From an uncultured Planctomycetota bacterium (GTDB lineage Bacteria > Planctomycetota > PLA2 > JAEUHO01): a stretch of 64,000 bases of DNA. Shown piece after piece: positions 1 through 64,000 of the stretch. A model generated the notes under the pieces. That model was not told the origin of the DNA. It did no database searches and saw only the letters and a program-made list of their open reading frames with translations. The DNA lies in NCBI GenBank assembly GCA_963752285.1, contig CAVVXN010000001.1, positions 128,001-192,000 on the forward strand. The letters are read 5' to 3'. The position numbers and the translations under genes were made by a program. Numbering within the stretch: the first letter of the stretch is position 1; every line of letters starts with the position of its first letter.

Positions 1-1
1 G

Positions 2-1573
2 GTGGGGACCGCCTCCCAGTCGCTCCTCTTCGCCCGTCACGTCGCGGAGCACCATCTCGACGCCGCCGCGCACGAGATCCTCGAGGCGGCGCGCGCCCTC
101 CCGGCGACCGACCCGTCGACGACCGCGCCGGCGCCCATCGAGGAGACGGCACGGCGCCAGATGGCCGACGCCGTGATCTGGCGCATCGTCTTCGACTTCG
201 CCGAACGGGATGTCTCGCGGGCGCGCCTGCTCGAGCGCTACCGCGGATGGCAACGGAGCTTCCCGAAGAGCGAGCACCAGGAGCGCGTCGCCGCGGCGAT
301 CCGGGTCCTCGAGCCGATGGTGAAGGAGGACGCGACCCACCCGGGCATCTCCGACGAGGCCCTCGGGACGCTCTCCCCCGACCTCCAGGCGCGCGAGTGG
401 GTGTTCCGGCTCCGCGACCAGGGCGGCGACGTCTCGGTCGGACGGGCGGGCGTTCGTCTCGAACCCGACGAGGACGACACGCCGCTCGACCACCTCGTCT
501 CGCTGGGCCTCGTGGCCGCGCCCGCGCTCGTGGACGCCCTCACGGACGCGCGATTCACGCGCGCGGTCCTGTTCCGCTTCGACGCGGACTTCGCGCGCCA
601 GCACGTGGCCCGCGTCGGCGACATGGCCGAGGTCGCGCTCGAACGGATCACGCACCAGAGGAACTGGGAGCCCACGGCCGACGCGCCGTCGATGTTCGAC
701 GCCGGCGCGGCGGAGGGCGTCCAGGAGAGGTGGCGCGCCTGGCTCGCCCGCGCGACCGACCTGACCGCCGCGCTCGTCGCGCTCGCGGCGGAGAAGGACC
801 CCGCGCGGCGTGTCGAGATGGCCCGCGCGCTGCCCGATCGCGGCGCGGGTCCCCTCGGCGGCGCCCCGCGCGCGGTCTGGGGGACGAGCAGCTTCACGCG
901 CGCGGTCCCCGGGCTCGACGACGCCGCCGCGAAGGACCTCCTCGAGGTGGTCCTCGCCAACGCCCCGAGCCCGCGCATGCAGACGCTCGCCGCCTGGGCG
1001 CTCCTCGACCTCGGCGACGAGCACGCCGTCGAGGCCGTGATCGACATCTGGAACGGCCTCGACGACGAGGAGCGTGCGGACCCGGAGCAGGGCGGGACCG
1101 TGGCCTCGTTCCTCGCCGCGTGCAACGACCCATCGGCGGTGAGCGCGCTCGCGAACGGACTCGACGCGCGGCCCCCGGCCGTGCGCGAGATCGCGGTCCT
1201 CGCCTTCCTGGGCGAGGGACTCGGCGCGGTGCGGGGCTTCTCCGCGGACCCGCCCGCCGGATGGCGCACGGACTGGGCGCTCGAGGGCGCCGCCGCGGAC
1301 GCCGCGGAGGACCTGCTCGGCGCGCGTCTCGCCGACCTCGACGTCGAACCGCTCGGGCGGATCCCGCGACAGACGCCGCTCGCGGACTTCGACCCCTCCT
1401 TCGACGCCGGCCGTCGCATCGCGGACGTCGCGATCCGCGTCCTCGGCGCGCACTGGTCGTCCGTCTATCCCCTCGAGTCCGCGCCCGTGCGCACGGCCGA
1501 CGAGTGGGAGACGCTCCGCACCCGCTTCGAGAAGGCCTGGCACGACGCGGCGGCCCGTCGGGCCCCGCGCTGA
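2..1573 (+). CDS. Hypothetical alpha-helical (HEAT-like repeat) protein, 5' end outside window
   Basis: Open frame from the window edge with strong GC3 bias; helical segments such as LVSLGLVAAPALVDALTD and AAWALLDLGDEHAVEAVI resemble HEAT/PBS repeats. Confidence 0.65.
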   Translation: MGTASQSLLFARHVAEHHLDAAAHEILEAARALPATDPSTTAPAPIEETARRQMADAVIWRIVFDFAERDVSRARLLERYRGWQRSFPKSEHQERVAAAIRVLEPMVKEDATHPGISDEALGTLSPDLQAREWVFRLRDQGGDVSVGRAGVRLEPDEDDTPLDHLVSLGLVAAPALVDALTDARFTRAVLFRFDADFARQHVARVGDMAEVALERITHQRNWEPTADAPSMFDAGAAEGVQERWRAWLARATDLTAALVALAAEKDPARRVEMARALPDRGAGPLGGAPRAVWGTSSFTRAVPGLDDAAAKDLLEVVLANAPSPRMQTLAAWALLDLGDEHAVEAVIDIWNGLDDEERADPEQGGTVASFLAACNDPSAVSALANGLDARPPAVREIAVLAFLGEGLGAVRGFSADPPAGWRTDWALEGAAADAAEDLLGARLADLDVEPLGRIPRQTPLADFDPSFDAGRRIADVAIRVLGAHWSSVYPLESAPVRTADEWETLRTRFEKAWHDAAARRAPR

Positions 1574-1595
1574 CCGGGAACCGGGAGACCCTCCC

Positions 1596-2960
1596 ATGCG
1601 TCTTCGCCGCGCCCGCCCCGTCGCGCTCGGACTCCTCGTCCTCGGGCTCCTCACACCGCCCGCGGCCCGTGCGGGGGAGGGAGACCTCCCCGAGGCGAAG
1701 CCCGTGCGCGTCGAGATCGCCGACGGGATGCGGCTCGCGGGGACGTTCTGGCCCGCGCGCGCCGCGCACGGCGCCGGCGTGGTCCTCCTCCACGACTTCC
1801 GACGCGACCGGAGCGCGTGGGACCGCGTCCTCCCCGCCCTTCGCGTGCGCGACGTCGCCGTCCTCGTCGTCGACGCGAGAGGCCACGGCGAGAGCGCGAA
1901 GCAGGGCGACGTGGACCTCTCCCTCGCGGTACGGAAGCGCGACCCGAAGGTCTTCGCCGCGATGCACGAGGACGCGATCGCCGCGGTGCGCTGGCTCGCG
2001 AAGGAGGGCGGGTGCGACCCGAGGCGCATCGCCCTGGTCGGCGCGGGGCTCGGGGGGTCGGTCGCCGTGGACGCCGCGCGCCGGCACCCGGACCTCGTCG
2101 CGGCGGTGCTCGAGATGACGCCGAGCGCCCGGTCCCTGGGCCTCGACACCCTCGCGAACGTGAAGGGCCTCCCGGCCGAGACGCCGCTGCTCCTCCTCGC
2201 GCACCGTGCGGACCTCGCGCTCGGAGCGAGCGAGCTCGTCGCGGCGCGGCCCGCGACGCGCCTCGTCGTCTACGACGACAAGGCGCCCGCGCAGGTCGTG
2301 GACGAGCCCACGTGGGCCCGCGGCACGGAGATGTTCGCCGGCATACCGCTCGTCGAGCAGACCGTCGCGAGCTTCGTGGCGGCGAAGACGGGCTCGAAGG
2401 TCGAGAACGTGGTGCTCGACGGCGTCGTCACCCCCGACGGCCCGGACGCCGACCCGTGGCCGGAGGCGATCGACGTCGGCCAGCCGGGCGGGGACGGCCG
2501 CGCCTGGGCCTTCCGGGTCGGGCACCGCGTGCTCTTCGGGGGAACGGCGCACGCCGGCGTCCACGGGCTCCGGTTCGAGGTGCAGACGGGGGACCACCAG
2601 GAGAAGAGCGCGGACGACGAGGACCAGCCGGGCCTCGCCCTCGGGCCGGGTCAGGTCGTGGGATTCGACCTCGACACGGGGCGCGTCCTCTGGTCGTGGG
2701 GCGGCATGGGGTCGGTGCCCGGCTTCCCGGGCATGGACACGTCGAAGCTCTTCGGCAAGACGTACCCGGTCGTGCGCGTGACCCACGACGAGGCGGGGAC
2801 GAGCTTCGAGGGCGAGTGGTACGTCCCGTCGTTCGGGTCCTCGGAGGGAGCGATGGACCTCCGCCTGCTCGTCCGGTTCGACCGGACGGCCCATCCCGGC
2901 CCGCGAGGCGGGATGATGGAGTTCGACCCCGTGCACGCCGTGGACGTCCCGTCGCGGTGA
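1596..2960 (+). CDS. Secreted alpha/beta-hydrolase-fold protein with extra C-terminal domain, catalytic residues apparently substituted
   Basis: Signal peptide; GVVLLH, DARGHGES and RIALVGAGLGG motifs; the nucleophile elbow reads G-A-G-L-G. Confidence 0.75.
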   Translation: MRLRRARPVALGLLVLGLLTPPAARAGEGDLPEAKPVRVEIADGMRLAGTFWPARAAHGAGVVLLHDFRRDRSAWDRVLPALRVRDVAVLVVDARGHGESAKQGDVDLSLAVRKRDPKVFAAMHEDAIAAVRWLAKEGGCDPRRIALVGAGLGGSVAVDAARRHPDLVAAVLEMTPSARSLGLDTLANVKGLPAETPLLLLAHRADLALGASELVAARPATRLVVYDDKAPAQVVDEPTWARGTEMFAGIPLVEQTVASFVAAKTGSKVENVVLDGVVTPDGPDADPWPEAIDVGQPGGDGRAWAFRVGHRVLFGGTAHAGVHGLRFEVQTGDHQEKSADDEDQPGLALGPGQVVGFDLDTGRVLWSWGGMGSVPGFPGMDTSKLFGKTYPVVRVTHDEAGTSFEGEWYVPSFGSSEGAMDLRLLVRFDRTAHPGPRGGMMEFDPVHAVDVPSR

Positions 2961-2996
2961 GGGGAGGCGCCTCGCGCCGGAACGAGGGAGAACGCG

Positions 2997-3362
2997 ATGG
3001 CCCGCAACGTCCTCGGTGGCCCGCTAGAGCTCTGCGGCACCGACCCGCCCACCGGCTTCTTCCGGTCGGGTCGGTGCGACACCGGGCGCGACGACCCCGG
3101 GCTCCACTGCGTCTGCGCCCGCATGACCGAGGAGTTCCTCGCCTTCAGCGCGCGGCGGGGAAACGACCTGACGATGCCCCTCCCGGCCATCTCGTTCCCG
3201 GGGCTCGTGCCGGGAGACCGGTGGTGCCTCTGCATCGCGCGCTGGAAGGAGGCGCTCGAGGCGGGCGTCGCCCCGCCCGTCGTGCTCGAGGCCACGCACA
3301 TGTCCACGTTGGAGTTCGTCTCGCTCGAGGACTTGCGGCGTCACGCGGTGGGCCCGGTCTGA
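2997..3362 (+). CDS. DUF2237 family protein
   Basis: NVLGGPLELCGTDPPTGFFRSGRC, HCVCA and GLVPGDRWCLCIARW motifs; GGGAG upstream. Confidence 0.9.
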   Translation: MARNVLGGPLELCGTDPPTGFFRSGRCDTGRDDPGLHCVCARMTEEFLAFSARRGNDLTMPLPAISFPGLVPGDRWCLCIARWKEALEAGVAPPVVLEATHMSTLEFVSLEDLRRHAVGPV

Positions 3363-3393
3363 GGTCCGGCGCGCGGGCGGCCACGGAGGTCCG

Positions 3394-3768
3394 ATGAGAA
3401 CGCTTCAGTACGCCATCGTGTTCGTCTCGGACATGACCCGATCGGTGGCCTTCTACCGGGACGTGCTCGGCCTGCCCCTCCGCTTCGAGTCGCCGGGATG
3501 GAGCGAGCTCGCGAACGAGGGGACCACGATCGCGCTCCATGCGTCGTCGGCCGGCCGGGGCGAACCCGCGTCCGCCGAGGACCGGCCGGGAACGTGCCGT
3601 CTCGGCTTCCAGGTAGAGGACCTCGACGCGACGCATCGCCAGCTCCTCGAGCGCGACGTGACCTGTCTCTCGGCGCCGAAGGCGCAGGCGTACGGGATCC
3701 GGCAGGCCGTCTACGCCGACCCCGACGGCCTGACGTTCACGCTCGCTCAGCGCATGGCCCGCGGCTGA
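3394..3768 (+). CDS. VOC/glyoxalase family protein
   Basis: IVFVSDMTRSVAFYRDVLGL ... FQVEDLDA ... YADPDG; GGAGG RBS. Confidence 0.9.
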   Translation: MRTLQYAIVFVSDMTRSVAFYRDVLGLPLRFESPGWSELANEGTTIALHASSAGRGEPASAEDRPGTCRLGFQVEDLDATHRQLLERDVTCLSAPKAQAYGIRQAVYADPDGLTFTLAQRMARG

Positions 3769-3789
3769 CGCGGCGATCGTCGTTCGGCG

Positions 3790-4209
3790 TCACTCGTCCG
3801 CCTCGCCGGCGAGGCGCGGACGCGCGCCGGGCCGGCGCAGGGTGAGCGCGATCCCGCCGAGGATCGTCGCGCTCGCGGCGACGATCCGCACGGTCGGCGC
3901 CTCGCTGAGAAGGGGGATCGCGGCCGCGGCCGCGAGGACCGGAACGGCGAGCGGCACGACCGCCGCGGGCGTCGCCTCGAGCCGCGGCAGCGCCGCATAC
4001 CCAGCGGCGTAGCCGAGGCCGGACGCGACCGCGCCGGACGCGATGCGCACGAGCGTGAACGTCGCCGGGTCGATGCCCCCGCGCGGCAACGCGTCCCGGC
4101 AGAGGAGGGAGTTGCCCGCGAACGCGACGAGCGCCACCGCGACCCAGGCGTAGGGCGGGGCGTCGCCGCCGGTGCGGGTCGCTTCGCTCGACGGTCGGGC
4201 CCTACCCAT
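3790..4209 (-). pseudogene. DMT/EamA-family transporter, internally deleted (about half length)
   Basis: Family N-terminus ([25 protein letters not shown]) is joined directly to the family C-terminus (SGLGYA..ALPRL..AAVVPLAVPVLAA..ILGGIAL); the middle helices are absent. Start uncertain. Confidence 0.7.
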
Positions 4210-4268
4210 GCGCGCATTCAAGAATGGTCCGGGGGGCTCGGCCGGAGAGCGACCCCCGGGAGGGCGCC

Positions 4269-5255
4269 GTGCAGAAGATTCGACTGGGAGCGGGCGGTCC
4301 CGAGATCCCCGTGCTGGGCCTGGGTTGCATGGGGATGAGCGAGTTCTACGGCGCCCCGGACGCCGAACGAGCCGTCGCCACGATCCAACACGCGCTGGAC
4401 CTCGGCTGCACGTTCTTCGACACGTCCGACATGTACGGCCGCGGGGAGAACGAGAAGCTCTTGTGCCGCGCCCTCGGGAACCGGCGCGACGAGGCCGTGA
4501 TCGCCACGAAGTTCGGGGTCCGCCGTTCCGCGGATGGCGGGTTCTCGGGCGTCAGCGGGAGCCCCGAGTACGTGCGCCAGGCCTGCGACGGTTCGCTCGC
4601 ACGCCTCGGCACCGACGTGATCGACCTCTACTACCAGCACCGTGTCGATCCCGACGTGCCGATCGAGGACACCGTGGGGGCGATGGCCGAGCTCGTCCGC
4701 GCGGGCAAGGTCCGTCGCCTCGGCCTCTCGGAGGCGGCACCGGACACGATCCGCCGGGCGCACGCCGTGCATCCCATCTCGGCGCTCCAGACCGAGTACT
4801 CGCTCTGGTCCCGCGAGCCCGAGGAGGAGCTCCTGGCCCTCACGAAGGAGCTCGGCATCACGTTCGTGAGCTACAGCCCGCTTGGACGGGGCTTCCTCGC
4901 GGGACGGTTCCACCGCCCCACCGACCTCGACGAGGGCGACGCCCGCCGGCACTTCCCGCGCTTCCAGGCCGGGAACTTCGAGGAGAACCTGAAGATCGCG
5001 GACGCCGTGACGGCGGTCGCGTCCGCGAAGGGCAGGACGCCGGCCCAAGTCGCGCTCGCCTGGGTACTCGGCGGGTCCGACCACGTGGCCGCGATCCCCG
5101 GGACGACCCGGGTCGCACGTATCGAGGAGAACGTCGCCGCGGCCGACCTCGTGCTCACGCCCGCCGAGCGAGAGCAGCTCGAGCGCGCGGCGCCTCCGGG
5201 TCGGGCCGCGGGGACGCGGTATCCCGAGCGCGGGATGCGTACGGTGCACCGGTGA
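4269..5255 (+). CDS. Aldo/keto reductase
   Basis: [42 protein letters not shown] and IPGT motifs; GTG start after GGAGGG. Confidence 0.95.
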
Positions 5256-5629
5256 CCGGCGCCGCGAACGAGTCGGCGCGGGCCAACCTCGACCGACGCG
5301 GCCGCTGGCTCCGCCTGGGAGCCGGCGTGCTGCTGCTCCCGGCGGTCGCGGGGACGTTCCTCTGGATGGTGGACCGCCACGTGGACCGGGTCGCGCGCCT
5401 CGCGCTCTTCGTGCCGCTCGTCGTCGCGTCGCTCTGCCTGGCGCAGGCGTCCGCCTCGACCTGAGTGGCCCTCGCGCGGCGCGGTCGGCGCGTGGTGGAC
5501 GGCGAGGAGTGTGTGGTCGGGGACGCGGCCGTCGCCGCGGCCCTCCGCGCCCGCGCGGCGCGGATCTGGACCGGATCGCTCCTCGCGGCGGCCGCCGTGA
5601 CGATCGCGCTCCTGCTCGCGCCGGCCTGA
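5252..5629 (+). CDS. Small membrane protein with in-frame TGA at 5462..5464 (putative selenoprotein, Sec71)
   Basis: GTG overlaps the AKR stop (GTGA). 70 codons, then TGA, then 54 more in-frame codons with coding-like bias ending in a hydrophobic helix; SECIS-like hairpin follows the TGA. Confidence 0.7.
5470..5507 (+). promoter_or_regulatory. Putative bacterial SECIS element
   Basis: GGTC at 5483..5486, 18 nt after the TGA. Apical stem GCGC(5479-82)/GCGC(5488-91) can extend past a bulged G; outer CCTCGC/GCGAGG pairing is also possible. Confidence 0.55.
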
Positions 5630-5633
5630 GGCG

Positions 5634-6260
5634 CTACTCGCTCCGCTTGTTCTCGACCTGCTGGATCACGCCGCAGGCGACGCGCGCGCCCGCGTTGCCG
5701 CTCGGCTGGGTCTTCAGGTCGTCCTCGCCCGCGTGGACGATCACCGCCTTGCCGATGATGGAGTCGGGTCCGTCGAGGCGCATGACCGGGTCGCGCCAGA
5801 CGAGGGTCGCCTTGCCGTCGGCGTCCGCCTCGACGTTCCCCAGGTCACCGACGTGACGGTCCGCCGACGTGCGCGCGCCGTGCTGCTTGTTCGTGGGGTT
5901 GAAGTGGCCGCCCGCGCTCGAGCCGTCCGGCGCGGAGCAGTCGCCCTTCTCGTGGACGTGGAAGCCGTGCTTCCCGGGCGTGAGTCCCGTGATCTCGGCG
6001 CGAACCACCACGACGTCCTTCTCCTGGGAGAAGGTGACGGTGCCCTTTACGTGGTTCCCCTCCGTCGGCTCCAGGTCCGCCGTCGCCTGGAGGCCGGAGG
6101 CCGAGGGGCTCGGCATCGCCTCGGACGGCGACGAGGGCGTCTCGCGCGAGGAGGCCTCGTTTCCGGCGGGCTCGTTCGCATGGTCGGCCGTGTCGGTCCG
6201 ACCGCAGGCGATCAGGCTCGCGAAGAGGACCACCGGCAGGATCGTTCGTGCACATCGCAT
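5634..6260 (-). CDS. sodC: Cu/Zn superoxide dismutase, lipoprotein
   Basis: Lipobox LIAC; HGFHVHEKGDC, AGGHFNP, RHVGDLGN, VIVHAGEDD and GNAGARVACG motifs. Confidence 0.95.
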   Translation of the reverse strand: MRCARTILPVVLFASLIACGRTDTADHANEPAGNEASSRETPSSPSEAMPSPSASGLQATADLEPTEGNHVKGTVTFSQEKDVVVVRAEITGLTPGKHGFHVHEKGDCSAPDGSSAGGHFNPTNKQHGARTSADRHVGDLGNVEADADGKATLVWRDPVMRLDGPDSIIGKAVIVHAGEDDLKTQPSGNAGARVACGVIQQVENKRSE

Positions 6261-6637
6261 GGCGCATCGCTCCACATCGTGGGTTCGAAGCCTCCCGGTC
6301 CTGCAAGGCGGGGACCAGCCGGAGCCCGCGACATCCGGGCCCAACCACCGGTCGCGCCGCCCGAATCGGAAGTCCCGCGCCGATCCGCTCGGCTCGCCAG
6401 CCCCGGTTCCGCTCCGCGACGTCCCGGCGTCCGTCGTCGCGCACGGGCAGGTCGGCCGGACGGGGACGTCGTCGGGGTTCTGTGCGGGGGTCGGTTCGCC
6501 GGGCGTCTCCGTCGCCGGGAGGACGCCGTCGTCGTCCGGCAGGCAGTCCACGGGACCGCGCGCGCCCTCCAGACCGACGGCCGGGCCCCCCCTTCGCCGC
6601 GGCCGGTAGGATGCGGAGGCTCGAGCGAGAGGAAGAC

Positions 6638-8101
6638 ATGGGGCGGCTGTGGATCGCGGTCCTCCTGGTGGTCGTAGCGCGCCTCGCCCCCGAGATCGGG
6701 CGGCGCGGCATGCACTTCGACGGCCTCGTGTACGCGGCCGTCTCCCGGAACCTCGCCCACGGCGAGGGGACGGCCTGGGCGCCGCGCGCGAGCGAGACGA
6801 TCTTCAATCCCTTCTACGAGCACCCTCCGCTCTTCTTCTGGCTGGAGTCGGTCCCGTTTCACTGGAGCGACTCGGAGTGGGTCGAGAAGTGCTTCTCGCT
6901 CGCGACGCTCCTGGGCGCGCTCGGGCTGACGTTCCTCCTGATCGACCTCCTCGCGCCGGTGGACCGCGCGACGGCGATCCCGCTGAAGGGCCTCGCGGCG
7001 GTCCCGTGGATCGCCTCGGGACTCACGGCCTGGGTGTACGCGAACAACGTCCTCGAGACGCTGCTCACCCTGTTCGCCCTGGGCGCCGTGATCGCCTTCG
7101 TGGCGGGCGAGCGCACGTCGTCGCGTCCCGCCGCCCTCGCGTGGGGCGCCCTGGGCGCGGTCCTCGTCGCCGCCGCGGTCCTGACGAAGGGGCCGACCGG
7201 CCTCTTCCCCGTCGCCGCGCCGTTCCTCTACGTCCTCGCGACGCGTCCGCGCGCGTGGGCCGCCGGTCTTCGCTCGTCGGTGCTCGCCACGCTCGCGTGC
7301 GGGTCGCTCCTCGGCGGGGTCTGGCTGTCGGTCGGCGCCGCGCGCGACTTCGCGTCGCACTACTGGGCGCAGCAGATCGTCGCCACGGTCTCCGGCGCGC
7401 GGGGCGTGGACCGCACGGGCGCGTCCCTCGTCGTGCTGGCCCGGGCCCTCTTCCACGCACTCTGGCCGGTTGGGGTGCCTTTCGGCGTCGTCCTCCTTCT
7501 CCGGTGGCGCGCGCGCGCGCGGCGCGCCTTCGACCGCGGGCTCGCCCGCGCGGGGGCGTTCCTCCTCCTGGTGGGACTCTCCGCCTCGCTCCCGCTCGCG
7601 ATCACGCCGATCGTGCGCGGTCACTACCTCGCGCCGTCCACGCCCTTCTACGCGGCGGGCTTCGCGTGCCTCGGCGTCGCCGCGTGGCCGTTCGAGGGTC
7701 TCTCCGCCTTCCTCCACCGCCTCGTCGTCCGCGCCGCGGCCGTCGCCCTCGTCGTCGCGGTCGCCGTGGGCTTCGCCGTTCTCTTCCGGGACGGCCCCCA
7801 TCCCGTTCGCGACCGCGCGTCGCAGGAGATGCTCGACGTGTGCGCGCGCGAGGGCCTTCGGGAGGAGCGCCTCGACATGTCGCCGGCGCTCGACCGCGCG
7901 TGGTCGCTCCACGCGTACCTCGAGCGGCACCTCGGACTCAGCATGGTCGAGACGGCCCGTCCGACCGGCGCGTACTACCTCGTCCCGTCCGAGCAGGTCC
8001 GCGCGCTGCCCGACGCGTACCAGGTGCCCGACGAGAACCGCACGTCGCGCTACGCCCTGGCCGTTCGCGCTGGTGGGGCCGGACCGCACGGGGCCCGCTG
8101 A
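6638..8101 (+). CDS. ArnT/GT39-like (GT-C) membrane glycosyltransferase
   Basis: DGLVYAAVSRNL, FYEHPPLFFW and LTKGP motifs; many TM helices. Alternative start at 6611. Confidence 0.85.
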   Translation: MGRLWIAVLLVVVARLAPEIGRRGMHFDGLVYAAVSRNLAHGEGTAWAPRASETIFNPFYEHPPLFFWLESVPFHWSDSEWVEKCFSLATLLGALGLTFLLIDLLAPVDRATAIPLKGLAAVPWIASGLTAWVYANNVLETLLTLFALGAVIAFVAGERTSSRPAALAWGALGAVLVAAAVLTKGPTGLFPVAAPFLYVLATRPRAWAAGLRSSVLATLACGSLLGGVWLSVGAARDFASHYWAQQIVATVSGARGVDRTGASLVVLARALFHALWPVGVPFGVVLLLRWRARARRAFDRGLARAGAFLLLVGLSASLPLAITPIVRGHYLAPSTPFYAAGFACLGVAAWPFEGLSAFLHRLVVRAAAVALVVAVAVGFAVLFRDGPHPVRDRASQEMLDVCAREGLREERLDMSPALDRAWSLHAYLERHLGLSMVETARPTGAYYLVPSEQVRALPDAYQVPDENRTSRYALAVRAGGAGPHGAR

Positions 8102-8271
8102 GGGGCCGGACCGTCGCAGGGCGGCGACCGGCGCCCCGCGCCCTCCTCGGTCGGGACGCCGCCGCCCGCGCCCACGCGATCTCCCTATCCTGTGCGCGGG
8201 GCGGGCGCGGGTCGGGGCGGACGACGAGGTGCGCTTTGGACCACCGTTCCCTCCGGCACCGGGTCGCCCCC

Positions 8272-9432
8272 GTGCCGCTCCGTGTCGCGGGCGTCGTCCT
8301 GGGCTTCGTCCTCGCCGTCCTCGTGAGCGTAGACGCTCCGGCGCGCGGCGCCCCCCCCGAAGCTCCTTCCGGCCCCGCCCCCGCCGAGGTCCGGCGCGCG
8401 CTCGACCGCGGGGCCGACTGGCTCCGCCGGGCGTACGCGGGCGGGTTCCCCGAGTCGTCCTGGCACGACCCGGTCGAGCTCGTCGTCCTCACGCTCCACC
8501 ACGCCGGGGCCGACCGCTCCGACGCCGTGCTCCGCGCGGGGCTGGAACGGCTCGCGTCGGAGGCGCCGCGGTACACGTACCGCGCCTCCGTGCTCGCGAT
8601 GGCGCTGGCCGAGGTCAACCCGCGCCTCTATCTCCCCCAGATCGCACGGGCCGCGCAGTGGTTGGTGGACACGCAGCTCCCCGGCGGCGACTGGGGCTAC
8701 CCCGGCGTCATGTCGGGTCCGGACCGCCAGCCCGTTCCGGTGACCGTGACGCCTCCGACCCTGCCCGGCTCCGCGGAGGGGCCGCCTCCCGAGAAGGTCG
8801 TGATCGAGCGGCGGGCGTCGCCCGAGGGCATGCCGGGCGCGAAGGGCGACTTCTCGAACACGCAGTTCGCGATCCTCGGCCTCCGGGCCTGCCGGGACGC
8901 CGGCGTCGAGATCCCGGCCGAGACGTGGAGGTCGGCGCTCGCGTACCTCGCCAAGCGTCAGAGGAAGGGCGGCGGCTGGGGGTACGACCAGGGCGACCAG
9001 CCGGACCGGACGGCGTACGCGTCGCTCACGGCGGCCGGCCTCTCGAGCGCGGCGATCTGCGTGAACGCGCTCGGAAAGCGACCGGACGACGACCCCGTGG
9101 TCCGACGGGCAGAGCGCTGGATGGACCAGCACGAGGAGGTGGGGAAGAACGTCGCGATCGACCAAAGCTCCGTGATCGGCCCGAGCTCGTGGCAGTACTA
9201 CCACCTCTATTCCGTGGAGCGCGTCGGGGCCGTCCTGCGGCTCGACCGGATCGGCGGCGAGGACTGGTACGCCGCCGGCGCGCGTCGGGTCCTCGCGGAG
9301 CAGGGTGCCGACGGGTCGTGGAAGGACCCGAGCCCCGACGAGATGGGACCCCGCCCGCGCTACCTCGACGTGGCCGACACCTGCTTCGCGATGCTCTTCC
9401 TGGCGCGCCGGACGCCGCCCCTGACCCGTTGA
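8272..9432 (+). CDS. Secreted prenyltransferase/squalene-oxidase-repeat protein
   Basis: Signal peptide; QW-like repeats (QLPGGDWGY, QRKGGGWGY, QGADGSW); GDFSNTQFAILGL and YYHLYSVERVG. Start approximate. Confidence 0.8.
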   Translation: MPLRVAGVVLGFVLAVLVSVDAPARGAPPEAPSGPAPAEVRRALDRGADWLRRAYAGGFPESSWHDPVELVVLTLHHAGADRSDAVLRAGLERLASEAPRYTYRASVLAMALAEVNPRLYLPQIARAAQWLVDTQLPGGDWGYPGVMSGPDRQPVPVTVTPPTLPGSAEGPPPEKVVIERRASPEGMPGAKGDFSNTQFAILGLRACRDAGVEIPAETWRSALAYLAKRQRKGGGWGYDQGDQPDRTAYASLTAAGLSSAAICVNALGKRPDDDPVVRRAERWMDQHEEVGKNVAIDQSSVIGPSSWQYYHLYSVERVGAVLRLDRIGGEDWYAAGARRVLAEQGADGSWKDPSPDEMGPRPRYLDVADTCFAMLFLARRTPPLTR

Positions 9433-9499
9433 GATCGCACGCCGGTGGCCCGGCACGCCCCCTGCGGAGGGCCGACGCCGGGGCGCGAAAGGACCGGAA

Positions 9500-12229
9500 G
9501 TGACTCGCCCGCATACCACCCCGTTCCTCTTCCTCCTCGTCCTCGCGCTCGGCTCGCGCGTCGGGCGGGCGGACGAGTACGAGGACCGGACGAAGCCCGG
9601 GCACTGCGCGTGCGCGAAGGGGAACGCCACGTGGGAGTACCTGCGGTCCCCCCTCCCCCGGCCGGAGGACCCCGTCCGGTGCGGTCTCCTCCTCTCGGGA
9701 GGCAGCTGCGCGAACGAGCCCCGCCCCGCCGGGACGAGCGCCGCCTGCTGGGGCAGCCAGAAGGTCGAGTGCTTCTGGCGGCGCCACGCCTGGTCGTGGC
9801 ACATCCGCTGCAGCCGGTGCCTGGCCGAGGACGCGTGCGACGCGTGCGACGACCTGCCCGGCGCCCAGGACCCCGAGGCGCGCGCGGTCGTGGCGAAGCG
9901 CGTGGCGGCCGAGTCGGCGAGCATGGACCCCGACATCGTGGTCGCGATCTCGCCGCACTTCTACGTGGTGACGAACGTCCAGAAGCTCAAGCTCCGCAAC
10001 TTCCGGGGCGGGTACGGCTACGCCGACGCCCACGAGGTCGCGCACCTCTACGCGCAGCGCGCGGAGCAGGCGTACGACGACTTCGTGCACGGGTTCGGGC
10101 CGGAGGTGGTCCTCCCCAAACCGATGGCCGTCTACGTGGTCTCGCGGAAACGCGACGCGAACCGCGTCAGCGAGCGTTACTTCGGCGACCACGAGACGCG
10201 CATGAACTACGCGTTCAACTACACGGCCCGCATCGCCGACGGCTTCTGCGGGAACGGTTGCGTCGTCTCCGAGGAGGAGAACCGCGACGACAACGGCATG
10301 CACGGGTTCCTCCGACACCAGATCGGGCACATCCTCTTCTCGTGCTGGCGCATCACGAACGGCTTCGAGGACCACTGCCCGCGGTGGGCGTGGGTCGGAG
10401 CGGCGCACTTCCTGGAGAAGCTTCTGCCCATCCACGAGGACTACGCGACCTTCTGCGCGGGCGAGAGCCGGGTGGGCGAAGGACCGCGAAAGCGCTGGCC
10501 GAAGCGCGTGCGGGACATGGCCGCGCGCGAGATGGAACCCATCGAGACCTTCTTCAACAAGAACTCGCTGAGCGACCTCGCCTACCCCGACCACCTGCGT
10601 GCGTGGTCCGTCATGGACCTGATGCTCCGGGAAGACCGCGGCCCCTGGCTCCGGCTGCTCGCGAAGCTCCGCGACGGCGAGAACGAGGCGCCCGCATTCC
10701 GAGAGGTGCTCGGGCTCTCGCCCGAGGCGTTCCAGGAGCGATGGGTGGAGCGCGTGCTCGGGAAGCGCAAGAGCATGGCGGCGGAGCCGCCGGCGAGCGG
10801 GTCCGCCGAGGCGCCGCCGAGCCCCGATCTCGACCGGCTCACCGAGCCCGGGGACCCGACGGTCCTGGCCGGGCGGATCCGCGGCCTCGACGTCGTGGCC
10901 GACCCGAAGACCGCCGCGGCCCTCCTGCCCGACCTCGCGTCCGACTCGGATCTGGTCCGCGAGACGACGCATCTCGTGCTGCTGAAGACGACGTCCCCCG
11001 AGGTGATGGCGTACCTGCGGACGGAGGGGCTCGGCCACGCCCGACCGCTCGTCCGCGCCGGCGTGGCCCGGGTGCTCGGCGCGCTCGCCGACCGGGCGGC
11101 CCGCGGACGCCTGGAGGCGCTCCTCGACGACCGCGGCTGGCTCGTGCGCGCGAACGCGGCGTGGGCGCTGTCGAAGATCCACGATCCCGACTCGCGTCCC
11201 GTCCTGGAACGGCACCTGGAGGACGGCAACGACAAGGCGTGGATCTCGATCGCGGACGCGTGTGCGTCGTTCGTCGGCCGCTCCAAGGAGGCGACGCGCC
11301 TCCTCGCCGGCCGGCTCGACGACCCGGCTTGGCAGGTCCGTCTGACCGCCGTCGTGGCGCTCCGGAAGATCGGCACGGAGGACGGCCTCGACGCGCTCGT
11401 CCGACGGTTCCAGGAGGAGGACGGCCGCCTCGCCCGCGAGCTCCATGCGACGCTCGCGGTGATCGCGCGGGACGACCTCGGCCCGAACCCCGAGTCGTGG
11501 CGTTGGTGGTGGAAGCACCAGAAGGAGACGTACGGAGGGCTCCCGCCCGACCTGCCGGCGATGCCCACGAACCCCGCGGACGAGAGGTACGGGCTCCCGA
11601 AGGACGCTCCGCCCGACGAGCCGCACTACTACGGACGGCGGTTCTTCTCGCGAAGCGTGTGCTACGTCCTCGATACCAGCGCCTCGATGAAGTACACGAT
11701 GAACATCGTCGCGGACCAGGCGAAGGAGCTGGGGAAGATCCCGACGACCGGATCGCGCATGGAGATCGCGACGAGCGCGCTCGTGGACTCGCTCGAGCAC
11801 CTCGATCCGCGCACGCGGGTCCGCCTCGTCTTCTTCTCGACCGGGGTGACGCTGCGGCGCCCCGACCTCTTCGTGGCGTCGTCGGGCAACGTCGCGGCCG
11901 CGGTCTCCGACATCCACCGGATCCGGCCCGACGGCGAGACGAACTTCCACGGGGCCCTGAAGGCGGCGCTGGGGACGTACGGGGCGCCCTCCCTCGGACC
12001 CGATCTCGCGCCGAGTCCGGACACGGTGTTCTTCCTGACCGACGGGCGGCCGACGCGGGGCGAGATCACGTCGATGCCGGAGCTCCTGTCCTGGCTCGAG
12101 TACGTGAACCGGTTCGCGAAGGTCCGGCTCCACGTGATCGCCCTGGGAGAGCTCAACGTGGACATCGACTCGCTCCGCGCGCTCGCGAAGGCCGGGGGTG
12201 GCGAGGTGATCTGGGTCCGGGAGCGCTGA
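9500..12229 (+). CDS. Secreted multidomain protein: Cys-rich domain, degenerate zincin-like domain, HEAT repeats, VWA
   Basis: Signal peptide; HEAT repeats (WLVRANAAWALSKI, WQVRLTAVVALRKI); MIDAS VLDTSAS ... FLTDG. Confidence 0.85.
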   Translation: MTRPHTTPFLFLLVLALGSRVGRADEYEDRTKPGHCACAKGNATWEYLRSPLPRPEDPVRCGLLLSGGSCANEPRPAGTSAACWGSQKVECFWRRHAWSWHIRCSRCLAEDACDACDDLPGAQDPEARAVVAKRVAAESASMDPDIVVAISPHFYVVTNVQKLKLRNFRGGYGYADAHEVAHLYAQRAEQAYDDFVHGFGPEVVLPKPMAVYVVSRKRDANRVSERYFGDHETRMNYAFNYTARIADGFCGNGCVVSEEENRDDNGMHGFLRHQIGHILFSCWRITNGFEDHCPRWAWVGAAHFLEKLLPIHEDYATFCAGESRVGEGPRKRWPKRVRDMAAREMEPIETFFNKNSLSDLAYPDHLRAWSVMDLMLREDRGPWLRLLAKLRDGENEAPAFREVLGLSPEAFQERWVERVLGKRKSMAAEPPASGSAEAPPSPDLDRLTEPGDPTVLAGRIRGLDVVADPKTAAALLPDLASDSDLVRETTHLVLLKTTSPEVMAYLRTEGLGHARPLVRAGVARVLGALADRAARGRLEALLDDRGWLVRANAAWALSKIHDPDSRPVLERHLEDGNDKAWISIADACASFVGRSKEATRLLAGRLDDPAWQVRLTAVVALRKIGTEDGLDALVRRFQEEDGRLARELHATLAVIARDDLGPNPESWRWWWKHQKETYGGLPPDLPAMPTNPADERYGLPKDAPPDEPHYYGRRFFSRSVCYVLDTSASMKYTMNIVADQAKELGKIPTTGSRMEIATSALVDSLEHLDPRTRVRLVFFSTGVTLRRPDLFVASSGNVAAAVSDIHRIRPDGETNFHGALKAALGTYGAPSLGPDLAPSPDTVFFLTDGRPTRGEITSMPELLSWLEYVNRFAKVRLHVIALGELNVDIDSLRALAKAGGGEVIWVRER

Positions 12230-12264
12230 CGGGCCGGCCCGGGCCGGGTGCGCGAGCCCGAGGA

Positions 12265-12648
12265 TCAGCGCTCGAAGAGCGCGAGAACGGCGCCGGCCGG
12301 GTCACGCACGACGCAGAACGTCTTCGCGCCCATCGGGCGCGGACCGTCGAGCACGGCGCCGCCCAGTTCCACGCAGCGCCGGGCGCGACCCGCGACGTCG
12401 TCCACGGCGACGTAGAGGAGCCAGTGCGGCGGCAGGTTCGCGTTCTCTCCGCGGGCGTGGCAGATGCCCGCGACGGTCCGGCCGGTCTCCGGCGAGACCA
12501 TCTCGAAGTCGGCGTACGCCCCCATGTCGTGCGGCTTGGACGTCCAGCCGACGACCCCCTCGTAGAACGCACGCACGGTGTCGGCGTCGGGGACCGTGAG
12601 GTCCTGCCAGACGATCGTGCCGGCGGCGGTCGGCTTCGCTTCGCTCAT
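12265..12648 (-). CDS. VOC family protein
   Basis: [32 protein letters not shown] and VRDPAGA motifs. Confidence 0.9.
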
Positions 12649-12795
12649 GTCACGTCTCCCGGCGTCGCGCCGCTCACCACAGAACGGGCTCTCGCGAGAG
12701 CGGCGAGACGCGCTCGTCGGGGCCAAGGATGCCCCGAGAGCCGAGCGGATCGCAAGCCGCGACATCGAGCCTCGGCCCCGGCGACCGGCGCCCAC

Positions 12796-13010
12796 CTCGC
12801 GGAGCAGGGTCACGGCCTCGGGCGAGGCGTCGTGCTCGCCGTCGAAGCCGGCGACGAAGCGCCCGCCACGGACATCGCCTCGAGGCTCGAGGAGACGCCG
12901 GGCGCGGCGAGGTCGCGCCACGGCACGGGGACTCGCACCCGCGAGACGGTCTTCCGGAACACGACGGCCGTGCGCCGGAGGAGCCCGCGCGCGACCGTCT
13001 CGGGCGCGGG
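12796..13010 (-). pseudogene. Remnant of the C-terminal region of an Lhr-like helicase, frameshifted
   Basis: [23 protein letters not shown] in one frame, then [31 protein letters not shown] in another; matches the recalled Lhr C-terminal motif LEARGE.RGGRFV.GF.GEQFALPEAV..LR. Confidence 0.7.
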
Positions 13011-13053
13011 CGGGCGAGCGTCCGGGCGGGCTCGGGGCGGGGTCGGGGCGAGG

Positions 13054-14841
13054 TCAGGGTGAGGTCGCCTGGAGCGCCCGGAGGTGCGACTGGATCTCCT
13101 CCGTCTGGAGGAACGACTGGTACGTGGGAGACCGCTGCGCGAGGTCCTCGTGCGTTCCCTGGTCCGCCGGTCGGCCGTCCTCGAGCACGATGACGCGGTC
13201 CGCCCGGCGGATCGTGGCGAGCCGGTGGGAGACCACGACCACCGTCACGCCGGGGAAGGCCTCCGCGAGGGCCGACCAGAAGCGATCCTCGTTGTCGGCG
13301 TCGAGCGAGGCGGTGCAGTCGTCGAGGAGGAGCAGGTCGGGACGTCCGAAGAGCGCCCGCGCGATGGCGATGCGCTGGCGTTGCCCGCCCGAGACGCGGG
13401 TGCCGCCGCGGCCGAGGCGCGTCGAGACCTCCGCCGGCATCGTCGCGAGGTCCGGCGTCATCTGCGCCACGTCGAGGCACCGGCGGAGCCAAACCTCGTC
13501 GCCCTCGCGCCCGAACGACACGTTCTCCGCGACGGTGTCGGAGAAGAGCTGGGCGTCCTGCGGCACGTAGCCGATCCGCGACCGGAGGGTCGGCCACGTC
13601 CAGGCGTCGAACGGCTGCCCGTTCACGAGGACCGCGCCCTCGGAGGGGGTGAGGAGCCCTGCGAGCGCGCGGACCAGCGTGGTCTTGCCCGAGCCCACCG
13701 CGCCGACGACGGCCACGCGCTCGCCCGCGCGCATCTCGATCGCGTCCACGCGGAGGGCGGGCGCACGGTCCCCGCCGTACGCGAGCGTCGCGCCCCGCAG
13801 CCCGACCGACTCGATGCGCGCCGGGCCTTCGCGCGTGCCGCGCCGTTCGACGACGGCCGGGTCGCGCAGCACTTCCTCTTCCCGGTCGATCGACACGAAC
13901 GCCTGCTTGGCCGTCACGAGCAGGTTCGGTAGGTCGATCATCGGGTGGATGAGCTGGTCGAGGTAGAGGTAGATCGCGTAGAGGGTGCCCAGGGTGAGCG
14001 TGCCGTCGAGGAAGCGGAGCCCGCCCAGAAGCACGACGAGTACCTGTCCGAAGCGACCGGCCGCCTCGTCGAGCTGGTGGATCAGCACGTTCAGCCGCGC
14101 GAGGCGGAGCTGGATCCGGATGCGCTCCTCGAGCACCTCGCCGAGCCGGTGCTCCTGCCCCGGAGCGGCGTTGAAGGCCTTGACGATCCGGATGCCGGAG
14201 AACGCGGACTCCAGCACGTCGTTCGTCCGCGCCACGGACTCCTGCTGCGCCTGGTACGTCTCGCCCATGGCGCGGCGCGCCATGTAGAAGACGTACAGCA
14301 TCACCGGGACCGGGAGGAGCGCGAGGAGGGTCAGGTTCACGTCGAGGAGGAGCATCGCGACGATGCAGAACGCGAACCGGGACATGGAGTCCACGAACCG
14401 GAACACCCCCGAGCAGGCGAACCACCCGATCCGGGGGTAGTCGGTGATGTCGTCGGTCAGACGGGTTACGAGATCGCCCGTGCGGAACCGGGAGAAGAAC
14501 GACGGGTCCTTCCGGAGGATCGACCCGAAGACCCGCGCGCGCACGGCCATCTCGATCCGCTGGTTCACCCAGGCGCGCACGCTCGGGTAGAACCCCGCGA
14601 GGACCCGGCCGAGGGCCACCGCCCCGAGCAGGAGCAGGATGCCCGGGAGACGCCCCGCGAGGACCTCGCGACCCGTGCCCATCGCGTCGAGCGCGCGCTG
14701 GAATACGAGGGGGTACGCGATCGTGACGGCGGTCGAGACCGTGGTGAGGCCGAACAGGAGAAGGAGGAAGCCGCGGTTCGGACGCCAGACGGCGCGCAGG
14801 AACGCGAGGTGGTCGCGAAGGGGGAGCGCGGGCGTGCTCAC
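13054..14841 (-). CDS. ABC exporter, fused TMD-NBD (subunit with degenerate Walker B)
   Basis: GAVGSGKT, VSGGQRQR and LLLLDDCT; GTG start overlaps the upstream stop. Confidence 0.92.
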   Translation of the reverse strand: MSTPALPLRDHLAFLRAVWRPNRGFLLLLFGLTTVSTAVTIAYPLVFQRALDAMGTGREVLAGRLPGILLLLGAVALGRVLAGFYPSVRAWVNQRIEMAVRARVFGSILRKDPSFFSRFRTGDLVTRLTDDITDYPRIGWFACSGVFRFVDSMSRFAFCIVAMLLLDVNLTLLALLPVPVMLYVFYMARRAMGETYQAQQESVARTNDVLESAFSGIRIVKAFNAAPGQEHRLGEVLEERIRIQLRLARLNVLIHQLDEAAGRFGQVLVVLLGGLRFLDGTLTLGTLYAIYLYLDQLIHPMIDLPNLLVTAKQAFVSIDREEEVLRDPAVVERRGTREGPARIESVGLRGATLAYGGDRAPALRVDAIEMRAGERVAVVGAVGSGKTTLVRALAGLLTPSEGAVLVNGQPFDAWTWPTLRSRIGYVPQDAQLFSDTVAENVSFGREGDEVWLRRCLDVAQMTPDLATMPAEVSTRLGRGGTRVSGGQRQRIAIARALFGRPDLLLLDDCTASLDADNEDRFWSALAEAFPGVTVVVVSHRLATIRRADRVIVLEDGRPADQGTHEDLAQRSPTYQSFLQTEEIQSHLRALQATSP

Positions 14842-16637
14842 GTCGCCGCCCCCGCCTCGCGGAACTGGAGGTCGAACAGGTCGCGGTACACGCCGCCCCG
14901 GACGTAGAGCTCGCGATGCGTCCCCTCCTCCACGAGCCGCCCCTGGTGGAGCACCAGGATCCGGTCGGCACCGACCACGGTGGCGAGCCGGTGCGCGACG
15001 ATCAACGCCGTGCGACCGCGGAGCAGGCGATCCAGCGCGTCCTTCAGCCGCCGCTCGGTCGCCGGGTCCACGGACGACGTCGCCTCGTCGAGCACGAGGA
15101 CGTCCGGATCGTGGGCGAGCGCCCGCGCGAAGCAGAGGAGCTGCCGCTCCCCCATCGAGAGGTTCGCGCCCCGCTCGTGGAGGATCTCGTCGTAGCCGCC
15201 CGGCAGGCGCCCCAGGAGGTCCTGGATCCCCGCGACGGCGACGGCGCGGTCCACGGCCTCCCCCGGGACGTCCTCGGCCAGCGCGCAGAGGTTCTCGCGG
15301 ACGGTGCCCGGAAAGAGGTGGATGTCCTGGAGCACGAGGCCGAGCCGGGATCGCCACGCAGCGATGCGCCACGCGCGGATGTCGTCGCCGTCGAGAGCGA
15401 TGCGGCCCTCGGTCGGGTCGTGGAAACGGAGCAGCAAGCTCGTCAGTGTCGTCTTGCCGCCCCCGGAGAGGCCGACCAGCGCCACCTTCTCTCCCCGCCC
15501 GATGGTGAAGGAGACCCCGTCGAGCGCGCGCGTCCCGCCGTCGTACTCGAAGGACACGTCCTCGAACCGGAGCGCCTTCCAGTCGTCGGGGACCTTCGGC
15601 CTCGCGTCCGGGCGGTCGCGGGTCAGGGACCGGGTGTCGAGCACCTCGAAGACGCGGTCGGCCGAGGCGAACGCGCGCTGCACCTGGCCGAGCTGCTCGG
15701 AGAACGCGATGAGCGGCCGGAACGCGCGGCGCGTGTACTCGAGGAAGAGCACGAAGACGCCCGGCGTCATCGCCGCGCCGAGCGTGTCGCCCGCCGCGAT
15801 CCACAGGATCAGGATCACGGCCACGACCTCGACCGCGGAGAGCGCGCCCCAGAACCCGTAGTCGAGCAGCGCGGCCCGCCGCTCGGCGACGAGCTTGTCC
15901 TGGTTGAGGCCGGCGAGGCGCGCCTCGGCCCGCACCTCGTAGCCGAAGGCCCGGAGCACGGGCACGCCCTGCACGAACTCCGACACGAACGCCGAGATCC
16001 GGGCGTAGAGCGCCCGGACGCGCCGATAGAGAACATGCATCCAACGGAAGAAGAACACCGTGGCGAAGATCACGGGCACGGCCAGCGCGACGACCGCCGC
16101 CGCGATCTGCCACGCCGTCGCGAACATCACGACGAACATGCCGAGGACGAGCAGCAGCGTCCGCAGGAGCGAGACGCCCACCTCCGAGAAGAGCGCCTGG
16201 AGCCGCTCCGTGTCGGACTCGACGCGCGCGAGCAGCTTGCCTGGGCTGTTCTCGTCGAAGTACGCCATCGACAGGCCGAGGAGGTGGTGGAACAGCGCGC
16301 GCTTGAGCGTCGTGACGATCGCGAGGCCCATCTTCGCGAGGAGGACCACCTGGACCCACGCGGCCAGGCCGGAGCAGGCGAAGAGGAAGGCGAGGAGGGC
16401 GGCCGACGCGTACAGCGCGTGCCTCGACCCGCCGACCAGCCCCGCGTCGATCAGGTGACGCAGCGCGAGCGGTCCGGCGAGCTCGGCGCCGATCCCGACG
16501 AGCATGGCCAACGTACCGCCGAGGAGGAGCCGGGCTTGCGGCCGCACGAGCGGGACGAGACGGCGCACCATCTCGCCCAGCCGGAGCCGGCGAACACGGC
16601 GTTCCTCCTCGACCAGCTCCTCCGGCGCGAACGGCAT
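14838..16637 (-). CDS. ABC exporter, fused TMD-NBD (subunit with degenerate signature)
   Basis: GLSGGGKT, LSMGERQ, LVLDEAT and IVAHRL. Confidence 0.93.
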   Translation of the reverse strand: MPFAPEELVEEERRVRRLRLGEMVRRLVPLVRPQARLLLGGTLAMLVGIGAELAGPLALRHLIDAGLVGGSRHALYASAALLAFLFACSGLAAWVQVVLLAKMGLAIVTTLKRALFHHLLGLSMAYFDENSPGKLLARVESDTERLQALFSEVGVSLLRTLLLVLGMFVVMFATAWQIAAAVVALAVPVIFATVFFFRWMHVLYRRVRALYARISAFVSEFVQGVPVLRAFGYEVRAEARLAGLNQDKLVAERRAALLDYGFWGALSAVEVVAVILILWIAAGDTLGAAMTPGVFVLFLEYTRRAFRPLIAFSEQLGQVQRAFASADRVFEVLDTRSLTRDRPDARPKVPDDWKALRFEDVSFEYDGGTRALDGVSFTIGRGEKVALVGLSGGGKTTLTSLLLRFHDPTEGRIALDGDDIRAWRIAAWRSRLGLVLQDIHLFPGTVRENLCALAEDVPGEAVDRAVAVAGIQDLLGRLPGGYDEILHERGANLSMGERQLLCFARALAHDPDVLVLDEATSSVDPATERRLKDALDRLLRGRTALIVAHRLATVVGADRILVLHQGRLVEEGTHRELYVRGGVYRDLFDLQFREAGAAT

Positions 16638-16794
16638 CGCGCGTCAAGGTAGCCCATCGACCTCGTCGCGGCTCCATCCGTGTCCGGAGGGACCGGCGCC
16701 TGGCCGTGCCGCCCCGCCTCCGGGACCTCGTCCCGCGCCTCTCCCACCACGGGTCGCCTCCGCGCGGGTGGTAGGATTGGGTTCAGGCTCCAGG

Positions 16795-17961
16795 ATGAAC
16801 GCGATGAACCCCATCACATCCGAGGACCTCGAGCTCCTTCTCACGCGCCGCGCCGGCCCCTGCGTCTCGATCTACCTCCCGACGCACCGGGCCGGTCGAG
16901 AGACGCAGCAGGACCGGATCCGGCTCAAGAACCTCGTGCGGCGCGCGGAGTCCGATCTCGAGCGCGTCGCGATCCGCGGATCGAGCGCCGAGGAGGTGCT
17001 CGCCCCGGCCCGGGCGCTGCTCGGCGAGGGACCCTTCTGGTCCGAGCTCTCCGACGGACTCGGCATCTTCCTCGCGCCGGGTTTCTCCCACGTGCTCCGG
17101 CTGCCGGCGTCGTGCGACGAGCTGGTCGTCGTGTCCGGCGCGTTCCACGTGAAGCGCCTCCTGCCGCTGGTGAGCGGCGACGGCGCGTTCTACGTGCTGG
17201 CGATCAGCCAGAATCGAGTCCGACTGCTCGAGGGAACGCGGTTCCAGGTCGAGGAGCTCCAGGCGACCGGGCTCCCCAAGAGCCTGCGGGACGCGCTCTG
17301 GATGGACAACCCGGAGCAGTCCCTGCAGCACCACACCACGCTCCCGGCGCGCGACGGCGGCTCCGCCACCGTCATGTTCCACGGACACGGCGGCGCGTCC
17401 GAGACCGAGAAGAACCGACTGCTCCGCTACTTCCGGCGCGTGGACGAGGGCGTGCGGGAGCTCATCCACAACGATCACGTGCCTCTGGTGCTCGCGGGCG
17501 TCGAGCACTATTTCCCGATCTACCGCGAGGCGAACCGGTACGCCGGACTCGTCGAGCAGGGCGTGCACGGCAGCCCCGACCAGCTCACGGCTCGCGAGCT
17601 GCACGCGCGCGCGTGGGCGATCGTCGCACCGCGGTTCCGCCGCGCACAGGAGACGTCGATCGAGCGCTTCCGCGACCACGCGGGCCAGGGCAAGACGTCC
17701 GACCGCCTGGAGGACATCGTCGCCGCGGCCCACCACGGACGCGTGGACACGCTCTTCGTCGCGTCCGGACGCCAGTGCTGGGGCGCGTACGTGCCGGGCG
17801 ACGGCGGCACGGTCGTGTTGCACCCCTCCTACGAGCTGGGCGACCAGGACCTGCTCGACGTCGCGGCGGCGGCCACGCTCAAGACGGGAGGTCGCGTGTT
17901 CCCGCTCGCGCCGGACGAGGTCCCCGCGCACGGCTGCGCCGCGGCCATCCTCCGGTACTGA
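16795..17961 (+). CDS. Bacterial archaeo-eukaryotic release factor (baeRF3/7-like) protein
   Basis: PCVSIYLPTHRAG..QQDRIRLKNL, FHVKRLLP, PLVLAGV, GRVDTLFV and AAILRY. Start 16795 or 16804. Confidence 0.85.
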   Translation: MNAMNPITSEDLELLLTRRAGPCVSIYLPTHRAGRETQQDRIRLKNLVRRAESDLERVAIRGSSAEEVLAPARALLGEGPFWSELSDGLGIFLAPGFSHVLRLPASCDELVVVSGAFHVKRLLPLVSGDGAFYVLAISQNRVRLLEGTRFQVEELQATGLPKSLRDALWMDNPEQSLQHHTTLPARDGGSATVMFHGHGGASETEKNRLLRYFRRVDEGVRELIHNDHVPLVLAGVEHYFPIYREANRYAGLVEQGVHGSPDQLTARELHARAWAIVAPRFRRAQETSIERFRDHAGQGKTSDRLEDIVAAAHHGRVDTLFVASGRQCWGAYVPGDGGTVVLHPSYELGDQDLLDVAAAATLKTGGRVFPLAPDEVPAHGCAAAILRY

Positions 17962-17999
17962 CCCTGGGCCCCCGTCGGCGCACCTGGCGCGGGAGGGAT

Positions 18000-18941
18000 A
18001 TGCTGATGACGAGGTCGTTGGGCCTGGCCGTCTTGGGGTTCGCCTCCCTCCTCGCGTCGGGGTGCGGGAGCGAGGGGCCGGCGGCCTCGGCTACGAATGC
18101 GCGTCACGCGAAGCCGGTCGTGGCCGTCGTGAGCTATCCGCTCCTCTACTTCGTGGAGCGGATCGCGGGCGAGCGCGTCGAGACGTACTTCCCGGTTCCC
18201 GCGGGGGAGGACCCGGCGTTCTGGAGGCCCACCGACGACGAGGTGCTCCGGTACCAGCACGCCGACCGGGTCCTCCTGAACGGCGCGACGTTCGCCAAGT
18301 GGGCGCTCATCACCTCGCTCCCCGAGGACCGGGTCACGGACACGTCCAAGAGCGTCGCCGATCACTACATCCAGATGAAGCACGTGATCATCCACTCCCA
18401 CGGCCCGGAGGGCCCCCACGAGCACCGGGGGACCGCGATCACCACGTGGCTCGACCCCACCATCGCCATCGTCCAGGCGCAGGCAACGAAGGACGCCCTC
18501 GAGGCGCTGCTCCCCGAGACCGCGCGACCCGACCTGGACCGCGGCCTCGCTTCGCTCGAGAAGGACCTCCACGACCTCGACGCGGCGTTCCGCGCGGCCG
18601 TGGACCAGGACCCGAAGCGGCCCGTCTTCTTCTCGCACCCCGTCTTCCAGTACCTGATCCACCGTTACGCAATCGACGCCGAGGCGGTGCACTGGGAGGC
18701 GAACGAGATGCCCGACGAGAAGGAGTGGACGGGCTTCGAGGCGCTCCTCGAGAACCACCCCGCGAAGTGGATGCTCTGGGAGTCCGCGCCGAGGGACGAC
18801 GTCCGGGAACGCCTCCGGGAGCTGGGCGTCGAGAGCGTGGTGTTCGATCCGTGCTCGAACCGCCCGGCCGAGGGCGACTTCCTCTCCGTGATGCGCGCCG
18901 ACGCGGACGCGCTCCGGACCGCGTTCGGCGCGGGCTCGTAG
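18000..18941 (+). CDS. Zn/Mn-type (cluster A-I, ZnuA/TroA-like) metal-binding lipoprotein
   Basis: Lipobox ASGC; YPLLYFVERIAG, DPAFWRP, HSHGPEGPHEH, WLDP and SHPVFQY; GGAGG RBS. Confidence 0.88.
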   Translation: MLMTRSLGLAVLGFASLLASGCGSEGPAASATNARHAKPVVAVVSYPLLYFVERIAGERVETYFPVPAGEDPAFWRPTDDEVLRYQHADRVLLNGATFAKWALITSLPEDRVTDTSKSVADHYIQMKHVIIHSHGPEGPHEHRGTAITTWLDPTIAIVQAQATKDALEALLPETARPDLDRGLASLEKDLHDLDAAFRAAVDQDPKRPVFFSHPVFQYLIHRYAIDAEAVHWEANEMPDEKEWTGFEALLENHPAKWMLWESAPRDDVRERLRELGVESVVFDPCSNRPAEGDFLSVMRADADALRTAFGAGS

Positions 18942-19202
18942 CCGGCCCGGGGACCCGGCGGCTCGGCCGGCACCTTCGTCCCCGATCGGTGGACGTCTTC
19001 GTGGACCGCGCGTCGCGCGTCCGAGGCCCGCGCGTCCCGGGTTTCCGGCGATCGGCGCGGGACCGCCGGGCCCGACGCCCCGGGATCTTCGACCCCGCGT
19101 GAACGGTTCCCCCCTTTGCGAGCCCCTATGGGCGTCCGTTGGACTGGGCGTGCCCGGTGGCCCACCGGCCCCGCGGCCATGTCCTTCCAGGGAGAAGCCC
19201 TC

Positions 19203-20111
19203 ATGTCGAACTCGCTACGGATCCCGATGGCCTTTGTCGGCGCGGCCCTCGCCGCGGCCTTTTTCGCGGGCTCGTCCGCGCAGGGCGACGACGCGCCCCC
19301 CCTCACGGCGCCCGGCACCTCGGCCACGGCGCCCGCCGGCCCCGCCGCGACGCCCGCCCCGATCCCGACGAGCCCCTCGGCCGCAAACGTCCCGGCCCCC
19401 GCGGCCGACGTCCCGAGCCCGGCTTGCCGGGTGGAGGTGATCCCGGCCCACACGCGCGAGGTCACGCGGCAGGTCACGCACCCGCCGGTGGTCGGCGAGC
19501 GCCAGGTCCCGGTCTACGCGCAGGTAGATGTCCCGACCTACGAGACGCGGCAGGTGCCCGTGTACGAGACGGTCCAGGTCCCGACGTACGCGACGCGCGA
19601 GGTCCCCGTCTACGACACCGTGCGTGAGCCCGTGTGGGGCGAGGCCGAGGTGCCCACGTTCCGCAAGGTCGAGAAGCCGGTCGAGATCGACCTGTGGAAC
19701 CCATTCGGATGCGACGACCTGACCGTGAAGCTCTGGGACACGACCGAGTGCGTCCCGTGTGGGACCGCCACCCAGTCGGCGGTGGTCGGCTGGCAGGAGC
19801 ATCAGGTCCAGACCGGAACCCGGACGGAGAGCTACGTGTCGGGTACGACCGCCCAGCAGGTGCTCACGGGCTACCGGACGGAGACGACGCAGACCGGAAC
19901 GCACCCCGAGACGCGCCAGAGCGGGTGGAAGACCGAGAGCGTCGTGCTCGCGCCGGCGCGCGTCGAGACCGTGACCGACCGCGTGGCCGTGCCGTGCGAG
20001 CGCGTGACGGTCGTTCCCGACGACCAGCTCGCCAGCGCCGTGCCGCTTCCGGGGACGACCCGGGTGATCGGAGAGACCGAGCTCGTGCAGACGCTCGCCA
20101 CGGCGCGGTAG
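19203..20111 (+). CDS. Secreted repeat protein (8-residue Pro-x-Tyr repeats and 9-residue Gly repeats)
   Basis: Signal peptide, Pro/Ala linker and clear periodic repeats; GGAG upstream. Confidence 0.75.
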   Translation: MSNSLRIPMAFVGAALAAAFFAGSSAQGDDAPPLTAPGTSATAPAGPAATPAPIPTSPSAANVPAPAADVPSPACRVEVIPAHTREVTRQVTHPPVVGERQVPVYAQVDVPTYETRQVPVYETVQVPTYATREVPVYDTVREPVWGEAEVPTFRKVEKPVEIDLWNPFGCDDLTVKLWDTTECVPCGTATQSAVVGWQEHQVQTGTRTESYVSGTTAQQVLTGYRTETTQTGTHPETRQSGWKTESVVLAPARVETVTDRVAVPCERVTVVPDDQLASAVPLPGTTRVIGETELVQTLATAR

Positions 20112-20374
20112 CACGCCGGCGCCGGTGGGCGCCACGTGCGGCCACCGGTAGGCGCCCGGGGCGCGGCGGGTCGGCCCGACACGGGCGGGCGGCGGTCGAC
20201 TCGGCCGCCGCCCGCCGGCTCGACTCGGAGGCGTCGATCCGGGTCCGTAGGCCGACACGCCGGGGTCCGCCGGGCTGGGTTCGGACGAATTGCTCTGGCT
20301 CCGTATGACTACTGGCTCCGTGGGGATTCGGCTGGCTCCGTGCGCGGAAGGACGGTATCGGTATCGCCTTCCGC

Positions 20375-21529
20375 ATGAAGGTGAAGCAGGCCCGCGAGGA
20401 CTTCGTCGTCGAAGAGGTGATCGACCTCGCGCCTCGGCCCGACGGCGCCTTCGCGCTCTATCGGCTCGACAAGACGGGCATCGGGACGCTCGAGGCGCTG
20501 CGTGTGCTCGAGCGCGCATGGCGGGTGCCGCGCCGGGACGTCGCGGTGGCGGGCCTCAAGGACCGCCACGGCACGACCTCGCAGACGCTGAGCATCCGGA
20601 ACGGACCGGCGCGCGACTACGAGGGGCGCGGGTTCTCCGTCCGGCACCTCGGCCGCGCCGCGCGGCCCGTCGGTCCCGGCGTCCTCGCCGGAAACCGGTT
20701 TCGCATCGTGCTGCGCGACCTCGGCGAGCGCGAGGCGCGGCGCGCCGTGGAACGCGCGGGGGACGTCCTCCGCCACGGGGTCCCGAACTACTACGACGAC
20801 CAACGGTTCGGCTCGCTCCGGGGCACGGGCGGCGCGTTCGTCGCGCGCGCCCGGCTCGCCGGCGACGACGAGCGGGCGCTCCGGCTCGCGGTCGCGAGCC
20901 CGTCCCCCGAGGACCGCGGACGGATCCGCGCCCGCCGCCGTCTGCTCTCGGAGCGCTGGGGCGCGTGGGGAGACCTGGCGCGGCGCCTCGAGCCCTCGCT
21001 CGAACGGAAGGTCGCCGAGCACCTCGCGCGCGGCGCGACCTTTCTCGACGCGTACGCGCTCCTCGACAGGAACCTTCGCGCGCTCCACCTCGGCGCGTGG
21101 CAGGCCCACGTGTTCAACGAAGGGCTCCGCCGCCACGTCCCGCCGGGTGGACCCTCGTCGCCGGGCGCCGACGGCCCGTACGCGTTCTACGACGGACCGC
21201 CCGGCGCCCTCGCGACGGAGCGCGTCCCGCTCGCGCACACGCGCGCCGAGTCGCACCCCTGGCTCGACGAGGTGCTCGCCTCGGAAGGCGTGGACCGCGC
21301 GGCGCTCGCGCGCCTCCCCTTCCGGCGCGGGCTCCGCGCGGCGGTCCTCGTGCCCCGCGAGGTGGAGACGGGCGCGCCGATTCCCGACGACCACAACCCC
21401 GGGCGCCTCGCGCTCTCCCTCGCGTTCGTGCTCGGTCCCGGCTCGTACGCGACGATGATCGTGAAGCGGCTCACGTTCGACGTCCCTCCGCGCGGTCGCG
21501 CGCGTCGTCGGCACGGCCGGGGCCGCTGA
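20375..21529 (+). CDS. truD: tRNA pseudouridine(13) synthase
   Basis: EDFVVEE, AGLKDRHGTTSQ, GNRFRIVLR, PNYYDDQRFG and GSYAT motifs. Confidence 0.92.
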   Translation: MKVKQAREDFVVEEVIDLAPRPDGAFALYRLDKTGIGTLEALRVLERAWRVPRRDVAVAGLKDRHGTTSQTLSIRNGPARDYEGRGFSVRHLGRAARPVGPGVLAGNRFRIVLRDLGEREARRAVERAGDVLRHGVPNYYDDQRFGSLRGTGGAFVARARLAGDDERALRLAVASPSPEDRGRIRARRRLLSERWGAWGDLARRLEPSLERKVAEHLARGATFLDAYALLDRNLRALHLGAWQAHVFNEGLRRHVPPGGPSSPGADGPYAFYDGPPGALATERVPLAHTRAESHPWLDEVLASEGVDRAALARLPFRRGLRAAVLVPREVETGAPIPDDHNPGRLALSLAFVLGPGSYATMIVKRLTFDVPPRGRARRRHGRGR

Positions 21530-21531
21530 CG

Positions 21532-22773
21532 ATGGACGTGTGGATCGTCCTCGCGCTCGGGGCCCTGGCGGCCTGGGTGTTCCTCGCCCTCGATCCCGGC
21601 CGGCGCTGGCCGCGCGCGTGGCCGCAGCGATCGCTCGAGCCGGAGCCCCCCGAGGGGGAGGACGTCGCGGCGATCCTCCCCGCGCGAAACGAGGAGGAGA
21701 TGCTGCCGAAGACGCTCCCGAGCCTCCTCGCACAGTGGCCGCCGCTCCGCCGCGTGGTCGTCGTGGACGACCGCTCGTACGACGAGACGCTCCACGTCGC
21801 GCGCGCGATCGCGAGCCCCCGCGGCCCGGTCCGGCCGGAGCTGAGCGGGATCCGTCGTGAGGACGACCTCCCGGGATGGGCGGGAAAGGTCGCGGCCCAG
21901 GCCGCGGGACGCGCCGCGCTCGAGCGGGGTTGGTGCGCGCCGCCGGCTTCGCGCTGGATCCTGCTCGTGGACGCCGACATCGCGCTCGGCCCCTGCGTCG
22001 TGGACGACCTCGTCGCCCGCGCCGAGAACGGCGAACGCGACCTGGTGAGCGCGATGGCCCGGCTCCGGACGGAGTCGTTCGCCGAGAAGCTCCTGATCCC
22101 GCCCTTCACCTGGTTCTTCCACCACATGTACCCCTTCCGGCGCGTGGCGGACGCGCGCTCACGCGTGGCGGCGGCGGCGGGCGGGCTGATCCTCGTCCGC
22201 GCCGAAGCCCTCGACCGCGCGGGCGGCTTCGAGGCGTGGCGCGACGCCCGGATCGACGACCTCGCGCTCGCCCGCGCCGTGAAGCGGTCGGGCGGGGCGC
22301 TGGAGCTCGGGTTCCACGAGGGCGTCGTCTCGCGGCGCGCGTACCCCACGTACCGATCAGTCGCCTCGATGGTCGAACGCTCGGCGTCCGAGGCGCTGGG
22401 CCACCGCCGCCTGCTCGTCGTGCTGGTGTGGCTCGCCCTGCTCTTCCTCTTCGTCGTCCCGCCCGTGCTGACCGGGCTCGGCGCGGCCCGAGGCGACGTC
22501 GCGCTCGCCGCGACCGGCGCGGCGGCGTGGGCGGTCGAGACGCTGCTCGTCCTTCCCGCGACGCGATGGCACCGGCTCCGGTGGGCGTGGGCCCTCTCGA
22601 TGCCGCTGGCGGCGATCCTCTACGCGTGGATGACGGCGGTCTCGGTCTACCGCCACGCGGTCGGCCGACCGGTACCCTGGCGACCCGGCGGGGAGGCCCC
22701 GCACCGCGAGGGGCAGCGGCGGGTTCCAGGCCGGGGCACCCGCAGCCGGGCGCGCCCGAGGAGCCGCACGTGA
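21532..22773 (+). CDS. GT2 glycosyltransferase, HpnB-like
   Basis: ILPARNEE, VVDDRSYD, GWAGK, LLVDAD and IDDLALA motifs; C-terminal TM helices. Confidence 0.85.
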   Translation: MDVWIVLALGALAAWVFLALDPGRRWPRAWPQRSLEPEPPEGEDVAAILPARNEEEMLPKTLPSLLAQWPPLRRVVVVDDRSYDETLHVARAIASPRGPVRPELSGIRREDDLPGWAGKVAAQAAGRAALERGWCAPPASRWILLVDADIALGPCVVDDLVARAENGERDLVSAMARLRTESFAEKLLIPPFTWFFHHMYPFRRVADARSRVAAAAGGLILVRAEALDRAGGFEAWRDARIDDLALARAVKRSGGALELGFHEGVVSRRAYPTYRSVASMVERSASEALGHRRLLVVLVWLALLFLFVVPPVLTGLGAARGDVALAATGAAAWAVETLLVLPATRWHRLRWAWALSMPLAAILYAWMTAVSVYRHAVGRPVPWRPGGEAPHREGQRRVPGRGTRSRARPRSRT

Positions 22774-24725
22774 AGACGACCCGAACGCGCCTCCTGCCAC
22801 TCCTCCTCGTCGCGCTCGCCGGCGTCCTCGGCGTACGGTCCGCCGCGCCCGTCTGGGCGGCGCCGCCGCGTCCGGACGTGGCGACCGAGGTCCAGAGGGA
22901 CCTCGTGTACGCTCGCGTCGGCGAGACGGACCTCCACCTCGACCTGTACCGGCCGGGCCGCGCCGAGGGACGGCCGCCGCTCCTCGTCTGGGTGCACGGA
23001 GGAGGATGGGTCCATGGCGCGAAGGCCCCCTGCCCGATCGCGTGGCTCACGAGCGCGGGCTACGCCGTCGCGAGCGTCGAGTACCGGCTGACCGACGTCG
23101 CGATCTTCCCGGCGCAGATCCACGACGTGGAGGCGGCGATCCGCTGGCTCCGCGCGAACGATCGACGCCTGGCGATCGACGCGCGGCGGATCGGCGTCGC
23201 GGGCGCGTCGGCCGGCGGGCACCTCGTGTCGCTCCTCGGCACGGGCGCGGGCGTGGCGGCCCTGGAGGGGACCGAGGGGGACGCACTCGGCACGTCGGAC
23301 CGTGTCCAGGCCGTCTACGACATGTTCGGCCCGGCGGACATCGTGGACCTCGGCTCGAAGGCGCGCCCCGCGACCCCCGTGGCGCTTCGCGCGGTGTCGA
23401 TGCTCCTCGGCGGCGACGTCTCGTCCAAGACCGAGCTCGCGCGCCTCGCGAGCCCTCGGACCCACGTCTCGAAGGACGACGCGCCCTTCCTGATCGTCCA
23501 CGGCGGGAAGGACCCGCTCGTTCCCCTGGACGAGAGCCGTCGCTTCGACGCGGCGCTCCGCGCGGCGGGCGTCGAGAGCCGCCTCCACGTGATCGAGGGC
23601 GCGGGCCACGGGGGACCGGGGTTCCGGACCGCCGACGTGCTCGACGAGATGCGGGCGTTCTTCGACCGCCACGTCCGGCTCGCCGGCGCCGAGACGCCGA
23701 CCGGCGTCGCGCCGGGGAGCGCGCCGCAGCCGACGTCCCGGGGTGCGCCCGAGTCCCCGCCGCCGGCAGCGGAGGCCCGCGCGCGCGCGCGCGTCCGCAC
23801 GGCCGAGGCGCCGGGCCCGTACGAGACCGCACGGGCGAACAGCGCGCTCGAGGACGCCGCGCGGCACAAGACGCTCCCGCTCGCCGTGACCTTCCCGAAG
23901 GCGGCGGGCCCCCACCCCGTGATCGTCTTCTCGCACGGCGCGTACGGCTCGAAGGACGCGTACCGTCCGCTCGCCGAGCACTGGGCGAGCCACGGCTACG
24001 TGGTCGTCCAGCCGACGCACGAGGACTCCCTCTCGCTCGGGAAGCCCGTTCGCCGGCTGCTCGGGAACCCCTTCCGCTTCTGGCGCTCCCGCGTGGACGA
24101 CGTGCGCCTCGTGCTCGACCACCTCGACCTCGTCGCCGCGGGCACCGCGGGCCTCGAGGGCACGCTCGACGCCTCGCGGATCGGGGTCGGCGGCCACTCG
24201 TTCGGCGCGCACACGGCCCAGCTCCTGGCGGGCGCCACGACTACCGAGGGCCGTGGACCGCGCGAGAGCCACGCCGACGCGCGGCCGAAGGCCTTCCTCC
24301 TGATCTCGCCGCAGGGCCGCGGCGACCTCCTCGACGCTTCGTCGTGGCAGGACGTCCGGCGCCCCCTCCTGGTCATCACGGGCACGAACGACACGGGCCG
24401 GGGCGGCCAGCCGTTCGTCTGGCGGATGGACCCGTTCTCGCTCTCGCCCCCGGGCGACAAGCTCCTCGCGCTGGTCGTCGGCGCCTGGCACGGCTTCGGC
24501 GGGATCACCGGCAAGACGCCGTTCCCCGGCTCGGGCCCGAAGGACCCGGCCGAGGTCGAGGCGGTCGAGGCGCTCTCGCTCCTCTTCTTCGACGCGTACG
24601 TGGACGGCGACGCGTCGGCCCGGGCGGCCCTCGCGACGCCCCCCCTCGCCGGCGTCTTCGGCGACCTGGTTCGTTTCGCGTCGAGACCGGAGCCGGACGC
24701 GACCCGGCCCGGCGGGACGAGGTGA
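22770..24725 (+). CDS. Secreted tandem alpha/beta hydrolase (two esterase-like domains)
   Basis: Domain 1: HGGGW, GASAG, HGGKD, GAGHG. Domain 2: FSHG, GHSFG, TGTND, AWHG. Confidence 0.88.
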   Translation: MKTTRTRLLPLLLVALAGVLGVRSAAPVWAAPPRPDVATEVQRDLVYARVGETDLHLDLYRPGRAEGRPPLLVWVHGGGWVHGAKAPCPIAWLTSAGYAVASVEYRLTDVAIFPAQIHDVEAAIRWLRANDRRLAIDARRIGVAGASAGGHLVSLLGTGAGVAALEGTEGDALGTSDRVQAVYDMFGPADIVDLGSKARPATPVALRAVSMLLGGDVSSKTELARLASPRTHVSKDDAPFLIVHGGKDPLVPLDESRRFDAALRAAGVESRLHVIEGAGHGGPGFRTADVLDEMRAFFDRHVRLAGAETPTGVAPGSAPQPTSRGAPESPPPAAEARARARVRTAEAPGPYETARANSALEDAARHKTLPLAVTFPKAAGPHPVIVFSHGAYGSKDAYRPLAEHWASHGYVVVQPTHEDSLSLGKPVRRLLGNPFRFWRSRVDDVRLVLDHLDLVAAGTAGLEGTLDASRIGVGGHSFGAHTAQLLAGATTTEGRGPRESHADARPKAFLLISPQGRGDLLDASSWQDVRRPLLVITGTNDTGRGGQPFVWRMDPFSLSPPGDKLLALVVGAWHGFGGITGKTPFPGSGPKDPAEVEAVEALSLLFFDAYVDGDASARAALATPPLAGVFGDLVRFASRPEPDATRPGGTR

Positions 24726-24728
24726 ATC

Positions 24729-25526
24729 GTGCTCGTGAAGCTCGTCTCCCGTCTCCTCCTGCCGCCCGGAGGGCTCCTCCTCCTCTTCGCCGCGGCGTTG
24801 GTCCTCGCGTTCCTCGGGCGGCGTCGCCTCGCGCTCGTCGTCGCGGGGGTGGCCGGCGCCGCGTTCTGGATCCTCTCTACGCCGATCGTCGCCGACCGGC
24901 TCGTCCAAGGGCTCGAGGGCGAGGTCGGGGCCCGCACGATCGCGGATCTCCCGGTCGCGGACGCGATCGTGGTCCTCGGCGGCGGGATCGGTCCCGCGCT
25001 CCCGCCCCGCACGGTCGCCGACCTGTCCGAGGGCGCCGACCGCGTCCTCTTCGCCGCGCGCCTCGCCCGGGCCGGCAAGGCGCCGCTCGTCGTCGCGTCG
25101 GGGGGCTACCCCGCCTGGGTCGGCGCGCCGACGTCGGAGAGCGCGGAGACGAAGGCCCTCCTCGTCGAGTGGGGCGTGCCCGCCGACCACGTGCTCCTCG
25201 AGGAGAGGTCCCTCGACACGCTCGAGAACGCGGCGGACACGGCCAAGCTCCTTCGCGAGCGCGGCCTGACGAAGATCCTGCTGGTGACGTCGGCCCTCCA
25301 CATGCCGCGCGCGCTCGAGGCGTTTCGCGCGACGGGCCTCGACGTGACCGCCGCGCCGACGGACTACGCGGGCGTCGAGAACGCGCACCACACGGTGCTC
25401 GACTACGTGCCCACGGCGACGGCGTTCGAGCTGAGCGTCCGCTCGCTCCACGAGCACCTCGGACGACTCTGGTACCGGCTCCACGGGCTGCCCCGCGCGC
25501 CCGCGGACGCGCCGAGCGGCCCCTGA
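24729..25526 (+). CDS. YdcF/ElyC (DUF218) family protein
   Basis: DAIVVLGGG, ASGG, SLDTLENA and LVTSALHMPRA motifs; N-terminal TM helices. Confidence 0.9.
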   Translation: MLVKLVSRLLLPPGGLLLLFAAALVLAFLGRRRLALVVAGVAGAAFWILSTPIVADRLVQGLEGEVGARTIADLPVADAIVVLGGGIGPALPPRTVADLSEGADRVLFAARLARAGKAPLVVASGGYPAWVGAPTSESAETKALLVEWGVPADHVLLEERSLDTLENAADTAKLLRERGLTKILLVTSALHMPRALEAFRATGLDVTAAPTDYAGVENAHHTVLDYVPTATAFELSVRSLHEHLGRLWYRLHGLPRAPADAPSGP

Positions 25527-25570
25527 CCGGGTCGCCGCCCGGACGACGGCACGCTCCCGCCAGGACCGGG

Positions 25571-25879
25571 TCAGTCGAAGAGGAGCGACCACCAGCCGAA
25601 GAGCGCCCCGCTCATCTTCCCGCTGCGGCGCGCGGACGACACGTCGGAGCTCCTCCGCGCGGTCAGCCGCGACTCGAGCCGCATGAGGATCTGGTCGAGC
25701 TCGCCCCGGTCGAGCCACATGCCGTGCTCGTCGCACACGTCCACCGAGACGCCTCGGCGCGACTCGACGCGCATCGGCTTCTGGCAGAGGGGACAGGGCA
25801 GCTCGCGCGCGGGCTCGCCAAGCCCGCGCCCCCACTTGTCCGAGCTCCCCGGGAAATCCGAACCGATCTGGTCCTGCAT
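25571..25879 (-). CDS. zf-TFIIB-like zinc-ribbon protein
   Basis: CPLC..M....GVSVDVC..HGMWLDRGEL; GGAGG RBS. Confidence 0.8.
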   Translation of the reverse strand: MQDQIGSDFPGSSDKWGRGLGEPARELPCPLCQKPMRVESRRGVSVDVCDEHGMWLDRGELDQILMRLESRLTARRSSDVSSARRSGKMSGALFGWWSLLFD

Positions 25880-25966
25880 CGCCACCTCCCGCGAGGAGTG
25901 TAGCGACGCGTCTCTTCCCCCGGAACGGGCGCTACCGAAACGGGGACGAAGGGGTATCAAGGAGGG

Positions 25967-27532
25967 ATGCGACGCTGGCTCCTCCTCGTCGCCGTGGCCC
26001 TCCTCGCCTCCCCGGCCGCACGGGGAGACGCGGGTTCGTTCGTGGCGCCCTTCGAGCGGGGGACCGGTTTCGTCCCCGTGAACGACGTGGACGCGTGCGT
26101 GCTCGCGGGTCTCGCCGGCGCGGGGATCGAGCCGTCGAACCCGTGCTCGGACGAGGTGTTCCTCCGGCGTGTGTTCCTGGACCTCACCGGCACGCTTCCC
26201 GACCCGGAGCGCGTCCGGCGGTTCCTGGCGGACCCGCGGCGGGAGAAGCGCGAGCGGCTCGTGGACGCGCTGCTCGCGTCGGACGAGCTCTCCGACTACC
26301 TGACGCTCAAGTGGGGCGACCTCCTGCGCGTGAAGTCGGAGTTCCCCATCAACCTCTGGCCGAACGCCGTCCAGGCGTACGACCGCTGGATCCTCGAGGC
26401 CGTCCGCTCGAACCTCCCCTACGACCAGCTCGCGCGCGCCCTCCTCACCTCGAGCGGAAGCAACTTCCGGGATCCCGCGGTCAACTTCTATCGCGCGGTG
26501 CAGGCGAAGACGCCCGAGGCGGTCGCCGCGGCGGTCGCCCTGACCTTCATGGGATCCCGCTTCGAGCGCTGGCCCGGGGACCGCCAGAAGGGCATGGCCG
26601 CGTTCTTCTCGCGCATCGAGTGGAAGCGGACGCTCGAGTGGAAGGAGGAGATCGTCCTCCCCGACCCCGCGCCGGCGGGTCCGCTCTCCGCCACGTTCCC
26701 GGACGGCCGTGCGGTCACGATCCCGGCCGACACCGACCCGCGGCGCGTGTTCGCCGACTGGCTGCTCTCGCCCGGGAACCCGTGGTTCGCGCGCGCCATC
26801 GCGAACCGGGTATGGTCGTGGTTCTTCGGGCGCGGCGTGGTGGACGAGCCCGACGACCTTCGTGACGACAACCCGCCGTCGAACCCCGCCCTCCTCGCGT
26901 GCCTCGCCCACGACCTCGTGAAAGACGGCTACGACCTGCGGAAGCTGTTCCGCCGCATCGTCCTCTCCCGCACGTACCAGGGGTCGCCGATCCGTCGGAG
27001 CGACGCTTTGGAGGCCGCCGGGCTCTTCGCGTACTACCCCGTGCACCGGCTCGACGCGGAGGTGCTGATCGACGCGCTCTGCCGTCTCGACGACGTCGGC
27101 GAGGACTATGCGAGCACGGTCCCCGAGCCCTACACGATCCTCCCGAACACGTTGCGGACGATCACGCTCTCCGACGGGACGATCACGAGCGCGTTCCTGC
27201 AGATGTTCGGCCGCCCGGCCCGCGACTCGGGACTCGAGTCGGAGCGTGACCGCGACCCGACCGAGGCGCAGCGGCTGTACCTCCTGAACTCGAGCGACGT
27301 CCAGCGCCGGCTCGCCCGGAGCCGGTGGATCTCGCGCCTGGTCGCGACCGCCCCGGACCGGAACGCGATCGTGGAGGGCCTCTACCTGGCCCTCCTCGAC
27401 CGCTACCCGCTGCCCGACGAGGTGGAGGCGGCCTCCGTCTACCTCGACCGGGCCGACCTGACGACGCGTGAGGTCGCCCAGGACCTCGCGTGGGCGCTCT
27501 TGAACTCCAAGGAGTTCCTGTACCAACACTGA
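25967..27532 (+). CDS. DUF1549/DUF1553 domain protein
   Basis: CSDEVFLRRVFLDLTGTLP, NPWFARAIANRVW, NPPSNPALL and WALLNSKEF motifs. Confidence 0.92.
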   Translation: MRRWLLLVAVALLASPAARGDAGSFVAPFERGTGFVPVNDVDACVLAGLAGAGIEPSNPCSDEVFLRRVFLDLTGTLPDPERVRRFLADPRREKRERLVDALLASDELSDYLTLKWGDLLRVKSEFPINLWPNAVQAYDRWILEAVRSNLPYDQLARALLTSSGSNFRDPAVNFYRAVQAKTPEAVAAAVALTFMGSRFERWPGDRQKGMAAFFSRIEWKRTLEWKEEIVLPDPAPAGPLSATFPDGRAVTIPADTDPRRVFADWLLSPGNPWFARAIANRVWSWFFGRGVVDEPDDLRDDNPPSNPALLACLAHDLVKDGYDLRKLFRRIVLSRTYQGSPIRRSDALEAAGLFAYYPVHRLDAEVLIDALCRLDDVGEDYASTVPEPYTILPNTLRTITLSDGTITSAFLQMFGRPARDSGLESERDRDPTEAQRLYLLNSSDVQRRLARSRWISRLVATAPDRNAIVEGLYLALLDRYPLPDEVEAASVYLDRADLTTREVAQDLAWALLNSKEFLYQH

Positions 27533-27544
27533 GGGAGGCACGCC

Positions 27545-28906
27545 GTGTCCCGGAATCGGTCCTCGGCCCGGATCGGTCGCCGCGAGGTGCTCGCGAGGGC
27601 GGCCCTCGGCGCGGCGGGTCTGACCTTCGTCGGCCGCGCGGCCCGGCGCGTCTTCGCCGAGCCCCGCGAAGCGGCGCGCCGAGGGGCGCCCGCGCCGCGC
27701 GCCACCTCCGTGATCGAGCTGTGGATGTCGGGCGGGCCCTCGCACCTCGACACGTTCGACCCGAAGGCGGAGGCGGGCTCGGACTTCTGCGGCCCCCTCG
27801 CAAAGCCCATCTCGACGAACGCCGACGGCGTCCGGATCTCGGAGCTGCTCCCGCTGCTCGCGCAGCAGGCCGACAAGTACTCGATCGTCCGCACGATGTC
27901 GCACGGCATCGACGCGCACGAGACGGCCACGTACGCGATGCAGAGCGGCCGCCGGTCGAGCGAGAACGGGCTCGTCTACCCCGCCTTCGGTGCGGTCGTG
28001 TCGTCTTTCAAGGGCTACGGCCACGGGTACGAGGGCCGGATCCCGCCGTACGTGGTGCTCACGCAACCCCTCGGCCGCTTCGCGGTCGAGGGATTCCTCG
28101 GCCTCGACCACAAGCCCTTCGTGACCGGCGGCGACCCGCGGCAGGAGCGCTTCGCGGTGGAGGGCATCGTGGCCGAAGGCGTCTCGGACGCCCGACAGGC
28201 GGCGCGCCGTCGCCTGCTCCACACGCTCGACACGCTCGGCCGCGCCCTCCCGGGCGACCCGTCGTTCGAGAAGCTCGACCGCGCCGAGGCGTCGGCCTAC
28301 GAGATGATCCTCGGCGACGCGGGCCGGGTCTTCGACCTCCAGCAGGAGACCGCGGCGGTGCGTGACCGGTACGGGCGCACGACGTTCGGCCAGTCGTGCC
28401 TCGCGGCGCGCCGGCTCGTCGAGAAGGGCGTGCCGTACGTCGTCGTGAACTCGGGCGGGTGGGACACGCACAAGCGAAACTTCGAGACGATGCGCACGAA
28501 GCTGCCGGACCTCGACCGCGGGATGTCGGCCCTGCTCGAGGACCTCGCGCAGCGCGGCCTCCTCGACCAGACCATCGTCTGGTGGAGCGGCGAGTTCGGG
28601 CGGACGCCCCGCGTGCAGTGGGAGGAGCCCTGGAACGGGGGCCGCGGCCACTACGGTCGCTGTTTCTCGGCCGTCGTGGCCGGCGGCGGCTTCGAGGGCG
28701 GCCACGCCGTCGGGACCTCGAATCCCCAGGGCACCGACGTCCGCGAGCGGCCCGTCACCCCGCGGGACCTGCACGCGAGCATGTACACGCTCCTCGGGAT
28801 CGATCCCGACGGCCCGCTTCCGAACCCGCGTGGCCTGGACGTGCCGGTCCTCCCCGCGCCCGACGGCCCGAAGGGGTCCGGGCTCCTCTCCGAGATCATG
28901 CCGTGA
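27545..28906 (+). CDS. DUF1501 domain protein (Tat-like signal)
   Basis: GRREVL; GGPSHLDTFDPK, GQSCLAARRLVE, GWDTH and GEFGRTP motifs. Confidence 0.93.
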   Translation: MSRNRSSARIGRREVLARAALGAAGLTFVGRAARRVFAEPREAARRGAPAPRATSVIELWMSGGPSHLDTFDPKAEAGSDFCGPLAKPISTNADGVRISELLPLLAQQADKYSIVRTMSHGIDAHETATYAMQSGRRSSENGLVYPAFGAVVSSFKGYGHGYEGRIPPYVVLTQPLGRFAVEGFLGLDHKPFVTGGDPRQERFAVEGIVAEGVSDARQAARRRLLHTLDTLGRALPGDPSFEKLDRAEASAYEMILGDAGRVFDLQQETAAVRDRYGRTTFGQSCLAARRLVEKGVPYVVVNSGGWDTHKRNFETMRTKLPDLDRGMSALLEDLAQRGLLDQTIVWWSGEFGRTPRVQWEEPWNGGRGHYGRCFSAVVAGGGFEGGHAVGTSNPQGTDVRERPVTPRDLHASMYTLLGIDPDGPLPNPRGLDVPVLPAPDGPKGSGLLSEIMP

Positions 28907-31248
28907 GCCGCCTCCTCCTCGCCTCCGGGCTCCTCCTCCCGCTCCTGGCCCTCTTCGCGGGGGTCGTCACGGCGGGCGAGGGCCCCCAGCGGCCGAACGA
29001 CCCGCACATCGGCTACGTCGTGCCCGCCGGGGGACAGCAGGGCACGGTCACCCGGATCGTCGTGGGCGGCCAGAACCTCCGCGGCGTGAAAGGCGTCCAC
29101 CTGACGGGCACGGGCGTCACGGGACGCGTCGTGCTCTGGATCCCGCCGTTTCGTCCCCTCGATCGCGAGGAGTCGATCGAGCTCCGACGCCGCCTCGTCG
29201 AGGCACGCGACCGCCGGCTCGCGGAGGCCGCGGGCCGCACGGCGTCGAAGCCCCCCGCGCCGGCGCCGGCCGGGGAGGACGGCGGGAAGGACGGCGAAGC
29301 GAAGCCCCGCGCGAAGCTCCCCGACCACCCCCTCCTGGAGAACCTCGACGCGAAGAGCCTCCAAGAGCTGAAGGAGATCGCCGCCTTCTTCTTCCGTCGT
29401 CGCGATCCGACGCAGCAGAAGCGCGCGATCGCCGAGACCGTCTGGATCGACCTCGACGTCGCGGGCGACGCGGAGCCCGGCGAGCGCGAGCTCCGCCTCG
29501 TCACGCCGCAGGGTCTCTCGGACCCGCTGCGGGTCCGGGTGGGCCTCGTACCCGAGACGACGGAGCAGGAACCGAACGACGCGACCCCGCCCGCGAAGGA
29601 CGCGGCCGACCTCCCGATCGTCTTCAACGGGCAGATCCTGCCGCGGGACGTGGACCGGTTCCGCTTCCACGCGAAGCGCGGACAGCACCTCGTGGCCCGG
29701 GCCGAGGCCCGCCGCCTCGTGCCGTACCAGGCGGACTCCGTCCCCGGCTGGATGCAGGCCACGATCACGCTCGAGGACGTGAGCGGTCACGAGCTGGCGT
29801 ACGGAGACGACTACCGGTTCGACCCCGACCCCGTGGTCTTCTACGACGTCGAGAGGGACGAGGACGTCGTCCTCGTCGTGAAGGACGCGCTCGCCCGCGG
29901 CCGCGAGGACTTCGTCTACCGCGTCACGGTCGGCGAGCTTCCGTTCGTCACGAGCGTCTTCCCCCTCGGGGGCCGGGCCGACGTCGCCACGGTGGCGGAG
30001 GTGTCGGGCGTGAACCTCGACCTCCGGCGCGTGCCCCTGGACACGCGCGCGGGCCCGCTCGCCCTGCGGCGGGCGTCGTGGCGGCTCGGGCCGGCGATGT
30101 CCAACCCGGTCCCGTTCGCGGTCGGCGACCTGCCCGAGATCGTCGAGACCGAGGACGCCGAGGCCCCCGGCCCGACGCCGATCACGCTGCCCCTGGTCGT
30201 AAACGGCCGGATCGACCGCCCCGGCGACGTGGACGCGTACGCGTTCCGCGGGCGCGCGGGACAGACGATCGTCGCTTCCGTCGCGGCGCGCGCGCTCGGC
30301 TCGCCGCTCGACGGCGTGCTGCGCCTCGTGGCGGACGACGGCACGGTGGTGGCGTGGAACGACGACCATCCCGACCCCTCCCTGGGCGAGGTGACCCACC
30401 AGGCCGACCCGTGGCTCGAGACGCGCCTCCCGAAGACGGGCACGTACCGCGTCGTCGTGACCGACGGCACCGCGCACGGCGGTCCGGCGTACGCGTACCG
30501 GCTTCGCGTCAGCCCGCCGCGGCCGGACTTCGACGTGCTCGCGAGTCCATCGAGCCTCGACGTGCCGACGGGACGCGCCACGGTCGTCGCGCTCCACGTC
30601 GTGCGAAGGGACGGCTACGACGGGCCCGTGGACGTGACGCTCGACGGCGCGCCGCCCTACCTCACCCTCGCGGGCGCCCGGATCCCCGCGGGCCGGGACC
30701 GCGTCCTCGCCACGCTCTCGACCTCGGCCTCCGCCCGGACCGAGCCCGTCACCCTGCACCTCGTCGCGCGGGCCACCGTGGACGGGCGGGAGGTCGCGCA
30801 CGCCGTCACCCCGGCCGACGCGCAGATGCAGGCGTTCGCCACGTGGCACCTCGTAGAGCGCGAGGTGCTCGTCGCGTGCGTCGTCGGACCGGGCCGCGGC
30901 GGCGCGCCGATCACGCTCGAGGACCCGGTCCCCGTGCGCCTCGTGCGCGGGGGCACGGCGCGCGTTCGCGTTCACGTCCCGGGGCGCCCCGACCTCTCCG
31001 AGATCCGGTTCGTCCTCTACGAGCCGCCGGCGGGCGTCTCGCTCGACGCGCCGACCTCGGCCCGGGGCGAGCTCGTCCTGCCGATCCGCGTGGCGAAGGA
31101 CGGTCCCGCGCCCGGCGCCGAGGACAACCTGATCGTCGAGGCGTTCACGGAGCGCGAGGTCCCCGGTCGCGACGGCCGGCCCGCACAGACCCGCCGCGTC
31201 TCCCTCGGCGTGCTGCCGGCGATCCCCTTCCAGGTCGTGCGACGGTAG
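28903..31248 (+). CDS. PPC (pre-peptidase C-terminal) repeat protein
   Basis: PAGGQQG, EQEPND, NGQI..DVDRFRF and NGRIDRPGDVDAYAF; usual partner of DUF1501/DUF1553. Confidence 0.85.
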   Translation: MSRLLLASGLLLPLLALFAGVVTAGEGPQRPNDPHIGYVVPAGGQQGTVTRIVVGGQNLRGVKGVHLTGTGVTGRVVLWIPPFRPLDREESIELRRRLVEARDRRLAEAAGRTASKPPAPAPAGEDGGKDGEAKPRAKLPDHPLLENLDAKSLQELKEIAAFFFRRRDPTQQKRAIAETVWIDLDVAGDAEPGERELRLVTPQGLSDPLRVRVGLVPETTEQEPNDATPPAKDAADLPIVFNGQILPRDVDRFRFHAKRGQHLVARAEARRLVPYQADSVPGWMQATITLEDVSGHELAYGDDYRFDPDPVVFYDVERDEDVVLVVKDALARGREDFVYRVTVGELPFVTSVFPLGGRADVATVAEVSGVNLDLRRVPLDTRAGPLALRRASWRLGPAMSNPVPFAVGDLPEIVETEDAEAPGPTPITLPLVVNGRIDRPGDVDAYAFRGRAGQTIVASVAARALGSPLDGVLRLVADDGTVVAWNDDHPDPSLGEVTHQADPWLETRLPKTGTYRVVVTDGTAHGGPAYAYRLRVSPPRPDFDVLASPSSLDVPTGRATVVALHVVRRDGYDGPVDVTLDGAPPYLTLAGARIPAGRDRVLATLSTSASARTEPVTLHLVARATVDGREVAHAVTPADAQMQAFATWHLVEREVLVACVVGPGRGGAPITLEDPVPVRLVRGGTARVRVHVPGRPDLSEIRFVLYEPPAGVSLDAPTSARGELVLPIRVAKDGPAPGAEDNLIVEAFTEREVPGRDGRPAQTRRVSLGVLPAIPFQVVRR

Positions 31249-31266
31249 CGAGGGCCACGGCCCTCG

Positions 31267-31761
31267 TCAGAAGACCGACTCGTCGGCGGACGGGCCGTAG
31301 ATCGACGGCACCGGCACGTCGCGAAGACGCAGGTAGACCGCGAGCTGCGCCCGGTGGTGGATCAGGTGGCTCAGCACGAAGCGCCGCAGCACCGCGGACC
31401 GGGGCAACGTGAAGAACACCTGCTCGCCGTGACGGAGCGACCACCCGCCCCGCAGCCGCTCGTCCGAGACGCCGGCGATCTTCCCGTGGCCCGCCGCCAC
31501 GTTCCGGTCGAAGAGCGCGAGGATCTCCGACCGCGTCGCGGCCTTCGGAGGCTCGAACGGTTCGGCGAGGTCGATCCCGTCTCCGTCCACCGTCGCGGCG
31601 ACCCACGACGGGATGTTCGCGACGTGCGTGGCGAGGTCCCCCATGGAGAAGGACTTGTCGTGGGGCTTCCAGGAGAAGGCGTCGTCGGGCACCCGCTCGA
31701 GGACCTTCCGTGTGGTCGCCATCTCCTGGTCGAACTCGGGCAGCAGCGTATCGGACGTCAT
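31267..31761 (-). CDS. DinB family protein
   Basis: WKPHDKS, LATHVA and HLIHHRAQLAVYLR..VPSIYGPSAD motifs. Confidence 0.92.
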   Translation of the reverse strand: MTSDTLLPEFDQEMATTRKVLERVPDDAFSWKPHDKSFSMGDLATHVANIPSWVAATVDGDGIDLAEPFEPPKAATRSEILALFDRNVAAGHGKIAGVSDERLRGGWSLRHGEQVFFTLPRSAVLRRFVLSHLIHHRAQLAVYLRLRDVPVPSIYGPSADESVF

Positions 31762-31973
31762 CGTTCGCGTTCTCCATGCCCTCGGACGGGGTCCGGCCGG
31801 GCGCCCGGGGCGCGCCGTACTACCGGGGGAGGCGTCCCTCCGTCAAGCGACGGCCGAGCGCAGGTCGGGCCCTCCGCGGCCGGGTACGACACGCAAAACG
31901 CGGTCGAGGGAGCGGACATGGGAACGTGCCGGACGCACGCGGCCGTCCTGTCGGGTCCCGGGGAGCCGCGGTC

Positions 31974-33092
31974 GTGAGCGAGGCCCTTCTCACGCGCCTC
32001 GGCGCGCCGGGTCCGAAGCGGATCCTCGCGCTGGACGGCGGCGGCGTGCGCGGTCTCCTCTCGCTCGAGTTCCTCGCGCGCGTCGAGGACGTCCTCCGCG
32101 CGCGCACGGGCCGGCCGGACCTCGTTCTCGCCGACTACTTCGACCTCGTCGGCGGGACCAGCACGGGCGCGATGATCGCGGGCGGCCTCGCCACGGGCAT
32201 GGAGGTCGCGGCGATCCGCGAGCTCTACCTCACGGCCGGTCGCGAGGTCTTCCGGCGCCGCCGAATCCGGTTCTGGCACGCGCTCTACGACGAGCACCGC
32301 CTCGAGCGCGTCCTGGAGGAGCGCTTCGGTGACGTCACCCTGGGCGACGACGCGATCCGCACGGGCCTGTGCCTCGTCACGAAGCGCGCCGACACGAACA
32401 GCACGTGGCCGCTCGTGAACCACCCCGGTGGCCGGTACTACGCGTCGAACCGCCACATCCGGCTGCGCGACGCCATCCGCGCGAGCGCGGCGGCGCCGGT
32501 GATGTTCCGACCCGCGAAGATCGAGATCGCGCCGGGCCAGTCGGGCACGTTCGTGGACGGGGCCGTCAGCGTCGCGAACAACCCCGCGCTCCTCCTGCTC
32601 CTCGTGGCCACGCTCGCGGGCTATCCCTTCCACTGGCCGCTCGGAGAGGACCAGATCCTCCTCGTCTCCGTCGGCACCGGGGTCTGGGAGCGGCGCACCG
32701 ACGCGCTCGCCATGGCCCGCGCGAACGCGTTCCAGTGGCTGGCGCACCTCCCCGACATGCTCATCCAGGACGCCGGCACGATGACAGAGCTCCTGCTCCA
32801 GGCCCTGTCGAAGACGCCCACGCCCTGGGCCATCGACCGCGAGGTCGGCGACCTCGACGGCGAGCTCTGGTTCGGTCGGCCGGCGCTCTCGTACGTGCGC
32901 TACAACGCGCGCCTCGAGCCCGACGCGCTCGTCGAGCTCGGCCTCTCTGACCTCGTGCCGCGCCTCGACAGCCTCCGCCGGCTCGCGGGCCAGGACACCC
33001 ACGACGACCTGGTCCGGATCGGCCGCGCCGAGGCGACACGGGCGGTGTCGCCCGACCACCTGCGTCCGGCGTTCGACCTGCCGGTGCCCTGA
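31974..33092 (+). CDS. Patatin-like phospholipase
   Basis: LALDGGGVRG, GTSTG and FVDGA motifs. Confidence 0.9.
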   Translation: MSEALLTRLGAPGPKRILALDGGGVRGLLSLEFLARVEDVLRARTGRPDLVLADYFDLVGGTSTGAMIAGGLATGMEVAAIRELYLTAGREVFRRRRIRFWHALYDEHRLERVLEERFGDVTLGDDAIRTGLCLVTKRADTNSTWPLVNHPGGRYYASNRHIRLRDAIRASAAAPVMFRPAKIEIAPGQSGTFVDGAVSVANNPALLLLLVATLAGYPFHWPLGEDQILLVSVGTGVWERRTDALAMARANAFQWLAHLPDMLIQDAGTMTELLLQALSKTPTPWAIDREVGDLDGELWFGRPALSYVRYNARLEPDALVELGLSDLVPRLDSLRRLAGQDTHDDLVRIGRAEATRAVSPDHLRPAFDLPVP

Positions 33093-33173
33093 GGGTCGCA
33101 TCGGCGGTCTCGACGGTCGCGCCGCAGCCCCGGCGCACGTCGCCGTCCTGGTACACCCCCGGGGGGAGGGCCC

Positions 33174-34499
33174 ATGGAGCACATCTCGTCCGAGCCGCCG
33201 CCGACGCGACGCGGCGGCGTCCTGGTGCCCGGGGAAACGGTCTCGCTCTCGGCGATGGTGCAGCAGGTGCGGCGCTTCGCGTGGGGCGGGTTCCTGATCC
33301 TCCGCCTCGACGACGGCTACGTGCAGGCCGTCTCGGACGACCCCCAGGCCCTGGAGGCGGTGACGGAGGGCGCGACGGTCCGCGTCAGGGGCGAGGTGCG
33401 CGCCGCCGACGTCAAGGCCGCGCACGTGACGAACCAGAAGGTCGAGATCGGGCTCCAGGAGATCGTCGTCCGGAGCGCCCCGACCGGTCTGCCCCCGGTG
33501 GACCTGCACAAGCCGGACCTCGACCTGACCCTCGAGGTCAAGCTCGACCACCGGCCGGTGTCGCTGCGCCACCCGAAGGAGCGCGCGATCTTCCGCGTCG
33601 CCGCGCGCCTCGGCCGCGCGTTTCGGAAGTTCCTCGACGCCGAGGCGTTCATCGAGATCCATTCGCCGAAGATCTGCTCGACCGGCGCCGAGGGCGGCGC
33701 CAACATCTTCTCGCTCGACTACTTCGGACGACGCGCGTTCCTCGCCCAGAGCCCGCAGTTCTACAAGCAGATGGGCGTCGGGATCTTCGGTCGGGTGTAC
33801 GAGATCGGCTCCGTGTTCCGCGCGGAGCCCCACGCGACGAGCCGCCACCTGAACGAGTACGTGTCGCTCGACTTCGAGATGGGCCCCATCGACGACTTTC
33901 GCGACGTCATGCGGATGGAGGCCGCGCTCCTCACGGACATGATGCGGGACGTGGCCAGCGACTGCGCCGCCGACCTCGCACTGCTCGGCGCGACGGTCCC
34001 CGACGTGCCCGCGACGGTCCCCTCGATCACGCTGGCCGAGGCGCACGAGATCGTCCACGACCGACACGGCAAGGACCACCGCGGCGAGCCGGACCTCGCG
34101 CCCGAGGAGGAGGAGCTCCTCTCCCGGACCGCCCGGGAGGAGCTCTCGAGCGAGTTCCTCTTCGTGACGCACTACCCGAGCGCGAAGCGGCCCTTCTACA
34201 CGTTCGACGACCCGGAGCGTCCCGGCGAGACGTGCTCGTTCGACCTCCTCTTTCGCGGCGTCGAGATCACCACCGGGGGCCAGCGCATCCACGACCACGC
34301 GGCGCAGGTCGCGAAGCTCGTCCGCTTCGGGCTCGACCCGGCCGACTTCGAGAGCTTCCTCCAGATCCACCGGGCGGGCATGCCGCCGCACGGCGGCCTC
34401 GCGATCGGACTGGAGCGCCTGACCGCGCGGCTCCTCGGCCTCGCGAACGTGAAGGAGGCGAGCCTCTTCCCGCGCGACGTGAACCGCCTGACCCCGTAG
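33174..34499 (+). CDS. aspS: Aspartyl-tRNA synthetase, short archaeal-type (probably non-discriminating)
   Basis: AEGGANIF, LAQSPQFYKQ, FRAE..RHLNEY, EITTGGQR, PHGG..GLER and FPRD; 441 aa, no GAD insertion. Confidence 0.9.
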   Translation: MEHISSEPPPTRRGGVLVPGETVSLSAMVQQVRRFAWGGFLILRLDDGYVQAVSDDPQALEAVTEGATVRVRGEVRAADVKAAHVTNQKVEIGLQEIVVRSAPTGLPPVDLHKPDLDLTLEVKLDHRPVSLRHPKERAIFRVAARLGRAFRKFLDAEAFIEIHSPKICSTGAEGGANIFSLDYFGRRAFLAQSPQFYKQMGVGIFGRVYEIGSVFRAEPHATSRHLNEYVSLDFEMGPIDDFRDVMRMEAALLTDMMRDVASDCAADLALLGATVPDVPATVPSITLAEAHEIVHDRHGKDHRGEPDLAPEEEELLSRTAREELSSEFLFVTHYPSAKRPFYTFDDPERPGETCSFDLLFRGVEITTGGQRIHDHAAQVAKLVRFGLDPADFESFLQIHRAGMPPHGGLAIGLERLTARLLGLANVKEASLFPRDVNRLTP

Positions 34500-34572
34500 C
34501 CCGGACCTGGGGAACGCCCGGGGAGGAGAAGGGGTCCGCCGGCCCCGCGCACCGGCTCGGCGCCGTCCCCGC

Positions 34573-34626
34573 GTTCACGACCTGTTCACGACCCGTGAAC
34601 GCGCGTTAATTTTCGACTCGCGAGTC
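34573..34626. promoter_or_regulatory. Candidate operator region: GTTC-N7-GTTC direct repeat and GACTCGCGAGTC palindrome
   Basis: GTTCACGACC occurs twice (34573, 34584); 12-bp perfect palindrome at 34615..34626 in a locally AT-rich tract upstream of the 34680 gene. Confidence 0.4.
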
Positions 34627-34679
34627 AACAATCCCTTCACCGAAAGGGAACGCGCGATGAGGGACGCCGGGAGCGGCGC

Positions 34680-37538
34680 ATGCAGTCGTCCGTTCGGGCT
34701 CGGGGAGCCCTCGTCCTCGCCTTCCTCCTCTCCGCGGGATCGCTCGCCGCGTGCGGCGGCGGCGGCACCGGCGGCGCGACGCCCTCGGTCACCACCCTCC
34801 CGTCCTCCGGGCCGACGACCACGCCGGCCACCCCGCCCACGACCGGGCCGGTCACGTCCCCCTCCGACCCGGTGCCCCCGGCGAGCGAGCCGCCCCCCGC
34901 GGACGCGCCGCCGGCGGCCGAGCCCCCGCCCCCGACGACGCCGATCGAGCCGCCCGAGAAGCCCGCCGCGCTCCCGGCGTGGACGGGCCTCCCGGACGTG
35001 CGCGGCGTCGCGATCGACCCGACCGACGGGTCCGCGTGGGCGGTCTCCGCCGCGGACGGGACCCTGTGGCGGCTTCGTCCGGGCGAGATCCGGCCCGAGC
35101 CGCGCGGCACGCTCGCGACGGCGGGCGTCCGGGGTCTCACGGTGGACCCGATCGCGCACGTCCTCCTGGCCGTCGTGGACGGAGGCGGCACGCTCGACGA
35201 CCGGCTCGTCCAGATCGACCCGGACAGCCTCGCGACCACGCCGATCGGCACGATCGCGGGCCACGCGGGCGTCGAGGCGCTCGCGTACCACCCGCTCGCG
35301 GGGATCCTCTTCGCCGTGGACACCGCCACGCACGTCCTCCTCTCGATCGACGCGGGGACGGCGGACGCGACGGTGGTCGGCTCGCTCGGGGCCTTCACCG
35401 ACGTAGAGAGCCTCGCGCCGGACACCGGGAGCCTACGTCTCTTCGGCGTGGACCGCGCTCAGCGCGTCCTCGTCGGGATCGACTGCGCCACGGCCACGGC
35501 GACGCGCCTCGCCGACGCCCCGGCGTCGGTGGACGGCCTCGGCTACGACCCTGGCGAGCGACGCTTCCTCGCCGCGTCGGCGTCCGACGGCTCCCTCTCC
35601 GTCTACGACCCCATCGGCGCGTGGATGGACACCGCCGACATCCGCGGCCTCGCGACCGACCCCGACGCCGGCACGCTCTTCGGCTCGTACCCGCCGAACG
35701 GCCTGATCGTCCGCCTCGACCCGGCGACGGGATGGAAGCAGCCTGTCGGCTACGTCCCGGTGCCGCGTCTCGAGGGCCTCGCGTACGACGCGGCGACCCG
35801 GACGCTCTACGCCGTGTCGAGCGCGACCGCGACCGTGTACGCCCTCTCGCCGGACGACGCCGCGGTGCGCGCGAGCGTGGCCGTGAACGGCGCCGGAACC
35901 GCCCTCACGGGGCTCGCCGGGCTCGCCTTCGGGAACGGCGTCCTCTACGCGAGCGACCGCGACCAGAACACGATCCTGAGGATCGAGCCCGCGACGGGCT
36001 ACGCGAACGTCCTCGGCGCGCCGGTCGGCGCCGGCACGATCGAGGGCCTCGACTTCGACGCCGCCCAAAACCTCCTCCTCGGCTTCAGCAACGCCGCGCA
36101 CGCGTTCGTCGAAATCGATCCGTCACGCGCCGACGAGGCGCGCGTCGTGAGCCAGGGCGCGTTCGCCCGCGTGGACGCCCTCGCCTGGTCCGCGACGGAC
36201 GAGCGGCTCTACGGGACCGCGTCCGACCGGCACGAGCTGTTCGTCGTCTGGCAGAGCGAGGTCGCCCCGCTCGGTGTGGACGGTCTCGGCGCGCTCGTGT
36301 GGCAGAACGACACCAAGCGGCTCCTCGGGTTCGACGCGGCCAGCGCGACGATCGTGGAGATCGACCCCGACCTCGAGATCGCCCTTCCCGTCCGCGCGTG
36401 GCCGGGGGGCCGGCTCGACGCGATGACCTTCGATCCCGGTCGCGGCGTGGTGTTCGCGGTGGACGGCGGGACGGGCGACCTCTACGCCCTGGACGATGCG
36501 CTCCAAGCGACGCCCGTCGGCGCGCCGGGCGTCCTCGCCCAACAGGACGTGAGCGCGCTCGCGTTCGTCCCGGTGTCCGGACGCCTCTACGCGGTCTCCG
36601 GCACGACCGGCCGTCTGCTCGTCGTGGACGCCGTGACCGGCGCGGCGACCGAGGTGAACGAGGCGGGCCCGGGCCTCGGCTTCTCATCGATCCACGCGAT
36701 GGTCTTCGACCCCGCGACGGGCATGCTGCTCGCCGTGGACCGCACGACGCAAAGCCTGCTCCAGGTGGACTGGACGACCGGAAGCGCGGTCACGCTCGCG
36801 ACCGTCGAGCCGGCGCACGTCGGCGGCATGGCGATGCGCCCGGGCGCGCGGGCGATCTGGTTGTCCGACCAGGACCGTCTGGTCCGCGTGGACCGCTTCA
36901 CCGGAGCGACCGTCCACGCGACGCCGCTTCCGCCCGCGGTCCGGGGCGGGACCGCCGGGGTCGCGCTCCGTCTCCTGTGGCCCCGCGGCGACGTGCGCGC
37001 GGCGGCGCTCGACACCCTCGGCGTGGAGGTCGGGCCCGCGGACCAGGACCAGGACCTCGTCATCAGCCGTCGCGGGCGCGAGCTCTACCGCCAGGCGCTC
37101 GACCCGACCGACGTCGTGACGGTCTGTCGCTTCCCGCCCACGGTGCGCCGCGCGCTCGCGGTCGGCGACGAGGTGACGTGGGGCGTCGGCTCGGCCAAGA
37201 CGACGTTCCGCGTCGTCGCGGACGGCGGGACCTCCGCGGCCCTCGCGGCCGTCCTCTCGCACCCGACCGTCGCCACGCGTTCGGCGAACGAGCGGGCCCT
37301 CGCCCGGGCCTGGCTCCTCGATCGCCGGGGGCTCTACACCGAGGCCCTCGACGTGGAGCTGAGGACGCTGGCCCGGCCTTCGAGCCGTTCTCCGTACCTG
37401 ACCCTCGGTCTCCTCCGGACCCTCGGCCACCTCGGCCTGCTCGACACGCGGCTCGGCGCGACCGCGCTGGGCGAGGCCCGCGCCCAGAGCCCCGCCTGCC
37501 GGTTCGGCTCCGCGGTGCGCGCCTACGTCCGCGACTGA
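34680..37538 (+). CDS. Large beta-propeller lipoprotein with Pro/Thr-rich stalk
   Basis: Lipobox LAAC; many ~40-45 aa blades of type GLA(Y/F)DP..LYAV...L..ID. Confidence 0.8.
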   Translation: MQSSVRARGALVLAFLLSAGSLAACGGGGTGGATPSVTTLPSSGPTTTPATPPTTGPVTSPSDPVPPASEPPPADAPPAAEPPPPTTPIEPPEKPAALPAWTGLPDVRGVAIDPTDGSAWAVSAADGTLWRLRPGEIRPEPRGTLATAGVRGLTVDPIAHVLLAVVDGGGTLDDRLVQIDPDSLATTPIGTIAGHAGVEALAYHPLAGILFAVDTATHVLLSIDAGTADATVVGSLGAFTDVESLAPDTGSLRLFGVDRAQRVLVGIDCATATATRLADAPASVDGLGYDPGERRFLAASASDGSLSVYDPIGAWMDTADIRGLATDPDAGTLFGSYPPNGLIVRLDPATGWKQPVGYVPVPRLEGLAYDAATRTLYAVSSATATVYALSPDDAAVRASVAVNGAGTALTGLAGLAFGNGVLYASDRDQNTILRIEPATGYANVLGAPVGAGTIEGLDFDAAQNLLLGFSNAAHAFVEIDPSRADEARVVSQGAFARVDALAWSATDERLYGTASDRHELFVVWQSEVAPLGVDGLGALVWQNDTKRLLGFDAASATIVEIDPDLEIALPVRAWPGGRLDAMTFDPGRGVVFAVDGGTGDLYALDDALQATPVGAPGVLAQQDVSALAFVPVSGRLYAVSGTTGRLLVVDAVTGAATEVNEAGPGLGFSSIHAMVFDPATGMLLAVDRTTQSLLQVDWTTGSAVTLATVEPAHVGGMAMRPGARAIWLSDQDRLVRVDRFTGATVHATPLPPAVRGGTAGVALRLLWPRGDVRAAALDTLGVEVGPADQDQDLVISRRGRELYRQALDPTDVVTVCRFPPTVRRALAVGDEVTWGVGSAKTTFRVVADGGTSAALAAVLSHPTVATRSANERALARAWLLDRRGLYTEALDVELRTLARPSSRSPYLTLGLLRTLGHLGLLDTRLGATALGEARAQSPACRFGSAVRAYVRD

Positions 37539-38254
37539 CCGCGCGCGCGGCCCGACACGAGGCCCCCCGTGCCGAGGACGAGGGAGGTCGTCCGGACGTC
37601 GTCGAACGCGGCGGCCGCGAGCGCCGCGTGGAGGTCCTCGGGCCAACGCGACGTACGGACCAGCGCTTCCAAGCGGCGGTCGAACGCGACCCGCCACTCG
37701 GGGAACGCCCACGGTCCGACGCGCGCGACGACCCGCATCCACGCCGTCCAGAGCGCGCGCGGCAGGGGGCTCCCGGGCACCGTGAAGTCGTGGAACGCGA
37801 CCACCGCGCCCGGGGCGAGGTGCGGGAGGAGGTTCGCCACGAGACGTCCTGCGTCCACGTACTTCGGGAGGTAGCTCGCGACGACCGCGTCGTACGGCCC
37901 GTCGAGCAGGACGTCCTCGGCGTTGCCCAGTCGGAGCGTGACGCGGTCGCCGAGCCGGGCGAACCGACGTCGGGCGACGGCGAGGTACTCGGCGGTCACG
38001 TCCACGCCGGTCACGCGCGCGCGGGGGCGTCGTTGCAGGAGCGCCTTCGTGACGATGCCCGTCCCGCACGCGAGGTCGAGCACGGTCCGCGCCCCGCGCG
38101 GCACGCACCGGAGCAGCGCGCGCTTCCACACCCGATCGAGCCCGAACGTCGTGAGCGCCACGACCCGGTCGTACGACGCCGCCGTGCCCTCGAAGAACGC
38201 GGCGACGAGCCCGAGCCGCTCCTCGGCGCCCGCCCCCTGCTCCGGCTCAGGCAT
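37523..38254 (-). CDS. Class I SAM methyltransferase (UbiE/MenG-like)
   Basis: YDRVVALTTFGLDRVWK and VLDLACGTG motifs. Confidence 0.85.
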   Translation of the reverse strand: MPEPEQGAGAEERLGLVAAFFEGTAASYDRVVALTTFGLDRVWKRALLRCVPRGARTVLDLACGTGIVTKALLQRRPRARVTGVDVTAEYLAVARRRFARLGDRVTLRLGNAEDVLLDGPYDAVVASYLPKYVDAGRLVANLLPHLAPGAVVAFHDFTVPGSPLPRALWTAWMRVVARVGPWAFPEWRVAFDRRLEALVRTSRWPEDLHAALAAAAFDDVRTTSLVLGTGGLVSGRARGQSRT

Positions 38255-38327
38255 CGTCCGACCCCGCGCGTGACACCGCGCCGGCGCGGAACGAGAATGG
38301 CCACGCCCCGATCGGGGCAGGGACGTC

Positions 38328-39602
38328 ATGGGCGACATCGGCTCCCCGCAACGATTCCTCCTGCTCCTGGGGCTCGCGTTCTTCCTCGGGCTCGCGTTCG
38401 AGGGCTTCTACTGGAAGAGCGCGTCGAGCCGGCCCGGCGGCATCCGCACCTTCCCGCTCCTGGCCCTCGCCGGCGGCCTGCTCTACCTGCTGGAGCCGCG
38501 CTACGCCAGCGCCTTCGCCGTGGGCCTCGTGGTCCTCGGCGCGTGGCTCTACCCGTACTACCAGGTCGAGGTCTCGCGCGTGCCACCGGAAGGCACGCCC
38601 CCCGACGGGATCATGGTGCCGGTCGTCAACCTCGTGGCGTACCTCCTCGGCCCGGTGACGCTCGGGCAGCCGGTGTGGGCGGGCATCGGTCTGACCGTGG
38701 TGGCGGTCCTGCTCCTTCGCGCCCGCGAGCGGCTCCACGGCCTCGCGGCGAAGGTTCCGGGCGAGGAGATCATCACGGTCGGACAGTTCCTCGTGCTCAC
38801 GGGCATCGTCCTCCCGGTGCTCCCGCACGAGCCGTTCACCTCCCTCACCCCGCTCTCGCCCTTCCAGATCTGGCTCGCCGTCGTGGTGGTGTGCGCGCTC
38901 TCGTACGGCAGCTACCTCCTCCAGCGGTACGTGTCGCCGACGGGCAGCGTGCTCTTCGCCGCGATCCTCGGCGGCATGTACTCCTCCACCGCCACGACGG
39001 TGGTCCTCGCCCGCCGTGCGAAGGGCGCGCGCAGCCGGGCGAGGGGGCTCTCCGCGGGCATCGTCCTCTCGACGGCCGTGATGTACCTGCGGCTCGGCGT
39101 GGTCGTCGCGATCTTCGACACGGCGCTCGCCCTCACGCTGGCGCCCTACCTGATCGGATTGTTCCTCCTCGGCGCGGTCGCCGCGCGGGTGCTCCTCGGT
39201 CGGACCGTGCACGCGCCGACGTCGTCCTCCGAGCCGCCCCTTCTCCCCAAGAACCCGCTCGAGATCCCGGCGGCGTTGATCTTCGCCGTGCTCTTCCTCG
39301 TGCTGTCCATCGGAACGGCGTGGGCGCGTACCCACTTCGGGTCCACCGGCGTGTACGCGCTCGCGGCGGTGGTGGGCGTGGTGGACGTGGACCCCTTCGT
39401 GCTGAGCATCGCGCACCGGAGCGTCACGGGCCTCGGGCTCCCCGCCCTGGCCGCGGCGGTGCTGGTCGCGGCCTCTTCGAACGACCTCCTGAAGGCCGTC
39501 TACGCCGGCCTCTTCGGCGGCTGGCGGAGGATGCGCGGTCCGTTCGCGGCCCTCGCGGTCCTGGCCGTCCTCGGGTTCGTGTTCGCCCTCGTCCTGGCCT
39601 GA
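38328..39602 (+). CDS. MgtC/SapB plus DUF4010 membrane protein
   Basis: GGIRTFPL, IVLPVLP, GGMYSSTATT and GVVDVDPFVLS motifs. Confidence 0.88.
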   Translation: MGDIGSPQRFLLLLGLAFFLGLAFEGFYWKSASSRPGGIRTFPLLALAGGLLYLLEPRYASAFAVGLVVLGAWLYPYYQVEVSRVPPEGTPPDGIMVPVVNLVAYLLGPVTLGQPVWAGIGLTVVAVLLLRARERLHGLAAKVPGEEIITVGQFLVLTGIVLPVLPHEPFTSLTPLSPFQIWLAVVVVCALSYGSYLLQRYVSPTGSVLFAAILGGMYSSTATTVVLARRAKGARSRARGLSAGIVLSTAVMYLRLGVVVAIFDTALALTLAPYLIGLFLLGAVAARVLLGRTVHAPTSSSEPPLLPKNPLEIPAALIFAVLFLVLSIGTAWARTHFGSTGVYALAAVVGVVDVDPFVLSIAHRSVTGLGLPALAAAVLVAASSNDLLKAVYAGLFGGWRRMRGPFAALAVLAVLGFVFALVLA

Positions 39603-39762
39603 GGTCCCGACGCCGGCTCCAGGGAAATCGGGCCGCGCGAGGGCCACGAGGGCGTATCCGCCCGTGCCGAGGCGGCCGCGACCCTCGTGATCCGACGCTC
39701 CGACCGGTCCGGTCGCTCGACCCGCTCGCTCGCGGCGCGGGACCCCCCGGCCGATGTCGTCG

Positions 39763-39915
39763 TCACAGCCAGCCGATGAGGAAGAGGACGAGCAGGAGCA
39801 CCAGGATGAAGCCGAGGGCTCCGCTCGGTCCGTACCCCCAACGACGGCTGTACGGATACGCCGGGAGCGACGCGAGCAGCACGACGAGGATGATCAGGAG
39901 GATGAGCCAGCTCAC
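39763..39915 (-). CDS. DUF3309 family small membrane protein
   Basis: ILLIILVVLLASLPAYPYSRRWGYGPSG..G.ILVLLLVL. Confidence 0.85.
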   Translation of the reverse strand: MSWLILLIILVVLLASLPAYPYSRRWGYGPSGALGFILVLLLVLFLIGWL

Positions 39916-40100
39916 GAGGCAGCTCCGTCGAGCCAGACGCGGCCCGCCGCGCCACGGACGTCGCGGGCCGGGAGCCCGGGCGACGTCCGCGGCCGGCGGA
40001 ACAGGCGCGCGATCGCGCGTCGTGTCGATAGGGCGCGGGCCAGCGTCACCAGCAGGAGGAAGGTGTAGAGAGACAGGCAGAGGAACAGGAACATTCGCAT
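39912..40100 (-). CDS. Possible small membrane-anchored protein
   Basis: Hydrophobic N-terminus, GGAG upstream, stop overlaps the DUF3309 start (GTGA). Confidence 0.35.
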   Translation of the reverse strand: MRMFLFLCLSLYTFLLLVTLARALSTRRAIARLFRRPRTSPGLPARDVRGAAGRVWLDGAAS

Positions 40101-40627
40101 CGCTCCGGGTCCCCGCACGGGACGCGCCAAGCCGGGCGCCGGGCCCCTCGGGCGGGACCAGCGACCCGTAGGCGCCCGCGCCGCGCCGCGGTTCCCGCCG
40201 CCTGCGGGCCGCGCGACGGGATCTTCGACCCGGGGAACGCGCGGCCCCGTCCTCGGATCGTCCCGCGCACGTCGCGCACGACCGGCCCGGATCCTGCCGT
40301 GCCGTGCCGTGCAGGCCTTGCCGACCGTCACCGCCGACGCCTCCGAGCGGCCGGATGGCCGCCCGCCCGGCATCGGGAGCGCGGTGCGCGTAGCGCATGG
40401 CTACGGACACCTTCGGCATCAGAGGCCGGCTGTCCGCCGCGCACGGGTGACCTCGGCCGCCCGCCGTATTCAGGTCGACCCTCGCGTCCTCGAGTCGTCG
40501 GAGCCTCGTCTTGGTGCGCGAGACGCGGGCCACCCCGTTCGCGGCACCCGGGTTGTGCCCACGACCCGCAAGGGGTAGGGTTCTCGCAGCTACCGTCTTG
40601 GTCTTGGCCGCTGGGGAAGGACGCATC

Positions 40628-41602
40628 GTGGCTCGATTCCGTTGGACCCTGGGATTGCTCGTCCTGGCGCTCCACGCCACGGCCTGCGGAACGGGCGGGC
40701 GTGAGCGGAGAGCCGTGGCGTACTGGGTGAGCTCTTCGAACGGCAGCGACTCGAGTCCCGGCAGCTCCACGGAACCCTTCCGGACCATCACGCACGCGCT
40801 CTCCGTCGTGAGTGTCGGGGAGATCATCAACGTCGCGCCGGGCGTCTACGACGTGAAGAACGGTGAGATCTTCCCGCTGGTCGTCCCCGTCAACGTCACG
40901 TTGCGGGGCGACACCGCCAATGCGGGCATGCCCACCGCCGGACAGGCGACCCTCGTCCAGGGCTCCGGGCCGAGCGGACTCCCGTCCCCGAGCACGGCCA
41001 CGCTGCGAGCGCTCGCCGGCGCGCGCATCGCCGGTCTCTACGTCGTGAACCCCGAGGTTGCAGATGGTCCGAGGCGTGCGATCGGAATCTTGATCCGCGC
41101 TGCGTTCGTCGAGGTGGACGCCTGCACGATCTCGGAATGCTCGGAGGGGATCATGTTCGTCGGGAGCCCGAGCACGGCCGCCGAGCCCACCCGATGCGTC
41201 GTGAAGCGAAGCCATCTCGTGGGAGACCTCGTCGGGATGGACGCGGACGTGTACAAGGCGACGGGCGTGCGCGTGGAGGGGAACCACTTCGAGGAGTGTC
41301 AAACGGGCGCCACGGCTGACGGCACGGGCGTGGACTTCGGTGGCGGCCCGCAGGGAAGCACGGGCGAGAACGTGTTCCGGTGCAACGACGTGCACATCCT
41401 TGCCTTCGGAGCCCAGATCGGGGACTTGAGGGTCGACCCGTACTTCCTCTGGGCCAGCAACAACCAGTGGGATCCCGCTCCTCCGCCCATCCTGCCCTTT
41501 CTGGAGACGAGCTTCACCCCGGAGACGGGCGAGATCGGCTACCTCCAGGGCGTGACCGTCATCGTCTTTCCCGCCTTCGCGGCCGCCCCCTGCCCGCAGT
41601 GA
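40628..41602 (+). CDS. DUF1565/right-handed beta-helix lipoprotein
   Basis: Lipobox ATAC; YWVS..GSD..PGS..EPFRTITHAL and INVAPGVY....GEIFPL motifs. Confidence 0.8.
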   Translation: MARFRWTLGLLVLALHATACGTGGRERRAVAYWVSSSNGSDSSPGSSTEPFRTITHALSVVSVGEIINVAPGVYDVKNGEIFPLVVPVNVTLRGDTANAGMPTAGQATLVQGSGPSGLPSPSTATLRALAGARIAGLYVVNPEVADGPRRAIGILIRAAFVEVDACTISECSEGIMFVGSPSTAAEPTRCVVKRSHLVGDLVGMDADVYKATGVRVEGNHFEECQTGATADGTGVDFGGGPQGSTGENVFRCNDVHILAFGAQIGDLRVDPYFLWASNNQWDPAPPPILPFLETSFTPETGEIGYLQGVTVIVFPAFAAAPCPQ

Positions 41603-41830
41603 GTCGCGTCCCTTCCGCGCGGGGGCTTCCCCGCCCGTCCCGCACGGCCACCACGCACGCCAAGGCGGGCGCAGGGAGTTCCCGAGCTCGGGCGCCCGGC
41701 GGGGTTCGCGCCCCACGTTCCGACGGCCCGGGCACGACCGCTGGCTCCGAGCATCCACGTCGGGGCTGAACCCCGAACCGTCGGCGACGTCCAACGGAGG
41801 GCGCGACCTCACCGTCCGTGAGGACTCCCC

Positions 41831-43633
41831 ATGCGAAGTATCTGGCCCGTGTTCCTCCTCCTCGTGGCGGCAAGCGACGTCGAGGCCGCCCGCGAGCGGC
41901 AGATGGCCGCGGGCGCCCGGATCCGCCTCGAACCCGACCGTACGGTGTGGCGACTCGGCGAGAACGTGATCGTTCGCTACATCGTCGAGAACGCGAGCGA
42001 CGAGCCCTTCACCGTGGACTGGGGAGGGGACTCGCGCGCTATCCGGCCTATCCGCAACATCGTGCAGGTCTACGACGCGGACGGGAGCCTCCTCGAAGAT
42101 CCCTGGCCCGATCCCCCCTGCTTCGGGGGGCCAGGCGGCGAGAGCGAGGTCACGATGTCGAAGCCCCTCGTGATCGAGATCGCGGTGCCGCGCTACCGCG
42201 TCTTCGCGAAGCCGGGCACGTACCGCATTCGCGTCGCCCACGACCTGGGCTGGGACGCCGTCGAAGACGGCGGGCGGGACGCTTGGATGGATGGGTGGGT
42301 CCCCGCCGAGGACGATCCCCGGTGGGCCGAGACGACGATCGAGATCTTCGAGCCGCCGGCCGACCGCATCGACGCGGTCCTCGACGTGATGAGCGCTCAG
42401 CCCAAGCGCGGCGATCAGACCATGCTGCGGAGGAACCGCGCATGGTCCGACTTCCTGACGATCCGGGACCCCGCCTACCTCCCCGCGCTCGTGAAACGGG
42501 CGCGGGCTCGGGGGAAATGGGATCCGTGGTGGCTCGAGGGGATCCGGAGCATCGAGACGCCGGAGGCCACGAAGGCCCTCGTCCGTCTGCTCTCCGAGGA
42601 GACGAGCGAGGCCCGCGCGGCCGCCCTCCTGGACCGTGTGCCCCTGCCGGATCGCATGCCCGCCGTCATCGAGTCCATCTCCCCGGTAGGTCCGGACCGT
42701 TCCATCCAGTCGCGCCTCGTGGAGAAGGCCTGGCGCGAGGCGTTCGCGGAACCTGCGCGTGCGTGGGCGAGGAAGAACCTCGGTGGTCGCTACGCGGGGC
42801 GGATCCCGCACTACGCGGCGTACATCCTGGCCTCCGCGGGGACGCCCGAGGACCTGCCGGCCTTGGAGGACGGTCTCGACCAGGCGCTCCAGTACGCAAG
42901 CGCCGATCCCAAGCGGCTGGCCGACGCGTCCGAGCGCGGACGGCTGGCGATGCTCTACCTCGCGATCCGGCAGCTCTACCGGCGAGGGGCGAAGCCGCCT
43001 GCGGATCCCGAGAAGCCGTTCGAGATCGCCCTCGCGCTCCTCTGGATCCAGGAGAAGGGCGTCGAGGGACTGGCGCCCTACGCGAAGCAGGTGGAGGCGG
43101 GACTGACGCACGAAGAGACCGCCATCCGGGATCTCACGCTGCGATGCCTTCCCAGACCACTCCCCGATCTCGCCTTGGAACACCTGCCTGTGCTGCTGCA
43201 GGACCCGGACAGAGAGGTTCGCATCGGCGCACTCCAGGCCGTTGGAGAGACGAAGGACGCGCGGTTCCGGCCCCTCGTAGCGGCGCAGCTCCGGGCGGCC
43301 GACGACTCCGGGTGGATGTTGACGGCCGAGGCGGCGGCGGAGGCTGTCGGGCTCGACGGGATCGACCGCGCGCGCATCCACGTCGAGAGGCTCGGAGAGG
43401 CGTCGCAATTCGCCCTCCGGTTCGGTCAGCTCCTGTGGGTGGTCGGGAACGTGGGGTACAGCACTTCGGGCGTCCCCGACGCCGACGAGCGCGCCCGCTT
43501 GCAGAGAGCGTGGACGGCGTTCCTGGACGCGTACGGCGACGCCTTGCGGAAGGGGAAGCGCTTCTCGCCGACGGACCCGGAGGTCGAGCCCCTCATCCCC
43601 TCGACGCTCCAGATCTCTCCCTCGGAGCGCTGA
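41831..43633 (+). CDS. Secreted protein: beta-sandwich-like N-domain plus HEAT repeats
   Basis: Signal-like N-terminus; PGTYRIRV strand; LPVLLQDPDREVRIGALQAVG; GAGG RBS. Confidence 0.7.
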   Translation: MRSIWPVFLLLVAASDVEAARERQMAAGARIRLEPDRTVWRLGENVIVRYIVENASDEPFTVDWGGDSRAIRPIRNIVQVYDADGSLLEDPWPDPPCFGGPGGESEVTMSKPLVIEIAVPRYRVFAKPGTYRIRVAHDLGWDAVEDGGRDAWMDGWVPAEDDPRWAETTIEIFEPPADRIDAVLDVMSAQPKRGDQTMLRRNRAWSDFLTIRDPAYLPALVKRARARGKWDPWWLEGIRSIETPEATKALVRLLSEETSEARAAALLDRVPLPDRMPAVIESISPVGPDRSIQSRLVEKAWREAFAEPARAWARKNLGGRYAGRIPHYAAYILASAGTPEDLPALEDGLDQALQYASADPKRLADASERGRLAMLYLAIRQLYRRGAKPPADPEKPFEIALALLWIQEKGVEGLAPYAKQVEAGLTHEETAIRDLTLRCLPRPLPDLALEHLPVLLQDPDREVRIGALQAVGETKDARFRPLVAAQLRAADDSGWMLTAEAAAEAVGLDGIDRARIHVERLGEASQFALRFGQLLWVVGNVGYSTSGVPDADERARLQRAWTAFLDAYGDALRKGKRFSPTDPEVEPLIPSTLQISPSER

Positions 43634-43743
43634 CCGCAGGATTCTTCTCCGGCTGGGCGATTCCCCCTGCGCACCTGAACGCCGACCTCTGGACGGTCGC
43701 CTCCCTCGAGGCAGCGTGAGGCAGCCGGGCCTGGCCGGGTCCT

Positions 43744-44268
43744 TCATTTGGGGATGTCGTAGCGCTCCTCGAGCACGCCGCGGTGGTGGAGCTCGTGGCC
43801 GGCGATGATCCAGGCGATCGCACCGGTTTGAAACCCCACTTCGGATGCCGTACCGCGGCTCTGCCACTGCTTGTCCGAGAGAGCGCGAAACAGCGTCACC
43901 GTACTCTTGCGAATCGCGACGAGGTCCGCCAGGACCGCCGAGAACGGCTGCTCGTCGAAGCGCGATCCGTTCATCCAGATCTCCTGATCCATCCCGGGAA
44001 TGGCCTGCAGGTCGCCTCGAGAGAAGGCGAGGGCGCGGTAGGCAAACACCCGTTCACAGTCCGCGACGTGTCCGACCACCTGTTTCACGCTCCACTTGTC
44101 GCTTTGATATCGGAAGCCGGCCCGCGGTTCGTCGAGCGGCTCGAGGATCGCACGGGTCTCGACGATCTGCTTCTCCAGCTGTTCGACGACGTCGCCATCG
44201 GGGACTCTGTCGATGTAGGTGAAGTAGTACTCGTTGGTTTCGGCGGCTGTCGGGCGTCGCGTTCTCAT
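43744..44268 (-). CDS. DinB family protein
   Basis: YYFTYID, KWSVKQVVGHVADCER and IAGHELHH motifs. Confidence 0.9.
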   Translation of the reverse strand: MRTRRPTAAETNEYYFTYIDRVPDGDVVEQLEKQIVETRAILEPLDEPRAGFRYQSDKWSVKQVVGHVADCERVFAYRALAFSRGDLQAIPGMDQEIWMNGSRFDEQPFSAVLADLVAIRKSTVTLFRALSDKQWQSRGTASEVGFQTGAIAWIIAGHELHHRGVLEERYDIPK

Positions 44269-44403
44269 GGCCCGAGACTACCGCTTCGATGAGCGGTCGA
44301 GGTGTCGCGGTGGTCGGCGCGTCCCTCGACGTCCTCAACGACCCGGCGGCGACCCAGCGACCGAAGAACTCCGCCGCCGGATCGGCGCGTAGCAGCGAGA
44401 ATG

Positions 44404-44493
44404 TGGCGGAGGGAGAGGGATTCGAACCCCCGGTAGGTTTGACCCTACGCCGGTTTTCAAAACCGGTGCCTTCGACCGCTCGGCCATCCCTCC
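44404..44493 (-). tRNA. tRNA-Ser, anticodon UGA
   Basis: GGAGGGA/TCCCTCC acceptor stem, anticodon arm CCGGT-TTTGAAA-ACCGG, long variable arm, GGTTCGAATCC, discriminator G and encoded CCA. Confidence 0.97.
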
Positions 44494-44839
44494 GCGTTGT
44501 GGGACGCGGCCCATGCTATCGCGTGGACGGTCGCTCGCGCGGGCGCGTCGGTTCTCGCTCGGTGTCGAGTCGTCGAGGGGGCTCGCCCACGCCGTGTGCG
44601 ACGCGCAGGGGTGCACGAGGCCGTGATCCAGGGTCGAACGCGTCGTCGAGTGGGGCCACGGCGGTCCGTAGGGCGTGGCCGTACTCGAAACCCCTCCGGG
44701 AGCGCCGGGGGCTCGTCCGACCGTCGGTGGGACCCGAGGCCGGGGTGCGGCCTGGGACCGGCGCCGGGTGCGGGCCACGAGGGCCTGGGGAGACGGGACA
44801 GGCCTGAAATCTGGGCTCTCGGGAGTGTCCCCCCCATGT

Positions 44840-44854
44840 GTTCTCTTGTTGTTC
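44840..44854 (+). promoter_or_regulatory. GTTC-N7-GTTC box directly upstream of the HNH gene
   Basis: GTTC-TCTTGTT-GTTC ends 3 nt before ATG 44858. Confidence 0.4.
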
Positions 44855-44857
44855 GCA

Positions 44858-46378
44858 ATGAGCTGGCCCACCCACTGGTCGAATCCCGTCGCCGGCGCCT
44901 GGAGGGAGGACGAGGTCGTCGCGATGCTCCCCGAGGCCGTGAAGGAGGCGCGGGAAAGCCAGATGCGGCAGGCGCGGATCCTCGTGAAGGTGGACGTGTC
45001 GGGCCATCACCGAACGGCCGGCGCGGCGAGCATCGAAGGCTTCGCGCTTCGCTTCGGGCTGGGGCCGCGCGAGACGCGCGACCTCGTCCGTCTGGGGTAC
45101 CTCCTTCGGCGCTGCCCGGAGGCCGAGGACGCCTTCGTGAACGGCCGTCTGCCGCTCGAGTCGGCCGGTTGGCTGTACCTCATCCTGCAGCCCGTCGGCG
45201 ACTCTCCTCCGGACGCGCGCCCTGCCCAGGGCTGGCTTGCGCTGGCGTGCCGGACCGCGCCCCGCGACTTCGGGGACCTCGTCCGTCGCGTCCGTGCGCA
45301 GCTGCGCACCGGCAGTCGCACGCTTTCCATCTCGCTCCTCCTGGAGGAGGGGACGTTCGAGAAGTTCCGGCGCGCCAAGAAGGTGCTGCGGCACATGCGG
45401 AAGCACGCGGTGAGCGAGGACGAGCTGGTGGACGTCCTCTGCCAGGAGTTCCTCGACCGCCACGATCCCGCGCGCGTACCGTCCCGAACCCGGAAGGTGG
45501 TGCCGACCGATCGTCGCGGTCGTCACATCCCGGCGCACGTGCAGCGCGAGGTGATCGAGCGCGACGGGCTTCGCTGTTGTCACCCGGGCTGCGAACGGCC
45601 CGGGCCCTATCACTTCGGCCACATCGTTCCGTACGCCCTGGGGGGCGCGAACGACGCGGAGTCGATCGTCATCCAATGTTCCTGCCACAACGGGCTCGAG
45701 GAGGTCGGCATCGTCCGGCTCGTCGGCCCCGCGACGAACCTGGGGTTCCAGTACCGCTTCGGCGGCACGGACAAACCCTGGAGCCCCGTGGAGCGACCGT
45801 ACGGGCGTGGCGCCGAGGAACGCAGAGAGCGGTGGGCGCGGCTCCGGAAGAAGTACTACGCCGAGGGACGCCGGAATCCCGCCCTCCCTGCGCCGGGGGA
45901 GCCGTTTCGGCCCGAGCCGCCGCCCTCGACGGCAGTTCCGGCCGCCCCGGATCTGCCTGGCGACGACCCGCGCCGGTCGGAGATCCACCCGACCGCGCCT
46001 CCTCTGCAGGACACGGCATGGATCGTCGATCCGCTCGAGGCCGAGCCCGCCCGCGCCGAGCCGCGCGGTCGAGCCCACGCCGTCGCGGGCGTGCTCGCCT
46101 CGGAGCGAACCGGGCGCCCGTCGGACGATGGGCTCGAGACGGAGCCGCGCATCCCGATCCCGTATCTCGAGGCGCGCGATCCCGCGAAGCTCGATGGATG
46201 GCTGGAGGGCTGGTTCACGCGGTGGGCCGGAGGAGACGACGCATGCCAAGACCGCCTCGAACCGACGCCTGAGCCCGCCCGTACGCCTTGCGCGGCGGCG
46301 CCCGACGATCGAGCCGGGTGGCGGTCGGACGTTGGGGGACCTCGGGACCGGGGCGCACCGAGCGAGCATCCGCCGTAG
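44858..46378 (+). CDS. HNH endonuclease-domain protein (DUF222-like architecture) with low-complexity tail
   Basis: RHIPAHVQREVIERDG.RC..PGC, HIVPYALGG and CSCHN motifs. Confidence 0.8.
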   Translation: MSWPTHWSNPVAGAWREDEVVAMLPEAVKEARESQMRQARILVKVDVSGHHRTAGAASIEGFALRFGLGPRETRDLVRLGYLLRRCPEAEDAFVNGRLPLESAGWLYLILQPVGDSPPDARPAQGWLALACRTAPRDFGDLVRRVRAQLRTGSRTLSISLLLEEGTFEKFRRAKKVLRHMRKHAVSEDELVDVLCQEFLDRHDPARVPSRTRKVVPTDRRGRHIPAHVQREVIERDGLRCCHPGCERPGPYHFGHIVPYALGGANDAESIVIQCSCHNGLEEVGIVRLVGPATNLGFQYRFGGTDKPWSPVERPYGRGAEERRERWARLRKKYYAEGRRNPALPAPGEPFRPEPPPSTAVPAAPDLPGDDPRRSEIHPTAPPLQDTAWIVDPLEAEPARAEPRGRAHAVAGVLASERTGRPSDDGLETEPRIPIPYLEARDPAKLDGWLEGWFTRWAGGDDACQDRLEPTPEPARTPCAAAPDDRAGWRSDVGGPRDRGAPSEHPP

Positions 46379-46737
46379 CGCAGGCGAGGCTCCGTTTGCC
46401 GGCATGGCCAGGATTGCCCGGTCCCGGGTGCCAATTCGAGCCGGTGCGAGACCTCGGTCCGCGGCCGTCCGTCCCCCCTCATCGGCCCAGGTGCGGATGG
46501 GCATGCCGTATGCCTCCATCGGCGTCAGTGACGGAGAGCCCACGGCATGAAGAGCGAACGGACAACGATGGACTGAGCCGGGCCCGAGCGGGACGAGACC
46601 GCCGGACTGCCGACGACGGGGCGCTACGAGTCGGCATGCCGCCGTCCCGCTCGGGGGCTCGAGAGCGAGGGGTGCCCCGAGGTGGCGACACCTGCCCTCG
46701 CGACGAGCCGCTTTGCGTTTCGACGAGAGGAGATGTC

Positions 46738-46938
46738 ATGAACTGGGACCAAGTGAAGGGCAACTGGAAGCAGATCAAGGGCGAGGTGCAGCGTCAGTGG
46801 GGCAAGCTCACGGACGACGACCTCGCGCAGATCCGCGGCGAGCGCGAGGTGCTCGTCGGCCGGCTTCAGGAGCGATACGGGTTCGCGAAGGCCGAGGCCG
46901 AGCGCAGGCTCGAGGCCTGGGAGCGGTCCCGCGGGTAG
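46738..46938 (+). CDS. CsbD family protein
   Basis: MNWDQVKGNWKQIKG..WGKLTDDDL..LVGRLQERYG; AGGAG RBS. Confidence 0.95.
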   Translation: MNWDQVKGNWKQIKGEVQRQWGKLTDDDLAQIRGEREVLVGRLQERYGFAKAEAERRLEAWERSRG

Positions 46939-47007
46939 CGGGTCCGTGGTGACGCCAGATGACCCGAATGCGGGATGGCACCGGCGGCTCGCGGGCGCGC
47001 GGGCGGG

Positions 47008-47052
47008 CGCGTTGCGAAGACACGCGTTGCAAAGACACGCGTTGCGAAGGCA
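47008..47052. repeat. 3 x 15-bp tandem repeat CGCGTTGCRAAGRCA
   Basis: Units start at 47008, 47023 and 47038 and end 7 nt before ATG 47060. Confidence 0.85.
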
Positions 47053-47059
47053 TTCGCCC

Positions 47060-47626
47060 ATGACGGACACCCGGCCGATCGTCGTGGTGACCGGCGCGTC
47101 CGCGGGCGTCGGGCGGGCGACCGCGCGCCTCTTCGCCCAGCGCGGCTACGACGTCGCCCTCCTCGCGCGAGGCCACGACGGACTCGAGGCCGCGGCGGAT
47201 GACGTGCGCGAACGCGGGGGCACGGCCCTCGTCGTCCCGACCGACGTGTCCGACGCGAACGCAGTCGAGCACGCGGCGGACCAGATCGAACGAAAACTCG
47301 GGCCGATCGACGTCTGGGTGAACGACGCGATGGTGACCGTGATGTCGCGCATCGTAGACCTCGCCCCGAAGGGCGTCCGTCGCGTCACGGAGGTGACCTA
47401 CCTGGGCGTCGTGTACGGGACCCTCGCCGCGCTGCGCCGCATGCGGGCGCGCGACCGCGGCACGATCGTGCAGGTCGGCTCGGCGCTCTCGTACCGCGCG
47501 ATCCCGCGACAGGCGGCGTACTGCGCGGCCGAATCGTGGCCGGAGTCGCCTTCACCTTCGCCGTGGCGTCGGCGCTGTTCTGGCTCGCGCGCCGGTAGCG
47601 GAGCGCGGGCAATGCTCCCGTCGTGA
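47060..47626 (+). pseudogene. SDR oxidoreductase, truncated by internal deletion/frameshift
   Basis: TGASAGVG, VWVNDA and VQVGS motifs; YxxxK breaks off as YCAA-E. A hydrophobic tail (RIVAGVAFTFAVASALFWLARR*, stop 47598) follows in another frame. Confidence 0.8.
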
Positions 47627-47732
47627 ACCCTGCGGGCGCCCGCGCCCGCGGTCGCGCCCGCGGTCGCGGTCGTGGTCGCGGTCACGATCGCGTGAGGTGG
47701 TGGAGCAGCCCGCCCAGGCGCGCGAGCGGGCG

Positions 47733-48131
47733 TCAGAGGTTCGCGGCCTCGCGCATCACGTCGTCCGCGACGTAGATCGGCTTACCGACGGAGGTGGCGA
47801 GCGCGATCGCGTCGCTCGGCCTCGAATCGACCTCGACCACGGCGCCGTCGAGCCGGTGAAGGTGGATCTTCGCGTAGAAGGTCCCCTCCTTCAGGGACGT
47901 CACCTCGATCTTCTGGATGTCGGCGCCGGCGGCCTCGACGAGCGCGCCTGCGAGGTCGTGCGTCATCGGTCGGGAGAGCTTCACGCTCTTCACGAAACGG
48001 TCGATCGCCTGCGCCTCCTGGTACCCGATCACGATCGTCAGCTGACGCTCCCCCTCCTTCTCGCCGAGGGTGATGAACTGCTTGTCCCCGGTGTCGTTGA
48101 TCGTGATGCGCTGGAGCTCGACCTCGATCAC
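47733..48131 (-). CDS. Bifunctional nuclease (DUF151) family protein
   Basis: IVIG..EA.AI, RPMTHDL, GTFYA and DSRPSDAIALA motifs. Confidence 0.93.
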   Translation of the reverse strand: MIEVELQRITINDTGDKQFITLGEKEGERQLTIVIGYQEAQAIDRFVKSVKLSRPMTHDLAGALVEAAGADIQKIEVTSLKEGTFYAKIHLHRLDGAVVEVDSRPSDAIALATSVGKPIYVADDVMREAANL

Positions 48132-48195
48132 GCGCCGCTCCTCGAGAGGGGGAACGGAGAGGAATCCTACCAGGGCGCCGGCCGCGGTGTTTCAT

Positions 48196-49254
48196 ATGGG
48201 GATGCAAGGCACGCTGCCCTTGATCGAGGTGCGCCGAGGTGGGCATCTCGAGTCGGTCCACCGCGGGTCGCTCGTGGTGCTGGACGGCCGACGGACCGTC
48301 CTCTCGTACGGCGCACCTGCGACGCTCACGTTCTACCGCTCCACGAGCAAGCCGCTCCAGGCGCTCGTGGCCGTGACGAGCGGCGCGGTGGACGCGTTCG
48401 GCATGGACGACGCGGAGCTGGCCCTCGCCGCGGGAAGTCACAACGCCGAGCCACGGCACCTGGCGGCCGCGCGGTCCATCCTGGCGAAGGCCGGCCTCGA
48501 CGAGAGCGCGCTCCGGTGCGGCGGGCACTGGTCGATCGACCCGGACACCGCGTTCGCACAGCGCCGCGAGGTCGAGAAGCCCCCAGCGGTCTTCTCGAAC
48601 TGCTCGGGCAAGCACGCGATGATGCTCGCGACCGCGAAGCACCTCGGGCTCGACACCGACTCGTACCTCGACCCGGCGCATCCGGTGCAAGCGACGATCC
48701 GCGCGCACGTCGCCCGGCTCGCCGAGATCCCCGTGGAGGCGGTCGCCGTCGGGGTGGACAACTGCGGGGCCCCGGCATTCGCAGTCCCGCTCGCCGCGAT
48801 GGCCCGTTCTCTCTCGCGCTTCGCCGCGCCCGACCTCGAGCTCGAGCCCTCTCTCGCCGCGGCCTGCCGGCGCGTGGCGCGCGCGGCACGCGCCCATCCC
48901 CACATGATCGCGGGCCGGGGCCGCTTCGACACCGACCTGATGGTGAGCGCCTCCGCGCCGCTCGTCGCCAAGGCGGGCGCCGAGGGGGTGCACGGCTGGG
49001 CGGTGGTGGACCGCGGCCTCGCGATGGCCGTAAAGGCCGCCGACGGCCGCGACCGCGGCTATCGCCGGCCCGTCGTCGAGATCCTCGCGCGCCTGGGTCT
49101 GCTCACGCCGGAGGGGGCGGACGGGCTCCGCGACCGGCAGTGCGACGTCGTGATCCGGAACTGGGTCGGCCGCGAGGTCGGACGAACGGAACTCGCGCCC
49201 GACCTGGCCGGCGCGATCGCCAGGCTCGCGCCGGCGGGCGACCGGGTACGCTGA
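48196..49254 (+). CDS. Asparaginase II (Rhizobium-type) family protein
   Basis: ESVHRG, RSTSKPLQA, NCSGKH, DNCGAP and KAGAEG motifs. Confidence 0.9.
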   Translation: MGMQGTLPLIEVRRGGHLESVHRGSLVVLDGRRTVLSYGAPATLTFYRSTSKPLQALVAVTSGAVDAFGMDDAELALAAGSHNAEPRHLAAARSILAKAGLDESALRCGGHWSIDPDTAFAQRREVEKPPAVFSNCSGKHAMMLATAKHLGLDTDSYLDPAHPVQATIRAHVARLAEIPVEAVAVGVDNCGAPAFAVPLAAMARSLSRFAAPDLELEPSLAAACRRVARAARAHPHMIAGRGRFDTDLMVSASAPLVAKAGAEGVHGWAVVDRGLAMAVKAADGRDRGYRRPVVEILARLGLLTPEGADGLRDRQCDVVIRNWVGREVGRTELAPDLAGAIARLAPAGDRVR

Positions 49255-49261
49255 GCACGGA

Positions 49262-50155
49262 ATGCGTCGCGTACGGACGCCCCCCCGGATCGCGCCTCGT
49301 CCGAAAGACGCCCACAAGGCATCGGTCGGACGCGTCCTGGTCGTGGGCGGGAGCCGCGACCTCGTCGGCGCGCCCACCCTGGCCGCGCTCGGCGCGCTGC
49401 GCGCGGGCGCGGGGCTGGTTCGCATCGCGGTCCCGGCCTCCCTGCAACGGGCGGTCGCGACGATCCGACCCGAGGCGACGACGGCGGGCCTCCCCGAGAC
49501 GGAGGAGGCGTCCCTCGCGCCCGCCGCGCTCGACGAGCTGCGGGCGATCCTCGACGCGTGGGACGCGGTCGTGCTCGGCCCCGGTGGCGGCCGCGCGCCG
49601 ACGACCGTCGTGGCCCTCGGCGCGCTCGCCTGCCGGATCGCGAGGCCGCTCGTGCTCGACGCCGACGGTCTCTTCTCGCTCGGCGCCGACCCGTCGCGAC
49701 TACGCGAGCGGCGCGAGGCGACGATCGTGACCCCGCACGAAGGCGAGGCGGCACGCCTCCTCGACACGACGTCGAGCCACGTCCGAGCCGATCGCGAGCG
49801 GGCAGCGCTTTCGCTCGCCGCGACGACCGGGGCGGTGGTCGTGCTGAAGGGGCCCGGCACGATCGTGACCGACGGCGAACGGCTCTTCACGTCGCGGCGC
49901 GGCGGGCCGTGGCTCGCGACGGGCGGAACGGGCGACGTCCTCTCGGGCGTGGTCGCCGCGTTCCTCGCGGGTCTCCCCGGCACCGGCGGCGACGCGTTCG
50001 GCGCGGCGTGCGCGGCGGTCGATGCACACGGCCGGGCCGGCGACGCGGCGGCGCACGGCCACGACCGGGGGCTCATCGCGACGGACGTCGCCGAGGCGCT
50101 CCCCGACGCGGTCGCCACGCTCGTGGGACCCGCGCGCGGTACGCGGAAGCGATGA
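49262..50155 (+). CDS. nnrD: NAD(P)H-hydrate dehydratase
   Basis: HK..GRVLVVGGS, GPG, VLDADG, TPHEGE, LKG and ATGGTGDVLSG motifs. Confidence 0.92.
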   Translation: MRRVRTPPRIAPRPKDAHKASVGRVLVVGGSRDLVGAPTLAALGALRAGAGLVRIAVPASLQRAVATIRPEATTAGLPETEEASLAPAALDELRAILDAWDAVVLGPGGGRAPTTVVALGALACRIARPLVLDADGLFSLGADPSRLRERREATIVTPHEGEAARLLDTTSSHVRADRERAALSLAATTGAVVVLKGPGTIVTDGERLFTSRRGGPWLATGGTGDVLSGVVAAFLAGLPGTGGDAFGAACAAVDAHGRAGDAAAHGHDRGLIATDVAEALPDAVATLVGPARGTRKR

Positions 50156-53100
50156 GGAGTCGCGTGAAGCGCGTCCTCACCGCGGTCGTCGTCGTCGTCG
50201 TTGGGGTGCGGGCCACCGCCGCGGCGAACCGCTACGCGCCGCTCCCCCCCGCGATCGCGGCGATCGAGGTGGCACCCGCGGACGCCGAGCGCGCAACGGC
50301 CGCGATGGCGGCGCTCGAGCGCGCGCTCCGGGCCGGGCGGGACCTGTCGGCGGCCGAACCCGACGCGCGCGGACGCGCGATCCGGGCCGCGCGGCAAGCC
50401 CTCGTGGGCCTCGGCGACGCCGGACTGGTGGCGGCGAGCCGCCGGCTCGAGGCGGGCGAAGTGCCCCCCGGGCTCGTCGCGGAGCTCCTGCCTGTGATCG
50501 GGGTGGCCGAGAATCCCGCCGCGGACGACGTGCTGCGCCTCGCCGCCGGCGAGCCGAACGCCGCCGAGCGCATGCTCGCGGCCGACGGACTCGCGTGGGG
50601 GCGCACGCACGCCGCCGTAGACGCGCTCGTCCACCTCGCCGAAGATCCCGTGCCCGGCGTGCGGAGCGCCGCAGAGCGCGCGCTCTTCGCGATCGACACG
50701 CCGCGCGCCGCGGAGGCGCGCGCCGCGCTGCCGCCCGAGACGACCACCGAAGCAGCGGCACGACGACTCCACGGGCACGCCGCGCGGGGCGACACGGCGG
50801 AGTCGCTCGTGGACCTCGCGCGGGCGAGCTGGGAGCACGGCCGGAGCCCGTCCGAGCGGCTCGAGGCGGCGGCGCTCCTCGTCACGGGGCGGTTCCGGGT
50901 GCCGCTCGACCTCCTCCTCTCCATGGTGCGCGAGCTGGGGACCGATCCCGTCGGCGCTACGGCTTCGCGCCTCGCGCTGGGCGCACCGCGGTTCGGGTAC
51001 GACCCGTTGCTCGAACGCCGGATCGCGATCCAGGCGGCGTGGCTCGTGCGTGCACACCCCGACGCGAGCGACGCCCTCCGGACCGAGATGCTCGGCCGGC
51101 TCGTGGACTGGCTCGCGCGACCGGCGGACGTCGATCCGTTCGACCCGCGGCCCGCGCCGGAGGTCGTGCTCCGCATGGTGCTGCCCGACTTCGGGGCGTC
51201 GATCGTGGAGCCCACGGTCGCGCGGCTCGTGGACGGCCGTTTCCACGACCCGCAGGAGGGCGTGTTCCTCTTGACGGAGGCGCTCCCGCCCGACGGCGCC
51301 GCGACCGCGCTCGGCCGGGTCCTCGACGCCACGCCGCCCGCGGCCGAGCCGGTTCGCGTCGCCGCCGTGGAGGGGCTGGAACGCATCGGCCGCGTGGGGG
51401 ACGAGGCGCTCGCGCTCCGTCTCACGGCGGCCAGCCAGCCCGACGGGCTCAAGCGCCGCACGGCGCGGGCGCTCTACGCCGAGCCGAAGCCGTTCGCGCT
51501 CGACCTGCTCGGCCGCTGGCTCGGCGGCGACGACCCGGTCCTGCGCGAAACGGCGATCGAGACGCTGGAGCGGAGACCCGGCATCGAGGCGCGCCGTCTC
51601 CTCGCGGCGCATCTGTTCACTGATCCCCTCCACTACTACCAGCGGCTGCACCACCTCGTCGAGCCGGCCGACGACCTCGCGTTCGATGTCCTCACGCGCG
51701 CGCTCGCGAGCCCGCAGCTCGGTCTGCGCGAGGCGGCGCTGGCCGCGCTGCGGACCGTGCCGGCGCTGTGGACACCGCACGGGCGCGCGCTGGTGCTTGG
51801 CTACGAGCCCCGCGCGGAGGGTCGGGAGGCGCGCACGCTCGAGCTCGAGGAGTGGCTGACCGCGCGGTTCGTCCTCGCGCGGGACACCGTGATCCCGTAC
51901 CTCCGCGCGGCGTGGCCGGAGCTCGTGCGCCTCGCGTGGGCGGACCGACCCGTGCGGAGCCTGCAGAGCTTCCGCGGCCCCGACGCGGACGCGGACGTCG
52001 TGGACCTCGTGCTCGAGAAGGTCGGTTGGGACGGCGCGAGGTTCAACGCGGACAAGGACATGTTGATCGCCGCGACGACGGCCCTCGCGGGGCGGACGGG
52101 TCACGAGGACGAGGAGCTCGACCGCGTGTGGCGCGCACTCCTCGAGCAGGACGACCTGGACGTCGCGATGAGCGCGGTGCGCTCGCTCGCGTTCCCCGGG
52201 CGCGGCGACCTGACGGCGCCCCTCCTCGGCGTGCTCGCGCGCGTGCGCGGCGACACGAACGAGAGCAGCGGCGTGAGCGACGTCCAGTCGGTCCTCGACG
52301 CCCTCGAGTTCCAGCCGGAGCCGCCGGTCGAGTCGGCGCTCGTCGCGCTGCTCCTCGACCCGCACGTGGAACCCTCGCTGCGCACCGAGGCCGGTCAGCG
52401 TCTCGTCGGTCGCGTGTCGGAGAAGGGCCGCGAGACGCTGGTCGCCTGGCTCCTCGACAAGGACGCGCCGAGCGCGGATCTCGGCGTGCAGCGTGTCGTG
52501 GCCCGAGCGGTGGGCACCGGCAGTGGACCGACGGTCCCGACTCGCTTCGTGAAGGCCCTCGAGGCGGGCGTCGAATCCTGGCTGGGCGACCCCGCGCACC
52601 TCGACCCGGACGCGCTGTACGAGCCCGACGACGCGCCGCGCGCCGCGCTGCTGACGCGCGTCGTGGCGTTCAGCGGCGACGACGACGCGATCGCACGGGC
52701 GGCGGCACTGCTGTTCCGACCGGGATTCGCGGTCTATGCGTGGCGCACGGTGGACCGGGGGTCGGCGACGCTCGCGCCCGCGGACGCGTCCGCCGCCACC
52801 GCGTACGGCCCCGAGGTGAACGCGCGCCGCCACCGCGGGGAGAGGGCCTACTCCGTCTTCCCGGACGAGGCGATCGGAATCCTCAACGCCCTGGCGGTCG
52901 TCCCCGACGACCGGCTCGACGCGGCGGTTGCGCGCGCGATCGGCGACGGCTCCGATCTCGTGTCGTTCCCCGACCTCTATCTCGACGTGGCCGTCGCGGT
53001 CCTCCACGACCTGAAGGAGGGCGACCACCCGAAGACCGCGGCCCGCCTCGAGGCGCTCGCGTGGCGACTCGCTCCCGTCGGCGGCGCGGCCGACTTCGGT

Positions 53101-53796
53101 CTCGCGTACGAGAGCGCGGGCCGGAACGTCGAGTCAGGTCGATTCGCAGAGGCCGCGGCCGACGAGGCGCGCGCGGTCGGCATCCTGGCGCGGCGCGACT
53201 ACGACGACGACCGCGGCTGGCCGTGGCGTCGCGAGCACGCACGCCTCGTCGCGATGCGCGCGGCCGCCGACGCTGCGGCGGGTCGGATCGACGACGCACG
53301 GCGGGGATTCGACGCGGCACGAGCGCTGAGTCCGTACGACCCGGCGGTCTTGGGGACGATTGCCGACCTCCTCGCGCGCCTGCGCCTCGACCTGGACGTG
53401 GCCCTCGCGGACGCGCTTCGCGCGACGACGCTCGAGCGGCGCATGAACCGGCTCGGCGAAGCCTCCACCGAGAACGGATGGGTCCTCGCGCGGGTGCGCC
53501 TCGCGCGCGGCGAGGTCCGCGAGGCCGCGGACCTGCTCGACGTGCTCCACCAGAAGAACCGCACGGACGCGCGGACCGCGAGCGGCATCGAGCTCGACTA
53601 CGCGCGGGCGCTGGCGCGGTCGGGCTACGAGTCCGACGCCGCCGCGGCCCTGACGAGGGCCCTGGTGGAGAATCCCGCCCTGGCCGAGAACGCGGCCGGA
53701 TGCGAGGCCTTCGCCACCTGGCGAACGGACGGGCGGCTGAAGAGGATCACCGATGCCGCGCAACGGGAGCGCGAAGCCCGCTCGATCGACGACTGA
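50152..53796 (+). CDS. Large HEAT-repeat protein with C-terminal TPR-like repeats
   Basis: ATGA overlap with nnrD; repeats such as DPVPGVRSAAERAL and DDPVLRETAIETL; TPR-like C-terminal helices. Confidence 0.75.
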   Translation: MRSRVKRVLTAVVVVVVGVRATAAANRYAPLPPAIAAIEVAPADAERATAAMAALERALRAGRDLSAAEPDARGRAIRAARQALVGLGDAGLVAASRRLEAGEVPPGLVAELLPVIGVAENPAADDVLRLAAGEPNAAERMLAADGLAWGRTHAAVDALVHLAEDPVPGVRSAAERALFAIDTPRAAEARAALPPETTTEAAARRLHGHAARGDTAESLVDLARASWEHGRSPSERLEAAALLVTGRFRVPLDLLLSMVRELGTDPVGATASRLALGAPRFGYDPLLERRIAIQAAWLVRAHPDASDALRTEMLGRLVDWLARPADVDPFDPRPAPEVVLRMVLPDFGASIVEPTVARLVDGRFHDPQEGVFLLTEALPPDGAATALGRVLDATPPAAEPVRVAAVEGLERIGRVGDEALALRLTAASQPDGLKRRTARALYAEPKPFALDLLGRWLGGDDPVLRETAIETLERRPGIEARRLLAAHLFTDPLHYYQRLHHLVEPADDLAFDVLTRALASPQLGLREAALAALRTVPALWTPHGRALVLGYEPRAEGREARTLELEEWLTARFVLARDTVIPYLRAAWPELVRLAWADRPVRSLQSFRGPDADADVVDLVLEKVGWDGARFNADKDMLIAATTALAGRTGHEDEELDRVWRALLEQDDLDVAMSAVRSLAFPGRGDLTAPLLGVLARVRGDTNESSGVSDVQSVLDALEFQPEPPVESALVALLLDPHVEPSLRTEAGQRLVGRVSEKGRETLVAWLLDKDAPSADLGVQRVVARAVGTGSGPTVPTRFVKALEAGVESWLGDPAHLDPDALYEPDDAPRAALLTRVVAFSGDDDAIARAAALLFRPGFAVYAWRTVDRGSATLAPADASAATAYGPEVNARRHRGERAYSVFPDEAIGILNALAVVPDDRLDAAVARAIGDGSDLVSFPDLYLDVAVAVLHDLKEGDHPKTAARLEALAWRLAPVGGAADFGLAYESAGRNVESGRFAEAAADEARAVGILARRDYDDDRGWPWRREHARLVAMRAAADAAAGRIDDARRGFDAARALSPYDPAVLGTIADLLARLRLDLDVALADALRATTLERRMNRLGEASTENGWVLARVRLARGEVREAADLLDVLHQKNRTDARTASGIELDYARALARSGYESDAAAALTRALVENPALAENAAGCEAFATWRTDGRLKRITDAAQREREARSIDD

Positions 53797-53812
53797 CGGT
53801 CGCACCGTACGT

Positions 53813-54820
53813 CTAGGTTCCTACCCGGTCGGCCAGCCAGACCAGCCAGTTCGTCAGCCATGTCTCGAGGTCCTGGACCTCCTTCGGGATGCCGTAGCCC
53901 TGGCGGGTCGTCAGCTCGTACGCCCCGAAGAAGAGGACGCGGCCGTTCGCGGGGTCGGACGCGATGAGGACCGGCAGCGTGGCCCCGCGGTCGGGTGAGA
54001 CCTCGAGCAGGGTCGCTGCGCCGTTGGCGACACTCTCGACCGGCCAGCACTGGCTCGTGCCCCAGGGCTTGTCGCCGGTGCCCTTGACGCCCCAGATCGC
54101 GCGGCTCCAGCGCGGCCACGCGACGAGGCGGCTCACGGGGTGCGTCACGCCGGGGTCCGTGACGCGGAAGGGCTTCATGCCGCCGAGCACCCCGGGCAGG
54201 GGCGAGCCTTCGAGGGGGAGGCTCTTCGCGACGGGGATCAAGGGACCGAGCACGGGGTTGTCGAGCATCGATCCGCCGTCGGGACGGCCCGGGATGGCGA
54301 GCAGGCCGAGACGGTGGTCGTGCACGCGCGCGGCGACCTCCACCCAGAAGGCCTCGGGGAAGCGGGCGACGTCGATCGCGTCGAGGACGAGCACGTCGAT
54401 GGCCTCCCCCTCGAAGATCGAGGCCTCGGGCATGGCGTCGAGGACGTGGGCGTTCTCGAGCGCGCCCGGCGGCGGCGCGCCGCTGCCGGAGCTCGGCGGG
54501 GACGGCTCGACCCACGCGGTGACCTTGACCTTCGGCTTGCTCCCCCACCACTGGGAGAGCGACGCGGGCACCCGCTCGACGTATCGCGTCAGCAGGAGGA
54601 CATGGAGCTCGCCGCCCACCGGGTACGCCTCGATCGGCGGTTGCTGCTCGGGCGGCGGGGCCACGAGCGTGGTCCCGGTCCCGGTCGGCGCGGTGGGCGC
54701 GGTGGCGGGGGTCTCACCGGACGGGACCGTCGGCGTCACCGGGGATCCGATGACGCCCAACGCGAAGAGCGCGGCGACGACGGCCGCCGCGATCACGAGC
54801 AGGATGACGACAGTCCGCAC
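53813..54820 (-). CDS. Membrane-anchored hypothetical protein, possibly class I GATase-like fold
   Basis: N-terminal TM helix and Pro/Thr linker; IDVLVLD, GLLAIPG and GRVLFFG strands. Confidence 0.6.
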   Translation of the reverse strand: MRTVVILLVIAAAVVAALFALGVIGSPVTPTVPSGETPATAPTAPTGTGTTLVAPPPEQQPPIEAYPVGGELHVLLLTRYVERVPASLSQWWGSKPKVKVTAWVEPSPPSSGSGAPPPGALENAHVLDAMPEASIFEGEAIDVLVLDAIDVARFPEAFWVEVAARVHDHRLGLLAIPGRPDGGSMLDNPVLGPLIPVAKSLPLEGSPLPGVLGGMKPFRVTDPGVTHPVSRLVAWPRWSRAIWGVKGTGDKPWGTSQCWPVESVANGAATLLEVSPDRGATLPVLIASDPANGRVLFFGAYELTTRQGYGIPKEVQDLETWLTNWLVWLADRVGT

Positions 54821-54928
54821 CGGTGGTCCTCCCGAGGGCCGCTCCCCATCCAGCAGGCCGGGGGGCCCGAGGATACCGGCGATCGGACAGGGTCGGGCGC
54901 GGCGCCGCGGGGCGGGCTCGCGTGCCGG

Positions 54929-55054
54929 CTACGGGAACTTGCCGCCCTGGGCGCGACGACGGTTCACGATCTTGCGACCGCGGCTCGTCTTCATCCGCGC
55001 GCGGAACCCCACTCGCTGCTGCTTGGTCTTGGTGTTTCGCCGTCGGACGTGCAT
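54929..55054 (-). CDS. rpmH: 50S ribosomal protein L34 (missing from the ORF track)
   Basis: MHVRRRNTKTKQQRVGFRARMKTSRGRKIVNRRRAQGGKFP with the GFRARM.T..GR signature; GAGGTG RBS. Confidence 0.92.
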   Translation of the reverse strand: MHVRRRNTKTKQQRVGFRARMKTSRGRKIVNRRRAQGGKFP

Positions 55055-55079
55055 GGCCCACCTCGGTGCCGGGGGGGGG

Positions 55080-55136
55080 AATGTTCGCCGGGGGCGGGGC
55101 CGAGTCAAGCCCGCCCAGGCCTGGCGGCCCTACAAT
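55080..55136. promoter_or_regulatory. Back-to-back sigma70-like promoters
   Basis: Minus strand TTGACT-17 nt-AACATT towards rpmH; plus strand TACAAT (55131..55136) 7 nt before ATG 55144. Confidence 0.45.
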
Positions 55137-55143
55137 TCCGGCG

Positions 55144-55797
55144 ATGGAGACCGGCGTCTGCCCCGCGTGCGCCCGGCCGTACACGAGCGGTGAGGTCACC
55201 GGCCTCGGGATCCTGCGGTCGCGCCCGGAGGCGCGGGGCGGCCCGTACGTCGAGTTCTCCTGCCCGGGGTGCGGGCGACAGATCCTCTTGATCCCCCACG
55301 GAGAGGGCCGATTCGCCCCGCCGGGCGCCCCCCCGCCCGAGACGGTGCCGGCGGACCAGCGCCGGGTCCCTTGGGCAGGCCGGCGCGAGGCGCGCCGCAG
55401 GCCCGGGACGCCCGCCGCCGGACCCGCGCCGGAGGACTCCGCTCCGGAGCCGGTCGTCCTCCATCCCCCTCCCGCCGCGAAGCCGCCGCCATCGCCCGGG
55501 AGTGGGCCGCCGGCGTCGCCGGCGCGGACGGCCGGGCCCGAGGAGCGGGTCTCGGGCGGGGTCTCGGGCACGGGGGCGGCGGACCCCCCGATGACGGTCT
55601 CGGAGGCGATCGGGATCCTGGGCGTCCCGCTGACCGCCGACCGGAAGGAGATCGAGAAGGCGTTTCGCGAGAGGAGTCTCGCGTGCCATCCGGACAAAGT
55701 GGCTCACCTCGACGCCGAGTTCCAGGCGCTCGCGGAGCGGAAGTTCCGCCGGCTCCGGCAGGCGTTCGGGATGCTCGTCCCGAACGAGGAGTCGTGA
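55144..55797 (+). CDS. Zinc-ribbon plus C-terminal J-domain protein
   Basis: CPAC...CPGC, Pro-rich linker and ILGV..IEKAFR..CHPDKV. Confidence 0.85.
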   Translation: METGVCPACARPYTSGEVTGLGILRSRPEARGGPYVEFSCPGCGRQILLIPHGEGRFAPPGAPPPETVPADQRRVPWAGRREARRRPGTPAAGPAPEDSAPEPVVLHPPPAAKPPPSPGSGPPASPARTAGPEERVSGGVSGTGAADPPMTVSEAIGILGVPLTADRKEIEKAFRERSLACHPDKVAHLDAEFQALAERKFRRLRQAFGMLVPNEES

Positions 55798-55861
55798 TCC
55801 GGACCGGGCCGGACCCCGCCGGGCTGGTCAGGCGGCACGTACCCTGCTCAAATGCCGGTCC

Positions 55862-56812
55862 ATGAAGGTCCAGCGCTGTCCCTCCTGCGGGGCCCGCTTC
55901 AACATCGAGCGCCTCGGCCCCGGTGAGCGCTTCTCGTGCACACGTTGCGGAGCGAACGTGAACGTCGTCCAACCCGTTCGCTTCTCCCCGGGGCTCCTCG
56001 TCGCGGGGTTCCTCGTCCTCGGCTCGCTGTTCGTCTGGAGCCCGGTCGGGCGCTCGGCCGGTCTCGTCTGGCCCTGGGAGCAGGCCACGCAGTCCGGCGA
56101 GCTGACGGTGCTCGTCGGCGTCGTGCTCTGGGCCGCGATCGGCGTGTGGACCGTGCTCGCCTCGCTCGTGCCCGGCGCAGGACACCGGAGCCTGCCCCTC
56201 GTCGCGCTGGCGGCGGTGGCGCTCCTGTCATCGAGCTCGGGTCCGGGGCCGTTCGAGATTCGCGAATCGCGGCCGTTCGTCTGGATGGCCGGCGTCTCGG
56301 TCCTCGGGGCCGGCCTCGTGCTCGCGCGCCGCGGCGACACGACGCGGCTCGCGCGCGCGGTGCTCCTGGTCGGTGCGATCGCGGTGGCGGCCTGGTTCCT
56401 CACCACCTTCGACCCGAAGGGGCCGGGGCGCATCGAGAGCCTCGTCGGCGAGGTCGGCGAGGTCTTCCAGAAGCGACTGCGCCCGGAGCACCAGGGCCTG
56501 GACTACATCCTCGGGCACCTCGCGGGTCAGCTCGGGGTCGCGCTCGTCGCCGGGGGGGCGCTCCTGTACGCGTGCGGCCTCCGCGCGCGGACCTTCGCGC
56601 TCGTGCTCATGATCCTCCTGGTGACCGCGCTCCTCCTGCCGGGCGCCGCGCGGCTCGGCCAGTCGCTGCAGGGCGGTTTCGAATGGGCCGACGTGCGGCG
56701 GGTCGCGACCTCCGACGTCGGACAGGTGCTGGTGCTCGACGGACTGGCGCTCTGGGCGCTCCTCGTCTTCGCCGTGGCGGACCTCGTCGGGGCGAGAGGA
56801 GAGGTGGCGTGA
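55862..56812 (+). CDS. Zinc-ribbon polytopic membrane protein
   Basis: CPSC...CTRC followed by multiple TM helices. Confidence 0.75.
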   Translation: MKVQRCPSCGARFNIERLGPGERFSCTRCGANVNVVQPVRFSPGLLVAGFLVLGSLFVWSPVGRSAGLVWPWEQATQSGELTVLVGVVLWAAIGVWTVLASLVPGAGHRSLPLVALAAVALLSSSSGPGPFEIRESRPFVWMAGVSVLGAGLVLARRGDTTRLARAVLLVGAIAVAAWFLTTFDPKGPGRIESLVGEVGEVFQKRLRPEHQGLDYILGHLAGQLGVALVAGGALLYACGLRARTFALVLMILLVTALLLPGAARLGQSLQGGFEWADVRRVATSDVGQVLVLDGLALWALLVFAVADLVGARGEVA

Positions 56813-58029
56813 GCGAGGAACGGCACTTCGAGGTCGAGCCCGAGGCGGGGTCCCTGCCCGTCGAGAGGAAGACCCCCGTCTCGCGACCGCCGCTCCCGAC
56901 GTCCCGGCGCGGTGCCCGCACGGAGGCGGAGAGCGTCCCGCCGCTCCCGCTCGCGCTCCGGCCCACGAGCCTGCTCGTCGTCGGCTTCGTGCTCGCCGTG
57001 TTGACCTGGCTCGGGTACCAGAACCCGTTCTCGAACGTGAACCAGCCGATGCCCTACTGGCCATGGGACCTGTTCCGCTCGAACCTCGCGGGTGGCGGCG
57101 GTCTCTCGTTCACGTGGGACGCGTACCGGAGCGTCGGCCTCGTGGGCGGGCTCGTCGTCCTCGGCTTCCTCGTGCTCGCGATCGCGCGCTCGGGACCGCG
57201 CCGCGCGGTGGCGATCTGGGTGTTCGTCGTGATCGCGGCGGTCCTCTACTGGCCGGATCCCGAGCGTGACATCGGGTTCCCGTGGGAGGTGGCGAGCGTG
57301 CTCGCGGCCGCGTTCGGCGCGGGCGCGGTGCTTCGGGCTCGGGGCGGACGGGTCCGCGAACGCGCGCTCCTGGTGGCAGGCGCGATCGCGCTCCTCGCGC
57401 TGCTCCTCCTCCCGCGCATCGACGAGTCCACGTGGAGTCCGCTCGGCTGGACGGCCGTACGACCGATCGTCGAGGTCGTGACCGGGTCGCGACCGGTGGG
57501 CTTCGACCACCTCCTCACGACCGCGAGCGGACTCCAGCTCGTCGGCCTCGCGCTCCTCTTCGTCGCCGGGGTGGTGGGCCTCCTCGGCCTCGGCGGCCGC
57601 TGGCTCGGGGCCGCCACGATCGCCGTCGCCGTCCTCACGGCCTTCGCGCCCCCCCTCGCGGCCCACGCGTTCGGCATCCCGGCCGCGCCCGACTCGGCCG
57701 CGCTGCCCGACCTCGTGTCCTTCACGTCGCAGCCGCGCTGGCTCGCCGACCTCGGGCTCGCCCTCGCCGCGGTGGGGACGCTCCTCGCGCTCGTCCGGGT
57801 CCGACCGGGCGTCGCCGTGGGGGCGGCCGGTCTCGCGGTGTGGATCCTCGCGGTCGTCGCGGCGACCACGGCCTACCGCCTGGGCGTGGAGGGCACGCGG
57901 AACTCCTCCGTCTTCTTCGGGGGTCTCCTGCCGGGCAGCCTCTGGCTCGGCGCGGGCCTCGGCCTGGTCATCGCCCCCATCGCGGCGGCGCTGGTGGACG
58001 GGGGACCGCCGAGGACCCGGCCCCGCTGA
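56809..58029 (+). CDS. Hypothetical polytopic membrane protein
   Basis: GTGA overlap with the upstream gene, GAGGTG RBS and many hydrophobic helices. Confidence 0.7.
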   Translation: MSEERHFEVEPEAGSLPVERKTPVSRPPLPTSRRGARTEAESVPPLPLALRPTSLLVVGFVLAVLTWLGYQNPFSNVNQPMPYWPWDLFRSNLAGGGGLSFTWDAYRSVGLVGGLVVLGFLVLAIARSGPRRAVAIWVFVVIAAVLYWPDPERDIGFPWEVASVLAAAFGAGAVLRARGGRVRERALLVAGAIALLALLLLPRIDESTWSPLGWTAVRPIVEVVTGSRPVGFDHLLTTASGLQLVGLALLFVAGVVGLLGLGGRWLGAATIAVAVLTAFAPPLAAHAFGIPAAPDSAALPDLVSFTSQPRWLADLGLALAAVGTLLALVRVRPGVAVGAAGLAVWILAVVAATTAYRLGVEGTRNSSVFFGGLLPGSLWLGAGLGLVIAPIAAALVDGGPPRTRPR

Positions 58030-58189
58030 AGGGGGACCGGACCGACCCGACCGCGGTACGCGGATCCGGCTCGGTCGCCTTCCCGGCCGCGCGGCGCGTG
58101 GGCTGGTACCTTGCGGACGTTTCCAGGAACAGAGGCCCGACCGCCTCTTTGCGCCCGCACCCCGCGGGACAGGGAGACCTTCCGACTTG

Positions 58190-60028
58190 ATGCTCGTTCG
58201 CGTCACCTTCCGCGGCGAGGTCCGCGAGGTGCGGAGCACGGCGTCGAGGGTCGTGCTCGGCCACGGTCCCGGGGCGGACGTGTCGCTCCCGGAGGCGGGC
58301 TGGGCCCCGACGGAGGCGATCCTCCACCACGCCGGGACGGACGTGCGCCTCGAGCGGCCGGGCGGAGAGGCGCTCCGCCTCCGGGTGGGCGACGAGGTCC
58401 GGCTCGGCCGGGCCCGGGTCTCGCTGTTGGGTCTCCTCCCGCGGGAGGCCGACGCCCCGGCGGCGCCCGGGGCGCCGGCCCTCTTCGGCGGGTACGAGAT
58501 CGACCAGCCGGCGGGCGCGCCGTTCCACCTCGTGGACGAATTGGGCCCCAGCCGGGGCGATCGACCCACCCGGGCCGCCCCGCCGCCGCCCGCACGCACG
58601 GGCGGGGCGCCCGCCGGCCCGGCGCGCCGCGGGCCCGACCGCGTCGCCGGGTCCCGGCCCGCGGCCGAGGCGTCGAGACCCGCGTCCCCGGCCTCCCCCC
58701 CGGCCCCGGCCACGACCGGCGGGGGGTCCCCCGCCGCCGCCCCGGCACCGCGGCCGGAGCCCGAGACGCGGGGTCGGGTGCCCCTCCCCCGCCCGGCCGC
58801 CCACGCCTTCGGCGAGACGAGCTTCGGCGAGGAGATGGTCCGCCAGCTTCGCCGCGCACCCTACCTGACGCTCTCCGTCGCGTTCCACGTGCTGGTCGTC
58901 GTGGTCCTCGCCCTCGTCCAGTCGCACGCGCCGCGGCCCGAGACCGAGCGAGGTCCGCTCGTCGCGCGGCTCGTGGAGCCGCGGCTCCTCGAAGCGCCCG
59001 AGGTCTTGCCCGAGGTCGAGAAGGTCCCGTCGATCCCCGACCCGTCGCCCGCCGAGGTCGCCGACCCCGAGCCGCCGACGCCCCCACCGATCGAGGAGCC
59101 GCGGCCCGAGCCGAAGGACGAGCGTCTCGACGCGCTGGAGGACGGTACGGTCGCGCCGCTACGCGTCGGCGTGGCGCCGTCGCTCAGCGCGATCGACGCG
59201 GACCGCGCGAAGCGTGCTCCGAAGCCGGCGAAGGTGGACCTCGCGCGCGCCTTCGGGAAGGCGGATCGCGACGTCGTGAACCGGCAGGTCGCGGACATGA
59301 TCCGCTCCGAGCTCGGCGTCGGCTCCGGCGGACGGGGCGACCCCCTGGGGACGCTCGCGCGGCACGACATCCTGGTGGTGACGGGCGACTGGGACCGGAT
59401 CGGGAGCGTGCTCGAGGCCCTGCGTCTGCCGTTCGAGACGACGACGCCCGTCCGCTTCGCGAGGGACGGGGGCGACCTCCATCGCTGCAAGATCATCTTC
59501 TGGAACTGCGGGAACGCGCTCGAGCCCGTCCTCCTCGCCCAGGCCGCGCGGCGCGTCCGCGCGTTCGTGAAGAACGGCGGGTACCTCTTCACGAGCGACT
59601 GGTGCGTCGGAAACCTGCTGATGTTCGCGTTCCCCGGTCTCCTCGCAACGCAGGGCCAGTGGAACCCGATGCCGGAGATGGTGATCGGGATCCGTCCCGC
59701 GAAGGGCGCGATCGGAGACCCGCTGCTCGATGGCGTGTTCCACCCGGGCGTCGAGGGACGCTGGTGGCTCGAGAACACGTCGTTCGACGTGCAGGTCAAC
59801 GACACGGAGAAGGTGAAGGTCCTGATCGAGAGCCCGGAGCTCGCCTCGCGACTCCGGAGGAGCAGCGCCGTCGCGGTGACCTTCCCGTACGGGAAGGGAC
59901 GTGTCCTCCACATCGCCGGGCACTACTACCAGGAGGAAGGGAACCTCGCCGGCACGATCTCTGCGCATCGACTCGCGATGAACTTCGTGCTGGAGCGGCT
60001 CGCAGAGGGAACCGACCGACGGCGCTGA
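58190..60028 (+). CDS. FHA-like N-domain, Pro-rich linker, TM helix and GATase-like C-domain protein
   Basis: VVLG..ADV..LRVGDEVRLG; ILVVTGDWD, IFWNC, FVKNGGYLFTSDW and YGKGRVLH. Confidence 0.7.
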   Translation: MLVRVTFRGEVREVRSTASRVVLGHGPGADVSLPEAGWAPTEAILHHAGTDVRLERPGGEALRLRVGDEVRLGRARVSLLGLLPREADAPAAPGAPALFGGYEIDQPAGAPFHLVDELGPSRGDRPTRAAPPPPARTGGAPAGPARRGPDRVAGSRPAAEASRPASPASPPAPATTGGGSPAAAPAPRPEPETRGRVPLPRPAAHAFGETSFGEEMVRQLRRAPYLTLSVAFHVLVVVVLALVQSHAPRPETERGPLVARLVEPRLLEAPEVLPEVEKVPSIPDPSPAEVADPEPPTPPPIEEPRPEPKDERLDALEDGTVAPLRVGVAPSLSAIDADRAKRAPKPAKVDLARAFGKADRDVVNRQVADMIRSELGVGSGGRGDPLGTLARHDILVVTGDWDRIGSVLEALRLPFETTTPVRFARDGGDLHRCKIIFWNCGNALEPVLLAQAARRVRAFVKNGGYLFTSDWCVGNLLMFAFPGLLATQGQWNPMPEMVIGIRPAKGAIGDPLLDGVFHPGVEGRWWLENTSFDVQVNDTEKVKVLIESPELASRLRRSSAVAVTFPYGKGRVLHIAGHYYQEEGNLAGTISAHRLAMNFVLERLAEGTDRRR

Positions 60029-60056
60029 TCCCGGACGCGCGGCGCGCGGTCCGACC

Positions 60057-60941
60057 TCACGCCGCGTAGACGACGAGGACCCCGACCTGCGAGGCCACGA
60101 GCAAGAGGTACATGCCCACCCAGGCGGGGTGGCCCCTCCTTCCCGCGGCGAGGCCCTCGGGGTCGCTCAGGAGGAAGTACGCGGTCACGAGACCGAGCGA
60201 GGCGAGCGCGCCGGCGAGCGCCCAGAGCCGGCCGGCGGACGGCGTGAGCCAGCCCAGCGCGCCGAGCCCGGGGTACGCGAGGAACGGCAGCACGAGGAAC
60301 GGCGCGATCCACCGCGCGGCCCGGCGGGCGCCGAGGCGCACGGGGAGGGTCTCGCAGCCGTGCGCGCGGTCTCCCGCGGCGTCCGCGAAGTCCTTCGTCG
60401 CGGCGGCCCCGAGTACGAAGAGGAACGCCACCAGGCCGAGCGCCCACGGGTCGGCCTGCGTGGGCACCGCCACCACGGACCAGCCGGCGACGGGCACGAG
60501 GTAGCCCCGGGGGATCGCGATCGTCAGGAGGGCGAGCGCGGTCTTCCGCTTCGTACGGAGCGGCGGCGCGCTGTAGATCCAGGTGCCGAGGACGCCGGCC
60601 GCCAGGCACGCGAGGAAGCTCGGCGACGCGAGCGCGCCCGCGCCGAGGCCGAGCAGCGCGAGGGCGTCGCCCGCGCGGAGCGCTCCGCGCACCGAGACCC
60701 GGCCCGCGGGGATCGGGCGGTGCGGCTTGTTCTCCCGGTCGATCTCGGCGTCGAACGCCTGGTTCCAGGCGTTGCTGGCGGCCGTCGCGAAGAGCGCACC
60801 GGCGAGCGCCGCCGCGAGGTGCCCGGTCGCCCAGGGGCGGTGGAGCGCCGCGGCGGCCGCGCCGGCCGCGGCCGCGGTCCCCACCACGGGCGCCAGGAGC
60901 GTGAACGGCCTCGCGAGGGCGACGTACGGACGGATCGCCAA
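60057..60941 (-). CDS. UbiA-family prenyltransferase (DGGGP synthase/chlorophyll synthase-like)
   Basis: ARPFTLLAP, NQAFDAEIDRENKPHRPIPAG, YSAPPLRTK and KDFADAAGD..TLPV. Start uncertain (TTG). Confidence 0.88.
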   Translation of the reverse strand: MAIRPYVALARPFTLLAPVVGTAAAAGAAAAALHRPWATGHLAAALAGALFATAASNAWNQAFDAEIDRENKPHRPIPAGRVSVRGALRAGDALALLGLGAGALASPSFLACLAAGVLGTWIYSAPPLRTKRKTALALLTIAIPRGYLVPVAGWSVVAVPTQADPWALGLVAFLFVLGAAATKDFADAAGDRAHGCETLPVRLGARRAARWIAPFLVLPFLAYPGLGALGWLTPSAGRLWALAGALASLGLVTAYFLLSDPEGLAAGRRGHPAWVGMYLLLVASQVGVLVVYAA

Positions 60942-60955
60942 GGCCGTTCTCGCCT

Positions 60956-62011
60956 CTACACCGAGGCCTTCACGCAGCGGAACCCGATCGTCTCGTACTT
61001 GTCCTTCGGGGCCTGGCCGAGATGGATGTCGGCGCGCAGGAGGGACGGCGCGTCGTTGTAGCAGCCGCCCTTGATCAGGTTCACGGTCTCGCCGCCGTCT
61101 ACCGCGGTCGTCCGCGTCCACTCCCACACGTTCCCGACCATGTCCACCACGCCGAACGGGCTGCTCGTGTCCGGGTGGTCCGTCACGGGGTCGGTTCCGC
61201 CGGTCAGGGCGTCCTTGCCGTAGCAGGCGCGCCCGTTGGCCGGCTCGTCGTCACCCCAGGGGTACAACCTCCCGTCGGCGCCACGACACGCCTTCTCCCA
61301 CTGCTCCTCCGAAGGGAGCTGCTTCCCCACCCACCGGGCGTACTTCTCGGCGTCCTGGACCGAGACGCCGACGACCGGGGCATCGGGGTGGTTGAAGCGC
61401 TCGTCGTCGCGGTAGCGGGGCCATCGGTACCCGGTCGCGCGGCAAAAGGCCTCGTAGTGTCGATTCGTGACGGGGAACTTGTCGATGAAGTAGTCGGCCA
61501 GATGCGTCGCCTTCTTCTCCATGCCGAACAGGAACGTCCCGCCCGCCACGCGCATCATCGGCCCGTGGTCCTCGACCTCCTCGACGACGTGGGGCGCGAC
61601 GACCGCGACCGTCGGAACCTGGACCGGCGCGGCCTGCGCGCCGCCGAGGTCGGGCATCGGCGGCGCGGGGTCGAGCTGGAGCGGCGTGTCGGTCTCGGAC
61701 GCCCAGTCCTCGACGTCGAGAATCCGGTCGTCCACCGCGTCCCACTCCTCGCCGCTGATCGCCTGGTAACGCTTCAACCAGAAGTAGGAGCGCAGGAAGC
61801 AGCTCTCCTTCCGCGACTCGTCCTCCTGCTCGAAGCCGACCTCGAACCAGAGCACGCCGGGGAAGTAGCTCTCCGAGACGTCCGCGTCCTCGCGCTGGTA
61901 GTACTCGTCGAGGAGGCGCGCCGCGCTCTCGTCGTCCAGCTCGCCGTGGTCGCCCGGCTCGATGTACTTGCTGTACACGTATTCCTGGATGGCCCGGATC
62001 TGTTCGTCCAC
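60956..62011 (-). CDS. FGE-sulfatase (SUMF1-like) domain protein with acidic N-domain
   Basis: GGTFLFG, PVTN, LPSEEQWEKACRG, DMVGNVWEW and IGFRC motifs. Confidence 0.9.
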   Translation of the reverse strand: MDEQIRAIQEYVYSKYIEPGDHGELDDESAARLLDEYYQREDADVSESYFPGVLWFEVGFEQEDESRKESCFLRSYFWLKRYQAISGEEWDAVDDRILDVEDWASETDTPLQLDPAPPMPDLGGAQAAPVQVPTVAVVAPHVVEEVEDHGPMMRVAGGTFLFGMEKKATHLADYFIDKFPVTNRHYEAFCRATGYRWPRYRDDERFNHPDAPVVGVSVQDAEKYARWVGKQLPSEEQWEKACRGADGRLYPWGDDEPANGRACYGKDALTGGTDPVTDHPDTSSPFGVVDMVGNVWEWTRTTAVDGGETVNLIKGGCYNDAPSLLRADIHLGQAPKDKYETIGFRCVKASV

Positions 62012-62604
62012 GAGAAGCCTCGCCCACGGTTGCCCGCCGCAGGGCGACGGGAATCCCCCACCATAGCCCGTGGGATCGGCGACGGCAGGGAATCGCCTGG
62101 GGGACCGGGTCGGGGCCACGTCCCGGAGCGCGTCCGGACACAGGCCGGGACCGCCGCCGGCCGCACCCGCCCGGCCGACATCGGGAGCCCCCAAACGAGC
62201 GCCGGGACGGGGACGTATCCCACGTGCCCCGTGCCGACCCGAACCTCGCGCCGACCTCGATGCCCCCTCGCCCAGATCCGCGTCCCTCGTTCGACCCGGA
62301 AGGACACCCGCCTCGGACACCCGGGCCTCGTCGCGACCGCCCGCGGCCCTGCGGTGTCTAAGTATGCGGATCGAACGATGGAACGCCCGCCCACCCCCAC
62401 CCCCGCCCGAGCCCTCCGGCCGGACGACCCGTCCGGTCGCTCCCCGCACGGATCCGGGCGGGCGGAGGCCCGCGTGCCGTCTCTCCGTCTTGCGTGCGAA
62501 CGTCCCGCCGCCGCCCGCCGGGGCCGGCGACGCGACCCGGCAGCGCCCGTCCCGACCTGGCATGCCCCTTGCGAGGCATCCATCACAGCCCAGGAGGCCA
62601 TCCC

Positions 62605-63021
62605 ATGAAAGGCAAGATCTTCACCCCGGACGAGGCCAACCGGATGTTGCCCCTCGTGTCCCGCATCGCCGACGACGTCGTGGCCACCTACAAGCTGGTC
62701 CAGAACGCCCTGAAGGCCCTCGAGGCCGAGAAGGCCCGGGTCGAAGCGTCCGAGACCCCCGAGATCGAGTCCCGCGTCGCGGCGCTCGACGAGGACGTCG
62801 CGCGACGGCTCGACCGATTCCAGGTCCTGATCGAGGAGATCGAGGCGCTCGGCGGAACGGTGAAGGACTACGAGCGCGGTTGCATCGACTTCTACGGCGA
62901 AGTGGACCGCGAGATCGTCTACCTCTGCTGGCAGCGCGGCGAAGACTCGATCCGCCACTGGCACCGCCTCGAGGAGGGCTTCGCCGCCCGGCGCGAGATC
63001 CCCGTGGCGACGGCCGCCTGA
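62605..63021 (+). CDS. DUF2203 family protein
   Basis: FTPDEANRMLP, VKD..G.IDF, YLCW..GE..WH and GFA.R; AGGAGG RBS. Confidence 0.92.
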   Translation: MKGKIFTPDEANRMLPLVSRIADDVVATYKLVQNALKALEAEKARVEASETPEIESRVAALDEDVARRLDRFQVLIEEIEALGGTVKDYERGCIDFYGEVDREIVYLCWQRGEDSIRHWHRLEEGFAARREIPVATAA

Positions 63022-63053
63022 AGACGCACCCCTCCCGCCCCTGAGCCGGGCTC

Positions 63054-63093
63054 GAAGGCCCCGCGTGGTCTATGACCGCGCGGGGCCTTCTTC
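63054..63093 (+). terminator. Terminator-like hairpin
   Basis: GAAGGCCCCGCGTGGTC-TAT-GACCGCGCGGGGCCTTC, a 17-bp stem with one U-G pair; weak T tail. Confidence 0.65.
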
Positions 63094-63209
63094 GTCGGGG
63101 GCCAACCCCGGATTCCGGCGCACCCCCCGGCCGCCTGGGGCCGAACGGACGGCGACCCTATACTCTGGCCCCTTCCAGGCGCAGGTCCCGCGCCCATCCG
63201 GAGAGAGCC

Positions 63210-64000
63210 GTGGACGAGCTGCTGAGCCCCGAGAACCTCGCCTGGCGTGCGAAAGCGCGCGATCTCGCCGATCGGGTGATCCGGCCGAAGGCCGCCCACT
63301 ACGACCGTATCCAGGAGTACCCCTGGGAGATCAAGGACGCGCTCTGCGAGGCCGGGCTCATGGGGGTCTGGATCCCCAAGGAGTACGGCGGCGGCGGCGC
63401 GGGCGTCCTCGACCTCTGCATCGTGGTCGAGGAGCTTTCGAAGGCCTGCGGCGGCGTCGGTGTCCTGTTCGCGGTGAACGCCCTCGGCTCGTTCCCGATC
63501 CTCCTCGCGGGGACGGAGGAGCAGAAGCAACGCTACCTCCCGCGGATCGCGAAGGGCGAGAGCCTGATCGCGTTCGGCCTGTCGGAGCGGAACGCGGGCA
63601 GCGACGCGGGCAGCCTCACGACGAAGGCGGTCCAGGACGGCGACGCGTACGTCCTCGACGGCGACAAGAAGTGGACGACGAACGGCGGCGCCGCGGATCT
63701 CTACACCGTCTTCACCGTCACGGACCCCGTGTCGAAGAGCCGACGGATCTCCGCGTTCCTCGTCGAGAAGGGCGATCCCGGGTTCGAGATCGGCCGCGTC
63801 GAGGACAAGATGGGGATCCGGTGCGTACCCGTCGTGGAGCTCCACTTCCGCGGCTGCCGCATCCCCGCGGACCGTCTGCTCGGCGGCAAGCCTGGGTTCG
63901 GCTTCAAGCACGCGATGATGACGCTCGACCACGCACGCCCGGGCGTCGCCGCGCAGGCCGTGGGCCTCGCGCAGGGCGCGCTCGACCTGGCCTCGGTGTA
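63210..64000 (+). CDS. Acyl-CoA dehydrogenase, 3' end outside window
   Basis: IPKEYGGGG, EELSKAC, AFGLSE..AGSD, DGDKKW.TNG and KMGIR motifs; TATACT at 63159..63164. Confidence 0.93.
   Translation, partial: MDELLSPENLAWRAKARDLADRVIRPKAAHYDRIQEYPWEIKDALCEAGLMGVWIPKEYGGGGAGVLDLCIVVEELSKACGGVGVLFAVNALGSFPILLAGTEEQKQRYLPRIAKGESLIAFGLSERNAGSDAGSLTTKAVQDGDAYVLDGDKKWTTNGGAADLYTVFTVTDPVSKSRRISAFLVEKGDPGFEIGRVEDKMGIRCVPVVELHFRGCRIPADRLLGGKPGFGFKHAMMTLDHARPGVAAQAVGLAQGALDLASV

Follow-up and report, generated by a model that had tools for sequence, protein, structure and literature searches.

The window, a 64,000-nucleotide stretch of DNA from an uncultured Planctomycetota bacterium, contains at 5252..5629 of the forward strand a reading frame of 70 codons, a TGA (5462–5464) and 54 more codons leading to a second TGA (5627–5629), which raises the question of whether the first TGA closes a short protein or is read as selenocysteine (Sec) inside a longer one. 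Frame reading and comparison with full-length homologues make it very likely that this interval is one gene, 125 codons plus a terminal TGA, for an integral membrane selenoprotein with SelB-type UGA decoding. The apparent stop at 5462–5464 almost certainly encodes Sec, giving a product of 125 residues with U at position 71. The start GTG (5252–5254) is the sole start codon 5′ of the conserved Asn12 and overlaps the TGA stop (5253–5255) of an aldo/keto reductase frame by 4 nt (GTGA); the initial annotation had given this overlap, the in-frame TGA and the 125-residue frame, and coordinates and translation agree. The upstream reductase gene (4224..5255, forward strand; Pfam PF00248, E 3.1e-76) is probably co-transcribed with the selenoprotein gene, and it neighbours the family in 3 of 76 loci and is not a conserved partner. 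At 72–77% GC long open frames are common, and the open frame 3′ of the TGA is unremarkable by itself.

The identity of the codon is carried by a single column in the relatives. Full-length relatives were sampled by three protein or profile searches that were blind to TGA. Among 61 related genomes, 18 family loci place TGA (17 loci) or TGC (one locus) at one invariant column. Of 201 genomes from the phylum, 14 have the family, and 11 of these carry exactly one TGA at the Sec column; in a Gemmatimonadales-type order the family is present in 17 of 81 genomes, 15 of which have a single TGA there. A further sample of 80 loci was retrieved by DNA pattern; 65 of these are family members, spanning at least seven phylum-level labels. 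Database representatives number 2541 at E≤1e-3, and among the best 150 of them the Sec column holds Cys in 147, Gly in two and Asp in one. Most database members have Cys at this position, and Sec forms predominate in the two lineages sampled. The Cys forms are continuous proteins, alignable over both halves, and the two for which DNA was compared (L026 and L197) carry TGC at the column. The proposal of a hidden selenoprotein with its UGA at a conserved Cys site, and the expectation of Cys rather than Trp in homologues, are therefore both borne out. A second Cys at +9 occurs in 27 of 139 Cys forms vs 1 of 77 Sec forms, a biased contrast because most of those 77 came via a pattern that fixes this codon. 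The window's own copy is divergent, with 23–42% identity to its relatives, no N-terminal Cys, and Ala in place of the usual Phe before Q65.

The half that follows the TGA is likewise conserved. The 52–63 downstream codons are maintained in sequence and length across phyla, as the initial annotation had required. Across 219 pairs, changes at the third codon position outnumber the average for the first two by 1.96-fold over codons 13–45 past the TGA, compared with 1.67-fold upstream of it; the codon differences comprise 2335 that are synonymous only and 2933 that are non-synonymous. By these substitution patterns, the region past the TGA changes in the manner of a coding sequence.

A SECIS-like hairpin lies immediately downstream. 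Its core (5479..5491, forward strand) consists of a stem GCGC (5479–5482) paired with GCGC (5488–5491) around the loop GGTCG (5483–5487), and is supported by conservation, covariation and spacing; a possible extended lower stem (5468..5510) appears in the minimum free energy structure, predicted for the window sequence only. The GGTC at 5483–5486 falls exactly 18 nt past the TGA, where it caps the GC stem as first described. The same spacing was seen in the E. coli K-12 fdhF sequence, confirming the parallel drawn at the outset: there the TGA at codon 140 is followed after 18 nt by a GGTC loop. In both genes a GC stem closes a GGU-led loop whose GGT is an in-frame glycine codon seven codons past Sec, and the window's genome holds SelA, SelB, SelD and tRNA-Sec. 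The two systems differ in that fdhF encodes a molybdopterin enzyme, unrelated to this small membrane protein, and in that the family loop is usually 5 nt (GGUnn) rather than GGUC, on a shorter stem of almost pure GC.

Taken alone, the window hairpin is not thermodynamically unusual. Its folding z-score is −0.20 and 83 of 200 shuffles fold equally well, so the early caution that hairpins are common at this GC content was right. An Rfam scan of 5400–5600 likewise returned chance-level matches alone (E 1.4–5.2). The evidence for the element comes from its conservation. No indels separate the TGA from the loop in 17 aligned sequences, and 78.2% of cells are paired vs 70.0% in shuffles, none of 500 shuffles reaching the observed covariation score; the alternating GC sequence still pairs at 55–62% with the register slid by 2. 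Hairpin statistics were drawn from protein- or profile-sampled sets only, the 65 pattern-retrieved loci being left out because they are biased toward the canonical hairpin. On this basis, a stem of 4 bp or more closing a 5-nt GGN loop at +18 is found in 21 of 24 Planctomycetota-type Sec forms and in 13 of 15 Sec forms of a second protein-sampled set, together 34 of the 39 TGA forms that were sampled independently. Glycine in the loop is encoded by GGT in 17 of the 24 and 14 of the 15 (31 of 39 sampled Sec forms), while GGT makes up 7.1% of glycine codons in the window's genome. The two same-subfamily DNA controls, the Cys forms L026 and L197, have stems of 2 bp and 0 bp, both with GGC. In the five Sec forms of 39 that lack the canonical register, a shifted or wider-loop hairpin was visible by eye in three, and none was seen by eye in L025 and L174. 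Conservation of the hairpin cannot be fully separated from that of the protein motif A-R-G-x-R, often retained in Cys forms too. The SECIS of SelD in the same genome looks different, with no GGU loop seen by eye, and for this reason no organism-specific SECIS consensus was drawn.

The alternatives to Sec insertion can be weighed against these observations. One is a split gene, in which termination at the TGA and re-initiation at GTG 5465 would yield two polypeptides, 1–70 and 72–125, with no Sec. The codon after the window TGA is indeed GTG, 5465..5629 reads as an ORF, and a GTG comes directly after the TGA in 18 of the 24 members of Planctomycetota type; however, the remaining six have at this place a codon outside the standard starts (GTC, GCC, GTA), as do 9 of 15 in a separate count (ATC, GTC, GTA, GTT, ATT), and the Cys forms carry Val, Ile or Ala at this position as an ordinary residue. 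Such a split would also leave the GGU-loop hairpin, the GGT codon bias and the Cys/TGA alternation unexplained, and is very unlikely.

An early stop at 5462–5464 would instead leave a 70-residue two-helix protein, with the downstream frame arising by chance and the hairpin being terminator-like or fortuitous. Gene callers give exactly such products of 64–70 aa, and the unexceptional window hairpin and the frequency of long open frames at about 75% GC speak for it. Set against this are the downstream codons, conserved across phyla with a coding substitution pattern, the unbroken run of the Cys forms over both halves, and the AlphaFold model, which packs helix 3 with high confidence; this account is highly improbable. 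The locus exceeds chance because many genomes preserve the TGA, both protein halves and the place of the hairpin.

Decoding of the TGA as Sec also fits the machinery of the host. The four components sought, selA, selB, selC and selD, are all present in the window's genome and above curated cut-offs (SelA 433 bits, SelB 317 bits, SelD 356 bits, tRNA-Sec 70 bits). The SelD gene itself holds one TGA. SelA was detected in 15 of 16 TGA-form genomes, a co-occurrence that does not discriminate because SelA is present in 53 of the 61 relatives; in the remaining TGA-form genome, G005 (92% complete), SelA was not found. These data bear on a reading of the TGA as another residue, such as Trp, Gly or Cys, through near-cognate decoding or a variant code. 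Some bacteria do have variant codes that decode TGA, but here TGA is a true stop that terminates both the selenoprotein gene and the adjoining reductase gene. Moreover, the homologues carry not Trp or Gly but Cys, the classic partner of Sec, and a full Sec machinery accompanies an fdhF-type hairpin at fdhF distance, so that decoding as another amino acid is scarcely credible. The possibility of a pseudogene, or of faulty assembly or sequencing, for which one could cite the metagenome-type assembly (89% complete), is practically negligible, since dozens of independent assemblies, representing several phyla, share this TGA at that column, and it is not unique to the present one.

Under the preferred reading of Sec insertion, and by analogy with the canonical bacterial pathway, a ribosome reaching the UGA at 5462–5464 would meet the hairpin 18 nt 3′ (loop GGUCG, 5483–5487), which would recruit SelB bearing Sec-tRNASec. 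Sec would then enter at residue 71, and translation would continue to the TGA at 5627–5629.

The predicted product is a three-helix membrane protein, with a mean AlphaFold pLDDT of 95.6 and a pTM of 0.85. All of its elements lie on the forward strand. The N-terminal motif N12..R..R21 (5285..5314; family consensus NIGPxxRRxR) sits on the cytoplasmic side of helix 1, with R21 invariant and N12 found in at least 90% of members. By model and hydrophobicity, transmembrane helix 1 comprises residues 15–41 (5294..5374; pLDDT 97–98). Transmembrane helix 2, residues 46–68 (5387..5455), is placed by model, hydrophobicity and alignment; it contains Cys62 (−9) and ends in LxxxQ (Q65) ahead of Sec71. The segment after Sec (5465..5524) is assigned to a cytoplasmic loop from the model, the alignment and the charge count; it forms a short helix (72–76) and a β-hairpin (79–82/85–88) and carries the motif VxxAxRGxR..D.G.E...D. 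Helix 3, anticipated in the initial annotation as a third transmembrane segment, is modelled at residues 92–122 (5525..5617); it begins with a basic stretch and ends in a hydrophobic transmembrane part. Lys plus Arg counts are 5.2 for the N-terminal side and 5.4 for loop 2, and 0.6 for loop 1 and 0.3 for the C-terminal tail. In the predicted topology the chain crosses the membrane three times, from an inside N-terminus to an outside C-terminus. This arrangement would place Sec71 on the cytoplasmic face, directly past helix 2, and from the topology N12, R21, Q65, G78 and R80 are expected near it at the same membrane face, beside the small β-hairpin. Foldseek returned no structural match at E≤0.001, and the best VIA-align Z was 7.0 (7d3u_G, rmsd 5.7 over 90 residues), in a range common for helical bundles.

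The family is large, occurs in two forms and is widespread in soil bacteria; it is halved in databases and absent from current selenoprotein lists. Its Cys forms (e.g. P0021–P0170) have the same length and three-helix plan as the Sec forms and share with them NIGPxxRRxR, WRL, LGxFQAxxxT-C/U-V and LAxRGxRxxDxGxE, while P0002, P0003 and P0008, with CNIGP...FCxGF, are more distant. Since they have Cys and not TGA at the Sec column, the Cys forms are predicted whole by gene callers; the Sec forms are annotated as fragments of 64–70 residues in 8 of 19 database matches (P0011, for example, is 70 aa). The suggestion that the family might be unannotated holds for the resources consulted. Pfam assigns the window protein to no family and gives no meaningful match among 18 or 141 scanned members; NCBIfam offers no family common to more than one member, its scattered single-member matches being unrelated; and the nearest ESM Atlas clusters are unnamed, labelled 'hypothetical protein'. 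Table 1 of PMC13188914 lists 119 selenoprotein families, among them no membrane protein with three helices and a T-U-V motif. The GOS_A hypothetical protein (PMC2398784, supplementary file 4) has a different sequence. Literature searches found nothing linking selenoproteins with DUF2892, and nothing on membrane or transmembrane selenoproteins with a bacterial SECIS in Planctomycetota; for YgaP with selenocysteine, and for selenocysteine and selenoproteins in Gemmatimonadota, the titles and opening lines of abstracts mention no such family.

The initial annotation had likened the protein to DUF2892/YgaP-type membrane domains, a resemblance that survives at the level of motif only. Like the selenoprotein family, PF11127 (YgaP-like_TM, formerly DUF2892) has a basic N-terminal motif, E/D-R-x-x-R-x-x-x-G, before two transmembrane helices and a conserved Cys soon past helix 2, and by eye the relatives' DUF2892 copies GLNLFQSAFTNWC can be set beside the selenoprotein family's GLGLFQARAKTC. 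PF11127 is also the commonest weak Pfam match, below threshold in 3 of 18 and 8 of 141 members (best E 0.0011). However, a whole-genome PF11127 search gave as its sole match C5:2249862-2250026, not the window gene, and hhalign of A3 against A4, the latter of just 13 sequences, reached 14% probability over 12 columns covering the N-terminal motif only. The selenoprotein family further differs in its extra cytoplasmic β-hairpin and third helix. Kinship to DUF2892 is not demonstrated, and the placement of Sec at a conserved Cys site stands because of the family's own Cys forms.

A second comparison is with MerT, about 116 residues long, which has three inner-membrane helices and functional Cys residues in the cytoplasmic segment that joins helix 2 to helix 3. 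The overall plan is similar and may offer an analogy for soft-metal handling. PF02411 is not among the families matched by the 18 or 141 scanned members, and the selenoprotein family is without the helix-1 CC pair. Selenoproteins of the MerT type ('putative mercuric transport protein', PF02411) are among the listed families, with the Sec motif C/SxxU as against T-U-V here (Table 1, PMC13188914).

As to function, a tentative guess is a selenol/thiol centre at the membrane interface, used for redox chemistry or to bind a soft ligand such as a metal, metalloid or chalcogen. In members that have a second Cys, ahead of N12, at +9 or at −9, the Sec/Cys centre would act together with it; a Cys ahead of N12 occurs in about half of members, and the window's copy has the −9 Cys (Cys62) only. 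Genomic context, surveyed by Pfam on 150 flanking ORFs from 76 loci, gave no neighbour common across clades. Clade-local neighbours include a PucC-type MFS protein with MerR in eight Anaerolineales loci. Among the 76 loci, AhpC/TSA (3), DinB_2 (4), cytochrome c (3), peptidase S9 (4) and isochorismatase (2) recur, and DSBA, ArsP, DoxX and YceI are single cases. No fused or longer forms of the family were found at E≤1e-5, which is weak evidence.

A broader proposal is possible but doubtful: that this is a structurally new three-helix inner-membrane family with a lone invariant Cys/Sec in a conserved Asn-Arg-Gln pocket on the cytoplasmic surface of the membrane, whose chemistry lies beyond that of the thioredoxin-fold selenoproteins known so far (capturing or passing on a soft metal, metalloid or chalcogen species, for instance, or reducing an oxidant carried in the membrane), and whose Sec form prevails in soil Gemmatimonadota and Planctomycetota. 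If the last part is true, the protein would be among the commonest selenoproteins of these phyla.

Because annotation pipelines halt at UGA, public databases hold for this family a 'hypothetical protein' stump of 64–70 residues and not the protein of about 120 residues, and such stumps lie in many soil and sediment genomes. A family model could rest on a simple rule, the T-U-V column together with a GGU loop 18 nt downstream. The family would add to the bacterial selenoproteome a type of membrane-embedded member without a thioredoxin fold, and would raise the known selenium demand of phyla abundant in soil, namely Gemmatimonadota, Planctomycetota, Myxococcota, Chloroflexota and Methylomirabilota. 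With its clean Sec/Cys alternation and confident predicted fold, it may offer a tractable case for studying the role of a solitary selenol on the inner side of the membrane.

Window positions 5252–5629 (plus strand) very probably hold a real selenoprotein gene, from an apparently uncatalogued family of Cys/Sec membrane proteins decoded through an fdhF-like SECIS, as the initial annotation had proposed; conservation of the TGA column, Cys forms, a coding second half, a hairpin and the decoding machinery all speak for this reading. The region has 72–77% G+C, at which a 54-codon open frame carries little meaning. Upstream, an aldo/keto reductase ORF (4224–5255, plus strand; Pfam PF00248, E 3.1e-76) ends in GGTGA, so that the GTG start at 5252 overlaps the reductase TGA stop. 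The frame from this GTG runs for 70 codons to an in-frame TGA (5462–5464), continues for 54 codons and closes at TGA 5627–5629, and GGTC (5483–5486) sits inside a GCGC/GCGC stem 18 nt past the first TGA; re-reading the sequence returned the same coordinates for frame, TGA and GGTC as originally annotated. A Cu/Zn superoxide dismutase gene (SodC; 5634–6260; Pfam PF00080, E 2.5e-51) lies on the minus strand with its stop codon 4 nt from that of the selenoprotein gene, making the two a convergent pair. The dismutase N-terminus (…LFASLIACG) resembles a lipoprotein signal, and among the family loci whose flanks were compared this neighbour occurs at the window locus only. Neighbours vary locus by locus; in eight Anaerolineales-labelled assemblies (L043, L065, L074, L095, L096, L100, L104, L112) a PucC-type MFS transporter adjoins the family gene, and a MerR-family regulator is likewise a neighbour in five of the eight, an arrangement that could be a clade-specific operon.

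A six-frame search of 61 related genomes, with the read-through window frame (TGA=U) as query, gave a match in 18, and 18 loci were kept as true family members on inspection; rows L027 and L029 proved spurious. The match covers both halves and holds exactly one TGA in 17 of these loci, while the remaining one, L026, has TGC at the Sec column. In the alignment of these first loci (A1), the TGA/Cys column, N12, R21, L61, Q65 and G78 never vary, and V72, A75 and R80 hardly do. The profile from the 141-sequence family alignment (A3) found the family in 14 of 201 genomes sampled across the phylum (one TGA in 11) and in 17 of 81 from the order around locus L085, labelled Gemmatimonadales (one TGA in 15), so the TGA is not a peculiarity of one assembly. 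Additionally, a DNA pattern from the alignment matched 116 stretches in the species-genome collection; the 80 retrieved comprise 65 family members (E<1e-20 against the A1 profile), one weak, likely false match and 14 chance matches. Record labels of the retrieved loci span Gemmatimonadota, Myxococcota, Planctomycetota, Chloroflexota/Anaerolineales, Rokubacteria/Methylomirabilota, Latescibacterota, Zixibacteria and 'proteobacterium'. Two Sec-form paralogues share genome G009 (L013 and L028), and another two lie ~12 kb apart on one contig (G233:C50:217789-218142 and 230202-230558).

An exhaustive profile search over 1.84 billion representatives matched 2541 at E≤1e-3, 907 at ≤1e-10 and 17 at ≤1e-30. 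The best 150 of the 2541 are whole proteins, mostly of 112–140 residues (longest 215), and carry 147 Cys, 2 Gly and 1 Asp at the Sec column, which bears out the earlier proposal that the UGA stands at a conserved Cys site. A word-indexed database returned 19 matches, 11 of them Cys forms of 125–157 residues and eight of them 64–70-residue fragments with the C-terminus exactly before the TGA, called 'hypothetical protein' where any name is given; one fragment is the window gene's own 70-residue product. About half of each group (41/77 Sec forms, 77/139 Cys forms) has a further Cys at most six residues before N12, and 17 of the 139 Cys forms have one at −9 residues from the Sec codon. Cys at +9 occurs in 27/139 Cys forms versus 1/77 Sec forms, a contrast biased because most of the 77 were retrieved with a pattern fixing that codon. 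The window copy has Cys62 at −9 and is without the N-terminal Cys; Sec forms L015 and L175 have Cys instead of Arg at +9 (TGT or TGC).

Codon-position differences, counted over 219 non-independent pairs of Sec-form genes, number 2434, 1787 and 4130 at positions 1, 2 and 3 over codons 13–45 past the TGA, the third being 1.96-fold the mean of the first two, and 2293, 1873 and 3489 (1.67-fold) over the 30 codons ahead of it. Downstream, 2335 codon differences are synonymous-only versus 2933 non-synonymous. By this substitution pattern, which is that of a coding frame although the pairs are not independent, the half after the TGA appears to be translated, and its recurrence alongside the first half speaks against the refuting case, an unconserved downstream half, that the initial annotation had named. 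A gene ending at TGA 5462–5464 cannot explain this conserved, coding-like second half, nor the continuous Cys forms. Termination followed by restart at the GTG right after the TGA breaks down, since 6 of 24 Planctomycetota-type and 9 of 15 Gemmatimonadales-type members have some other codon there that is no standard start; moreover, Cys forms have an ordinary Val, Ile or Ala at this position. A variant code reading TGA as a residue is excluded because TGA terminates both the selenoprotein gene and a neighbouring gene, and recurrence of the same TGA across assemblies excludes a pseudogene or assembly error.

For selenocysteine insertion at this TGA, the support from the hairpin is comparative. 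Taken alone, the window copy is not beyond chance, the 49-nt stretch from its TGA being no stabler than shuffles (z −0.20; 83/200 as good), in line with the original caveat that hairpins are common at this GC content. The 17 Sec forms from the 61-genome search show no indels between TGA and loop, and a 5–7-bp stem closes a 5-nt loop beginning GG. Within the seven-pair structure, 78.2% of cells pair versus 70.0% in shuffles, five pairs have changes on both sides (equalled by 8/500 shuffles) and the covariation score was attained by 0/500; a partner slid by 2 still pairs in 55–62% because the arms are alternating GC. In sets sampled by protein or profile, without bias toward the hairpin, a stem of at least 4 bp closes GGNnn at +18 nt in 21/24 Planctomycetota-type and 13/15 Gemmatimonadales-type members; the five remaining members comprise two in which a GCGC/GCGC stem closes a 7-nt loop, one with a shift of a single base, and two, Sec forms L025 and L174, in which no clear hairpin was seen. 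The loop glycine codon is GGT in 17/24 (GGG 4, GGC 2, GGA 1) and 14/15 (GGG 1), respectively, against 7.1% GGT and 55.7% GGC among glycine codons in 947 long ORFs of the window's genome, so that selection on the RNA itself accounts for the U in third place of the loop. SelB contacts the G and U of a SECIS loop. Cys forms of the same subfamily are without the stem in the few controls (n=2): L026 retains 2 bp and has GGC, and L197, near kin of Sec form L201, pairs 0 bp, also uses GGC and shows AAG in place of the Sec forms' CGC. In L015, the arm opposite the +9 Cys codon has changed too, preserving pairing (ACACGC with GTGTGT), so that one substitution serves both protein variant and RNA stem. 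In the record of E. coli K-12 fdhF, the sole in-frame stop is TGA at codon 140, followed after 18 nt, the distance originally cited, by a GGTC loop whose GGT doubles as an in-frame codon for glycine, seven codons past the TGA.

The window's genome (4.64 Mb, five contigs, 89% complete) encodes all four decoding components that the initial annotation had proposed looking for, each above its curated cut-off: SelA (433 bits), SelB (317 bits; cut-off 242), SelD (356 bits) and tRNA-Sec (70 bits). The selD gene, with one in-frame TGA, adjoins selA at G000:C1:734860-736999, outside the window; the SelD TGA context reads …GAGGU AAKL…, and the hairpin past it is, by eye, without a GGU loop. The sole tRNA in the window, a tRNA-Ser (anticodon TGA; 44404–44493, minus strand), reaches 45 bits with the tRNA-Sec model, short of its cut-off. 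SelA occurs in 15 of 16 genomes carrying the TGA form, which says little because it is present in 53 of the 61 relatives anyway; none was detected in TGA-form genome G005 (92% complete).

The window protein matched no Pfam family, and no NCBIfam family was matched by more than one member, scattered single matches being unrelated. The proposed kinship to DUF2892/YgaP was not demonstrated beyond a motif-level likeness: YgaP-like_TM, the commonest weak Pfam match (3/18 and 8/141 members), reaches E 0.0011 at best, its model picks another gene in the window's genome (C5:2249862-2250026), and an hhalign comparison of A3 with 13 local DUF2892 domains yields a probability of 14%, across 12 columns. 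That other gene, outside the window, has an open frame of 456 residues ending in the only true PF11127 (YgaP-like) domain of the genome, and relatives carry short stand-alone PF11127 copies reading …GLNLFQSAFTNWCPMM…. A search for longer or fused family forms returned none, Foldseek found nothing in the PDB at E≤0.001, and the best VIA-align Z of 7.0 is inside the helical-bundle background. A 2026 prokaryotic selenoprotein inventory lists 119 families and subfamilies (PMC13188914), and no entry in its Table 1 corresponds to this one, consistent with the suggestion of an unannotated family. BSepDB is described as holding 111 known families (PMC13326102), and the nine families described as added by deep-Sep (PMC12013277) are all present in that Table 1. 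GOS_A (PMC2398784, supplementary file 4) was rejected as the same protein, its sequence being different, and full-text literature searches turned up no relevant paper on a protein of this type.

AlphaFold2 on A3 (mean pLDDT 95.6, pTM 0.85) predicts a short helix (residues 4–10), a helix at 15–41, helix 2 (46–68), Sec71 in the turn following it, a helix at 72–76, a β-hairpin (79–82 and 85–88) and a long helix (92–122). Averaged over the 141 members, K+R residues are concentrated on the N side (5.2) and in the second loop (5.4) and scarce in the first loop (0.6) and C tail (0.3); the positive-inside rule would thus place the N-terminus and the loop with Sec in the cytoplasm. Our preferred guess is that the protein presents a selenol centre on the cytoplasmic face, for redox or soft-ligand chemistry.
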